This document shows, piece by piece, positions 1-64,000 of a stretch of DNA of 64,000 nucleotides. Location: positions 79,298,001-79,362,000 of the forward strand of contig OX597826.1 of NCBI GenBank assembly GCA_951406725.2. Reading direction: 5' to 3'. The DNA is from Octopus vulgaris (taxonomy: Eukaryota). Numbering within the stretch: the first letter of the stretch is position 1; every line of letters begins with the position of its first letter. The position numbers were made by a program, and so were the translations under genes. Under the pieces are notes generated by a model. The model was not told the DNA's origin. It did no database searches and worked only from the letters and a program-made list of their open reading frames with translations.

Positions 1-1202
1 GTGTTATAGGCTCAGACTTCTTTGAAGAGGTCAGACATGGATTAATAGCGAATTCTCGTGACTAAGTGTTCCTGTCTCACATTTCCTTTTCTCGGTATTA
101 AACAGACGTGATATTAATACAGTATCAGATTTCTTGTCTAGTTTCTGGAAATCTGATATTTGTGGAAAGCTGAGAATATTTTGCAAAAAGAAAAGTTGAA
201 GATTGCCTTCGACTGGGATTTTCAACCCAGTGTTTACATACTGTTGTTTATAGCATTATGCGCTTCAAGATCCAGTTCCTTGAAAGAATTAGTTCAACTG
301 ATTTTTAACATCAACATCATCATAATCATCTAATGCCTGTTTTCCATGCTGGCAGGGGTTGGACGGTTTGATAGGAGCTGGGCAGCTACTCCAGACTCCA
401 CATCATCTGTTGTGGCATGGTTTCTACAGCTCGATGCCCTTCCTAATGCCAACCACTTTACAGAGTGTCCTGGGTGCTTTTCACATGCCACCAGCACAGG
501 TGTATTCACACAGCACTGGCATGAGTGCATTTTACATGGCACCAGCACCTATAAAGGACCAGCCTGTATGTATGACAGCATTTAAAATTGGTTTGACATG
601 TCTTCTCAAGTACAGCAAATTGCCACGTCTCATTTCATCAGTGAGGCCCAAGTATGAAAAAATTAGTAAAACCACTTTGTCATTATGAAGTTGGTGTTTG
701 GAACCTAAATTAACATAAGATTTTGGTGAAAGGTTTTAATTTAGATCCCTTTAAGACAGTAAGATTATATCATATCCCCAAGGGTGGTCTCAGTTGGCTT
801 GGTATCAGGAGGGTTAGAGGCAAAGTGCTTGTCAAGAAACCATGCAACCCCAACGAACGTTTCTGCCAGCTCCCCGCCTTACTCTATCTTGCTGCTCCCA
901 CACCTTTCCTCCTTACTCCCTATCTATTTATTGCTCAATCCCACTCATGATTACCACCTCCTTGTTACTCATAGCCCTTCCTGCCTCCATCCCTTGCCTC
1001 GCTACCACCTGTGCTGACCACACACACTCCACTTCCCTCTCACCTCGCTTCTCTTCACAAGCCCCACACGTAGGAGGCTGTATTGTGTGAAACAGGAAGA
1101 AACAGCATTTGGATGATATTATTTTCAAGACTAAATAAACAGCCATGCTGTTATGTGTTACCTATTTAATTGTTTCTGGCACATATGGTTCTCTACATTC
1201 AG

Positions 1203-1386
1203 ACAATGGAAGTTGTTGATATCCTACATTTTGGATGGCCACAAGGCTGGTTGCCTTGATGCCATGGATCAGGTGCAGAGCCTGCTGGCATTGGTGGTCT
1301 CTGAACTTGTCTCATACAGACACAGATCACCACGTTACTACCCAGCTGCGGACTTAGTGAACGGTCAATACGAGGAGTTGAAATGA
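1203..1386 (+). CDS. Possible terminal coding exon of an unidentified upstream gene
   Basis: Acceptor-like ttctctacattcag at 1189-1202, then non-repetitive sequence open to TGA (QWKLLISYILDGHKAGCLDAMDQVQSLLALVVSELVSYRHRSPRYYPAADLVNGQYEELK*), followed by AT-rich 3'UTR-like sequence. No family recognised. Confidence 0.35.
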
Positions 1387-4303
1387 AGTCTTTTGTTTTC
1401 ATTTTGTTTGTTTTATTTATTTGGATATAGTTTTTCAAGCATGGCTACAAGCACTTCTACTAGTGTTACTACGACTACTGCCGTTGGCATTATATAATAT
1501 GTCGTTCACGGCAACAATGTGATAAGACTTAAGCATTTGTAATGGGTAGAACGATGTATGTGTGTGCAAAGTTGTGTATGTGTGTTTATACACACGCGTA
1601 CGCGTGCACACACACACACACACACACACATTTGCACTTTGTGTGTGTGTGTGTGTGTATCCAAAGGTTGCATTTTTGTGTACTTTGCCCTACTCGAACA
1701 CCCATAACTTACTATTAATCTTGTGTGTATTTGTTTTTATGTGTGTGTGTGTGAGAGAGAGGGTGAGAGAGAGAGAGAAGTGGGGTGGGAGACAGCTTGA
1801 CAGGCATAACATGAGTGAGAAGCCTAATGGTTTGTACTGTTTAGGCAGTAGTATCATTATTAATAAGTATATAGAAGGAAATTTAGGTCTGAAATATTTT
1901 TGGTTCTTTATATATTTAATCTCGTTTCTGTTAAAAATTACCATTTTTTTTTGATAATCATACAAATATGTTTTAATTATAGAAACCTTTTTATGAGAAA
2001 GGAATTTTTGAAAAATCATTTTTTTAGAGAGAAAAATTGAGCCCTAATTAGCAGTAGGGCCTCAGAGTAGCAGATTGATGGAACCCTTTGAGCGTTGGCT
2101 ATAATGTTTTATTGTATACAGTTATGGATCTTTATGTTCAAAGCTTAAACCACTGAAGTCGATTTTATCTTTCTGGGTTTCCTAAAATAAGTACTGGTCA
2201 AGCACTGATGGGTCAGTATAATTGAGTGTTCCTTCTCTCTGAAACTTCTGGTATTACACCCTATGTAAGAAAATATAAACAGGACAAAATTTCAAATTAA
2301 GTGAATTCACCAGGAATTTAAATAGACCAAACCATGCGTAGATACACAGAACCAGTCATTGGCTACAGCTGGATCCCTATGAACCAACTCCCTAAAGTAA
2401 GCAACGTGGTTTTATATAATTTCTGTTACACTTATTCATGTGTTTCTTTCCCTTTTTTTCTTTTTGTCCAACTCTTGGACTTACACACCAAAGGCAACAG
2501 CTTCGATTTTTTTACTCACTTTGTTTTCCTTTAATCTTTCAACATTCAAATTATTCTGTCACATGTTATGCTCATATATTCACATTGTTTTGAATTAGTC
2601 ATGCATTGTCTTGTACCTTCAAGATTTCAATGGTGTGTTCATACATTTTGAGATTGGCATTGTAGGGGAGGTGTGAGAGGTTGGGTTTGGTCAGTTTTAA
2701 CATAAAACAGGTAGAATATTTTGGCCAGATATAGCCAGTTTAAATGCCAAAGGTTTAAGGTACTGACCAGTCTTTTAATTGTAAGTTTAATTGTTCATGT
2801 ATAAAATATATAGATTTATGCAGGTATAATCATCATCGTCATACGTCCGTTTTCCACGCTGGCATGGGTTGGACGGTTTGACTGAGGTCTGGAGAGCCAG
2901 CATGTGCACCAGGCTCCAATCTGATCTGGCAAGGTTTCTACAGCTGGATGCCTCTCCTAATGCTATGTATATATAAATGTATGTATATATCTATATATAT
3001 ACATTCGCCATGATTGATCGTTAGCCACTAAACCTTTTTTTATTTTCTCTTTCTGCTTATTTCTGTGTTCCTTTCTGTTGAAGAGCATAGACTCAAAACG
3101 TAAAGGACTTCTTCACTTCCTGAGTGTTAAACTAATACATCTGTTTGTTGTTTACACACCCATCTTTGTCTTTTGTTTTTTTGTTTTTTTTTTGTAAATT
3201 CCAACTATATATATATAAAGATTATAGAGGTAGAATTTTAGATAATTATTTATTTAGCTCTTTAGTTTTGTTTCAGAGATTCATCAGGAATGAAATGAAA
3301 GTGCTAAATAAATAATTGTCCAAAATTTTGACTACCTCCTTTTTCTTATATAAAATATGTGCACTACTTCAAACAAGCTATACAAACATAAACACACACA
3401 CGTATATATGTATAAAAAGTATCCGGCATAACTACAGATCGACTTTGTTGCCTCATAACTTCCAGAAAAATTGATAATTTTTAATGAAACCTTCAACAAA
3501 TAATTGCTTAGATCTTGTAGATTGAGTGTATGTAAAGATTTGTTGAAAAATATTTGATTTTGGGATGTGCTAGAAACAATAGCCAGATCTCCCTTATATC
3601 ACACATTTTCCTCTGAAATAATTAACGATTTTTTCTTTTTAAACCAAAAATGTTTCTCTCACGGGTTTTAAGTGCAGTGAAAAAAACAGAAAAAAGCCAA
3701 AATCAGTCTGGTTTGGGGTTTGAGGGGGTGGCGGGAGTGAAAAAAATTCATAAATTTTGAAAAATCTTTTCTTTTTCCATGAAAAGATATCTTCCATCAC
3801 TCAGAAGAAAGAAAAATTGGTAAAAATCCCTGTCAGAATTTCCAATTTATGTGGACTGTCTGATCCGGAATTGCATTTTCCAGAAACCCCATCCCCCTGC
3901 TCCCTTCCAAACAATTTTACCTACAAATTTTTTTGTAATTGTAATCTATTCCATTTAAAAAGTATTTGTATAAAATTTCATTAAAAAAATACCCATTTTC
4001 CTGAAAGTTATGAAGGGAAAAATGTTGGGGGGTCATGTGAATTTTATGAAAGTTCTTTCTCCAATGCCCGTGCCACAATGGAACCTTCTGCGTTCCGTCT
4101 ATGGCAGTGAATGGTGATTAAGACTATCTTACTATGAAAATGTGGATGAGACAACCTTTTTGCTAGAAACAACAGTCCAAAATAATGTTGTCATGAATAT
4201 GAAACCAGTGTCAAAGCTCTAACAATGCGTATTAGTATGAATTGACCGAATTTATCTTTATGATAATGTTTTTAAAACTCGTAGAGCTGTGGTTGTAAAA
4301 GCA

Positions 4304-4528
4304 TTGGGCTGGTGCATAATTACTGCGGCTTTTTTTTCAACAACTTTTTTTCAACAAAAACAATATTTGACAAAACCATCTTTAAATGATGGTCTGACCT
4401 GCCGCCAAGCAAATGGGAAGCAGTAATTGAAGTAGATGGTGAATATGCTCCAGAATAATCATTTAAAGATGTTTTTGTTGAATAAAATTTGTTGTAAAAA
4501 AAGCTGCAATAATTATGCAATAACCCAA
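4304..4528 (+). mobile_element. Non-autonomous mariner element (MITE)
   Basis: TIRs TTGGGCTGGTGCATAATTACTGCGGC / GCTGCAATAATTATGCAATAACCCAA followed by TA. Internal remnant translates LPPSKWEAVIEVDGEYAPE*, resembling a mariner transposase C-terminus. Confidence 0.75.
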
Positions 4529-4607
4529 TAATAAAATTTGGTAAATGTACATAGTGTAAAATGATTGGCAAGTGTGGAAAAAGTGCGGGGTTGGGAAGCC
4601 CCTTTAA

Positions 4608-5070
4608 TCATTTTGCTTTTAATCCAGCCATATCCGGCCCCCAAATATTTAATCCAGCCATATCCGGCCCCAAATATTTAATCCAGCCATATCCGGCCCC
4701 AAATATTTAATCCAGCCATATCCGGCCCCAAATATTTAATCCAGCCATATCCGGCCCCAAATATTTAATCCAGCCATATCTGGCCCCAAATATTTAATCC
4801 AGCCATATCTGGCCCCCAATATTTAATCCAGCCATATCTGGCCCCCAATATTTAATCCAGCCATATCTGGCCCCAAATATTTAATCCAGCCATATCCGGC
4901 CCCCAAATAGGTGTGAGAAGCTGTCCAGGTCCAGCTTCTCATACCTACTTTAATCTAAAAATAAACGAATCACTTCAAACATTTGAAGCTACAAGATATT
5001 TCATGATTCATTCCAAACATTGTGAATAAATAAGCATTGGATTTGACGGAATAATCTGAATGCCAAAGGG
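4608..5070. mobile_element. piggyBac-like MITE (TTAA flanks) carrying an internal 29-bp tandem array
   Basis: Ends AATGCCAAAGGG|TTAA, with TTAA also at 4604-4607. Body shared with copies at about 2532-2755, 21990-22378, 26776-26991, 49607-50048, 52763-52947 and 55350-55572. Confidence 0.7.
4618..4909. repeat. 29-bp minisatellite, 10 copies (TTTAATCCAGCCATATCCGGCCCCAAATA)
   Basis: AATCCAGCC recurs at 4621, 4651, 4680, 4709, 4738, 4767, 4796, 4825, 4854 and 4883. Confidence 0.95.
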
Positions 5071-5511
5071 TTAATCCTGCCTCACTGAGGACTGGTCAAC
5101 CCCTGTAGTGTTGGTGCCACAGGAACAATGCACCCAATACAGTCTGTAAAGTGCTTGGCAATTGGAAGTACATTCGGCTGGCGAAACTAAGGCAAGTGAC
5201 TTATAATAAGCAACAGTGTATGGAAGCAGTGGCACCCAGTAAGAAATGACGCAGACCATGAAGAGCCATCCGATGCATGCTGACATGGAAAACAGACGTA
5301 AAATGATGACGACGATGACGTGTGTGTGTGTATGTGTGTGTTGTATGTTTGTGCGAGTGTGCACATATGTCCTAGTTTGGCTGTTCCTGGAATCTATCAA
5401 AAATGCCAAAGTGGAGCAAATGATACCTCACAGACCAATGTATGCAGTGGGAATCTCTCAGAATGAAACTGTTAATATATTTCAATAACTTATTCAAATA
5501 GCTACAGTCTT

Positions 5512-5560
<49 letters not shown>

Positions 5561-5666
5561 ATAAGAGAGAATTTTTTTTCATGTAGTGAATTTGCCTTTA
5601 GTGGTTGAAATATGTCACAAACATATTTCAACTAATCTAAAGTTTGTTTATATATATATTTATATA

Positions 5667-6078
5667 ATCATCATCATCATCATCATTTAACATCTGTTTT
5701 CCATGCTGGCATGGGTTGGACGGTTTGACTGAGGTCTGGAGAGCCAACGGCTGCACCAGGCTCCGAATCTGATCTGGCAGTGTTTCTACAGCTGGATGCC
5801 CTTCCTAACACCAACCACTCCAAGAGTGCAGTGGGTGCTTTTTATGTGTCATTGGTACAGGTGCCGGTCAGGCGGGCCTTGCATCAATCACGTTCGGATA
5901 GTGCTTTTTATGTGCCACCTAGCAAAGGGGCTAGTCAGGGGATACTGGCATCAGCCATGTTTGTATGATGCTTTTTATGTGCCACCAGCATGGAGGCTAG
6001 TTAGGGGGTACTGGCATCAACCACGTTCTGATGGTGATTTTTATGTGCCACTGGCACAGGAGCCAGTCAGGCGGACCT
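5667..6078 (-). mobile_element. RTE LINE 3'-UTR fragment (5'-truncated copy)
   Basis: Matches 45672-46300 of the RTE LINE, with the (ATC)n tail on the + strand. Similar copies at about 316-630, 2830-2962, 13429-13757, 16600-17031, 17820-17975, 22150-22315, 27585-27780, 31780-32312, 35004-35202, 36438-36570, 41140-41368, 44148-44545, 50500-50760, 51187-51320, 51983-52500, 52580-52695 and 54608-54708. Confidence 0.85.
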
Positions 6079-8204
6079 GGTATATATATATGTATTATTT
6101 CTTTTAGTTCTTGTTTATTTATCTTGTTCGTATGTGTGTGTGTGTGTGTCTCCTTGTCTAGACATCATGTGATGGTTACCAACGAGGATCACTATCACAT
6201 AAGCACTGTTGTTCTACAGTTTTCTCATGAAAAGGATGTCTGGCCATGAGGAAATGTTACTTTGCTTGGAAACAGTTGAGGGTTGATGACAGGAAGAGCA
6301 TCCGGCTAGAAGAAAATCTGCCTCAGCAAATTCAGGGAAACACTTGCAAGCAGGGAAACACTGACATTAAATGATGAGGATATTGATAATGATGGTGATG
6401 ATGAATGGTTTTTTTTCTTCCTCTCCACTATTATTATCTGTTGTAAATCTGTCGTCAGTATTAACACTATACCGACTGTGTATAACTCAGCTTTGTCCTG
6501 TCTTGATTTTGAATGAAGTCCTTCAATGAGGTCATCCACATTTCGGCTGTATGTCGTGATTCTAACCGAAAACTGCACAATCTTCCCATTAAAGTCGGTG
6601 TTATTACATGAGAAACTCTTTCAGTTTACATAAGGCTTTGGCTGGCCTGAGGCTATAAGTAGAAAACACATGCTCAAAGTGGCACACTATGGGACTGAAC
6701 CCAGAACCATGTAATTGAGAGGCAAACTTCTTACCTCACAGCCATGCCTATATGCCATCATTTAATTTCACGAGCAGGCTGTTCTGTTGATCGGATCAAC
6801 TGGAACCCTCCTCGTCGTGACCGACGGAGTGCAACGACATGGACATATGATGTTATTTTTATAAAATCACAAACATCTCAGTGAATTCGTCATGGGTGGA
6901 AACAGGCGGGGGTTAGCAACAGGAATGGTATCTGGCCATAGAAAATTTGCCACAGTAAGTTACATCTGACGCAAGCGTCCATGATGGTGCCATGTAAAAA
7001 GCACCCAGAACATTCTGTAAAGTGGTTGATGTTAGGGAGGACATGATGCTGCAGAAAGAAGACCAAAACATACAATCGGAGCCTTGTGCAGCTCCTCTGA
7101 AATCTTCAAACCATGGCAGCATGGAAAACGGAAATTAAACGATGAAGAGGACGATGATGACAACAACAACGTATGTATATAAAATATTGAGTGTATTGTT
7201 TTGGCAGGAGTGCCTTTGTGGTACTTCATTTTTGGAGTGGGTTATTGAAATTCAAGTGAAATTTCATAAGTAATTAAAAGTCACCCCTGAAATGTGCCTC
7301 TCTGTTACAATAATAAAAATAATCTGTTTGGAATAATAATAAATTCTTGCCTAATTATCGTGGTTCTTAATCAACAAATTGCCTGACAACTGACTGTTTG
7401 ATTTTGGGGGGCAATGCCAGGTGTATTGGTGTGTGTGTGTGTGTAGATATATGTCTCTGGGTGTATATGTATATTTGTATTTTACCAACAGAAAGTAAAT
7501 TTTGAAAGCTGTAAAGCTGTAAGAACAGCAGAGAAAGGTTAGGGTTTGTCCTTATAAGATGGGAAAATGTTACCATACCTACTGGCAATTTTTTTCCATC
7601 TTCTAAGGATAAAAACCCAATATTTCCCTGCTGTTCTTACAACTTTACTAGTCTTGAAATTTACTCTCGTCTGTAAAATATCAACCAGAGTCGACGCTTC
7701 CAAAGTTTGCTTATAAAATGTCGTCGTATATATGTATGAGTGTATATGTGTATCTGTATATATATATTTGTGTATAAATATTTGTGTTTGTGTGTGTGTA
7801 TATATATATATGTGTATGTGTATGTTTATAGAGAAATATTTGTGTATGTGTAACATCCACCCACCCATCCATCCATCCATTCATCCCTCTTCCACCTTGC
7901 ACATCATCCCTCTACCTTCTCATCTCTTCTTCCTGAGCCATTTCTGTCTCTCTCACCTGACCATTCTCTACACTGATATTTCCCATCAACCACACCTCTG
8001 CCCTTCTTAATCACCCCCTATGTTCACCTCTACCCCCTGTCTCTTGCCATCCATTGCTCTTCTCTCTCCCTCCTGTCCTCTTTCCTTATTCTCTCTTACA
8101 TTCACCTTGTGTCTCGAGAGTCCGCTCTGGCACCTCATCACCACCATGTTCATCTTCTTTCCATCTACTCTCACCTACCTTTATATAATCTGGGGTGGTC
8201 CTGT

Positions 8205-9790
8205 ATTATTAGTCCATCTGCTGTTGTCAATGACCAAGGACATCACATGGGAGAAGATGATGGGGCATCATGTGACCGACTGTGTAGCCAATCAGTCCAG
8301 AAGGTTCTGCCACAGATGGGGCACTGGTAGTCTGTTGGGACCGAAGGCTCTGCCACAGACGGGGCACTGGTAGTCTGTTGGGACCGAAGGCTCTGCCACA
8401 GATGGGGCACTGGTAGTCTGTTGGGACCGAAGGCTCTGCCACAGATGGGGCACTGGTAGTCTGTTGGGACCGAAGGCTCTGCCACAGATGGGGCACTGGT
8501 AGTCTGTTGGGACCGAAGGTTCTGCCACAGACGGGGCACTGGTAGTCTGTTGGGACCGAAGGTTCTGCCACAGATGGGGCACTGGTAGTCTGTTGGGACC
8601 GAAGGTTCTGCCACAGATGGGGCACTGGTAGTCTGTTGGGACCGAAGGCTCTGCCACAGATGGGGCACTGGTAGTCTGTTGGGACCGAAGGCTCTGCCAC
8701 AGATGGGGCACTGGTAGTCTGTTGGGACCGAAGGCTCTGCCACAGATGGGGCACTGGTAGTCTGTTGGGACCGAAGGCTCTGCCACAGATGGGGCACTGG
8801 TAGTCTGTTGGGACCGAAGGCTCTGCCACAGATGGGGCACTGGTAGTCTGTTGGGACCGAAGGCTCTGCCACAGATGGGGCACTGGTAGTCTGTTGGGAC
8901 CGAAGGCTCTGCCACAGATGGGGCACTGGTAGTCTGTTGGGACCGAAGGCTCTGCCACAGATGGGGCACTGGTAGTCTGTTGGGACCGAAGGCTCTGCCA
9001 CAGATGGGGCACTGGTAGTCTGTTGGGACCGTAGGCTCTGCCACAGATGGGGCACTGGTAGTCTGTTGGGACTGAAGGCTCTGCCACAGATGGGGCACTG
9101 GTAGTCTGTTGGGACAGAAGGCTCTGCCACAGATGGGGCACTGGTAGTCTGTTGGGACTGAAGGCTCTGCCACAGATGGGGCACTGGTAGTCTGGTGGGA
9201 CAGAAGGCTCTGCCACAGATGGGGCACTGGTAGTCTGGTGGGACCGAAGGCTCTGCCACAGATGGGGCACTGGTAGTCTGTTGGGACCGAAGGCTCTGCC
9301 ACAGATGGGGCACTGGTAGTCTGGTGGGACCGAAGGCTCTGCCACAGATGGGGCACTGGTAGTCTGTTGGGACCGAAGGCTCTGCCACAGATGGGGCACT
9401 GGTAGTCTGTTGGGACCGAAGGCTCTGCCACAGATGGGGCACTGGTAGTCTGTTGGGACCGAAGGCTCTGCCACAGATGGGGCACTGGTAGTCTGGTGGG
9501 ACAGAAGGCAAGGTGTTGGCACTGGACTTGCGTAGTTTATGTCTTCATTGCGCCCCAGCAATTCTGTTCTCTTCATAGGGGGTGGCACCTCTGTTGGTGC
9601 TGTTTCACTAGGCAAGGTGGTCTTGTGCTTGCATATCCCAGGTGTCCAGGGTCGATCTCTCTGCTCTTCAGTGAGGCTTTGGGTGTGTCCTTGAACTGTT
9701 TATTTTCTGCCCTCCTTCTGTGTGGTTGCCTTTCACCAGTTTGCTCTGAAACAATCTCTTCTGGTGTCATCTATCAGGTATGCATCAGGT
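8205..9790 (-). mobile_element. Degenerate 3' end of an RTE-clade LINE (C-terminal zinc-finger region) hosting the 43-bp array
   Basis: With frameshifts and stops, the minus strand reads IPDR*HQKRLFQSKLVKGNHTEGGQK/KQFKDTPKASLK..ID../DTWDMQAQDH...RGATPYEENRIAGAQ*RHKLRK...DYQCPICGRAF, and after the array IGYTVGHMMPH. This follows the RTE ORF C-terminal pattern GGQKKRFKDTLK...CPxCxRxF...IGLxSHxRxH. Confidence 0.75.
8300..9509. repeat. 43-bp minisatellite array 1, about 28 copies (GCCACAGATGGGGCACTGGTAGTCTGTTGGGACCGAAGGCTCT)
   Basis: Unit starts run from 8309 to 9470 at exact 43-bp spacing. Head-to-tail, no spacers. Confidence 0.97.
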
Positions 9791-9868
9791 ATGTCTCTGT
9801 GTCATATTTCATCTATCTCATGCACACACACACGCACACGCACACACACACACACCACTCAATCCATG

Positions 9869-11330
9869 TCTGCCACAGATGGGGCACTGGTAGTCTGTTG
9901 GGACCGAAGGCTCTGCCACAGATGGGGCACTGGTAGTCTGTTGGGACCGAAGGTTCTGCCACAGACGGGGCACTGGTAGTCTGTTGGGACCGAAGGTTCT
10001 GCCACAGATGGGGCACTGGTAGTCTGTTGGGACCGAAGGCTCTGCCACAGATGGGGCACTGGTAGTCTGTTGGGACCGAAGGTTCTGCCACAGATGGGGC
10101 ACTGGTAGTCTGTTGGGACCGAAGGCTCTGCCACAGATGGGGCACTGGTAGTCTGTTGGGACCGAAGGCTCTGCCACAGATGGGGCACTGGTAGTCTGTT
10201 GGGACCGAAGGCTCTGCCACAGATGGGGCACTGGTAGTCTGTTTGGACCGAAGGCTCTCCCACAGATGGGGCACTGGTAGTCTGTTGGGACCGAAGGCTC
10301 TGCCACAGATGGGGCACTGGTAGTCTGTTGGGACCGAAGGCTCTGCCACAGATGGGGCACTGGTAGTCTGTTGGGACCGAAGGCTCTGCCACAGATGGGG
10401 CACTGGTAGTCTGTTGGGACCGAAGGCTCTGCCACAGATGGGGCACTGGTAGTCTGTTGGGACCGAAGGCTCTGCCACAGATGGGGCACTGGTAGTCTGT
10501 TGGGACCGAAGGCTCTGCCACAGATGGGGCACTGGTAGTCTGTTGGGACCGAAGGCTCTGCCACAGATGGGGCACTGGTAGTCTGTTGGGACCGAAGGCT
10601 CTGCCACAGATGGGGCACTGGTAGTCTGTTGGGACCGAAGGCTCTGCCACAGATGGGGCACTGGTAGTCTGTTGGGACAGAAGGCTCTGCCACAGATGGG
10701 GCACTGGTAGTCTGTTGGGACCGAAGGTTCTGCCACAGATGGGGCACTGGTAGTCTGTTGGGACCGAAGGCTCTGCCACAGATGGGGCACTGGTAGTCTG
10801 TTGGGACTGAAGGCTCTGCCACAGATGGGGCACTGGTAGTCTGTTGGGACTGAAGGCTCTGCCACAGATGGGGCACTGGTAGTCTGTTGGGACAGAAGGC
10901 TCTGCCACAGATGGGGCACTGGTAGTCTGTTGGGACTGAAGGCTCTGCCACAGATGGGGCACTGGTAGTCTGTTGGGACAGAAGGCTCTGCCACAGATGG
11001 GGCACTGGTAGTCTGGTGGGACCGAAGGCTCTGCCACAGATGGGGCACTGGTAGTCTGTTGGGACCGAAGGCTCTGCCACAGATGGGGCACTGGTAGTCT
11101 GGTGGGACCGAAGGCTCTGCCACAGATGGGGCACTGGTAGTCTGTTGGGACCGAAGGCTCTGCCACAGATGGGGCACTGGTAGTCTGTTGGGATCGAAGG
11201 CTCTGCCACAGATGGGGCACTGGTAGTCTGTTGGGACCGAAGGCTCTGCCACAGATGGGGCACTGGTAGTCTGTTGGGACCGAAGGCTCTGCCACAGATG
11301 GGGCACTGGTAGTCTGGTGGGACAGAAGGC
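9869..11330. repeat. 43-bp minisatellite array 2, about 34 copies
   Basis: Unit starts run from 9872 to 11291 at exact 43-bp spacing. Same unit and same variant types as array 1. Confidence 0.97.
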
Positions 11331-11685
11331 AAGGTGTTGGCACTGGACTTGCGTAGTTTATGTCTTCATTGCGCCCCAGCAATTCTGTTCTCTTCATAGG
11401 GGGTGGCACCTCTGTTGGTGCTGTTTCACTAGGCAAGGTGGTCTTGTGCTTGCATATCCCAGGTGTCCAGGGTCGATCTCTCTGCTCTTCAGTGAGGCTT
11501 TGGGTGTGTCCTTGAACTGTTTATTTTCTGCCCTCCTTCTGTGTGGTTGCCTTTCACCAGTTTGCTCTGAAACAATCTCTTGTGGTGTCATCTATCAGGT
11601 ATGCATCAGGTATGTCTCTGTGTCATATTTCATCTATCTCATGCACACACACACGCACACACACACACACCACTCAATCCATGTC
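11331..11685. repeat. Near-identical duplicate of 9510-9870 (LINE remnant plus CA tract)
   Basis: Differences seen: one substitution (TCTCTTCTGG versus TCTCTTGTGG) and the length of the CA tract. Confidence 0.93.
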
Positions 11686-13196
11686 GTAAAGTCACCTTCC
11701 CCTCTCTCAGACACCCCACCTCTCAACTGAGAAGATCCTTTCTTCTCTTCTCTTACAATTTATTTGGTGATCTCTCCAGTACTGGTGATATTAAAAAAAA
11801 AAAACGGCCCCAAAAAACACTCAGGACTCACCATAAAGTGGTTGGCATTGGGAAGGACATCCAGCCAAAGGGACCCATGCCAAAGTAGACACTGGAGCTC
11901 AACACAGACCTGTGGTTTGCTGGATCCTGTCAAACTGACCAACCCATACTAGCATTGAAAACAGGTGTTAAATGCTGACGACGATGACGATGACGGTAAA
12001 CCTGGAAACAAATGGAAATATTATCTGTGCAGCTGTGCTACCACCAAATTAGTTCAAACATATAACAAGGCTATTGTTAATGTTGTTCCTGTTGCTATTT
12101 ATGTCATTTCTCCCGTTTTTATCAGTAATAGTATTGTTGTTGTTGTTATTGTTTTTTCACTGACACCAACGTTGTTAATGTTGTTAACAAGCATATTTGT
12201 TTTGTTGCAGATATGTTTCTTGTTAAATAGACCTGTCCCTTCTTGAGATAACCATACTCAAACTGACGACGTATCACACAGAGGTGGTAAATGCGGAACA
12301 TTTGGAGAGGACCCACTCTGTCTAGACTGGGGAATCTGTGATGATTCAGTGCTTACAGGACCCCTGTTATTTGTTTGGCACAGTGCTGCCATCTAATGTT
12401 ATGTGAATAAGTGTCGAGAACATGCAAGTGTGGCTGTGTGGTAAGAAGTTAGCTTTCAGACCACGTGGTTCTGGGTTCAGTTCCACTGCATAACACCTCG
12501 GGCAAGTGTCTTCTACTACAGCCCCAGGCTAACCAAAGCCTTGTGAGTGGATTTGGTCAACCGAAACTGAAAGAAGCTTGTCATTTGGGGACAAGCTCTG
12601 GTGTTGGTGCCATGTAAAAAGCATCCAGTACACTCAGTAATGTGGTTGGCATTAGGAAGGGCATCCAGCTGTAGAAACCACACCAGAACAGGTAATAGAG
12701 CCTGGTGTGGCCCCTGGCCTTGCTAGCACCTGTCAAACCATCCAACCCATGTCAGTGTAGACAATGCATGTTAAATGATGATGATGATGATGATGGTGCA
12801 TGTGTGTTCGTGTCTCCTTGACTTGACACTGTAGGGTAGTTGTAAAGGAGCCTCACCCTCATGCAAGCAGTGTCCTTTCTTTCTGATCTTCTGTAAAAAC
12901 ATGTCTGGTTATGGGGAAATATCACCTGACTTGGAAACAGGCAAGAGTTGGTGACAGGAAGGGCATGCAGCCACAGAAAATCCACCTCGACAAATTCTGC
13001 CTGATCCATGTCAGCATTGAAAGGTGGACGTTAAAACGATGAAGATGACGATGAACACATTGTATGAGGTACTGTTTGGTAGTGTGGAGATGTGGGAAAT
13101 ACCCATTTGGCTTTGTTAAGAAACAGATTCATGTAAATGCTCAATTGTCTTAATTACACAGTTTCAACCTGGAGAGATGTGACACTTTCTTTAGTA

Positions 13197-13877
13197 TTAC
13201 CTTTGCCTTAACGAAGGCATTGTTTTCAATCATGTTTGTCCGTGGACAAGATATCTCAAGAACTGCAGGATGGATTCGGATGAAACTTTCTGGGATGTTT
13301 GGCCTCATGACTGGCACGAACTGATTAGGTTTGGGGATTGATCCAGTACCGGACAACGATTCTTGGATTATTTTTCCTGTCCTTTTTTTAGTTAATTTTT
13401 GAAAGCAGTCGGGTTTATTTTTAGTATGTGCTTGAGGAGACCTATTGAGTCAAGTACATCAACATCAAAAAATCAAATGGAAATTGTAGTTGTGATACCT
13501 GTACCAATGACACGTAAAAAGCACCATCTGAATGTGGCCGATGCCAGCGCCGCCTTGACTGGCTTCCGTGCTGGTGGCACGTAAAAAGCACTCACTACAC
13601 TCACAGAGTGGTTGGTGTTAGGAAAGGCATCCAGCTGTAGAAACACTGCCAGATCAGACTGGAGCCTGGTGCAGCCTCCTGGCTTCCCAGACCCCGGTCA
13701 AACCGTCCAACTCATGCTAGCATGGAAAACGGACGTTAAACGATGATGATGATGATGTTTGTGAGAGCAATCAAGTTTATTTCAGATATTCTCATTTTAA
13801 AAATCATCTCTGGTTAATCGTTGAGAGGATGTTGGTGTTGCCCTGGTGGAGGCTTGCACTCTCTGAGTGCTCTTGTT
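13197..13877 (+). mobile_element. Helentron/DINE-1-like non-autonomous element interrupted by an RTE 3' fragment
   Basis: 5' TTACCTTTGCC, 3' subterminal GGTGGAGGC followed by the hairpin GCACTC-TCT-GAGTGC. RTE tail inserted at 13429-13757. A second copy lies at 43993-44732 (-). Confidence 0.6.
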
Positions 13878-14486
13878 AGCATTGATGTTAAGGTAACAAG
13901 AATCGTTAACACAGCATGCAAAACGCTTAGTGGTGTTCTGTCTGGTTTTATGTTCTGAGTTCAAGTTCTGTCAGAGTTGGCTTTGCTGTTTATCCATTTG
14001 GGGTCAATAAAATAGGTGCCAGTCAAATACTGGGGTTGATGTAATCAACTTCCCCTTCCCCTTCCCTCGAACAACTGCTGGCCCTGTGCCAAAATTTGAA
14101 ACCCTTATTAGTCTTGATGTTATTTAATCTGATGGCAGCACTGTCAAGTAGATTCATAATCAAAGGCATTCCAGCCAGGATCATCCCCTCTTAATTTTTT
14201 TCTTTTCTGCGCAATGTATGTAGGATTGAGGAAGATTTGGCTGCTATTTCAAGTGACCACTTATTGATTCTCTCGTTGTTTTCTACTTATGCTGTTGTTA
14301 TTGTTGATGTTGTTGTTTTTCTTTGTTCTGAGTCTGAATTTTGTTTGGTTTGTGGCAGAGTTTGTTTCTGAAACAAGAGGAAGGAAAGACGACACCTTGT
14401 TAGATTTCAAACACGTCAAACGGATCAGCTTTCTTTTCCCTAATGCTTCGTTAATTTTCTTTTTTTTCCTTCTTGAATTGCAGTAT

Positions 14487-15260
14487 GCCACCACCACCAC
14501 CACCACCATCATCACAACCACCATTGCCACTACCACCACCACTGCCATCGCCACAGCCAACACCACCACCACTGCTGCCACCACTACCACCACCACCATT
14601 GCCATCACCATAACCACCACTATCACCACCGCCCCACCACCATTGCCACTACCACCATCACTGCCACCACCAACACCACCACAACCACCACCGCCACCAC
14701 CACAACTACCAACACCATCACCACCACCATCATTGCCACCACCACCACCACCACCACCATCACCACCACCATCACTACTACCACCACCAATAGCACCAAC
14801 ACCATTGCCACTACCACCACCACCACCACCACACACACCACCACCAATACCAATAGCACCAACACCATTGCCACTACCACCACCACCACCACCACAACCA
14901 CCATCACCACCACCATCACAACCACCATTGCCACTACCACCACCACCATCGCCATCACCATAACCACCACGCTTACCCCCCAACCACCACTATCACCGCC
15001 GCCCCACCACCATTGCTACTGCCACCATCACTACCAACACCCAAACCACCACCACCACCACCATCGCCACCACCACCACCATCGCCACCACCACCATCGC
15101 CATCACCACCATAACCACCAAACCACCACCACCACCACCACCACCACCACCACCACCACCACCACCACCACCACCACCATCACCACCACCATCATTGCCA
15201 CCACCACTACTGCCACTACCACCATCACTGCTGCTACCACCACCGCAACTATTACATCAC
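14487..15260. repeat. Long degenerate (ACC)n trinucleotide repeat
   Basis: About 770 bp of ACC/ACT/ATC/GCC triplets with internal block duplications. Confidence 0.95.
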
Positions 15261-18194
15261 AATCACCAGCACTACAGTGAACATGCTCATTACCAAGGCA
15301 ACTTCAAACGTCACCCTTGACACCTTCACCATAACCACTACTACCACCATCACTTACACCAACACCAACACCAACAACAGCAAGAACGCCCCTCCCAACA
15401 ACAACAACCCCATCCCCACCATCACCACCCCTGCTGTCACTTTAACTAAAATAGCAACAAGCACACCACCACCACCACCGCCACTCCCTCCACCACAGTA
15501 ATTGCCTCTACAAACACATGCTTTCCCCCATCTCCGCCAGTAACGAAGTGGTCAGTGATAACATGATGTATAAGTGAACAGGATATCTAGGTTCACATCC
15601 TGGTTGTACTTTTAAACCCCATCCCCCTCCCTGTCAATCTTACTTCTTTCTTCTCACGCTCATTCCTTCTATTTTACCCCCTCCTCCTCCTACTCCTTCT
15701 ATCTCTCACTCTTTTCCCTCCTACTCCTTGAGCTTAAAATAGTCATGAGACAAATATCAAAACAATCTCAAAACAATTAAAACAAATTTTTTTTGTTTTT
15801 CAATAATTAAATAATCAATGGCGGTGCCCCAGCATGGCCACAGCTTGTGAGCTGAAACTAAATAAAATTTTTAAAAAATAATGACTTTCAGATTGTGACA
15901 CAGAGCCAGCAATTTTGAGGGAGGAAGTAAGTTGATTGCATCAACCCCAGTGTCCAACTGGTACTCATTTTGTCGACCCTGAAAGGGTGAAAGGTAAAGT
16001 TGACCTTGGCGGAATTTGAACTCAGAACATACAGATGGATAAAAAAAAATGCTGCTAAGCATTTCGACCCAGGGGTGCTAAGGATTCTGTCAGCTTGCCT
16101 TTTTAATTATATAAGACCTTCAAGCATACTTGTGATGCTTTTATCTCATCATCATCATCGTTTAATGTCTGTTTTCCATGCTGGCATGGGTTGGATGGTT
16201 TGACACGGAGTTGGCCAGCCATGAAGCTGTTCAGACTCCAATTGTCTGTTATGGCATGGTTTCTACAGCTGGATGCCATTCCTAACACCAACCACTCAGC
16301 AGAGTGTGCTGGGTTCTCTTAGTGTGCCACTGGCATGGGTGCATTTTATGTGCCGCTGGCTTGGATGCATTCCTTATCTTTCCAAAATCTGCTGCATTTC
16401 ACCTGGAATTTTCGGACCTTCAAAGTCATCTTGGTATATGAGTCAACTCATGGTTTTTGGCCGTAAATTTTGGTCAGAAAAATTTGGTTTTTATGCCATA
16501 AAATTCAGTACTTATTGGTGTTCATTTAACTGCTTATAAAGTGACTCAGAATGTTTCCGATCTGTCTTCTTGATTTTGTTCATGGTGGCCAACAACAGTG
16601 CCACCTGATTGGCAACCATGCCGGTGGCACGTAAAAAGCACCATTTGAGCTTGGTTGATGCCAGTGCTGTCTGACTGGCTCTTGTGCCAGTGGCATGTAA
16701 AAAGCACCATTTGAACATGGTCAATGCCAATGCTGGCTAACTGGTCCCATGTCAGTGAGCGTGGTCGTTGCCAGTGCCGCCTGACTAATTCCTGTGCTGG
16801 TGGCATATAAAAAGCACCACCCAAGTGCAGCTGATGCCAGTACCGCCTGACTGGCCCTCGTGCACCCACTACACTCCTGGAGTGGTTGGTGTTAAGAAGG
16901 GCATCCAGCTGTAGAAACATTGCCAGATTGGATTGGAGCCTGGTACAGCCTTCTGGCTCACCAGCCCTCAATCAAACCGTCCAACCCATGCCAGCATGGA
17001 AAGTGGACGTTAAATGATGACGATGATGATGAGTGGGAAAGCAACTACTCTCTCCTCTCCTCCCACGAACCCCTGTTCATATCCTCCCTTATGCTCACTT
17101 TGTTTCTTGAGATTTTCCTCCAGCATCCCATCATGACTTTCCTGTGTCTCCTCTACAGCAAGACACCTGTGCTCATCCCTTTTTTAGCCTTTCAACTCCT
17201 GGCATACAGCCACCCACTGCCACCTTCCTCTCCCTCTTAGTTGTAGGAGCTGTTTTCTTTTCCATCTTGCAAGTTACATGGCAACATCACGAGTTGATGA
17301 TGCCATGACAAAAAAGCATCTGGCCCACTCTGCAGAGTGGTTGGTATTAGGAAGGGCTTCCAGCCATAGAAACCCTGCCAAAACAGAAACAGTAACCTAG
17401 GGTAGTTTTTTACCTGGCTGGCTCCTGTCAGCTGTCCTACCCATGTATGCATGGGAGACAGACATTAAATGATGAAGATGATGATCCAACCGTAGATATT
17501 GTGCCAAAGGTGACATTGGATCTAGGCACAGTCCCGTAGCTTGCTGGTTCCTTGTCGAAGTGTCCAACCCATGCCAGCAGGGAAAGCAGATGTTAAATGA
17601 TGATGATGATGTCCCTACTGCACTGCCAATGAGATGTACTATATATCTGTGCACCCATAGACATGATGAGGTCTTTTCAACTTCATGTACAGCAGCAATG
17701 TATTCTATATTTTCTCCTTCGGCAGCAGAGAAGTTGCACACCGTACAAGGTCCAAGGGGAAACTTGTTGTACGAGCCCTGCTTTCTTCCCTGTTTGACAC
17801 CTTGGGAAATATAAATACATGGCGTTAGGAAGGGCATCCAGCTGTAGAAACTCTGCCAGATCAAGATTGGAGCCTGGTGCAGCCATCTGGTTCTCCAGTC
17901 CTCAGTCAAAATCGTCCAACCCATGCTAGCATCGAAAGCAGATGTTAAATGATGATGATGATGATGATGATGATGTAGCTTAAGACAAGCTGTCGTTTAT
18001 TTGAGACTGAATTTCAGCATCCAATAGAGCCATAAATAGATGCAGAAATGGCTGAAGTCAAATGATGAAATAAATTCAGATTTAAAACAAACCAAGGAAA
18101 GTTCAAACAATGGGAAACTGAGACAAAAATTGTGTTTGGTCAAAATATCTCCTACTTCACCATTTGCTTTGGGATTATATCAATATGTAGTAGA

Positions 18195-18574
18195 GGCGCA
18201 ATGGCCCAGTGGTTAGGGCAGCAGACTCGTGGTCGTAGGATCACGGTTTCGATTCCCAGACCGGGTATTGTGAGTATTTATTGAGCGAAAGCATCTAAAG
18301 CTCCATGAGGCTCCGGACAGGGGCTGGTGGCAAACCCTGCTGTACTCTTTTCACCACAACATTCTCTCACTCTTTCTTCCTGTTTCTGTTGTACCTGTAT
18401 TTCAAAGGGGCCAGCCTTGTCACACTCTGTGTCATGCAGAATCTCCCCCGGTAACTACGTTAAGGGTACACATGCCTGCGGAGTGCTCTGCCACTTGCAC
18501 ATAAATTTTACAAGCAGGCTGTTCCGTTGATTGGATCAACTGGAACCCTCGTTGTCATAACCGACAGAGTGCCA
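18195..18574 (+). mobile_element. tRNA-derived SINE, family B
   Basis: A box TGGCCCAGTGG, B-box-like GGTTTCGATTCCC, 3' end CAACTGGAACCCTCGT...GAGTGCCA. Related copies at about 38400-38720 (+), 40375-40683 (-) and 63660-63978 (+). Confidence 0.8.
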
Positions 18575-18725
18575 TGATTTCAATATGTACTTGAATAGAT
18601 ATAGTTCTGTAATTGTGTATCCAAACTAATTATTTAAACAGATTAACTTAACACTTTTGATATCGGCCCACTGGAGACACCCATGGTCCTGTGATACAAA
18701 CTTCCACTTTTCAAACGATCTGAAC

Positions 18726-18985
18726 CAGCAGTTTCCAACCATTTTTAACCTATGGACCTCTATGTTACCTACTTTACTTGGGTGGACCTTCTTCATAACT
18801 ATTCAGTGTTTAAGAATAAAAAATTCCATTATATTCTTATAATTAAACATTAGCTGGTGTATAAAAAATGAGTTAAAATTTTTTGGGTGTTGTAGAACTC
18901 TAATCAGTTTATGACATTAACTTTAACAGCAAAATCTTATGTGGACCCCACCAAGGGTTCTGTGGATCCTGGTTGAAACTCACTG
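18726..18985. mobile_element. hAT-type MITE
   Basis: CAGCAGTTTCCAACC ... GGTTGAAACTCACTG termini with an imperfect 8-bp TSD (ATCTGAAC / ATCTCAAT). Confidence 0.7.
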
Positions 18986-19046
18986 ATCTCAATTAAAACC
19001 TTCCATTAAAATTTTGTGCTAATTTATGTCCTGAGCACCAGGTTAA

Positions 19047-19248
19047 CCCATTCATTGCTGTATTTATTTTGAGATGTTCTGTGTTTCTTTCAATTAATTT
19101 TAAATATATCAAAGAATTTAGTAAAATAACTTAGTCATCATTCAGCTAGTGTTAAGAACATAAATTGTGACTAAGGTTTGGTGGAAGATTTTAATTCAAA
19201 ACTTACTCAGAGCCAGAGCCAGTTTCAGCCAGGTTGGTAACGAAAGGG
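19047..19248. mobile_element. piggyBac-like MITE (CCCTTTCGTTAC family)
   Basis: TTAA|CCCATTCATTGC ... GTAACGAAAGGG|TTTA. Same family at 38776-38997 and 49615-49829. Confidence 0.75.
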
Positions 19249-20219
19249 TTTATAATGACAAAGTTACTTAACTAAGTTCTTTATTAATTTTTGAAATTAA
19301 TGGAGCAGAAGCAGAGTATTTTAACTGATATATGGTTCCAAAAGGGTTAATATATATTGAAAATAAGTATGTTTCCAAACTAGTTTGATAATTCTAAAAC
19401 ATAGTTCACTAATTATTCGTACACACTTGTTCACTGACCATCTATAAAAATTAATTAAATAATTATTCCCATTTGCTTACTATCTGTCTAAAATGATTGT
19501 TTAATTATCTATCAAATTTAGTTAATTATGTATGCAAATGAATTAACAATCTACAAACTGGCTCACTAATTAACCAAGCTAATGAATCCACTAACTTGTC
19601 TATCGAAACTAGTTAACAAGCTTTACAATTTAGTTCACTAACCATTTTCCCTGAACTATTTAACTAAGAAGCCAACCCTATCCACTTCTTCTATAAAACC
19701 TAACCTACTAACTAGAACTCTAACCAGCCCTAACCACTCGATTCTAACTCTAACCCTAACCCACTGAGTTTTCTTTAAGTAGTTCTTGTTCCATTTTAAA
19801 ATTCACCACTTTGCATTGGTTGCTAAGATTGCAGCAGGAAGGAGAGGACGAGGGACAGGGGGAAAGGAAGAGGAGGAGGAGAACTTGAGAACAAAGATTA
19901 TGAGAGGGAAGAGGAGGGGAGAGAGAGAGAGAGAGAGAGAGAAAAAAAAGGAAAAGGAAAAGGAGGGAGTGAGAGGTGATAGTGAGGAGGATGTCTCGAG
20001 GAAGAGGAAAGAGTTTGTGTTTGTTTTGTGTGTGTGTGAATGTGTTTGTTGTTGTTGTGTAGTTCTGAAGTAAGTCTGTGTTTGGAATACATGTATATAT
20101 ACGCTTCCTTGGTCCATCATCATTATTATCACCAAAGAAATGCTTGGAGATTTAATGTACCGACTCCTCGGATGGCTACCTGACTATGTAAATAACTTAT
20201 TTACAACATATTTTATCTA

Positions 20220-21180
20220 CTCTCTCTCTCTCTCTCTCCATTCTCTCTCTCTCTCTCTCTTTAGATATTTCCTATGTATGTCTGTTTTAGGAGAGAAGTA
20301 TTGTTTATGTCTCATTCTGTCTCTGTTCTCTCTTTGTCTCTCTTACTTAATTTCTATCAGCCAGTCTCTCTTACTCAATCTCTCTTACTCAATCTCTCTC
20401 TCTACTTTACTCAGTCTCTCTTTCTCTCTCATTCAGTCTGTTCCTACCTTACTTAATCTCTCTTTCTCAGTCAATCTCTCTTATTCTTGGTCTCTCTCTC
20501 TCTCTTTTGCTGAGTTTCTCTCGCTATTTCACTCAATCTCTCTTTGTCTCACACTCAGTCTCTCTCTGCCTTACTCAACCTCTCTTTCTCAGTCAATCTC
20601 TCTTATTATTCTCTGTCTCTCTCTCTTTCTTTCTCTGCTTCATTCACTCTCTCTTTCTCTTACACACAGTCTCTCTTTCTCAGTCACTCTCTCTCTCTCA
20701 TTCTCTGTCTCTCTTTCGCTCCTCCACTGAGTCTCTGTCTTTCCTTTGCTCTCTCTCTCTCTCTCTCTCTGCTTCATTCACTCTCTCTGTCTCTTACACA
20801 CAGTCTCTCTTTCTCAGTCACTCTCTCTCTCTCATTCTCTGTCTCTCTTTTGCTCCTCCACTGAGTCTCTGTCTTTCCTTTGCTCTCTCTCTCTCTCTCT
20901 CTCTCTGCTTCATTCACTCTCTCTTTCTCTTACACACAGTCTCTCTTTCTCAGTCACTCTCTCTCTCTCATTCTCTGTCTCTCTTTCGCTCCTCCGCTGA
21001 GTCTCTGTCTTTCCTTTGCTCTCTCTCTCTCTCTCTGCTTCATTCACTCTCTCTTTCTCTTACACACAGTCTCTCTTTCTCAGTCACTCTCTCTCTCTCA
21101 TTCTCTGTCTCTCTTTCGCTCCTCCACTGAGTCTCTGTCTTTCCTTTACTCTCTCCCTTTCTCTCTCTCTCTCTCTCTCC
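20220..21180. repeat. CT-rich low-complexity tract with a roughly 130-bp higher-order repeat (4 copies)
   Basis: CTGCTTCATTCACTC recurs near 20635, 20769, 20905 and 21035. Confidence 0.9.
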
Positions 21181-21465
21181 ATTATATTTCTCTGACATTC
21201 CAGAGGAAGTCAGACATATATTACTATTGTTCATGTTGTCAAGGTTTTTTTGTTGTTGTTTTTACAGAACCCCAAACTGACAGGCTCACATGTCAACACA
21301 AACATATTCACCAAGCGACAATTGATGTACACATCACATGCAAATGCACACATCAACATCCTTGTGCACATATCATATCACAAACATACAAACAGCATCA
21401 ATGCACCTCACCATATCACACACATGCGCTTACATGTAACACCCAATGTATACATAACACACACA

Positions 21466-21516
<51 letters not shown>

Positions 21517-22808
21517 CCATGCCCGCAAACATCACACTTGCCAAATTGCATATGACGCACCAACATTCATGTATGCACCACATCACAAACTAACACCCAC
21601 TGCACATGCTATGACACAAACATGCATGCACACCAACATCCACATATGCATATGTACGTATTTCGTCTGGCGTTATGTTCTGAGTTCAAATTCCGCCGAG
21701 GTCGACTTTGCCTTTCATCCTTTTGGGGTCGCTAAATTAAGTGCCAGTTACGCACTGGGGTCGATGTAATCGACTTAATCCGTTTGTCTGTCCTTGTTTG
21801 TCCCCTCTGTGTTTAGCCCCTTGTGGGTAGTAAAGAAATATATACATATGTACACAACATCAGATGCACATACACACCTGACATGCATGCGTAGATTACG
21901 CATATATACATCCTGGCACACGTCATATCGCGCACACATACACACAAACATTCATGAACACACTGCGTAACACATGTATATACAATCAGTAGCATTTAAA
22001 CTGGCCACATCTGGCCCAAATATTCTGTTTTATGCTCAAACCAGCCATATCAGGCCTCTCACACTTGTCTTACAATGATCTTCTAAAAATAAGCAATGAC
22101 AGCACTATAATCTTGAGGCTACAAGATAATGTATGATTAATTCTAAATCTCATCATCATCGTCGTCGTCATTGTTTAACGTCCGCTTTCCATGCTGGCAT
22201 GAATTGGACGGTTTGACTGAGGGCAGGCAAGCCAGAAGGCTGCACCAGGCTCCAATCTGATCTGGCACAGTTTCTACAGCTGGACGCCCTTCCTAACGCC
22301 AACCATTCTGAGAGTGGTGAATAAAGGTGAATAAATAAGCATTACATTTGACCCAAGTTGTTTGAATGCTAAAGGATTAAGGTTGATAATCCACATCACT
22401 GCCCTACCAGATAAGCTGGAGAGTTGTGTCTCATTCACGGGTTTTTGGTATGGTTTCTATGGCTGGACGCCTCCCCCACCTAATGTCAGCTACTTTACCT
22501 AGAGCACTGCATGCATTTTATCCTGGCACCTGCACCAGTGAGGTGGCTGCATACTCTGCTAAAGTTTTCCTCATACTTTCGTGCTGTTTCTCTGTTTGTT
22601 CAAGGTAACTTGACTGAGAGGGTGAATAGATGAAAGGGCAATGGCAGAAGACGAACTTGGGGTTAAAGGGTGAGAGGAGCGAGAGTTTGGTTGGGGTGAA
22701 AATGGTAGGAGGAAGTATGGAAGAGTCAGTATTGATAGGGGGTGGGGTTATGGGAGAGAGGTAGTGATGGGAGATATATGTTTAATGATTGATTGAGAGA
22801 GAGGGAGG

Positions 22809-22841
<33 letters not shown>

Positions 22842-22965
22842 ATGGTCAACCTTAGGGATGAGAGAAATGGTTAAGAGAGTGATAGAGGTTGCTAGTGAGT
22901 GACCTGAATGAGGAGGAGTGATGGTTATAAATACAGAAGAGGGAAAGTTGAGTATATTGGATATA

Positions 22966-23196
22966 GGCGATGAGCTGGCAGAAACGTTAGCGCGCCGGGC
23001 GAAATGTTTAGCGGTATTTCGTCTGCCGTTACGTTCTGAGTTCAAATTCCGCCGAGGTCGACTTTGCCTTTCACCCTTTCGGGATCGATAAATAAAGTAC
23101 CAGTTTCGCACTGGGGTCGATGTAATCGACTTAATCCGTCTGTCTGTCCTTGTTTGTCCCCTCTATGTTTAGCCCCTTGTGGGCAGTAAAGAAATA
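22966..23196 (+). mobile_element. tRNA-related SINE, family C
   Basis: GGCGATGAGCTGGCAGAA head, B-box-like GAGTTCAAATTCC, conserved body GTCGACTTTGCCTTTCA.CCTTT.GGG.TCGATAAA. Copies at about 13890-14100, 15880-16100 (-), 21655-21840, 42985-43145 (-), 44755-44940 (-), 53267-53478, 53660-53878 (-) and 54226-54445. Confidence 0.8.
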
Positions 23197-23939
23197 TATA
23201 TATATGTGTACACACACACACACACACACACAGAAGCACACATACACAGACACACACACACAGAGTCCTGGTGAAGATTGTATCACTCAACACAGACTAG
23301 TGTTTGGAGTGTGTAGAATGAGAACCAGACAGATTTAGAGACAAATGGCAGCCTGGGGGGTGGGGGTGGTGTGGGGGTGAAACTGACATGTCACCTTCTG
23401 CTTGACATAGGTTGAGAGAAATCCTAAGTGATATATGTATGTGAAGAAGGTGAAGGAGAGACAGCTGGAGACCCCCCCCCCCCCCTCTAGCGGTAGGTAG
23501 AGGTCAGTTGGAAAGTTTTTATGAGACAACCTGCTGAAAGCTGCAGACCAGTTATGTGCCTGGAGTAAAGTTCCCAACCCAGAGGAAAGGTAACATGGTG
23601 GGGGGGGGGGCGATAATATTGTAAATGGAACTACAAAAACTAAAAGACCGGCCTGGGAAGGTAGGTTTCAAAGCAAAGCTCAATATCATCATCATCATCA
23701 TTGTTTAACGTCCGTTTTTCCATGCTAGCATAGGTTGGATGGATTCACTAAAAGAGATACAACATGAGCTTACTACATATTCTGGCATACAAGATGACAT
23801 AGTATGGTACATGGTGTAAACATGTAGTGTATACGTTCAAACGTTGTCACTAACCTTTCCAAATCCTGCTGCAATTCATTTGGAATTTTTGGTTTTCCAA
23901 AGTCTTGGTGTATAAATCTACCTACCTCTTTTTTTTTGG

Positions 23940-24290
23940 ATGTAAATTTTGGTCTGAAAGATGTGACTTCTGTGCTGGAAAATATGGAATGTATCAAGAG
24001 AAGCTGAAAGCAAGGTGCTTACCGATGTTCTGTAATGAAAGGATCAGAGGTGTAAGGTGATGAAAGTATCAGAGGTCTGGATTGTGAAACGGTGTATCTG
24101 TGTGAATCGAACGTGAGAAACTTGACAGAAAGAAATGTCAACGTCATCTCAGACTCACCAACGACGTAATGGACAACTTCCCTTGTCATCTGTGTTCAAG
24201 GACCGGACTGTTTATACATCTGTCAACTCACAAAATGTAGGGTAAGATTCCTAGAGAGCGATGTTGTCGTCAACATTGACGGATGACTAT
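23940..24290 (+). mobile_element. Decayed RTE LINE 3' end with a zinc-finger remnant
   Basis: 24178-24240 translates FPCHLCSRTGLFIHLSTHKM*, followed by a short 3' UTR similar in style to 8205-8240 (-). Confidence 0.55.
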
Positions 24291-25689
24291 AAGCAAGTAA
24301 CTGAAAACAACACCAGGTGATTTACTCTGACAGGTACTGAGAACAAAGAGGCCTGGAAATGTTCATGTAGGAAATCTGTAAGAAGGTCCACCACATGTTG
24401 GGTCTCTCGGCAATAAATTGCTTGTATTTCTTCAATACTCAAAATATTTTAGCAACTTTTTTTTTGATAAAATTTCTAATAATTTTTAAATATTAAAATA
24501 CAAAAAAAAATTTTTCTAACATTAAATGGCTGTAAGGGTCCATCTGAGTAAAATAGGAATCAGAAGGGTTCCATAAATAAAAAAAATAAAAAAATGGGCT
24601 GATTGCCACAGATCTGTATGGTTGAAATGACTGTTGGGGATATGGAAGGGGTTGGGGTAGGGGGAAGCTGCTAGTCCATTAGAGAAAGTCATTGAGATGC
24701 TGAACATATCTGAATGAAGTAGGATTGTCAATCAGATGATGTAGAATCAGTGGGTGTGGTCAGACCAAGGATTGGTTTTGTAGTGCCATCATTAAGTGGT
24801 ACAAGGACAAAATGCATACACATCATCAGTGTTATCCTCCTCCTCCTCCTCCTCCTCCTCATCACACCACTGGTTTTTTATTCCAGGTTTGTAATGTTTA
24901 GACAGGTCAATACCAAACCAAGTAAGTCGTTCAATGTTACTGTGTCTGTAGGATCAGCTGAAGGAGTTTGTCTCACTTCCGTGTTCTAGTCTTTGGAATG
25001 GTTTCTATGGCTGGGTGCCTTTTGTAACCTCAGATCTTTTACAAAGTGTACTAGACTGGCTGCAGCATAAGTGAGGTTGCTTTGTACACTGTAAGATGGA
25101 AAAGTCCTCACTACTGTGTGGTGTGTGTGTTCTCAAGAATCATGAAAGTGAATTATAGAGGAATCAATGATAGAAGAACCAGAATGGTGATATGGAGGGA
25201 GTGATGGTTGAGACAGAGGGGTGAGATGAGAGGGTGATAGAAGGGGAGAGGAAGGGGGAGGATAATGATAGAGAAGGATAAAATTGAATGTGGGGAAGAG
25301 TGTGTATTGAGTACAAACAGATCCCGTGTCAGTCCCTTATACACAGGCTGTATGATAGGCAAGATGCAGTGATAAGGACGATAGTAAAGGAGACTAAATG
25401 CAGCTGGGTCCATCTCTTGTTACCTAAACCTTTATGGATGAGTGAAGGGGAGAAATCTACTGCTATCCTTAGCTACTCCAGTAGCGTTAGTATCGTGGAT
25501 AAGAAAGAGGGTATGTGATTGATAGAGAGAGCGAGAGAGAGAGAGAGGTAAGTGAAAGGAAGATGAAAGAGTATCAAAGACTACAGGAATGGCAGCAGAC
25601 GGCACTTGTGGCCAAGAGACCCAAATGTAGACAATGTCCATTACTATGAGCTTTTAATGTTAATGTTTTTAGCATTCATTTAATCCCCG

Positions 25690-28600
25690 TTTGTACTGAG
25701 AGGCAAATCTTTTCTTGCGTTGTGTGTCACCTGTCATCTTGGTCTTTTCGTCTTTTGTCATCTCTGCGAGGCTCAGCATCCTGAGGTCAGCTTTCATTGC
25801 TTTCTCCCATCTCTTCCTCTGTCTCCCTCTTTTATGGGTGACATCAACTTTGAGCGTCCTGTACTTCTTTAAGCAGTCGTCCTCCATGCTTATCACACCC
25901 CCATCATCATTGACTTCGTCGTCATCATCATCACATCATCATCATCATCATCACCATGTTGTCGTCATCATCATCATCATCACATCTGCATTCCATGTCG
26001 ACATGGGTTGGACAAGCCATGCCAGACTGAGTTTCCTCTTGAATCTCAAATTTAGCAGAACAAGTTCACTTCACAGAATCCTCTGCTTTCAGGGCCCACA
26101 TCTCACTACTACCATACAGCATTGTAGTTTGTACTCCAGCATCATACAGTCTCTTTCACTCCAAGAGAAAATTCTTTTTTAACGAGCAGAATAATTACCC
26201 TTTGAACTTCCAACTTGTTTCTACTCTGGTTACTATACTTTGTGCAATAATTACCTTCACTGTTAATTAGGTCGTCTGCGTTACAGAATCTTATCAACTA
26301 CTTCCTGAAAGCCTACCAGGAATTTAAAAGAATCGTATTTCCAAGTGCTCTAAGGGCTTATTAGCTCTGTGTATTTACAGCGTACAAAATTTGCTTTTTT
26401 CATCAACCTGCCTGTGATTTCACTACACTTCATGCATATCCATACTTCATTCTGAACCGTATTATTTGTGTACACTAATATTACATGTTTAGCAGAACAG
26501 GCTTGCATCATTGATTCTTTCCGGCCTTTGAACATCCTTTACATTCGGTGCCCACATTTCATTTACCATTCTGAAGTCCATGCATACGAGTGAGTGGTTG
26601 TACTGAAAAGTTCCTGGCTTTGAGTATAAGAAAATACAGGAGGATCAGTCAATTATGATTTTATTCCCCTCTCAGATTCACACCACTTATTGCAGGGATC
26701 CTTCAGTTTTTTCTGAGCCCTGTTAAAGAAATTGGAAGGTTGGTCCTCCAGCCAGACTTTTCGTAATTCCCTTAACTCTTTAGCATTCAGAATTTTCTGT
26801 CAAATGAAATGCTTTTTTGTTCATATTGTTTTGAATTAATCATTATCTTGTAGTTTGGAGATTCCAATGATGTGATTGTTTATTTTTAGAATGACATTGT
26901 AGGGTAGGTATGAGAGACCAGACCTGGTCAGTTTGAATATATAAGAAGTAGAATATTTGGGTAAGATATGGCCGGTTTAAACACTAAAGGGTTAAAAGCC
27001 ATGGACCCCCTTGTAAGCATAAAACAAATCTACCCTTTACTCAGAGACAAAATCCCTACTTTGTCAGATGAGGCGAAAGTTCTTTGATCTTTTTCTACCC
27101 TGTTCTTATTCTGACTGAAACCCTTTGACAGCACCTCTTTCCAGTGTTGATTGGGTTGCTTAGGTAACAGAAGCTATCAACTACTTCTGTAGAGTCTTCT
27201 GAGCCTTGGAAGGAATTTATTGTTTTCTTGCTCTGATTGCAAACTACTCTTGTACACCTGTCATACACAGTCTTTACTCATTGCCAACTACCCTTTTACC
27301 CTCATACACTTCTTGTGCATCCGTACTTTACATTGGATACACTGTCTGGAGTTCCCATGTACTTTGTACTTCTTTTCTGCATATTGAGCACAGCCATTTC
27401 CACAACGGAAGTGGAATCCCATTTTCTTGCCAATTTAATAATACTTTATAGTCTTCATTAAGTTGAAACAGAGGCCTCTCAAATCTGTTTTCTTCCCACA
27501 TTTTATATCTAAGAGTCTATCTAGCAGAGTCTTTCACAGATTCTGTTATATAGACTGTCATAAGCATCTAGGAATTACAGCAGACTGTGCCGGTGGTACG
27601 TAAAATGCACCCACTATACTCTCAGAGTGGTTGGCATTAGGAAGGGCATCCAGCTGTAGAAACCTTGCCACATCAGATTGGAGCCTGGTGCAGCCTTCCG
27701 GCTCTCCAGACCTCAGTCAAACCGTCCAACCCATGCCAGCATGGAAAGTGGATATTAAATGACGATGCTGAAGATGATGAATGAATCTTAAATTTCTATA
27801 ATGGTTTGGAGCTCTGTAATAAGAAGGGGATGAGGACTGAGCCTTGGTGAGCACTTACCCGCACATAAATTCCTCCCTGAACTCAGAACTAGTTTCACTG
27901 CATCTCTGTACTTGGCTTAGACCATTCTTACAAGCCACCTGTCTATGTCTAGTCTTTTTGACAGACCACCAGACTACAGATTGTGGTACCCTGTTTGAGG
28001 TTTTCTCCACATCAACAAATGCTAGGTAGAGAGGCCTACTCTTAGTTAAAAATCTTCCCTTGTAGTTGACCCTCAATGAGGAGTTCATCATTAATACTCC
28101 ATCTTGGCACTAATCTGAACTGTATCTCGTCTAGTCTGGTTCTTTTCCTAATCATTTGTGTTAATACTTTTGTTGTTAACTTTCAGAACTTAATCATCCA
28201 GTTTGATGCCCCTGTACTTGCTGCTTTCTAAAGTGTCTCCTTTGTCCTTTTAACAGTTGATCGCTGCCCCCAGGTATTGGGTATGGCAACTCCCTGCATT
28301 ACTTACTTGTCTAAACCAGTAACTAACCTGAGCTCTTCTCTGCCTGATATTTTTGCTATAGCTGGGACTACATCTCATGAAGCTGTTTCTTTCCTCCATG
28401 TGTTTTTGTTTTCGTTTAATGGGTATTTCTATAAAAGAGAGGTCAAATTCAATAGCTGGACTCTGTGTTGGGTATACTTGAAGTAGTCCCTCTTCCTTCC
28501 TTCCTTCCTCTTATCTCCTACATTCAGCAAATTCTCATAAATACCATTTCTAAACTCTTCTCAGTCTCATTGAGATTAAGTGCATCACTCTCATTTCGTG

Positions 28601-30330
28601 CTCTCTTTTGCCCCCAGCAAGTGTCTTCATTTACTCAGACACTCCTTCACAATCCAGAACAGCTCACACCTCTGATCCCCTTCTCCCTGAAATCTAGCTG
28701 ACCTCCTGCTTTCCACTTCTCTTCAAGCTAAGCACACTTGTTGATCAGCTTATTATTGGGTATGAGACATTTTGGCGCAGCTGTTTTGGCACCACCTACT
28801 TGGCACCGTGGATTCAGTCCTGACTTATTTGACATTAGATGCTTTTAATATTTCTCTCTTTTTCCTTATCTCTTTCCATCAGTCTCTCTCTCTCTCTTTC
28901 TCCTTCACTCTATAGTTATAATTATCTCTGTGTGTAATGACTCCCCCTCTCTCTCTGTCTCTCTCTCTCTCTGTCTCTCTGTCTCTCTGTCTCTATATTT
29001 CTGCATATGCACTGTGTGTTTGTTTCTGGTGTCAAAACACATCAAACGTCCACTCAGCTCTGCTAAATCATCAACATCCAATCAGCTGCATCCAGTTGTC
29101 TCCTTCCAGCTTATCTTTTACTCACATAATATCGTTCATAGCTGAAACCCTTTAACCAGGCTTTCCATCCCCGTCTTTAAGTTTTTATGGCTCTTTTTAG
29201 AACCATTTTTAATGAAGAATAAGTCTCTCCACTACCATGTTACCTAATATCTGGTTAATACATTTTTCCATCCACAGAACTTGTCTGCAGCTCACTTCAG
29301 GTTGTGTCATAAAAACTCCCAGTTTAGGGTTTAGGGTTGTTATTCCCCCAAGCATTATCAATAGTCTCTCGATCCGCTTCACTCTTCTTATGAAGTCACT
29401 CGTCAATGACCTATGTTGCTTGGTACATTCTTCACCAAAGAATGACTTAGTATTTACCGCCATCTGTTATATTCTGTTTCCTGGTCAGAATGAAGCTTAT
29501 CTCGTATGGTTACATGATTGGAAGGGGATCAAATGGCTAGTTGGTCTCTTGAAGTTTGTGTTGCAGATGATTTCTTAGCATCATAGAATCCCCAGAAATC
29601 TTGATATCTCTTCATTCCTAGACCATATCCTCAGCTGCTATGTCTTCTGGTGTAGCTATACTGAGGCATAGCTTTAATGCTGCTGCCTAACACATTCACT
29701 GAAGTCACCAGCCAACATAATGACCATGCTGTCATTTGTTATCAAGCCAGTTTGTAATAAGGCCTCATAAAAACAGTCCTTTTACTTATCGGTCAGTCCC
29801 AGTTGAGGTGCAGAGATAACAGTTACTCCTGGTTTATCTACAACTGGTTTAAACTTAATTATTCTGTCTAATATTCCAGCTATTTTAATTGTTCATTTCT
29901 ATCCACTCCTCTTCCACTAGTGTACCTACTTCACCTAATCCAACATTGTTACCATCTCAGAAGAATTTGTACTTGTGTTCTTCATCTGAGAAGCTGAGTT
30001 GAGTCTCCCCTTTGCCCGAGAGGGGGCTGGTTGAGGCTCCCCTCCATCTCACCTCTTGCATGCAGCACATGCCTACTGTCCTCTACTCTAACATCTATAT
30101 AATCTCACTAGAACTACTTTTCATTGTATCAGTGTTATTGATTGTTACCCTGGTGTTTGATGGGTTGGTACTTGATATCTGTTTTCTGCAACTGAAAGGC
30201 AGTGTGTCCTCACTTGATGATGGTGGAGGGGTTTCTCTCATCCTGATCAGATATTTCCAACTATCCATCCCATGGCCATGCAATGAGGTTTTATCAATAT
30301 ATTGCGACACTAAAAGATGTTGGCACTGTT
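25690..30330 (-). mobile_element. Old, fragmented, near full-length RTE LINE interrupted by younger repeats
   Basis: Collinear remnants: APE endonuclease start (TMKSSSSEII...CCMQEVRWRG, about 30040-30150), GEECTKQHRSLTSDF (about 29390-29440), RT region PLYLAFVDVEKTSNRVP (about 27985-28040), EVVDSF (about 27170-27190) and C-terminal RGRQRKRW..ADLRML (about 25770-25840). Confidence 0.8.
26586..27015. mobile_element. Mariner-type MITE with a piggyBac-like MITE (26776-26991) inserted at an internal TTAA
   Basis: Left TIR-like CGAG...CTGAAAAGTTCCTGGCTTT. The right end is split as CCC-TTAA-[MITE]-TTAA-AAGCCA..CCCCTTG|TA. Confidence 0.6.
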
Positions 30331-30546
30331 TTACATGATGACTCCTCTTCCTATGACCAACTCCTTTACAAGATAGACTGATTGCACTTTATTGTGCCCC
30401 CAACACTAGAGGGGTTGTCTGCCAGAACTAAAAGTGTCCACTTGACTCTGTCAGTTTCTATTCAAAGTCAATGCTCTCCTGATGGTATATGCATGTATTT
30501 GTATTTTGTGGCCTTCATGTGCTTACTCAGTCTCTCTGTCTGTCTA

Positions 30547-30590
<44 letters not shown>

Positions 30591-30888
30591 ATCACAAGTA
30601 CTTATACACTTCAAAAAACATTACAGACACGCATAGGCACACAATCTTACACAGGTTTATTGTGCAGTGAAAATACATTTCCAAGAGGTTTCATTTTATT
30701 TTCAAACATGACAGATGTATATAGATGTGTGTGTGTGTGTGTGTGTATCTATATTCATATATGTATGCGTCTATTTCAATGTATGTCTTAATGGTCTTCT
30801 TAGAAAGTACTCACAAGTTGTCCTGCCAAAATACTTATATTTAGTTGACATCTCACAGTATTGTCGCCACCTCCTCCGCCTCCTCCTC

Positions 30889-30922
<34 letters not shown>

Positions 30923-31131
30923 GTAATAATAATAATAATAATAACAATACTCTTTTACTTGTTTCTGTCATTTGACTGCAGCCATGCTGGAGCACCTTTG
31001 TAAGCCTAGTACTTATTCTATCGGTCTTTTTTGCCGAACCGCTAAGTTACGGGGACATAAAAACACCACCATCAGTTGTCAAGCAATGTTGGGGGACAAA
31101 CACAGACACACAAACATATACACACACACTC

Positions 31132-31180
<49 letters not shown>

Positions 31181-33479
31181 CATATATACGATGGGCTTCT
31201 TTCAGTTTCCGTCTACCAAATCCACTCTCAAGGCTTTGGTCAGCCCGAAGCTATAGTACAAGACACCTGCCCAAGGTGCCATGCAGTGGAACTGAACCTG
31301 GAACCATGTGGTTGGTAAGCAAGCTACTTACCCCACAACCACTCCTCTGTGCCTAAATAGTAATAATCTATTTCTCTGCCCCTAATTGCAAAAGTTGCAT
31401 GGGTCTTTGCCAACCCAGCATCCCTGTGTGCAATTCTGAAATCAGCTTTCATTCTCTTTGCCCACATCTTCCTCAATCTTCCTTTTCTCATTTTGATCTC
31501 TTAGCATCTTTCCACCCATCTCTCATCCTCCTATCCTCCAAAATCATCTCTTGTCTTTGACAATGCAGACCCAATGCCCTCTGCACCCTGATTCACCTCT
31601 TACCTGGTTTTAACTCAGTTCACCTGTGCTCTGTTGTTCATACATGCTACAATGCTTGTGTGTATACGACCACACTTTCACTCAAGCAGGCTTATTTCAT
31701 TTCTCTCTCATCTTTATACACTCTCTGCATTCAATACTCCTGTTACTCTTATTTGCTTCCCTTTGAAGCGTCGGGTAACATGCCATGCTTGAGGAGACTT
31801 ATTGAGTCAAATAAAATCAAAAATCAAAATTAAATTACAATCAGAATCTCAATCAAATTGAAATTCAAAATGGAAATTGTAGTTGTGGCCGATGTCAGTG
31901 CCACCTGACTGGTTCCCATGCTGGTTTCACGCAATAAGCACCATTCATGCATGAGTCATTGCCAGTGCTGCCTGACTGGCTCCTTGTGCCGGTGGCACAT
32001 AAAATATTCCATCCGAATGTGGCCGATGCCAGCCCTCCCCCCTGCCCCGAGTGGCTCCTGTGCTGGTAGCATGTAAAAAGCACCATCCGAACGTGGCTGA
32101 TGCCAGTGTTGCCTGACTGGCTCCCTTGCCGGTGGCACATAAAAGCACCCACTACACTCTTGGAGTGGTTGGCACTAGGAAGGGCATCCAGCTGTAGAAA
32201 CCTTGCCAGATCAGACTGGAGCCTGGTGCAGCCTTCTTGCTCACCAGTCCTCAGTCAAACCGTCCGAACCATGCCAGCATGGAGAGCGGACGTTAAACAA
32301 TGATGATGATGAGGATTCGCCAACAATTGTTTTATTTCACAAATAAAATTAAAATTGCAAAACATAAAAATATATAATTTTACATTTTAAATACCTTATA
32401 AAGAAAACGATCAGAGTGTGCAGAGGACACGCTCTCACTCTCTGTGACCTCGTGTGTACCGTTGGTGATTTTTTTCCTCTGTCTTCCCTTCTCTGGATCT
32501 TACCTTCTCATATGTTTCCAACGAAGAGCTCCGCTCGAAACATTAAACCCTCCTTCTTTCCTGAGCGTCCAATAATACTATATTTGTTCCACGTCCTCGC
32601 GTTGTTGTGTTTTTTTGTGCTTTTTTGTTTGGATTAACTATATATATATATATGTGTGTATATATGTATATATATGTTATAGATTTGTATGACCTTTCAG
32701 CCATTGATTTACACCCAAGTAAATTGCCATTATGTTACTTAAAGGCATTTTATTGATTTCAGTACCAACTTCTGGTTAAAATTAGGACTTTGAAAAGTTC
32801 TTGGACTTATTTATATAGGCACAGGAATGACTATGTAGTAAATAGCTTGCTTACCAACCACATGGTTCTGGGTTCAGTCCCACAGTGGTTTGGCAAAAGA
32901 GACCAATAGAATAAGTACTAGGCTTACAAAGAATAAGTCCCGGGGTCGATTTGCTCGACCAAAGGCAGTGCTCCAGCAGGGCCGCATCCAAATGACTGAA
33001 ACAAATAAAAGAGTAAAAGACTTTACCACTTATTAATTCACTGCAGTTAAAGTGGAATAATATTTCTCCTGCACAATTTCCTGCTTTGTTTTAATAATTT
33101 TTTTTTTCATATCCAACTCTAGTGGGCTTCCCATTAATTTCCCTTATTCCAACTTAAAATAGACAAGCCTCTCTTTATTAATCTATTTAAGTATGTACTA
33201 AAAATTCATTATTATTTTTTGTTCTCTGCTTATTCTGCCTTTGTGCAAACAGCTTGTATCCTGCTCTCTTTCATTTAGTAACTCTTTCAGCTTTTATAGA
33301 CTTACGCAGTTTCCCTTTTATTTTCTTCCTGCCTGGTCGTTTGGCCTTTTAATTTGCTGCTTCTAAATATTTTGTATTTGTTTTGTGTCAGCCTCAGAAC
33401 TTTTGTTGTTGATCTTTGTAAGTGGATGCATGTGTGTTTGTGTGAATGTGTGGATACTTTTATGCACACTCTTGTGTAT

Positions 33480-33488
33480 ATGTGTGTG

Positions 33489-33524
<36 letters not shown>

Positions 33525-33841
33525 TATGTGTATGTGTATATATATATATACATATGTATGTATATATATATATATATGCATATGTGTATGTGTATATATA
33601 TATATATATGCATATGTGTATATATATATGCATATGTGTATGTGTATATATATATATATATGCATATGTGTATGTGTATATATATATATGCATATGTGTG
33701 TATATATATATATGCATATGTGTGTATATATATATATGCATATGTGTGTATATATATATATGCATATGTGTGTATATATATATATATGCATATGTGTATG
33801 TGTATATATATATATACATATGTGTATGTGTATATATATGC

Positions 33842-33899
<58 letters not shown>

Positions 33900-33915
33900 G
33901 TACGTGTGTGTATAT
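33480..33915. repeat. Compound (TA)n/TGCATATGTG microsatellite
   Basis: Repeating (TA)n-TGCATATGTGTATGTG units over about 430 bp. Confidence 0.95.
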
Positions 33916-34601
33916 ATGTGTGGCTGTGTGGTAAGAAATTTGTTTCCCAGTTACACGGTTCCATGTTCACTCCCACCGCATGGCACCTTGGGCAAATGTC
34001 TTCCACTATAGCCAGCTGTAGCCTTGGGCCAACCAAAGCTTTCTGAGTGGATCTGGTAGATGAACCCTGAAAGAAGCCCATTGTATATATATATATTTAC
34101 CAGGGACAGAGTGAATGTGTCGGCAGCAGGGTATATTGCTTTTCCCTTCTACCACCGACTTGGTCAGTCACACTTCTTCGGGTTCTGTCACTTGTTCCTC
34201 CACAGTTTGTTTAGTTCTCCCTTCATTCTGCCCTTCCTCTGTCCTCAGTCCTTCAGGGCTTTTTCATTTCATTTTGCATTACCCACATTCGCCCGTCTGA
34301 TAGCCATAAGCCTTTTTTGTTTTTTGTTGTATTTCTTGTTGTATTTGTATAACTATTATAATTGGTTTGTTTGTTTTCGTCAGTGTCCTTTATGTTTGTT
34401 AGCTTTTCCCAGTGGCTTTTTGGCTTTTTTTTTTTTGCACTGGTGCCTCCAGTAAAGGAGTGGTCTCAATTATAACAGCAGAAAACTACTAAGATCTCTT
34501 GGACGTTGACTGATAAGGAATTAGCTACGAATTTCCTGTGTGTTTTGCTTTTGTCAAATTTTCAAGTTGTCATGGTTTTTTAAAAAATAATCCTTTATAT
34601 A

Positions 34602-34980
34602 GGTGCAGGAGTGGTTGTGTGGTAAGAAGCTTGCTTCCCAACCACATGGTCCCGGGTTCAGTCCCACTGTGTGTCACCTTGGGCAAGTGTCTTCTACTAT
34701 AGCCTCAGACAGACCAAAGCCTTGTGAGTGGATTTGGTAGACAGAAACCGAAAGAAGCCCGTCATATTTGTGTGTATGTGTGTGTCTGTGATTGTTCCCC
34801 CCACCATCACTTGACGACTGATGTTGGTGTGTTTAAGTCTCCATAACTTAGCAGTTTGGCAAAAGAGACTGATAGAATAAGTACTAGGCTTACAAAGAAT
34901 AAGTCCTGGGGTCAATTCATTCGACTAAAGGCAGTGTTCCAGCATGGACACAGTGAAATGACTGAAACAAATAAAAGAAT
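34602..34980 (+). mobile_element. tRNA-derived SINE, family A, full length
   Basis: A box TGGTTGTGTGG, B box GGTTCAGTCCC, core-like ACCTTGGGCAAGTGTCTT, A-rich end. Other copies at about 6615-6750 (-), 12424-12585, 30949-31354 (-), 32817-33020, 33918-34085, 37626-37790, 50135-50960 and 59030-59290 (-). Confidence 0.85.
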
Positions 34981-35443
34981 TTATATATATATATATATAT
35001 ACTTCTGTGCCGGTGGCACGTAAAAAGCACCCACTACACTCACGGAGTGGTTGGCGTTAGGAAGGGCATCCAGCTGTAGAAACACTGCCAGATCAGACTG
35101 GAGCCTGGTGCAGCCTTCTGGCTTCCCAGATCCCCGGTCGAACTGTCCAACCCATGCTAGCATGGAGAACGGATGTTAAACGATGATGATGATGATGATG
35201 ATTATATATATATATATACATATATAAACAGCAGTTTGCAGTGTTTCACCAAAAAAGAGAATAACAAATAACACTAAATGTGACTTGGTTGTTAGGAAAC
35301 ACCTACATTACTAGAAACAAGAGCTAAACTACTCTAATGCTGTAGTTAACACACATGAATGTAAACATATACACTAGCAAGGAGCATAATTGTCCCAAAA
35401 AAGCTGATTGATAATTTTTAATTACTGATGTGTCAGTTTTGGC

Positions 35444-35484
<41 letters not shown>

Positions 35485-36187
35485 AAGCAAAATAAGCTTA
35501 GAGAAATAACTCGGTGTCCAGTGGCATAAATATGGATAACAAAGACAGAGAAAGTAAACAATCACCAAGCAGTAATTGTAATTAATTCTAAATGAGGAGA
35601 GATAATCTGAAGCTATTTAATCAATGTGTGAATGTGTATTCACATATGTGTATGTATATCCATGCATATCTACATCTACATTGTGTGTGTGTGTGTGTGT
35701 ATTTATATATTCTTGTGTGATCTGCTCCCCACAAAGATAGCATCGGTCATCCTACCCCCAACAAGAATGGACTAACCACATGAGTTTTTTTAAAAGATTA
35801 TTTAATTATTTTTAACTTATAAATCAAATTTTCTAATTCAACCCTTGATAAAAAAAAAAAACCCAAATAGGATAACATGTGTTGTTTTTGAAACCTTTGT
35901 ACAGTCCTTTGATGTTCTTTGCTTAATTATTTCAAAGGTAATGAATCTTCTCTTTTCAACATCTACACCAGAGGGTCTCAACCATTTTCTACCTATGGTC
36001 CCCTTTAATCAAAGTAGTTGGGACCCCATCTCCACTCAATGTCTAAAAATTCCCATTATATTTCTATGATTAAATATCATTAGGAATTCAATTTATGATG
36101 AAAGTAAACAAAATTTGCTTGAGAAGTGTTGAGATGTATTGAAAGATACAGAAATAATTTCTTCTCAAACGCATGATAATGCTGATA

Positions 36188-36427
36188 GAATAGCATGAAC
36201 AGGGTAAACTGTCCATATATTGCAGAAAAATTCGTTACCAGCCAGCCATAAGAATCAAACTCACATTCCTATGATTACATACTAAGTGCTTTACCTTCAA
36301 GCTAAACTGCCCAATAACGAATTGTTCTGTTATTTTAGGATTTATAAATCTAGCTTTATAATATGCTGGCTGGCCGGTAACAAATTTTTCTGCTATGTTT
36401 GGATAGTTTATCCTGTTCATGCTATTG
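36188..36427. mobile_element. TA-flanked MITE with roughly 60-bp TIRs
   Basis: TA|GAATAGCATGAACAGGGTAAACT...CCAGCCAGC and GCTGGCCGG...AGTTTATCCTGTTCATGCTATTG|TA. Confidence 0.7.
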
Positions 36428-36631
36428 TATTAGTGTTATCATCATCGTTTAACGCCTGCTTTCCATGCTAGCATGGGCTGGGCGAATGACTGAGGGCTGG
36501 CGAACCAGATGGCTGCACCAGGCTTCAATCTTGATCTGGCAGTGTTTCTACAGCTGGATGCCCTTCCTAAAGCCCGTTTGAAAATAAATTATTTCTGTAT
36601 CTTTATTAGGAACTGTATAAAGAAATGTTTT

Positions 36632-36935
36632 TATATTTCGGAATGGTCAATTTTTGGGGGATTTTTTTACACCAAATAAACACCTGCACTATTTACTCAT
36701 TCTTTACCTTCAGCTGTATTATTGTTCCTGTTTTTGTGTGCTTTGTCTGGAAATCTTTCCTCACACATCCTGTGGCCTCTTCAGCGACTCACCATCATAG
36801 AATGTGTAAGGGAAAGATTTCCAGACAAAGACATAAAATAAGAACAATAATAATGCTGAAGTGAAGAACAAAGAATATATAGTGTGTGTGTTTATTTGGC
36901 GAAAAAAAGGACAAAAATGACCATCCCAAAATATA
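36632..36935. repeat. Imperfect fold-back (arms about 135 bp)
   Basis: CTTTGTCTGGAAATCTTTCC / GGAAAGATTTCCAGACAAAG, CCAAATAAACAC / GTGTTTATTTGG and ATGGTCA / TGACCAT are symmetrically placed. Confidence 0.8.
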
Positions 36936-37559
36936 ACAAAATGTTCCAATATATAATTTTACACCAGGAATCTGGCCAAACTAATTCTTAAACGGACAAA
37001 GAAATGTTTAAATATTCTGCGTATTGTAGAAATATCACTGGTTTATTGTACAAATTTTTTAACAACAAAATCTTACATAGATTCTAAGTGTCATGTGAAC
37101 CCCAGTGGAGATTCACTGGTCTAGATTAAGATACTATATATACATACATATACATTATATACATACATACATATGTATATATATATATATACATACATAT
37201 GTCTATATACTTACGTATGTATATATATACATACATATGTATATATATATATATATATGTAAATATGAACATATTTATGTGTATTGAAGAATTCAATGCT
37301 GACAAATGAAAAAAAATCTGCCTGTGTGTTTGTCTTTACAATTACATTTTAATGACGTGTGTGTGTGTGTGTAAAGTGAAATTGAAGTTGTTTCTAATGC
37401 TATCCATTACTGTGAGAACCTCTGAGAATTAGGCTAACAAAAAGTGTCAGCAAAGAACAAGTGGTGCATCCTATAATACAGTTCGTTGCTCCCTCCACGT
37501 TTTTTTTTCTAAATATAAGTAACAGCTGTTTCTAATCATTGTCCTTGAATCTACTATGA

Positions 37560-37600
<41 letters not shown>

Positions 37601-37793
37601 CATACACACACACACCCTGATATAGGTGTAGGCATGGCTGTGTGGTTTAAATTTGCTTCATGCTCTCAGGTTCAGTCCCACTGTGTGGTACCTTGGGCAA
37701 GTATCTTTTACTGTCAGCCATTTTATCCATGCTGACCAAAGCCTTGTGAGTGGATTTGGTTGCTGGGAACTGAAAGAAGTTTGTTATGTGTGT

Positions 37794-37841
<48 letters not shown>

Positions 37842-39586
37842 GTATTGTCTTGGATTGACATAATATGGTTGTTGTAAATGAATGTCACTGTCATACAAGC
37901 AGTGTTGTTCATTGTCAATTTCTTGCAGAAAACATGTCTGGTCAAGGGGAAATATTATTCTTGCTTGGAAAGAGATGACGGTTGGTGACTGGTGATTTGT
38001 TGACTGGACATGGTGAAAAGTTGGTGGGGACATTCTTCAAATCTAACCCTGTTAAAGTGGTGATGTTGGTTTATGATGATGATGATGATGATAACTGCAG
38101 TGGCTATTGGTACCACTCACCGTGATGACAGTGATGATATCAGCAACAACATCAGGTGTCATCACATGATAATGATAACGTTGATAATAGTGGTCTGTGA
38201 TAGTCATTTATTAAAATAGTGATATGATAATGGTCTGTGGTGTTGGTCAGGGCATCATTATGTAACCACAGTCATTTCTGCAGCCTCAGAGAAGGTCGCT
38301 GATTGGACATTTGAGAAGAACCCATAGGTCGTAGCACAAAACACATTTGATATTTTATTCTTCAATCTGTAGATTTAATGTAGATCGGTCCTGTGAAAGT
38401 GTGTGGCTAAGTGGTTAGGTTATTTGGCTGGTGATCGTAAGGTTGTGAGTTTGATTCCTGGCAGTGCATTATGGTCCTTGAGCAAGACACTTCATTTCAC
38501 GTTGCTCCGGTCCACTCAGCTGGCAAAAATGAGTTGTACCTGTATTTCAAAGGACCGGCCTTCTCACACTCTGTGTCATGCTGAATCTCCCTGAGAACTA
38601 CGTTAACGGTATGTGTGTCTGTGGAATACTCATCCATTTGCACGTTAATTTCAACAACCTGTTGTTGTGTTCTGTTGATTAGAGCAACTGAAACACTTGG
38701 CTGTCATAACTAATGGAGTGTTATCAGGTCAGTTCTAATTAAACCCACATGTGACAGGGTTATTTCTAGACCTAACCCTTTCGTTATCATATTTCTGTTG
38801 AGATGCTCTGTGTTTCTTTCAGTTAATTTTAAACATAACAATGAATTTAGTAAAATAACTTCCTTATCATTAAGCTAGTGTTTGGAACATAAATTGTGAC
38901 TAAGGTTTGGTGGAAGATTTTAATTGGAAAGTTATGCAAGCAAGACATTTGCACTTCAGAGCCAGAGGCAGTTTCGGCCTGGTTGGTATCGAAAGGGTTA
39001 ATGTGTTTGGCACATTTGAAGACAGTAGAATATAATTTGACCAGAGATTTAACTGGTATTTCAAGCAGTTTGGGTGACCAAGTAGAACTGTAGTTCTTAA
39101 CCAGAGTCCATGTAACCCCTCAAGGTCCATATATTTTGCATCTCAAAGGACAAGGTTTAATGGTCAAAAAATTCAAATCTTATATTTTCATTTGACTTTT
39201 ATTGTTTACAGTTTTAAAATGTTTCTTTTTTTTTTTGTTTTACTTTGTTCTGTTTTAATACAGAATTATTAACTTGGCAATATATATATTCAAAAATGCA
39301 TGCTGATTTAAAAAAGATCCACGTGCAAAATGTATCACGCTACTTACGAAACAAACCATTTTGCAAATTAGAAGAAGGCAGTCAACAGTTCAGTTTTAAA
39401 AGGATATGAGGTGAACGCCCGAAATAAAGCAGAGTCACCAAACTTGGTTTGATTCTTAGAATATAGAATTAAATTAGAGAGCAATAGGACATACCTTAAA
39501 CTATTCCGTGTTTTGTCTGATGGAATGTTGGACATGAATCATGTCAACACACAAATGATTTTATTTTTCTCTTTACTTTTCTTTAG

Positions 39587-39662
39587 CCTCACCGGGACAC
39601 ACTTAAATATGGGCAGTCTGAAGAACTGCCACTTTATGAAGGCGAAAAGAACCAAGGAATGG
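39587..39662 (+). CDS. MTMR2: Myotubularin-related protein 2-like, coding exon (76 bp, phase 0/1)
   Basis: ctttag|PHRDTLKYGQSEELPLYEGEKNQGM|gtaagt. Matches the EEPPLLPGENIKDM region preceding PH-GRAM. Confidence 0.85.
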
Positions 39663-39732
39663 GTAAGTCAGAAAATTGAACACCAAAAAAAAAAAAAAAA
39701 AAAAATTCTTTACTTCTTTCTTTTACGTTATT

Positions 39733-40243
39733 TACATTATTTACATTTGATGGATGTTTGTCCTCATCTTGTTTGTTATTAACACAAACACAACTGATAT
39801 ACCCTCCAGCCTTCATCAGGTGTCTTGGGGAAATTTTGAATCTGGGTTCTCATTCCTAAGGTATTTTTCAATGTTGTTGTTATTATTATTATTATTCAGG
39901 TCACTGCCTGAAACTGAACTTGGAATTTTGGGGTTAGCAGCCCGTGCCCTTAACCACTATGCCATATTCCCGTGGGTAATTATGGAGTGAATTTTAAGGC
40001 TTATAAATCTTCAGGCATATGGCATAGTGGTTAAGAGTGCGGGCTACTAACTCCAAGTTTCCAAGTTCGATTCCAGGCAGTGACCTGAATAATATTAATA
40101 ACACAGAAAAATACCTTGGAATGAGAACCCAGGTTTGAAATTTCCCCAAGACACCTGATGAAGGCTGGAGGATATATCAGCCATAACGTTGTGTTAACAA
40201 CAAACAAGATGAGGACAAATATCCATCAAATGTAAATAATGTA
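39733..40243. mobile_element. Head-to-head inverted pair of a tRNA-headed, Penelope-tail-like repeat
   Basis: Arms 39733-39970 and 40014-40243 are reverse complements. Each has A/B boxes (TGGCATAGTGG; AGTTCGATTCC) and a CTGATGAAGGCTG...CAG motif. Confidence 0.85.
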
Positions 40244-41549
40244 CATAATTCCTCATCTCTTAAATATAAAACTGTATTCTTTCCTTTAATTACAAAACTC
40301 ATCACCATTTTCTCTGTATAATTCTTTTCTTAATTGATTCCTAATACTTGTTACATTTTAATTGTTCCTGACACTCCGTTGATTACGATGATGCAGGTTC
40401 CAGTTGATCCAAACAGTGGAACAGCCTGCTCGTTAAATTAACGTGCAAGTGGCTGAGCACTCCACAGTCACGCATACCTATAACGTAGTTCTCAGGGAGA
40501 TTCAGCGTGACACAGAGTGTGACAAAGTTGGCCCCTTTGAATTACAAGTACAACTCATTTTTGCCATTCGAGAAGACTTTAGCAATATAAAATAAAGTGT
40601 CTTGCTCAAGGACACAACATGCTGCCAGGGATTGAACTCATGACCGTATGATTGTGAGCCAAGTACCCTATCCACTAAGCCATTTGTTGCATTATGTTAA
40701 TACTGACTTAAATATTGTCATTTGGAACCCTCTAATTTTTGGGGCTTAAAATTTAGAAAAATGGTTGTGTAATGGGTTTATAATACTATCCCTGTATAAG
40801 AAACTCCCATATTTTTTTTAACCTAATTTTTTATGGAAAAGGGGTTCCTTATACGTGTTAAAATACGGTAATTTCTTCCCCCAGAATGAGCAAATTTCCT
40901 ATGCCGACTAATGTACAATAGCTTCTATCTTTTACTTGTTTCATTTGTTGGACTGTGGCCATGCTGGGGCACTGCCTTGAAGGGTTTAGTTGAATAAATT
41001 GACCTCAGGACTTACGTCTGGTATTTATTCTATTGGTCTTTTGTTGAACTGCTATGTTACAGAGACATAAACAAACCCACACACATATGCACGCATGCAT
41101 ACACACACGCACGCACACACACACACACATATCATCAAGAAAGATTCGAGCGAGATCGTTGCCAGTACCGCCTGACTGGCCCCCGTGCCGGTGGCACGTA
41201 AAAAGCACCCACTACACTCTCGGAGTGGTTGGCGTTAGGAAGGGCATCCAGCTGTAGAAACTCTGCCAAATCAAGATTGGAGCCTGGTGCAGCCATTTGG
41301 TTTGCCAGCCCTCAGTCAAAATCGTCCGACCCATGCTAGCATGGAAAGTGGACATTAAACGATGATGATATATATATGTTACTTCTCAATTATCATTGAG
41401 TGGTTACATTAACTGGACATGAATCAACATCGTTGACTGACCATCTATCTGCCTGACTTGTTTCAAGGGAGGCACAATATTTCTTCATTTTCAAGGTTGT
41501 GACGCAGCAGTAAATCTTCCAGATGCAACTGGGATCAGATCAGAGTGTC

Positions 41550-42110
41550 TTAAAGAGCCAAGAAAACGTTTGCAATCGTCATCTTCGGTAATGTAAATGG
41601 AGTGTGTCCTCGTGTACTGGAACAAATTCTGGAACTTGTTAGAAAAGAAACAAAAAGAAGCTAAGATAAGGAAAGCTCATATGACAGCAATAGATGCCAA
41701 TGTGTGATTTAGGGAAGTAGTACATGAAATGAAACTGAAAATCGATGTTGTAGAAGATAACTGGTAGAGCGATCAGTTCACTATTATGTGAGTCATACTT
41801 GTATTAAGAGTAAACTCTGTATTGACAACAACTACGGAGAATGTGCACAGAAAGATTGCCAAATTACTTATGTAGTTTATCACACAAGATGCAGTGAAGG
41901 GAAAAGTATATATTGGTGAAACCACCTGCAGTGTAGGTGAAAGAATTAGAAGACAATAATGTGAAAGGAACGAAAAGAAACAAACATCTGTAGTCTATGA
42001 AACTTGCCATACAGAAACACAATAGATTAATAAACAATGTTGAAATAAACTTTGTTTGCACATCCAAAAGAACAATCTTTACAAAGGGTTACACATTCAG
42101 GAAGTAAATT
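41550..42110 (+). mobile_element. Penelope-like element remnant (GIY-YIG endonuclease)
   Basis: 41815-41958 translates LCIDNNYGECAQKDCQITYVVYHTRCSEGK/VYIGETTCSVGERIRRQ with one frameshift: the VVY..C...YIGET...R pattern of Penelope endonucleases. Boundaries approximate. Confidence 0.6.
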
Positions 42111-42776
42111 CTGATTCCACATGCATCCTTTGTAGAAAGGATGAATGGAGTCATAATGATGCCTCCTTCAGCCATGACCCACCCTTGGAGTAATACAAGG
42201 AGCAGGATACAATAACATTAAAGTTAACTAATGTCAATTATCACACACAAACATACACACACAAACATACACTTGCTCTCACAGACCGGACAAACACTCT
42301 CTCATACACACGGCCTATGAAATACACACACATACGCATGCATGTGCACACATACACACACTTACGCAATCAAATGTTCTTTTGTTGACACCAACAAAGA
42401 ACAAGCAAATGAAAATAAAAAAAAAGAAAAGCAACAATTTAAACGACAGCAACAACAACAACAACAACACAGAGATGATCTTTGACAACATAATGTCCCA
42501 AAATAAATCAGTTGGCAAATTTGAAATAATTGAAAAGGTCATTGTTATGTGATAAGAAGTTTCTGACAGTGTAACTAAAACTGAAGTGAAGCAGAAGCAG
42601 TGTGTGTGTGTGTTTACTGGTAGTATGACCTTCCCAACGTGTGACATTCACACACAGATGCACATGCATATATTTACATATATGTACACTTATACATCTA
42701 GAAATTGATATAATGGTATGCTTCTACCTGCCAGCCTTTTATGGTCATGCTAATCGGATTAACTCAAATAAAAAGT

Positions 42777-42813
<37 letters not shown>

Positions 42814-43269
42814 GGGCAAAGAAGAAAAAAGAGAGAGAAGAGATTAGCATGCACATTAATAGAGACTGAGAGAGAAAACATGAGAGAAAAAGAGAGATAG
42901 AGAAAGCATATGGAAAATAAGACATGATAATGGTAAATGATAGTGGTGGTGGTAGTGTTGTTTATTTGTGGGAGGAGGATAATCAATCACATCGACCCCA
43001 GTGCATATCTGGTACTTATTTTATCGATCCCAAAAGGATGAAAGGCAAAGTTGACCTTGAAGGAATTAGAACTCAGAATATAGTGATGGGCAAAATACCA
43101 CTAAGCATTTCTGTCCAACGTGCTAACGATTCTGCCAGCTCACCACCTTAATAATAATAACATAATAATAACTATAATAATGATAATAATAATAATAGTA
43201 ACTATAATAATGATAATAATAATAATAATAATAATGATAATAATAATGATGATGATGATAATAATAATA

Positions 43270-43489
43270 ATGATAAAAAAATATTCAGACAAATACATAG
43301 CAAAAACACCAGGACTTACAAACACATATAACATACAGAAAATTGCACTACTAGGCACTGCACACATCCTACGCAGAACACTTTCCATACAATAACCATC
43401 AGAGCATCACAACAAATCACAGCACATACCCAAGGCACACACAGCTGCGCTCGGTAGTGAAGTGAAAGCACGCTATAAAAATAAAACTA

Positions 43490-43494
<5 letters not shown>
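43270..43494 (+). mobile_element. 3' end of a Dong/R4-clade LINE inside a (TAA)n tract
   Basis: Translates IKKYSDKYIAKTPGLTNTYNIQKIALLGTAHILRRTLSIQ* (QK..LLGTA.ILR C-terminal signature), then a 3' UTR with AATAAA. (TAA)n on both sides. Confidence 0.8.
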
Positions 43495-43526
<32 letters not shown>

Positions 43527-43634
43527 GTAGTAACAATAATAATAATGATAATAGTAGTAACAATAACTCATTTACATCTTTCTTTTTCTCTTCCTCTTAC
43601 CAACCCACTAACAAACGAACAAACCAACCAACAG

Positions 43635-43729
43635 CTCATGATGTCACTTATCTGTGCCCTTACAGTGGGGCTGTAAAAGGAACCTTGACTGTCACAAATT
43701 ACAGACTTCACTTCCGAAGTGCTGAAAGG
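43635..43729 (+). CDS. MTMR2: MTMR2-like coding exon (95 bp, phase 1/0), PH-GRAM
   Basis: acag|(A)[31 protein letters not shown]|gtaaac. Confidence 0.95.
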
Positions 43730-43960
43730 GTAAACTATTTCTTTTTTTCAGTTTATTTTATTTAATCAATTTTTACATATATATTTTGTTTTTTTTATAT
43801 AATCAGTTTTTCCTTATTTTATATTTAACCTAATTATGTATTTTATTCTCTGTTTTTTTTTATTCAATCCTTACTCAGCTGTTGGGTAGGTAGGCTTGAA
43901 GATTATTTATGTGTGAGCTGTGAGTAATTAGATTAGACCTTGATAATGATGATGTAATAC

Positions 43961-43992
<32 letters not shown>

Positions 43993-43993
<1 letters not shown>

Positions 43994-44732
43994 CTCAGAG
44001 AGCGCAAACCTCTGCCAAGGCAATACCAACATTCTCTCAATGATTGGCCAGAGATGATTTTTAAAATGAGAACATCTGGAATAAACTTGACTGCTCTCAC
44101 ACGCGAGAATACAAAACTGAACCCAACCTCCCTCAAAAATTGAATAAATCATCATCATCATCATCATCATCGTTTAACGTCTGTTTTCCATGCTAGCATG
44201 GGTTGGATGGTTCGACCAGGGTCTGGGAAGCCAGGAGGCTGCACCAGGCTCCAGTCTGATCTGGCAGTGTTTCTACAGCTGGATGCCCTTCCTAACGCCA
44301 ACCACTCCGTGAGTGTAGTGGGTGCTTTTTACATGCCACCGGCACAGGTGCTAGGCGAGGCTGGCAACGGCCACGATCGGTTGGTGCTTTTTATGTGCCA
44401 CCAGCACGCAAGCCAGTCAAGGCGGTGCTGGCAACGGCCACGTTCGGATGGTGCTTTTTACATGCCACCGGCACAGGTATCACAACTACAATTTCCATTG
44501 ATGTTTTGATCGATTTCGATTTCACTTGCCTCAACAGGTCTTCAAAATAATCCGGAATCCTTGTCTGGTACCAGATCAATCCCCAAATCTAATCAGTTCA
44601 TGCCAGTCACAAGGCCAAACATCCCTGAAAGTTTCATCCGAATCTATCCAGCGGTTCTTGAGATATCTTGTCAAATGACACAAACAAACACAACTGAAAA
44701 CAATACCTCTGCCTTTGCTAAGGCAGCAGTAA
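43993..44732 (-). mobile_element. Helentron/DINE-1-like element interrupted by an RTE 3' fragment
   Basis: Homologous to 13197-13877 (shared GAACTGATTAG.TTTGGGGATTGATC and CATTTTAAAAATCATCTCTGG). RTE tail at 44148-44545. Confidence 0.6.
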
Positions 44733-45671
44733 TAATAATAATAACAATAATAATCCATTCTACTATAGGCTCAAGGCCTGAAAATTTGGGGGAGGGGACT
44801 AGTGGATTACATCAACTCCAGTGTTTCACTGGTACTTAATTTATTGACCCTTGGTGGAATTTGAACTCAGAACATGAATACGGATGATATGCTGCTAAGC
44901 ATTTTGCCTGGTGTGCTAACATTTCTGCCAGCTTGCCAGCTTAATAATAATAATAATAATAATAATAACAACAACAACAACAACAACCGTTGTTTCAAAT
45001 TTTGGCACACAATGGAGCAATTTTATCGGGAGAGAGTCAGTTGATTATATTGACTCCCCGGTACTTGACTGGTACTTTAATTTATTGACCCCGAGAAGAT
45101 GAAAGGTAAAGTCAGCACACCAGACAAAATGGTCTGCAGCATTTCTTACAACTCTTTATATTCTGAGTTCAAATCCTGCTGAGGTCAGCTTTGCCTTTTA
45201 TTCCCTTTTGGAGTCAATAAAATAAAGTACCAGTCATGCACTGGTCTGACCTCCTCCTCTTGCTGGCCTTGTGCCAAAATTTGAACTAATTATTACTGGA
45301 ATCTGTTAGTTTTTGTTGTGGGAAAATTTGATGAAATATTCTTTGGTTTTTTCTCTTTGCAGATGCCAGGTTATGAAGGCATTCATCACTTGTATTCAGA
45401 GCAGACATTGCTTAAGGTTGTTACTCTGTTTCTTTTGACTAATAGATATTTCTGTTGTGAGTTAGGGATTTATATGTTGTCTGGGAATCAGTGCAACTTC
45501 TAAAGAAGTCTTAGTCTGTGTAGGTGAGGAGGGCACTGGCAGGGAGAGGGGATGCTAAATAGATATGTTCACCACTTTTTTAAAAGAAGATTTTTGTGGA
45601 AGAGGTGAGGAAAGAAGAAACTGGAGTTTTTTTTTGTCTATTTTGAACTGTTGGTGCTAATCACTATGTGG

Positions 45672-48600
45672 ATCATCATCATCATCATCGTTTAACGTCC
45701 GCTTTCCATGCTAGCATGGGTTGGACGGTTCAACTGGGGTCTGGCAAGCCCGAAGGCTACACCAGGCCAGTCAGATCTGGCAGTGTTTCTACAGCTGGAT
45801 GCCCTTCCTAACGCCAACCACTCCGAGAGTGTAGTGGGTGATTTTATGTGCCACCGACACAGGTGCCAGACGAGGCTGGCAGACGGCCACGCTCAGATGG
45901 TGTTTTTTATGTGCCACCGACACAGGTGCCAGACGAGGCTGGCAGACGGCCACGCTCGGATGGTGTTTTTTTTTTTATGTGCTACCGACACAGGTGCCAG
46001 ACGAGGCTGGCGAACGGCTACAATCGGATGGTGTTTGTTACATGCCCACAGCACGGAGGCCAGTCAATGCGGTACTGGCTACAGTCCCGTTCGGATGGTT
46101 TTCTTATGTGCCACCGGCACTGGTACCACAGGGATACAAATTCCATTGATGTTCATCTATTTTGATTTGGTTTGACTTGATTCGATTTGACTTTGATTTT
46201 GATTTGATTTGCCTCAACAGGTCTTCACAAGTGTCACAAGCAGGAAGGTATGCACAGGTGGACTGGCTACGTCCCAGGTAGGGGCCACGGGTTATGGCTT
46301 CACTAGTCTTGCCGGGTCTTCTCACGCACAGCATACTTCCATAGGTCTCGGTCTCTAGTCATTTCCATGGTGAGACCTAACGTTCGAAGGTCGTGCTTCA
46401 CCACCTCGTCCCAGGTTTTCCTGGGTCTACCTCTTCCACGGGTTCCCTCAACTGCTAGGGATTGGCACTTTCTCACACACCTATCTTCATCCATTCTCGC
46501 CACATGACCATACCAGCGCAATCGTCTCTCTTGCACGCAACAACTGATGCTTCTTAGGTACAACATTTCTCTCAGGGAACTAACGCTCTGTCGAGTAAGT
46601 ACACTGACATTACACATCCATCGGAGCATACTGGCTTCATTCCTCATGAGCTTACGCATGTCCTCAGCAGTCACGGCCCATGTTTCACTGCCATGTAGCA
46701 TGGCAGTTCGAACACATGCATCATACAGTCTGCCCTTTACTCTGAGCGAGAGGCCTTTAGTCACCAGCAGAGGTAAGAGCTCCCTAAACTTTGCCCAGGC
46801 TATTCTTATTCTAGCAGTTACACTCTCAGCGCACCCACCCCCACTACTGACTTGGTCACCTAGATAACGGAAGCTATCAACTACTTCTAATTTTTCCCCC
46901 TGGAAAGTGACGGAAGCTGTTTTCTGCAGATTTTCGGAGGTCAATGCTCCCGAGCATCTGCCACATATAAAAACTATCTTCCCAGTTAGCCTACCTTTGA
47001 CATTGCTGCACCTCTTATGTGTCCATAGCTTACACTGGGTACATCTTATAGAGTTTCTACCTACACCTTTTCTACAGATCGAGCAGGGCCATCTTCCTGA
47101 GGACATTTGTGGATTGCCTATCTTTCTACTTATTAGTACTTTGGTTTTAGCTAGGTTGACTCTAAGGCCCCTCGCTTCTAAACCCTCCTTCCACACCTGG
47201 AACTTCTCCTCCAGTTCTGATAGTGACTCAGCAATTAGAGCGAGGTCGTCAGCATAGAGGAGCTCCCAGGAGCAACCTGTCTTGAATTCCTCTGTTATTG
47301 CCTGGAGGACTATGATAAATAGGAGGGGCTGAGTACTGAACCCTGGTGGACCCCAACCTCTACTTTGAATTCTTCTGTGAACATGTTGCCAACCCTAACC
47401 TTGCTTACGGCATCTCTGTACATGGCTTGCACAGCCCTCACCAGCCATTCGTCTATCCCTAGTTTCCTCATTGACCACCAGATGAGGGATCGGGGGACCC
47501 TATCAAAGGCTTTCTCCATATCAACGAAAGCCAGGTACAGGGGCTTATCTTTGGCTAGGTATTTCTCCTGCAGCTGCCTTACCAGGAATATAGCATCAGT
47601 GGTGCTTTTCCCTGGCACAAACCCAAACTGCATCTCATCTAAACTAACTCTCTCTCTAATTAGTTGGGCTATGACCCTCTCCGTAACCTTCATTACCTGA
47701 TCCAACAGCTTGATACCTCTGTAATTATTTGTATCTAGGGCATCACCTTTACCTTTGTAGCAGTTGACTAGTACGCTGCTACACCAGTCATTGGGTATGA
47801 CTCCTTCGTGTATCACCTGGTTGACTATACGGGTGACTAGGTTATAACCGACACTGCCAGATATTTTGAGCATCTCTGCAGTAATTCCTGATGGGCCTGG
47901 GGCTTTCCCTGTCTTCATGCTTCTAATTGCCTTAGCTACCACGGAACTATCAACTCGGATAGCTGGTCCCTCTGTTGGGTCAACATTCGGCAGACTCTCT
48001 TTATCCCATTCATTTTCTTTATTCAGCAACCTTTCATAGTGGCATCTCCAAACCTCTCTCTTTGCATCCTCATTTAGCGCAAGTGAACCATCATCCATGC
48101 GAACACACTTCTCTCCTACCACATCACGATTCTCTCTCACACACTGTCTTGCAACATGAAATACCTCAAGTCTTTCATCCTCACGGCGCAGAACATTGGC
48201 AAATTTTTTCTTATCTGCTTCCCCTCTGGCTAAATAAACCTGTCTCCTAGCCTCCCTTCTGGCTGTCTGATACAATTCCCTGCTACCACCGTTCTTCCAG
48301 TCCCTCCAAGCCTGTCTCTTTTGTCTAATAGCCCTGTCAACCACAGTGTTCCACCACCATGTTACTCTGGGTTGAGATGGTACTTTGCTCCATCCACAGA
48401 TCTGGTCAGTGGCTGTCAGATTGTCCCGTAGAAATCTCCAGTTGTCTTTCACATTAAGTGAAGCTATATCCCCTTCTATTTCGTCAAAGGCTTCGAGTAG
48501 TATGTCTCTAAATCTCTGTCCATTTGCGGGATCTTTAAGCTTCCAGACCCTTCTCCTCCAAGCAGGTCTTCTTCTGGGCAACCATTTAGCTCTGATCCTG

Positions 48601-48806
48601 AAGTCGCTAACTACTAATCTATGTTGAGGAGTGCATTCTTCGCCTGGAAAAGTTTTGGCATTTATAATCAGCCGTCTCTCCCTTTTTCTGGCAAGGATGT
48701 AGTCAATCTGGCTGGTGTGTCTGCCAGAACGGTAGGTGACTAGGTGAGAGGAGAGTTTCCTGAAGTTGGTATTGCAGACCATAAGGTCATTTGCATCGCA
48801 GATCTC
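45672..48806 (-). mobile_element. Young 5'-truncated RTE-clade LINE (partial APE endonuclease, reverse transcriptase, 3' UTR), antisense in an MTMR2 intron
   Basis: ORFs 47310-48887 and 46303-47196 carry SQIDYIL, GEECTPQHRLV, KAPGPSG, NYRGIKLL, QFGFVPG, FVDMEKAFDRVP and GVHQGSVLSP, with LLYADDL between them and RRLRWYGHV and RGRGRPRKTW further on. One frameshift near 47325. About 630 bp of 3' UTR ending in (GAT)n. Confidence 0.95.
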
Positions 48807-49606
48807 TGTGAAAAAAAAAATAGAAGCCCAACTGGTTATGTGATTTAGAAGTTTGGTTTGGTTTGGTTTGTAACAGGCACATGCCATCAGTAATTACTCA
48901 GGGTAGGCATTTGGTGACCTTTATGTAGTAAAACACAGAAAAAGTCAAGTGAAACACATGCGTGCGACTGAGTTGAAGACAGATTTACTTCTGCCTTTAT
49001 AGTGCATAAAGAAAATGTTGTTGTAGGAATGTATGCAGCATGTGTACTACAGCAGTCCTATGTGTAGCTTAAATACTGAGATTGAAAGGTAGGGGCGAAT
49101 TATGCCTACCTAATCTATACTTGATTCCCAGGGGCGAATTATGCCTACCTAATTGTACTTGATTCCTATTAATTTCCAGGGGTTAATACAATAATCATTT
49201 GTAAATAGGGTCTGTTGTGATCAATAATTATCAACATATCAAGATGAAAGTCTCCAAATTATCAATAGATAACCCCAGGGTCATGAAGGTTTACAATTCT
49301 TTCACAGTCTTATCAAAATAAAAAAGTCTGGCTTAATTAGGCTCGTTAAGATTGAATGGTCTGACAAGTTCAAGGTAATGCGATAATCAAATCTGTCAGG
49401 TTCAGAATTATTAATTGTGGAAATTGATTTCTTATGTGGTGGGGGAGGTGGCAAAGGTAGCTGCTGCTGTGGTTGTTTGTTGTTGTTGTTGTTGTTGTTG
49501 TTGTTGATGATGAGTTTGCTGTTATAAACCTCAATAAATCTCATCAATTTGTGATAATTGAAATTATGTAATTTGTCAGAATATAGACCTAAATAGAATG
49601 AATTAA

Positions 49607-50048
49607 CCCTTTAACCCTTTCGTTACTGTATTTATTTTGAGATGCTTCTGTGTTTCTTTCAATTATTTTAAATATAACAAAGAATTTAGTAAAATAGCTT
49701 GGTTATCATTAAGCTAGTGTTAGGAAAATAAACTAAGGTTTGGTGGAAGATCTTAATTCAAAACTGATGGAAACAAGACCTTTGTACTCAGAGCCAGAGC
49801 TGGTTTCAGCCAGGTTGGTCACGAAAGGGTTAACATTCAGATTAATCTGTCAAATGTAATGCTTACTTATTCATGTTGTATCGAATTAATCCTGCATTAT
49901 CTTGTGGCTTTGAGATTTCAATGTTGTGGCTGCTTATTTTCAGAATAATATTGTAGGATTGGTGTGAGAGGCCAGATATAGCCAGCTTGAACATGAAAAA
50001 AAGTACAATATTAGGGACTGGATATGGCTAGATTTTAATGCTAAAGGG
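49607..50048. mobile_element. piggyBac-like MITE with a second MITE (49615-49829) inserted in its left TIR
   Basis: TTAA CCCT TTAA [CCCTTTCGTTAC...GTCACGAAAGGG] TTAA CATTCAG...AATGCTAAAGGG TTAA. Confidence 0.85.
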
Positions 50049-51515
50049 TTAAATCTCATTGTGTGTGAAATAATTATTTTTGGGAGATGTCTGATAGGGC
50101 TGAATGTATCTGCATTCTTCAGCCGATAATTGGTGCCTGTATGGCTGTGGGGTTAAGGAGCTTACTTCTGAACCATGTAACCATGGGTTCAGTCCCTACT
50201 ACCTTAGGCAAGTGTCTTGCTTCTGAATGGGTTTGGTAAAAAGAAACTAAAGAATTCAGTCATACATATGTGTGTGTGTGTGCACGCATACATGGATGAG
50301 TGCATATGTGTGTGTGTGTGTGTGTGTGTCTTGATATTACATAATGGTTGGCATTAGGAAGGACATCAAGCCGTAGAAACCATGCCAAAGCAGACAATTT
50401 GAGTGTGGGGTGTGGCTCTTGGCTTTGCAAGGCTCTTGTCGAACCTTCCAACTCATGCCAGCACGGAAAGCAGATGCTACATGATGACAATGGCCAACCA
50501 TTCCTGTGCTGGCATGGGTTGGATGGTTTGACTGAGGTCTGGATAGCCAGGAGGCTGCACCAGGCTCCAATCTGATCTGGCAGAGTTTCTACAGCTGGAT
50601 GACTTTCCTAACACCAACCACTCTGAGAGTGTAGTGGTGCTTTTTACATCCCACTGGCACAGGAGCCAGTAAGGCGGGCCTGGCATTGATCATGTTTGTG
50701 TGACTGGTGCTTTTTACGTGTCACCAGCACAGGAGCCAGTCAGGGGGTACTGGCATCGGTCTATGTGTGTGTGTGTGTGTTTTGTCTTCTAAACATCACT
50801 TGACAACTGATGCTGGTGTGTTTACATCCCCGTAACTTAGCAGTTCGGCAAAAGAGGCTGACAGAATAAGTACTAGGCTTACAGAGAATAAATTCTGGGT
50901 TTAATTTGCTCGACTAAAGGTAGTGCTCCAGCATGGCCACAGTCAAATGACTTAAATAAAATAAAAATAAAAATAAAATTAACTTATTTGTTATTATTTC
51001 TCTTGGAGCACTTAGTGGTCTCTTCAGGATCGTAGGGTTCCAAGGAGTCCTTGGTTGGGAACCACTCAGCCAGACAAAGTCTGCTCTTTTGCTTTCACTC
51101 ATCCTTATGTGGGCGTTTGTGGGATGTTGCGTGTGTTTATCAGTGACTGGGTTGTAGTTTCAAGTGACCAAACTTGACACCATATTTGGCGTTAGGAAGG
51201 ACATCCAACCAGGGAAGCTTTGCCAATACAAACTGGAGCCTGGTGCAGCTCTCCGGCTTACCAGTTCCAGTCAAACCATCTGACCCATGCCAGCATGGAA
51301 AAACGGACATTAAGTGATGACAATTCAAACTATAAATGTGTGTCTCTCTCTGAACATCTCACTTGTCTTCCAAGCTGCACTTGGTAATAATTTTTGTTTT
51401 GGCTTTTTACTTTTTATTTTCTTGTTTGTTGTTATTCTATATCTCCTTCTTTTGCTATCATTTTTTTAATCAGTCAACTGATTTATATATTTATTTATTT
51501 TTTTATATATTCCAG

Positions 51516-51626
51516 GATTCCTTTTTCATTCTGGATGTCCCTCTTGGAGTTATCTCCCGTGTTGAGAAGATTGGTGGCGCTACAAGCAGAGGAGAGAACT
51601 CATATCGAATTGACATCCTCTGTAAA
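51516..51626 (+). CDS. MTMR2: MTMR2-like coding exon (111 bp, phase 0/0), PH-GRAM
   Basis: ttccag|[37 protein letters not shown]|gtaagt. Confidence 0.96.
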
Positions 51627-54162
51627 GTAAGTGACCCTCACTCCTTTTTTTTTATAGATTTTTTCCTCCTTTCTTTGATACGATGATTGTGTTATAAGTA
51701 GGAAGTTGGTCAAGAGGACAGATTAGTGGGCAACCAATCGAGAGGTTACCAGTTCATGCATTGTACACATTGTACCAGTGGCAATGGCCTTAGTTTGTAT
51801 TTGCGTAATTAATGCAGAAAGTATCAATAATCTAACAAGAAAAGAATTTATGCTGCGTGGAGAGACCTGTCAGTCATTGACTAATATTATTTTGCAACAA
51901 CCATGGAAGAAAAATCTGGGTATGTTTTAGTCTTGTTAAACCTCTTCAGCTACACACATACTTTGCTGCTCTTGCCACAGTATCATCATCATTATCGTTT
52001 AATGTCTGCTTTCCATGCTGGCATGGGTTGGAAGGTTTGACTGAGGACTGGTGAGCTAGAAGGCTGCACCAGGCTCCAATCTGATCTTGCAAGGTTTCTA
52101 CAGCTGGATGTCCTTCCTAACACCAACCACTCTGAGAGGGTAGTGGAGGCTTTTACGTGCCACCAGGCCAGTCAGGTGGTACTGGCATCAACCACTCTTG
52201 AATGGTGCTTTTTACATGCTACTGGCACGGAAGCCAGTCAAACTGTACTGGCATCAACCATGCTTGAATGGTGCTTTTTACATACTACTGGCATGAGAGC
52301 CAGTCAAGCGGTACTGGCAATGACCATGCTCAAATGGTGCTTTTTATGTGCCTCCGGTATGGGTGCCAGACATGTGGTCCTGGCATCGACCATGCTTGAA
52401 TGGTGCTGTTTACGTGCTACTGGCATGACAATGATTTCACATGACTCAACAGGTCTTCTCGAGCACACTTCATTGCCCACTGATTGAAGGGTACTCTTAA
52501 ATGGGCCAGAATCATTAAGTATCATTTAGCATATGTTAACTGTCATGCATTTCTAGGCTAAGGATATTAAAAATCTTCAGGAAGGGCATCCAGATTGGAG
52601 CCTGGTGCAACCTTCCGGCTTGCCAGCTCTCAGTCAAACCGTCCAACCCATGCTAGCATGGAAAGTGGATGTTAAACGATGATAATGATGATGATGTTCT
52701 CCTTCTGAAAAAAAACAAAACAATAGTTAGTGTTAACATATCTAATTTGGTGAGCATTAGTCATTTAGCATTTAAACTTGCAATATTTGGCCCAAATTTT
52801 CTACCTGTTTGATGTTCAAACTAGCCAGATCTAACCTCTCCCACCTACCCTACAATGTCATTCTAAAAAGTGTTTAATCACATTAAACTCAAAACAATGT
52901 TAATAAATAAATGTCACATTCAACATAGTAATCTGAATGCTAAAGGGTTAAAAAGCTGTTTAGGAAAAATTATGTGGTGAGGTGAAACAAAAGACAAATT
53001 ACTAATCATTTGTTTAAATGAAAATAAATACTGTCAGTCTTAATTGCCAAGTGGTGCTTCGTTAGTGCTGGTGCCATGTAAAAAACACTCAGTCCACCCT
53101 GCTGAGTGGATGGTGTTAGGAAGGGCGTCCAGCTGTAAAAATCCTGCCAAGACAGACACAGAAGTCTGGTGTAGGCTCCTGCCTGGCCAGCTCCTGTCAA
53201 ACCATCCCACCCATGCCAGCATGGAAGATGGAGGTTTAACGATGATGATGATGATGTTAAAAGGCTGCAAGGTGGCAGATTCATTAGCATGCCAGGCAAA
53301 ATACTTCGTGGCATTTCATCCATCTTTACATTCTGAGTTCAATTTCTGCTGAGGTTGACTTTGCCTTTAATCCTTTTGGGGTGGATAAATTAAGTACCAG
53401 TTGTGTACTGGGGTTGATTTAGTCAACTGGGCCCCTCCACAAAAATTTCGGGCTTTGTGCCTAGAGCAGAAAAGAATAAAATAAGTGTAATTGGTTTGCC
53501 CCTCCCCTCAAACTTTCTGGCCTTATGCCAAATGTTTGAAACCAATATTAATAGCTGTGGTTAGTTGAGCAAGATATACAATTCCCGGAAACCTTGCTAG
53601 TTGATTGGATTTTGCTGATGGGTACAATGGTTCATGTAATAGTCCGGTTCTGTATTAAATATCCTTTTCCACTCTAGGCACAAGGCCCGAAATTTTGGGG
53701 GAGTGGACCAGTCGATTAGATCACCCCCCAGTATGCAACTGATACTTAATTTATCGACCCCAAAAGGATGAAAGGCAAAGTCAACCTCGGCTGAATTTGA
53801 ACCCAGAATGCAAAGACAGACGAAATACCGCTAAGCATTTTGCCTGGCATGCTATCATTTCTGCCAGCTCACTGCCATTCTGTATTAAATATTGACACCC
53901 GCATCTAAGCATTGTAGTCACCATTTAGGTGAATTGATAAAAATATACTTAAGCAAGCCCCGTCATAGGTACAAAGTAAATATCTTTGATTACTAATCTA
54001 AGTTGCTGATTAAGATTAATAATATTGATTATATACTACGGAGTTGTTGTAAGCTGTTACTAGAAAGGTCAAAGCCAAATCTGTGAGTTAATTAAGACAT
54101 CTTACCTCATTGTTAGTCATTGTACTTAAAGTTTTTGGGACAATAGCTCTCTCTTTCTCTAA

Positions 54163-54219
<57 letters not shown>

Positions 54220-55166
54220 TGTCTAAGGTGGCGAGCTGGCAGAAACATTAGCGCGCTGGGTGAAATGTTTAGCAGTATTTCGTCTGTCGTTATGTTCTGA
54301 GTTCAAATTCCGCCGAGGTCGACTTTGCCTTTCATCCTTTCGGGGTCGATAAATAAAGTACCAGTTTTGCAACTGGGGTCATTGTAATTCCTTTGTCCTT
54401 GTATGTCCCCTCTATGTTTAGCCCCTTGTGGGCAGTAAAGAAATATATATAATTATGTCTGTGCTTGTGTGTGTGTGTGTGTGTGTGTGTGCTCAACCCT
54501 GCATATATTAATGAACAGGTTGTCAATGAATAAATAAATAGATAAATAAATCAATATTACATGTCTGTGTGTCTGGCAGCAAGGATTTGTTTGAACTTTC
54601 TGTAATATCATCATCATCATCATCGTTTAACATCCGCTTTCCATGCTAGCATGGGTTGGACGATTTTGACTGAGGGCTGGCGAACCAGATGGGTGCACCA
54701 GGTTCCAATGTGTTGTATCAAATTTAGAATAAATATTGGGGTTCTCTTAATGAAATTTGCCCTTCATGACACTGCTCCAGCATGGCTTCTATCCAATTTT
54801 TTGAAGTAAGCAGAAGAAGAAAAGTATATCATCATCATTTAACATCCATTGTCCATGCTGGCATGGGTTGTGGGAGTGAGAGAGAGAGCGAAACAGCCCT
54901 TCAAATTGGTGGTTAGTCAGATTAGCAACCATTTCATTAATAAAAGACATCAAACTCTGTCGTACGTTGGTAATTGCTTCGTAACCGATGCCAATACAAT
55001 ATTCCTGAGGATAGAATGATCCCATTTTCAATATGAATTAGGGATTAGGGAGTCTTGTCCGTCATCATCAACCGTCTTCGTTAAGAATCCTCATTGTCTT
55101 CATTAAAAATCTGCCTCATCATTATCATCATTGTATCATTGTTCTGTTTTATTTTCCATTCTAAAG

Positions 55167-55268
55167 GACATGAGGAATTTGAGATTTGCCCACAAACAGG
55201 AAAACCATTCTCGGAGACAAGTCTTTGAGAAGATTCAACTTTATGCTTTTCCAATTACCAACAAATTT
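55167..55268 (+). CDS. MTMR2: MTMR2-like coding exon (102 bp, phase 0/0)
   Basis: ctaaag|[34 protein letters not shown]|gtgagt. Confidence 0.96.
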
Positions 55269-56100
55269 GTGAGTAGACACATGTTTTTTCTTCCTTTATT
55301 TCATATTGTTGTTGTTGTCACTGTTGTAACTGTCCGCCAAGATGTGTTAACCCTTTAGTCTTTGAACCAGCCATATCCTGCCAAAATATTCTACCTGTTT
55401 TATGTTCAAAATGGCCAGATCCAGCCTCTCACACCTACACATACAATGTCATTCTTATAAAGTAACAGTTGCCTCATCAAAACCTCAAAGCTACGAGATA
55501 ATGCATGATTCATTCAAAACAAAGGGAATAAATAAGGATGCCATTCGACAGAGCAATCTGAATGCTAAAGGGTTTCAGAATCACATGTCACTTGTAGAAT
55601 CCAATTTTGATAAAATTTCAATGGCTGAATGCCCTTCTTAACACTGGGGTACCATTATTTTCATAGGTTGTACTGGGTACGTTTTATTGTAACATCACCA
55701 TGAGAGCTTTGTAGGGTCTCTGTTGAAGGTAGTGAGACCAAGCAGGGGGTGAATGGAAGAGCCAGTGGTTATAGGGGTAGAGTGAGTGTGTGATGAATGA
55801 GAAAGGGATTGGAGTGGGAGTGTGGAGTGTTGGGACAGTGGTGGTGGGCAGGGGAAAAGCAGACGGTCAGAAATAGCAGCTATGTAATGTTGTGTGGGAG
55901 CAGGCATGGGCAACCTTTTTCATGGAGAAGTAGGCTGCATGAGGCATGGCTCATTACCAAGTGAGCCACTTTACTAACGAAGCTGCAAGGTAATTCTTTA
56001 ATTAGGCATGCCTCTCAGAAAGTTCCGTGGGTTGCAGATTGGCCATGACTATGTTAGAGAGAGATTGTGTTGTAGATGATAACAGAGATAAGAGGAGGAG

Positions 56101-56147
<47 letters not shown>

Positions 56148-56875
56148 AGGAGGTGAGAGAGAGGAAGAAAATGCTGCATGTCAATAATTGATGGTTGTGG
56201 GAAGAGGGAATGATAACAAGCTGCAGAGAAAGATTGAAGGGGGGAGGGGCGGTGTGCCAGATTTGAACAGTTTTGGTGCTAATTCTCATCCATATACATC
56301 TTGATGAGAGAGAGAGAGAGGAGGGACGGAGGGAGGGTGAATGAGGTGGTGGTAGATGTAGATGCTAGAATATATCTGGGGCCCCTAACAGGTGTTACCA
56401 CTAAAGCTCAGAGTAGACATGAGGAACAATAGTGGCCAAGTGGTGGGTCCACTCTTTTCAAAGCCCTGGAACTCATGCATTGAGGCCTGATTACTGGATG
56501 CAGTTTAAAGATGAAAGAGAGCAATGATTATGTCGTATCAATTATACAGTATTAATTATATAACAAAAGAACCATAGGCATCCGGCCATAACCCCGGGGA
56601 ACATTATAGATATGTATATATAATAAACAAGCCAGGATTTGCTAGGTTCAGGGTTCAATTCTCTGTAATGGCTACTAAGGATATTTACCTGATCTTCTAA
56701 GCTGTTTCCACAACTATTCTGCATTTGAGATTTCCTTCGTATATATGCTTGTATATGTATATATGTATAAATCCTTAAAAATGTTTTAGCCCGAAGGCCG
56801 CGGCCATGCTGGGGCACCACCGCTGTATGTAGATAAAATATATCTTCATTGAATATTTGTTATTTCTCTTTGCAG

Positions 56876-56959
56876 CCATTGTTTGCTTTCCAATTCAAAG
56901 CTAATTATGAAGAGGATGGATGGTCTATATCTGACCAACTTGCTGAATTTAAACGCCAG
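56876..56959 (+). CDS. MTMR2: MTMR2-like coding exon (84 bp, phase 0/0)
   Basis: ttgcag|PLFAFQFKANYEEDGWSISDQLAEFKRQ|gtaaat. Confidence 0.95.
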
Positions 56960-57866
56960 GTAAATCCATTTTTTAATGATTACATTGTTTGTTGGGATCT
57001 GCAAATTGTGACTTCTGCTCTATATTATAGAAGAGTCAGTTTCCAAATCCAAATTCTTCTCCATGTCCCCTTATGTTTTACCCATGGCCTTAACAAAGCC
57101 CTATTATTATCAATAATTCAGTGTCAGTATATAGTTTGTTTCCTAAGTAAGGCGTTTAATTTTGCCTGTCCAAATTTCCCTGAATTAACAAAAGACAGGT
57201 TCCACACTTCATAAATGAGTGGGTAACATCTGGCTGCAACCTGTCTTGCTTCAGTGAACATCTTCCCATTCATAGAAGCATAGAAAAAAATGGACGGAGG
57301 ATAAAAAAACTCACCCCCAAATGCAGTAAGGTTACTGTGTTATTGATAAATATTTATTAAGCTTAATATATTCCCTTCCTTAAGCCCTTCACTTTCTATA
57401 AAGAAAGGGCCTTCAGTGACCCTTCTCTACTGTTCTCTGCTCTGGCCTGTCTTTTCTGCTTCCCTCTTGTTGGGTCCCTACTTTTTCAGCCCTGCCTCAG
57501 TATTTCACCTCCAGCTCTTTTTAGGGTGTCCTCTCTTTTATTTCCCTTGTGATCAGAGCAGGGCCTGGCATAGCATGTTTCCATAAGGGGTCACTGACTG
57601 ACATAGTCTAACTGCAATTGTATCACTTCTCTACCAAATAGTATATCATCACTTGTACCTCTCTCTTTCATAATTTTCTTACATCCGGAGATTTGACCTC
57701 TCACAGCCTCTTCCCACTTCTATCCTCCGTCCTCCTCATTAACAGGCAAGCCATCACCAAGAGCACACTACACGTTTTCATCCAACACTCATTAACCATC
57801 TGCATTCATATGTCTATACCAGTGCAGTGGTCTCTATTAATGCATGCATCAGCCAATACCATAAAC

Positions 57867-57940
<74 letters not shown>

Positions 57941-58029
57941 CTTATCCTTTGAGGTTGGATTTGTCTGGTTTGATGTATAAAATGTTAACTGTTTCACGTC
58001 TACACACACACACACACACACGTATAAAT

Positions 58030-58068
58030 GTCTCTTTGAAGGCGTGGGTTCGTATCCCACCGCTGCCA
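58030..58068 (+). pseudogene. 3' half of a tRNA-Leu (variable arm, T arm, acceptor strand)
   Basis: GTCTCTTTGAAGGCGTGGGTTCGTATCCCACCGCTGCCA differs at 3 of 39 positions from the metazoan tRNA-Leu(AAG/TAG) 3' end as I recall it (GTCTCTTCGGAGGCGTGGGTTCGAATCCCACCGCTGCCA). The 5' half is absent. Confidence 0.75.
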
Positions 58069-58116
58069 CAATAAAATTTGTCCAACCCATGCCAGCATGG
58101 AAAATGGACGTTTTAC

Positions 58117-58153
<37 letters not shown>

Positions 58154-58173
58154 TATTTGTGTTTCCTTTGCAG

Positions 58174-58245
58174 GGTATACCGAACACTTGGCGAATCAGC
58201 CGTGTTAACGAGAACTATGAGCTGTGTGATACATACCCAAGTTTG
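58174..58245 (+). CDS. MTMR2: MTMR2-like coding exon (72 bp, phase 0/0), start of the phosphatase domain
   Basis: ttgcag|[24 protein letters not shown]|gtaagt. Confidence 0.96.
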
Positions 58246-58340
58246 GTAAGTGTGTTGCTTTTATTTCTTTGTCTGCTTCCATTACCCCCCTCTCTCTCTC
58301 TCTCTTGGAACAGGTGGTCCATATGAGCCAGAACAATTAT

Positions 58341-58385
58341 TCTGTGCTGATGAAGAGAAATAACCCAGAAATCGTGATACACAGA
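58341..58385 (+). ncRNA. Minimal type I hammerhead-ribozyme-like motif (Penelope type), sense in an MTMR2 intron
   Basis: TCTGTG-CTGATGA-A-GAG-AAATAA-CCC-A-GAAA-TCGTGA-TA-CACAGA: stem I TCTGTG/CACAGA, intact CUGAUGA and GAAA cores, short near-palindromic stem III, AUA cleavage triplet. Stem II has one A-C mismatch. Confidence 0.6.
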
Positions 58386-58400
58386 TATTGTTTTGAGCGA

Positions 58401-58444
<44 letters not shown>

Positions 58445-58602
58445 TCAAAAGATACCTTAGGAATGGGAGCCCTGGTTTAGGACTAATGTTGCTGTAATTT
58501 AGCCCCAGGAGACATCGTCTTCAGCTGGCTATACAACACGATCTGTGTCCTTATCTTTTCGAACAAGGGAATCTAGCACCTCCCACTCAGCTCAAAACAA
58601 TA

Positions 58603-58647
58603 TCTGTGTATCATGATTTCTGGGTTATTTCCCTTCATCAGCACAGA
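58603..58647 (-). ncRNA. Minimal type I hammerhead-ribozyme-like motif (Penelope type), antisense copy
   Basis: Minus strand TCTGTG-CTGATGA-A-GGG-AAATAA-CCC-A-GAAA-TCATGA-TA-CACAGA: stem II GGG/CCC, palindromic stem III ATCATGAT. Confidence 0.65.
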
Positions 58648-58863
58648 ATAATTGTTCGGCTAGAGGTGACGATGTCTCCTGGGGCTAAATTACAGCAACA
58701 TTCGTCCTAAACCAGGACTGCCATGTTATGTTGGCAAACAATCTTTACTCCAAAGTACCGTTGCTGAATATCTCATGTTGTGAGATTAAAAAAAAAAAAA
58801 AGTAATTTTCTTGGTCATTTTTATGTCTGATTCACTCCAGCTATCTCTTTCTTCTTTTTTCAG

Positions 58864-58938
58864 CTGGTTGTTCCCAAAACGGCTTCCGATGAGTATTTGC
58901 GTCATGTTGCTGGATTCCGTAGCAGAGGACGTCTTCCA
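58864..58938 (+). CDS. MTMR2: MTMR2-like coding exon (75 bp, phase 0/0)
   Basis: tttcag|LVVPKTASDEYLRHVAGFRSRGRLP|gtaagt. Confidence 0.96.
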
Positions 58939-59127
58939 GTAAGTGTCTTTTTAAACTTTTATTCTGTTTTGTTATTTTGTTTCTTCAAACAAATCACCAT
59001 ATTTACAAGACAAGAATATAACTTATAGTATAGTACTTATTCTATCGGTCTCTCTTGCTAAGTTACATGGACGTAAACACACCAGCATCGGTTGTCAAAC
59101 GATGTTGCTGGGACAAACAGAGGCACA

Positions 59128-59179
<52 letters not shown>

Positions 59180-59480
59180 CATACATACATACATACATAC
59201 ACGACAAGCTTCTTTCAGTTTCCGCCTACCAAATCCACTCACAAAGCTTTGGTTGGCCCGCAGCTATAGTAGAAGACTCTTGCCCAAGGTCCCATTATTT
59301 TTAAACATAGATTGTACCATATGGGTGCATAAAATCATTTTAAGTGAGGTATGTTTGGAAATAAATTGCAATGATATAATAAGATACGTTCTTACCTCAA
59401 AAGGGGTTGATTATTGTCTGAGGGGTGTTGTTAAAATGAGGGTTACTAGGAGAACGAGGGGCTCTGTATTCCATATTAAG

Positions 59481-59512
<32 letters not shown>

Positions 59513-59596
59513 CCACCACCACCATCTACTACTACTACTACTACTTGATAGTTTATCCTTACTTATTCAGAGTATTTCTGTGTCTGTTTTCAACAG

Positions 59597-59785
59597 GTGA
59601 TGTCATGGATCCACCCAGAGTCGCAGGCGACCATCACTCGTTCCAGCCAACCTTTGGTCGGAGTCACTGGCAAGCGGAACAAAGAAGATGAACAATACAT
59701 TCAGATGATTATGGATGCCAACGCCCAGTCGCACAAACTGTTCATCATGGATGCTCGACCCAGTGCAAATGCCATGGCCAACAAG
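59597..59785 (+). CDS. MTMR2: MTMR2-like coding exon (189 bp, phase 0/0)
   Basis: caacag|[63 protein letters not shown]|gtcacc. Confidence 0.97.
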
Positions 59786-60190
59786 GTCACCGACTCTTCT
59801 TTACACATTCAAGCTCATTCTAACCTCATCTCTTCTTCTCTTCTCTTCTCCTCTCTCTTCCCCTTCCTCTCTTCTCTTTCCTCTTTCTCTTCTCTCTTTC
59901 CTCTTTATCTTCTCTTTTCCCCTTTTCTCTCTTCCCCTCTTTTCTCTTCCTCTCTTCTCTTTCCTCTTTCTCTCTTCCTCTCTTCTCTTTCCTCTTTCTC
60001 TTCTCTTTTCTCTTTCTCTCTTTCCTCTTTCTCTCCTTTCTCTTTCTCCCCTCTCTTTCCCTCTTCTTCTCTCTTCTCTTTCTCTTCCCTCTTCCTCTTT
60101 TTCTCGCTTTCTGTCTTTTCTCTTTTATTCTCCCTTGTTGTTGTTGTTGTTATGCTCATTTACAACTACCAAACAATGTCAAGACAAGGA

Positions 60191-60224
<34 letters not shown>

Positions 60225-60631
60225 ATCTAGCCGTAGAAACCATTCCAAAGCTAACATGTGTAGCCTAGCAGCTTGCTGGATTCTGGCAAATCATCCAACC
60301 CATGACAGCATGGAAAACTGGTATTAAATGAGATAATGATGATATTTATATGTGTTTATGTGTATATATATATATATATTTATATATTTATATATTTGAA
60401 AAAATGAGTAGAGATGGCTTTTGGTGGGATAATTTTTATTTTAATGATAATGTTTACAGTTACTCTAATGAGTTTCAAGCTTTTCGATAGCCGTTTTCAA
60501 ACTGAAATTCTGTGGTTTAGAAGGCTGTGTATATAGCAACAGACTTTTTTCTTACAAGTATACAAATAAAAAGTAAAAATAGGAAACAAAAGATAGAAAA
60601 AAAAAAGTAAAGTAATATGTTTTATTTTTTA

Positions 60632-61025
60632 CTAGCAGTATCGCCCAGCGTTGCTCGGGTTTGTAAGGGAAATAACTATATAAGGATTTTTAGAGAGTTA
60701 TAGCCAAAAAATAGCAAAAAAATGCATTAAAAATGGAAAAAAATGATGGTAAATTTTTTTAAATCGTTGACTCATCATAGACATTTTTAGAGAGTTACTT
60801 CTCTTATATAATAGCAAAAAAAATGCATTAAAATGGAAAAAAATAATGGTAAATTTTTTTTTAAATCGTAGACTCATCATAGACACACGCTAATACCCAG
60901 AAGGGCTTGATATGAATCACAACTATAAGATACCCGGTTTTGGTTAAATTGCACTGCAAAATGTGGGAGTAGTTAGGAATCTAAATCGTAGGAGACAGAC
61001 ACAACTTGACTTTTATATATAAAGA
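60632..61025 (-). mobile_element. Non-autonomous Helitron
   Basis: Minus strand begins A|TCTTTATATATAAAA and ends with the hairpin CCCGAGCAACGCTGGG then GCTAG|T. Inserted between A and T with no TSD. Internal duplication at 100-bp spacing (60711/60811). Confidence 0.85.
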
Positions 61026-61108
61026 TGTGAGTTTTTTGCCAGATGGCAAAGAAAACTGGGAAAGTAGTTAATGGTCACAATAATGCTGTCTTTTATGGTA
61101 TTTTTCAG

Positions 61109-61200
61109 GCTAAAGGAGGGGGATATGAGAACGAGGATGCTTATCACAATGCTGAGCTGATTTTCTTTGATATTCCTAACATCCATGTGATGAGAGAGAG
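61109..61200 (+). CDS. MTMR2: MTMR2-like coding exon (92 bp, phase 0/2)
   Basis: tttcag|[30 protein letters not shown](S)|gtaaat. Confidence 0.97.
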
Positions 61201-61946
61201 GTAAATATGACTTGTTTTTTTTTTTTTACTTTTCATACGTACACCCATATTCACACATTATAACACATAGACACACAGACAGACACACAAGCCCAATCAT
61301 ACACATATTTGCCCTCCTCCCACTGTCCACTTGACCTAGATCTTAACACTGTCTTCCAAACATCAACACCTTTCGGATATCTTGCATAATGACACAATGG
61401 GTTTTTTTTACGGTATTCAAGTCAAACTTTTTCGATGAAAATTTTCAGTCAAAAAATAGGTCAGTTGACTTCTAAATAAACCAAGACAATTTTGGAGGGC
61501 CAAAAATTCTATGTGAACTTCTGCAGGACTTGGAAAGACAACAATAATGTTTGAATGTTTACACATGTATCAGGACAATTACCTTTCTAGAACAATTCCC
61601 CCCGATGACAACTACCCCCTAGGACAATTATCCCCCTTGGTTAATTACTCCCTCTCTAATATATTAAAAAGTTTTAAATCATCATCTGTTGTCCTTGAGG
61701 TGGGGGTGGAGGATTGTTCATGGGGTGGTGGGGTAAATATCCTAGACTCATTTACACAACATATACTATATGATATGTTGGCTTGTAAGCCATAAAATGC
61801 ATTATACCACAATGTCCACAGTACTATGGTCAACCCTCAACGTGTTACAAAGGGGCCAGCTGCTTCACACACTCATTATTGTAATGTCTACAAAACCGAT
61901 TGCTTGATTTGAAGATAAACCTTCTGTTTCTCTTTCTCTTTTTCAG

Positions 61947-62040
61947 TTTAAGAAAGTTAAAAGATGTCTGTTTCCCCAACATCAATGAGACTCATTGGTT
62001 GTCCAATATTGAGTCAACACGTTGGCTGGATCACATCAAG
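61947..62040 (+). CDS. MTMR2: MTMR2-like coding exon (94 bp, phase 2/0)
   Basis: tttcag|(S)[31 protein letters not shown]|gtgagc. Confidence 0.97.
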
Positions 62041-62759
62041 GTGAGCGAACAAACAGATTCCGTGTTCAAATTTCACCATATGTCATTGTAACAATGTTTT
62101 TTCTTCTCTTTTAATCTCATGTGGAGGTTCATCGTATTGCTAATAACCAAAACTAAGATGTAAGATACCATGTCAAGCAACTTTGTGGATCTCTCATGGT
62201 CATGGTATCAAGTTTGATTACACCTGGCTGAAGTGGTGTATTGGCCGAGTCACTAGAGTGTTCTGAGTTCAAATCCTGCCCAAGTCAAATTTACCTTTCA
62301 TCCTTTTGAGGGTCAATAAAAAATGGTACAAATCCAGTACAGTCAGCTTTCCATGCTAGCATGGGTTGGACAGTGGATTAAGGAAACTGTCTGAGAATTG
62401 GGTGAGGTACCTTGTGGAATTTGTTAAGGGTCTTTGTTTTCTGACAGCAACACCTGAAATGACACAAGTGCGAAATGCTATCAGCCTCAGTCAGTGGCAT
62501 GAAGTGTGGAGACTTGTCTGCATTGACCAACTGCTGGTCTTCCTAGAAAAAATTTTAATTTTTGCTCAAGTCTGCACATATATGCACAGTCAACATTGAC
62601 CAATGGAGGTCCTACATAGTCACCCAGCAAGTGATAGATGCATAACTTATGTCAGTGAGCCTGTTGTGTTTTCTTTATCTCAATTTGGTTCTTATAATTA
62701 TCTGCTATCACCTGGATTTGTTTGTTATCAGTTTGTTAGAGTCTCTCTCCAAGTCTAGC

Positions 62760-63050
62760 CACTTCTTTTCTGCATGGAGAGGTCATAGCTCCTGTACTAT
62801 AAGACACGTGATTAGAATGTCACAGGAAAGAATTGCAAGACAGATTCTTCAAGAAAAGCTGACGGGCAGGAGACTCTTGGGGCAGATCAAGAATCAGCTG
62901 GTTGGATAATTTTCATTGTCTCAGTTGGTAGAACTTGGGAATCCATCCGGGAAGTGTAATGATGGTTTCTTCTGATGGAGTCCTGCAGAAAAGGTGCCTG
63001 AAGACTCTACCCTGACAAATCCGCTCAGGAAGAGCAGCCAGAAAAGATGG
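62760..63050 (+). mobile_element. Decayed LINE C-terminal fragment
   Basis: Translates RHVIRMSQERIARQILQEKLTGRRLLG/..SWLDN, resembling the GHVxRM...GxRxRGRPRxxW LINE motif. Confidence 0.55.
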
Positions 63051-63369
63051 ACGAGTGCATTTTGTCTGTGTCTGCTGGGTTTCTTGGATGCTTTTCCTTC
63101 TGTATTATGAGCTTGTGGTCATACAGAAACAAATTATTATCTGACATATTCAAAATTGGATTGAAAAAAAAAGAAACACATAAAGAATTCATATTGATTA
63201 CCTGTATAAATTGTTGTGCAGCCTTCTGGCTTGTCACTCATCAGTTCAACTCCTCCAACCCATGCCAGCATGGAAAGCAAATGTGAAATGATAATGATGA
63301 TGATGATGATGATTGTTATTCAAACGATCAAATCCCTGTTATTATTTTTGTCTTCTTCTTGGATTCCAG

Positions 63370-63468
63370 CAAATTTTGGCCGGCGCTGTTCGTATTGCTG
63401 ACAAAGTGGAATATTACAAGACGTCTGTGTTGGTTCATTGCAGCGATGGTTGGGACCGAACTGCTCAG
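63370..63468 (+). CDS. MTMR2: MTMR2-like coding exon (99 bp, phase 0/0) with the catalytic CX5R motif; gene continues beyond the window
   Basis: ttccag|[33 protein letters not shown]|gtaatt. HCSDGWDRT is the signature of active myotubularin PI3P/PI(3,5)P2 3-phosphatases. Confidence 0.98.
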
Positions 63469-64000
63469 GTAATTTATAAATGATTATTTGTGAATTTATA
63501 TTTTCAGTTGGTTGTTGTTGTTGTTGTTGTTTTAGTCTAGTCCAGCCCTGACCAAGCAGACTTACAATCAAAGGTGTTGTACCTGTTACACGGTTGTTCA
63601 TTTTTGTGATTTCCAGGAATAGTAAAAGACCACATCATCTAATGTTTTCTTTCAGTGAAGGCATGTGGCTTAGTGGTCAGGGTATTAGGATCACGATTTT
63701 AAGGTCATGAGTTCAATTCCTGGCAGTTTGTTGTGTCCTTGAGCAAGGCACTTTATTTCACATTGCTCCAGTTCACACAACTTGCAGAAATGAGTGGGAC
63801 TTATATTCCAAGGGGCCAACCTTGTAACATTGTGTGTCACTCTGAATCTCCCTGAGAACTACATTAAAGGTACGTGTGTCTGTGGAGTGCTCAGCCACTT
63901 GTAGGTTAATTTCTTGAGGAGTCTGTTCCATTGATCGGATCAACTGGAACCCTCGTCATCATAACCAATGGAGTGCCAGTTAATGCTTTCTTCCTTTTTT

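Follow-up and report, generated by a model that had tools for sequence, protein, structure and literature searches.

The 62 tandem 43-bp units in the octopus DNA analyzed here (the window, a 64,000-nucleotide stretch from Octopus vulgaris) very probably constitute a single-locus minisatellite born in the zinc-finger end of a truncated, stop-broken LINE copy, where slippage or unequal exchange took place between two 6-bp direct repeats, its open frames being a non-coding by-product. We regard the array as most likely an ordinary variable repeat and not a new gene, because the frames are likely accidental and the second half of the finger is missing. The original prediction had proposed a de novo poly-zinc-finger-like protein, a reading that fared poorly: the period was preset, stop-free strands are common, the ATG occurs in paralogs, the finger has lost its helix half and the His varies. 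It had rightly named neutral slippage as the alternative. Our literature search found no paper on this locus.

The anchors of the 62 units were spaced exactly 43 bp apart, with a single 402-bp gap splitting them into two arrays of 60% GC (Table 1). In array 2, the 33 whole units at 9906-11324 are preceded by a 37-bp partial unit from 9869. The plus strand of the unit carries a TAG in every copy and the minus strand has no stop in any frame. Since the unit is stop-free and its length is not a multiple of three, all three frames are open and each yields the same 43-aa repeat. The claims of about 62 units, a stop-free minus strand and one common repeat were thereby borne out, as was the frame roll, by which an indel changes only the phase in which that repeat is read. 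The quoted 16-residue peptide does contain the unit, but its 48 nt also take in most of the 6-bp direct repeat. The minisatellite is single-locus: the tandem-junction motif had 52 matches in the genome, all 52 at the array locus, and the control had none. A multi-locus satellite was rejected, the junction-motif matches being confined to one locus. We also rejected a hotspot that duplicates the same segment in other LINE copies, given that no exact junction-motif match was present elsewhere (diverged cases would escape).

Table 1. Features of the array locus and its host gene, in window coordinates
Feature	Position	Strand	Remarks
LINE 3' end: damaged second half of zinc finger and 3' tail	8204..8299	-	18-paralog alignment
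Minisatellite array 1	8300..9503	-	28 x 43 bp; unit = first half (CxxC-x3-F) of LINE finger
ATG open frame, 449 codons (ORF1)	8227..9576	-	9 CxxC repeats; gene status unsupported
6-bp direct repeat GCCTTC (minus strand)	9504..9509	-	Same as the unit's final 6 bases; sets the 43-bp period
5'-truncated fragment of LINE ORF C-terminus	9504..9784	-	Native frame has stops
Flank with (CA)n tract	9785..9870	.	Ends at duplication junction; 2-bp overlap with unit at 9869-9870
Minisatellite array 2	9869..11324	-	Partial unit + 33 x 43 bp; within ~1.8-kb tandem duplication
ATG open frame, 512 codons	9859..11397	-	11 CxxC repeats; gene status unsupported
Second copy of LINE fragment and flank	11325..11685	-	Against 9504-9870: 1 substitution, 6-bp (CA) difference
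MTMR2 coding exon 2 (residues 95-119)	39587..39661	+	tblastn of P0003; closes the array-bearing intron

Our alignments support a LINE C-terminal zinc finger as the source of the 43-bp unit. As originally claimed, LINE homology extends to both sides of array 1, and the alignments with paralogs agree: the unit aligns in them once and in register, as a single segment of the other element copies. The second half of the finger at 8204..8299 has a small deletion plus an insertion relative to the paralogs, most of whose matches stop at 8204-8209. What is left of the LINE copy is a ~420-bp 3' fragment broken by stops, and its family is old, with copies ~74% alike. One paralog (L147) matched residues 928-1045 of P0212, a 1050-aa protein with Exo_endo_phos and RVT_1 domains, and RVT_1 or an endonuclease was present in five of the seven long protein matches scanned, the other two being fusions to unrelated proteins. 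The parent segment is the C-terminus of an endonuclease and reverse transcriptase ORF. The P0212-type relatives were found by HMMER; a word-based search with the paralog C-terminus returned nothing. No reverse transcriptase was detected upstream of 20 paralog loci (4.6 kb each) by tblastn with another LINE that the window contains, nor by Pfam on 13 ORFs, and the 20 genomic copies so examined were all truncated, at most ~650 bp in length.

The period is 43 because direct repeats that pre-existed in the LINE family bound the segment. The flanking pair of 6-mers matched at 6/6 positions in 17 of 95 paralogs and at least at 5/6 in 59 of 95, and the segment between them was 43 bp long in 86 of 95. 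The unit is therefore bounded by a family-wide direct repeat of 6 bp, within the 5-10 bp expected of such repeats. The ~420-bp LINE 3' fragment sits within an intron of MTMR2 and is antisense to that gene, and the direct repeats, a family trait, fix the period at 43. We propose that a first duplication between the direct repeats predated the split of the sampled lineages, with later expansion and homogenisation via slippage, conversion or unequal crossing-over. In the assembly, and with rough depth support in two of three DNA-type runs, a subsequent ~1.8-kb duplication gave rise to array 2. The stop-free unit of non-3n length opens three frames that spell the 43-aa repeat; these are probably not translated under selection, and would gain stops with the age of the array.

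Rough unit-to-flank depths in seven runs corresponded to ~2-3 units in X5, X6 and X9, 6-9 units in X8, 15-21 units in X2 and X3 and ~45 units in X1, figures that express contig depth and not copy number and that contigs missing from the listing could raise. In some individuals or species the array seems to be just ~2-3 units long. The ~1.8-kb duplication begins inside a unit, with a 2-bp overlap at its junction, and the spacer had a depth relative to presumed single-copy contigs of ~2.4x in X1, ~2.7x in X2 and ~0.6x in X6. Both observations, the latter being what a real polymorphic duplication would give, argue against the very unlikely explanation that the assembly falsely duplicated array 2 together with its flank, by setting two alleles or erroneous reads one after the other, and that there is a single real array. 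That explanation would account for the near-identity of the two flank copies and for base 9761, which distinguishes copy 1 and was read as the copy-2 base in all three covering runs. The (CA)n tract beside the junction was without coverage in all runs. The verdict on coding is the same whether or not the duplication is real.

Chance suffices to account for the open frames and for the absence of stop variants. Both frames were confirmed as described, 449 codons from the ATG at 9576 and 512 codons from that at 11397. Shuffled units were stop-free in 24% of cases on a given strand and in 34% on either. Arranged in tandem, 34 of the 93 paralog segments would lack stops (two of the 95, with segments of 3n length, being excluded; 6/9 among paralogs chosen for likeness to the unit vs 28/84 among the others), and CxxC was retained in 26 of those 34. 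The consensus strand was stop-free in 3 of 9 other complex non-3n octopus arrays from ~1.0 Mb, a small control that mixes random, neighbouring, paralog and window sequence. Two of these three have the same 26-bp period and could belong to a single family. Against the chance reading, no complex array in 600 kb of evenly sampled genome had an open frame near the length of the two ATG frames: a strict filter gave six arrays there, four of them non-3n and none of the four stop-free, and a looser one gave 1/5 non-3n arrays stop-free. As had been stated, none of the nine distinct substitutions among the array units creates a minus-strand stop, yet this result is not significant (P = 0.36) because only 14 of the 129 possible unit substitutions make one, and nine variants offer little power for detecting selection against stops.

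Of 85 paralogs, 25 carry the ATG triplet at the corresponding position, where it is out of frame, and its context in the array (CCCCCT-ATG-A) is weak under the Kozak rule. The long open frames are likely an accidental, non-coding by-product. The alternative is that an antisense transcript is translated as a de novo repeat protein, with CxxC binding metal together with the rolled His or between repeats. We consider this highly improbable, the weak ATG context being one point against it; the length of the two frames speaks for it, as does a 38-nt variant junction in run X6 that is also stop-free. ORF1 had no homolog among proteins of 246-786 aa, the exact 449-aa and 512-aa sequences were absent from the protein collection searched, and the ESM Atlas returned sub-0.9 matches to C2H2-like clusters alone, with a recognition value under its threshold. 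Two weak tests also disfavor translation: neither AATAAA nor ATTAAA was present in the 1 kb that follows the ORF1 stop, and the 1 kb preceding the ATG at 11397 lacked a TATA-like motif. Alleles of ~2-3 units, moreover, would encode at most one rolled motif.

With respect to the zinc finger itself, the array retained just the CxxC-F half of its parent, the helix half being gone. The parent finger reads C-x2-C-x3-F-x5-L-x2-H-x3-H, with its ligand spacing intact in 21 of 95 paralogs and its core Leu kept in 65 of 95. In the C2H2 consensus, the core Leu lies six residues after the Phe; in the rolled repeat, this site is occupied by Pro and two further Pro lie between Phe and His. The three prolines in the would-be recognition helix argue against a functional finger. 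The C-x2-C-x3-F-x8-H pattern reported in the rolled frame was recovered, as C-x2-C-x12-H with the Phe four residues on, in 19 of the 20 repeats that the two ATG frames contain, a point in favor of the protein. The fourth ligand was indeed missing at its normal distance, with no His or Cys 3-5 residues after the rolled His in any of the 20 repeats, which counts against it; the His eight residues later, noted earlier for variant units, was present in 1 of the 20, as H-x7-H. In the accessible text of PMC12264921, the C2H2 rule is 12 residues from CxxC to the first His, and a finger that takes its fourth ligand from a neighbouring finger is described, which would favor metal binding by the repeats.

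The Pfam scan suggested earlier for zf-C2H2 did not return a whole finger: the best stretch of the rolled repeat covered profile positions 1-12 of 23, and that for zf-C2HC_2 covered 4-18 of 25. Whole-protein zinc-finger scores exceed the curated cut-offs solely by summing over the repeats. An intact paralog finger matched zf-C2H2_4 over 1-24 of 24, though under the cut-off. AlphaFold gave the rolled repeat a mean pLDDT of 46.6, with a helix that begins at the His; for an intact paralog finger the value was 66.7 and the helix preceded the His. This comparison tells weakly against the protein because both models were single-sequence, with no alignment and no zinc. Foldseek found no match at E <= 0.001 for either the rolled-repeat model or the control, and is uninformative. 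The position of the rolled His is a rare coincidence, although noticed post hoc, because C-x2-C-x12-H would arise in none of the 93 paralog segments and no paralog has His at that codon (Asp in 45/86, Asn in 30/86, His in 0/86). That the spacing is absent from these segments is a further point for translation. Only 1 of the 93 segments is stop-free and also has some His or Cys at a distance of 8-16 residues from CxxC. The His codon encodes Arg in 3 of the 62 units, and also in the first unit (place 8317) in runs X5 and X9.

The host gene of the array is MTMR2, which encodes a phosphatase; its first coding intron spans ~58 kb and contains the array in antisense orientation. Exon 1 (residues 1-94) was located ~18.6 kb upstream of the window by tblastn of P0003 in neighbouring stretches, so that ~27 kb separate it from the array and ~28 kb separate the array from exon 2. 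These distances disfavor the possibility that the array, while non-coding, is cis-acting and tunes MTMR2 transcription or splicing from intron 1 through its length; a plus-strand exon, in addition, would hit a stop within any three units. The location in the first coding intron, the 60% GC and a length that seems widely variable are consistent with such a role, and in the accessible part of PMC12776774 non-coding VNTRs that act on regulation form a known class. On balance we consider it very unlikely. Run X3, RNA by guess, had unstranded contigs over both flanks and the unit, which DNA or MTMR2 pre-mRNA would fit equally well; run X14, also RNA by guess, had no contig over 9455-9950 and is neutral regarding expression.

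As a single-locus minisatellite, the array provides a clean worked example of how such a repeat is born between the short direct repeats of a LINE; it could also be a useful, highly variable marker in Octopus. It also calls for caution in annotation: similar arrays could make C2H2 genes seem more numerous than they are where cephalopod genomes are rich in repeats, because the summed Pfam zinc-finger scores of 450-500-codon ORFs pass the curated cut-offs. If translation and metal binding were true, this would be a natural repeat protein made from all three frames of one short unit, of which the literature searched offered theory and engineered constructs only. The boldest form of this idea, a natural Ohno-type gene at birth that is antisense-translated, frameshift-proof and length-polymorphic, and that binds metal with a third ligand supplied from another frame, has a very slim chance of being correct. 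The octopus genome has 26-bp Cys/His-rich rolling arrays elsewhere; these would be a standing pool of proto-genes if such a reading were true.

Comparison with known systems places the array among transposon-derived repeats. Ohno's 1987 oligomeric-repeat idea is said to be that a tandem, stop-free short unit gives long frames tolerant of frameshifts. Engineered microgene polymers, in which short units are polymerised in tandem (PMC1874597, accessible text), share with that idea and with our array a unit stop-free in three frames, its tandem arrangement, mixed frames and tolerance to frameshifts; the octopus array differs in being natural, apparently accidental and known from sequence alone. 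The human orf143 in VPS9D1-AS1, a young ORF lengthened by a tandem array of variable copy number, is similar and lends some support to the translated reading; it is, however, translated and lies in a known RNA gene (PMC12888051, accessible text), whereas the octopus ORF is a prediction from the DNA letters alone.

Cephalopod tandem C2H2 genes likewise repeat a CxxC motif in tandem and place a His after 12 residues, but they have the core Leu, the helix and the second His that are missing in the rolled repeat. Real C2H2 fingers repeat about every 28 residues, against 43 in the octopus array. We found nothing that ties the array to the cephalopod C2H2 expansion, as had been suggested, and the accessible text of PMC12513265 treats that expansion as gene duplication. 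The octopus RTE LINE RTE-2_OV is described as having a single ~1,100-aa ORF with endonuclease, reverse transcriptase and C2H2 finger (PMC9115989, accessible text), a layout shared by P0212; the LINE copy at the array differs as a broken 3' fragment of an old family whose layout agrees with that of RTE-2_OV.

The closest counterparts are the transposon-derived minisatellites that, in the accessible texts of PMC3389668 and PMC6947457, form between 5-10 bp direct repeats under the model of Haber and Louis, and the Alu-derived minisatellites of Jurka and Gentles with the same route of origin. Like these, the octopus array has an internal retroelement segment as its unit, a short direct repeat at the edges and a single locus, and its copy number may likewise be variable. 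Its parent is the coding 3' end of a LINE, not a SINE or LTR element, and the unit therefore has half a zinc-finger motif and a stop-free strand. The octopus array can be assigned to this known route from transposon to minisatellite.

The 62 copies of the 43-bp unit in the window form two arrays, whose positions are collected in the table. No stop codon occurs on the unit's minus strand, and on the plus strand each unit carries a TAG. Since 43 is not divisible by three, every frame passes through all three readings, recurring each 43 residues, and the ATG-started frames run for 449 and 512 codons; the array itself was accurately described in the original prediction. Simple repeats of (TA)n and (CCA)n type at window 33300-34096 and 14261-15280 are open for 200-270 codons in several frames, and are a further source of spurious long ORFs.

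Positions of the repeat arrays and the MTMR2 exons (window coordinates unless a locus is named)
Feature	Position	Strand	Description
Array 1	8300-9503		28 x 43 bp
Array 2	9869-11324		33 units and one partial unit
MTMR2 coding exons	39587-63471	plus	11 in window, by protein mapping
L146 array	L146:3510-4223 (G000 C19)		26-bp (3n+2) minisatellite, 17.8 copies
L049 array	L049:9564-9916 (G000 C13, upstream of MTMR2)		second 26-bp array, 13.7 copies

The array flank has many diverged genomic copies (at least 41 matches in one listing; 150 of 1323 candidates scored in another). Alignment with 18 LINE copies showed that the window sequence is a single element interrupted in register by the array. The C-terminal region of one paralog aligns with residues 928-1045 of a protein of 1050 aa that contains an endonuclease and a reverse transcriptase, identifying the parent element as a LINE and bearing out the proposed descent of the unit from a LINE zinc finger. 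The layout agrees with that of the octopus RTE element in PMC9115989. The window copy is a ~420-bp 3' fragment whose own frame contains stops. The parent finger reads C-x2-C-x3-F-x5-L-x2-H-x3-H, and 21 of 95 paralogs preserve the spacing of its ligands; the array retains only its CxxC-x3-F half. The paralog nearest to the unit, L008 (G000 C13:80.67 Mb; 95% across 43 bp and 81% across the flank), lies 1.4 Mb from the array in opposite orientation and has one unit only.

The 6 bases preceding the first unit are the last 6 bases of the unit. Across the LINE family this pair, 43 bp apart, matches at 6/6 positions in 17 of 95 paralogs and at 5/6 or better in 59, and the segment between the 6-mers is 43 bp in 86. 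The period was thus set by the LINE's own sequence, and selection on reading frame is not required. Slippage or unequal exchange between the 6-bp repeats probably produced the first duplication. This direct-repeat route to minisatellites is among the subjects reviewed in PMC6947457, and PMC3389668 gives such flanks for 300 of 7,276 human TE-derived repeats.

The tandem-junction motif has 52 genome matches, every one at this locus. The orthologous left flank and tandem junction were found in Logan contigs of runs labelled with four organisms, which makes the first duplication older than the divergence of these organisms. Dividing unit depth by that of the flank or of presumed single-copy sequence gave ~2-3 units in runs X5, X6 and X9, 6-9 in X8, 15-21 in X2 and X3 and ~45 in X1; these are rough figures from the contigs listed, as contig depth is not a copy number and X1 may be the assembly source. 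A variant junction of 38 nt also occurs in X6, and its minus strand is likewise free of stops. To the right of array 2 stands a second copy of the 367-bp flank found on the right side of array 1; it differs by one substitution and has a shorter (CA) tract, which makes array 2 part of a ~1.8-kb tandem duplication starting within a unit. Relative to single-copy sequence, spacer depth was ~2.4x in X1, ~2.7x in X2 and 0.6x in X6 (a measure of the spacer), which fits a real, polymorphic duplication; a false duplication in the assembly is very improbable. Window 9761 is the sole base telling the flank copies apart, and the copy-2 base was read in 3/3 covering runs; the difference is either a private variant or an assembly error.

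The exon at 59594-59782 is a 100% match to Octopus MTMR2 proteins. When a 705-aa MTMR2 protein (P0003) was mapped, residues 95-119 aligned to the plus strand at 39587-39661 and residues 1-94 to a site ~18.6 kb outside the window on its upstream side, placing the arrays within the first coding intron (~58 kb), which is transcribed, of a coding region of ~90 kb in all. As MTMR2 is on the plus strand, the long ORFs are antisense to their host gene. The locus is a real LINE-derived intronic minisatellite and is probably hypervariable; that the array acts as a cis-regulatory VNTR is improbable. A different LINE lies antisense in an MTMR2 intron (46303-48893, minus); its reverse transcriptase domain is spread over two overlapping frames of 527 and 363 codons, the second of which contains a PHD-like Cys-rich insert.

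The long open frames are very likely a neutral by-product. Shuffling the unit (100,000 trials) left a given strand stop-free in 24% and either strand in 34%; paralog segments made tandem in silico were stop-free in 34 of 93 cases, 26 of which keep CxxC; and other complex non-3n arrays in ~1.0 Mb had a stop-free consensus strand in 3 of 9. The ATG, an out-of-frame triplet in the LINE, is at the same site in 25 of 85 paralogs. The lack of stop variants needs nothing beyond chance: 14 of 129 possible substitutions make stops, against 0 among 9 distinct variants (P = 0.36). Together these results make the open frames unsurprising. The L146 array, one of the three stop-free examples, yields a Cys/His-rich repeat of 26 aa that rolls through the frames; one of these is open for 220 codons and reads on without a frame change into the C-terminal finger region of the LINE family behind the 43-bp unit, and the others have stops. 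The L049 array, possibly related, is His/Trp-rich with two plus-strand frames open over its full length. Arrays of this length and uniformity are uncommon, and evenly spaced samples totalling 600 kb held none with a comparable frame.

The claim of a poly-zinc-finger-like repeat stands for the first three ligands, C-x2-C-x3-F-x8-H being present in 19 of 20 repeats, and fails for the rest of the finger: Pro occupies the core Leu site, two further Pro precede the His, and none of the 20 repeats has a fourth ligand 3-5 residues past it. A Pfam zf-C2H2 scan, one of the checks proposed with that claim, matched at best profile positions 1-12 out of 23, and the high scores for the whole proteins are sums over repeats. 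AlphaFold without alignment gave the repeat a pLDDT of 46.6, with a helix beginning at the His, and an intact paralog finger 66.7, a contrast that is weak evidence; Foldseek was uninformative for both models. No homolog of the ORF1 product was found among proteins of 246-786 aa, and neither ORF product occurs as an exact sequence in the protein collection.

The His, supplied by another reading frame, is two base changes from the usual family sequence. It occurs at that codon in 0 of 86 paralog 43-mers, and C-x2-C-x12-H would arise from 0 of 93 paralog segments, which counts against the neutral reading and keeps translation into a metal-binding protein above zero, though extremely improbable. 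Against translation stand the Pro at the core Leu, the missing fourth ligand and homolog, and an Arg codon at the His position in 3 of 62 window units and in the first unit of X5 and X9, the first unit being the one that would supply the His in a two-unit allele. L008 carries the same letters in its 44-bp segment, suggesting that the codon predates the array. We read the His as a ~1 in 100 coincidence, spotted post hoc among many repeats. With stop-free strands common, half a finger retained and the period drawn from LINE direct repeats, a de novo poly-zinc-finger protein is unsupported.

The rolling-frame arithmetic of oligomeric repeats was reportedly described by Ohno. Engineered microgene polymers (PMC1874597) exploit the same arithmetic as the octopus array. 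Functional coding VNTRs usually have unit lengths that are multiples of three, according to PMC12776774.
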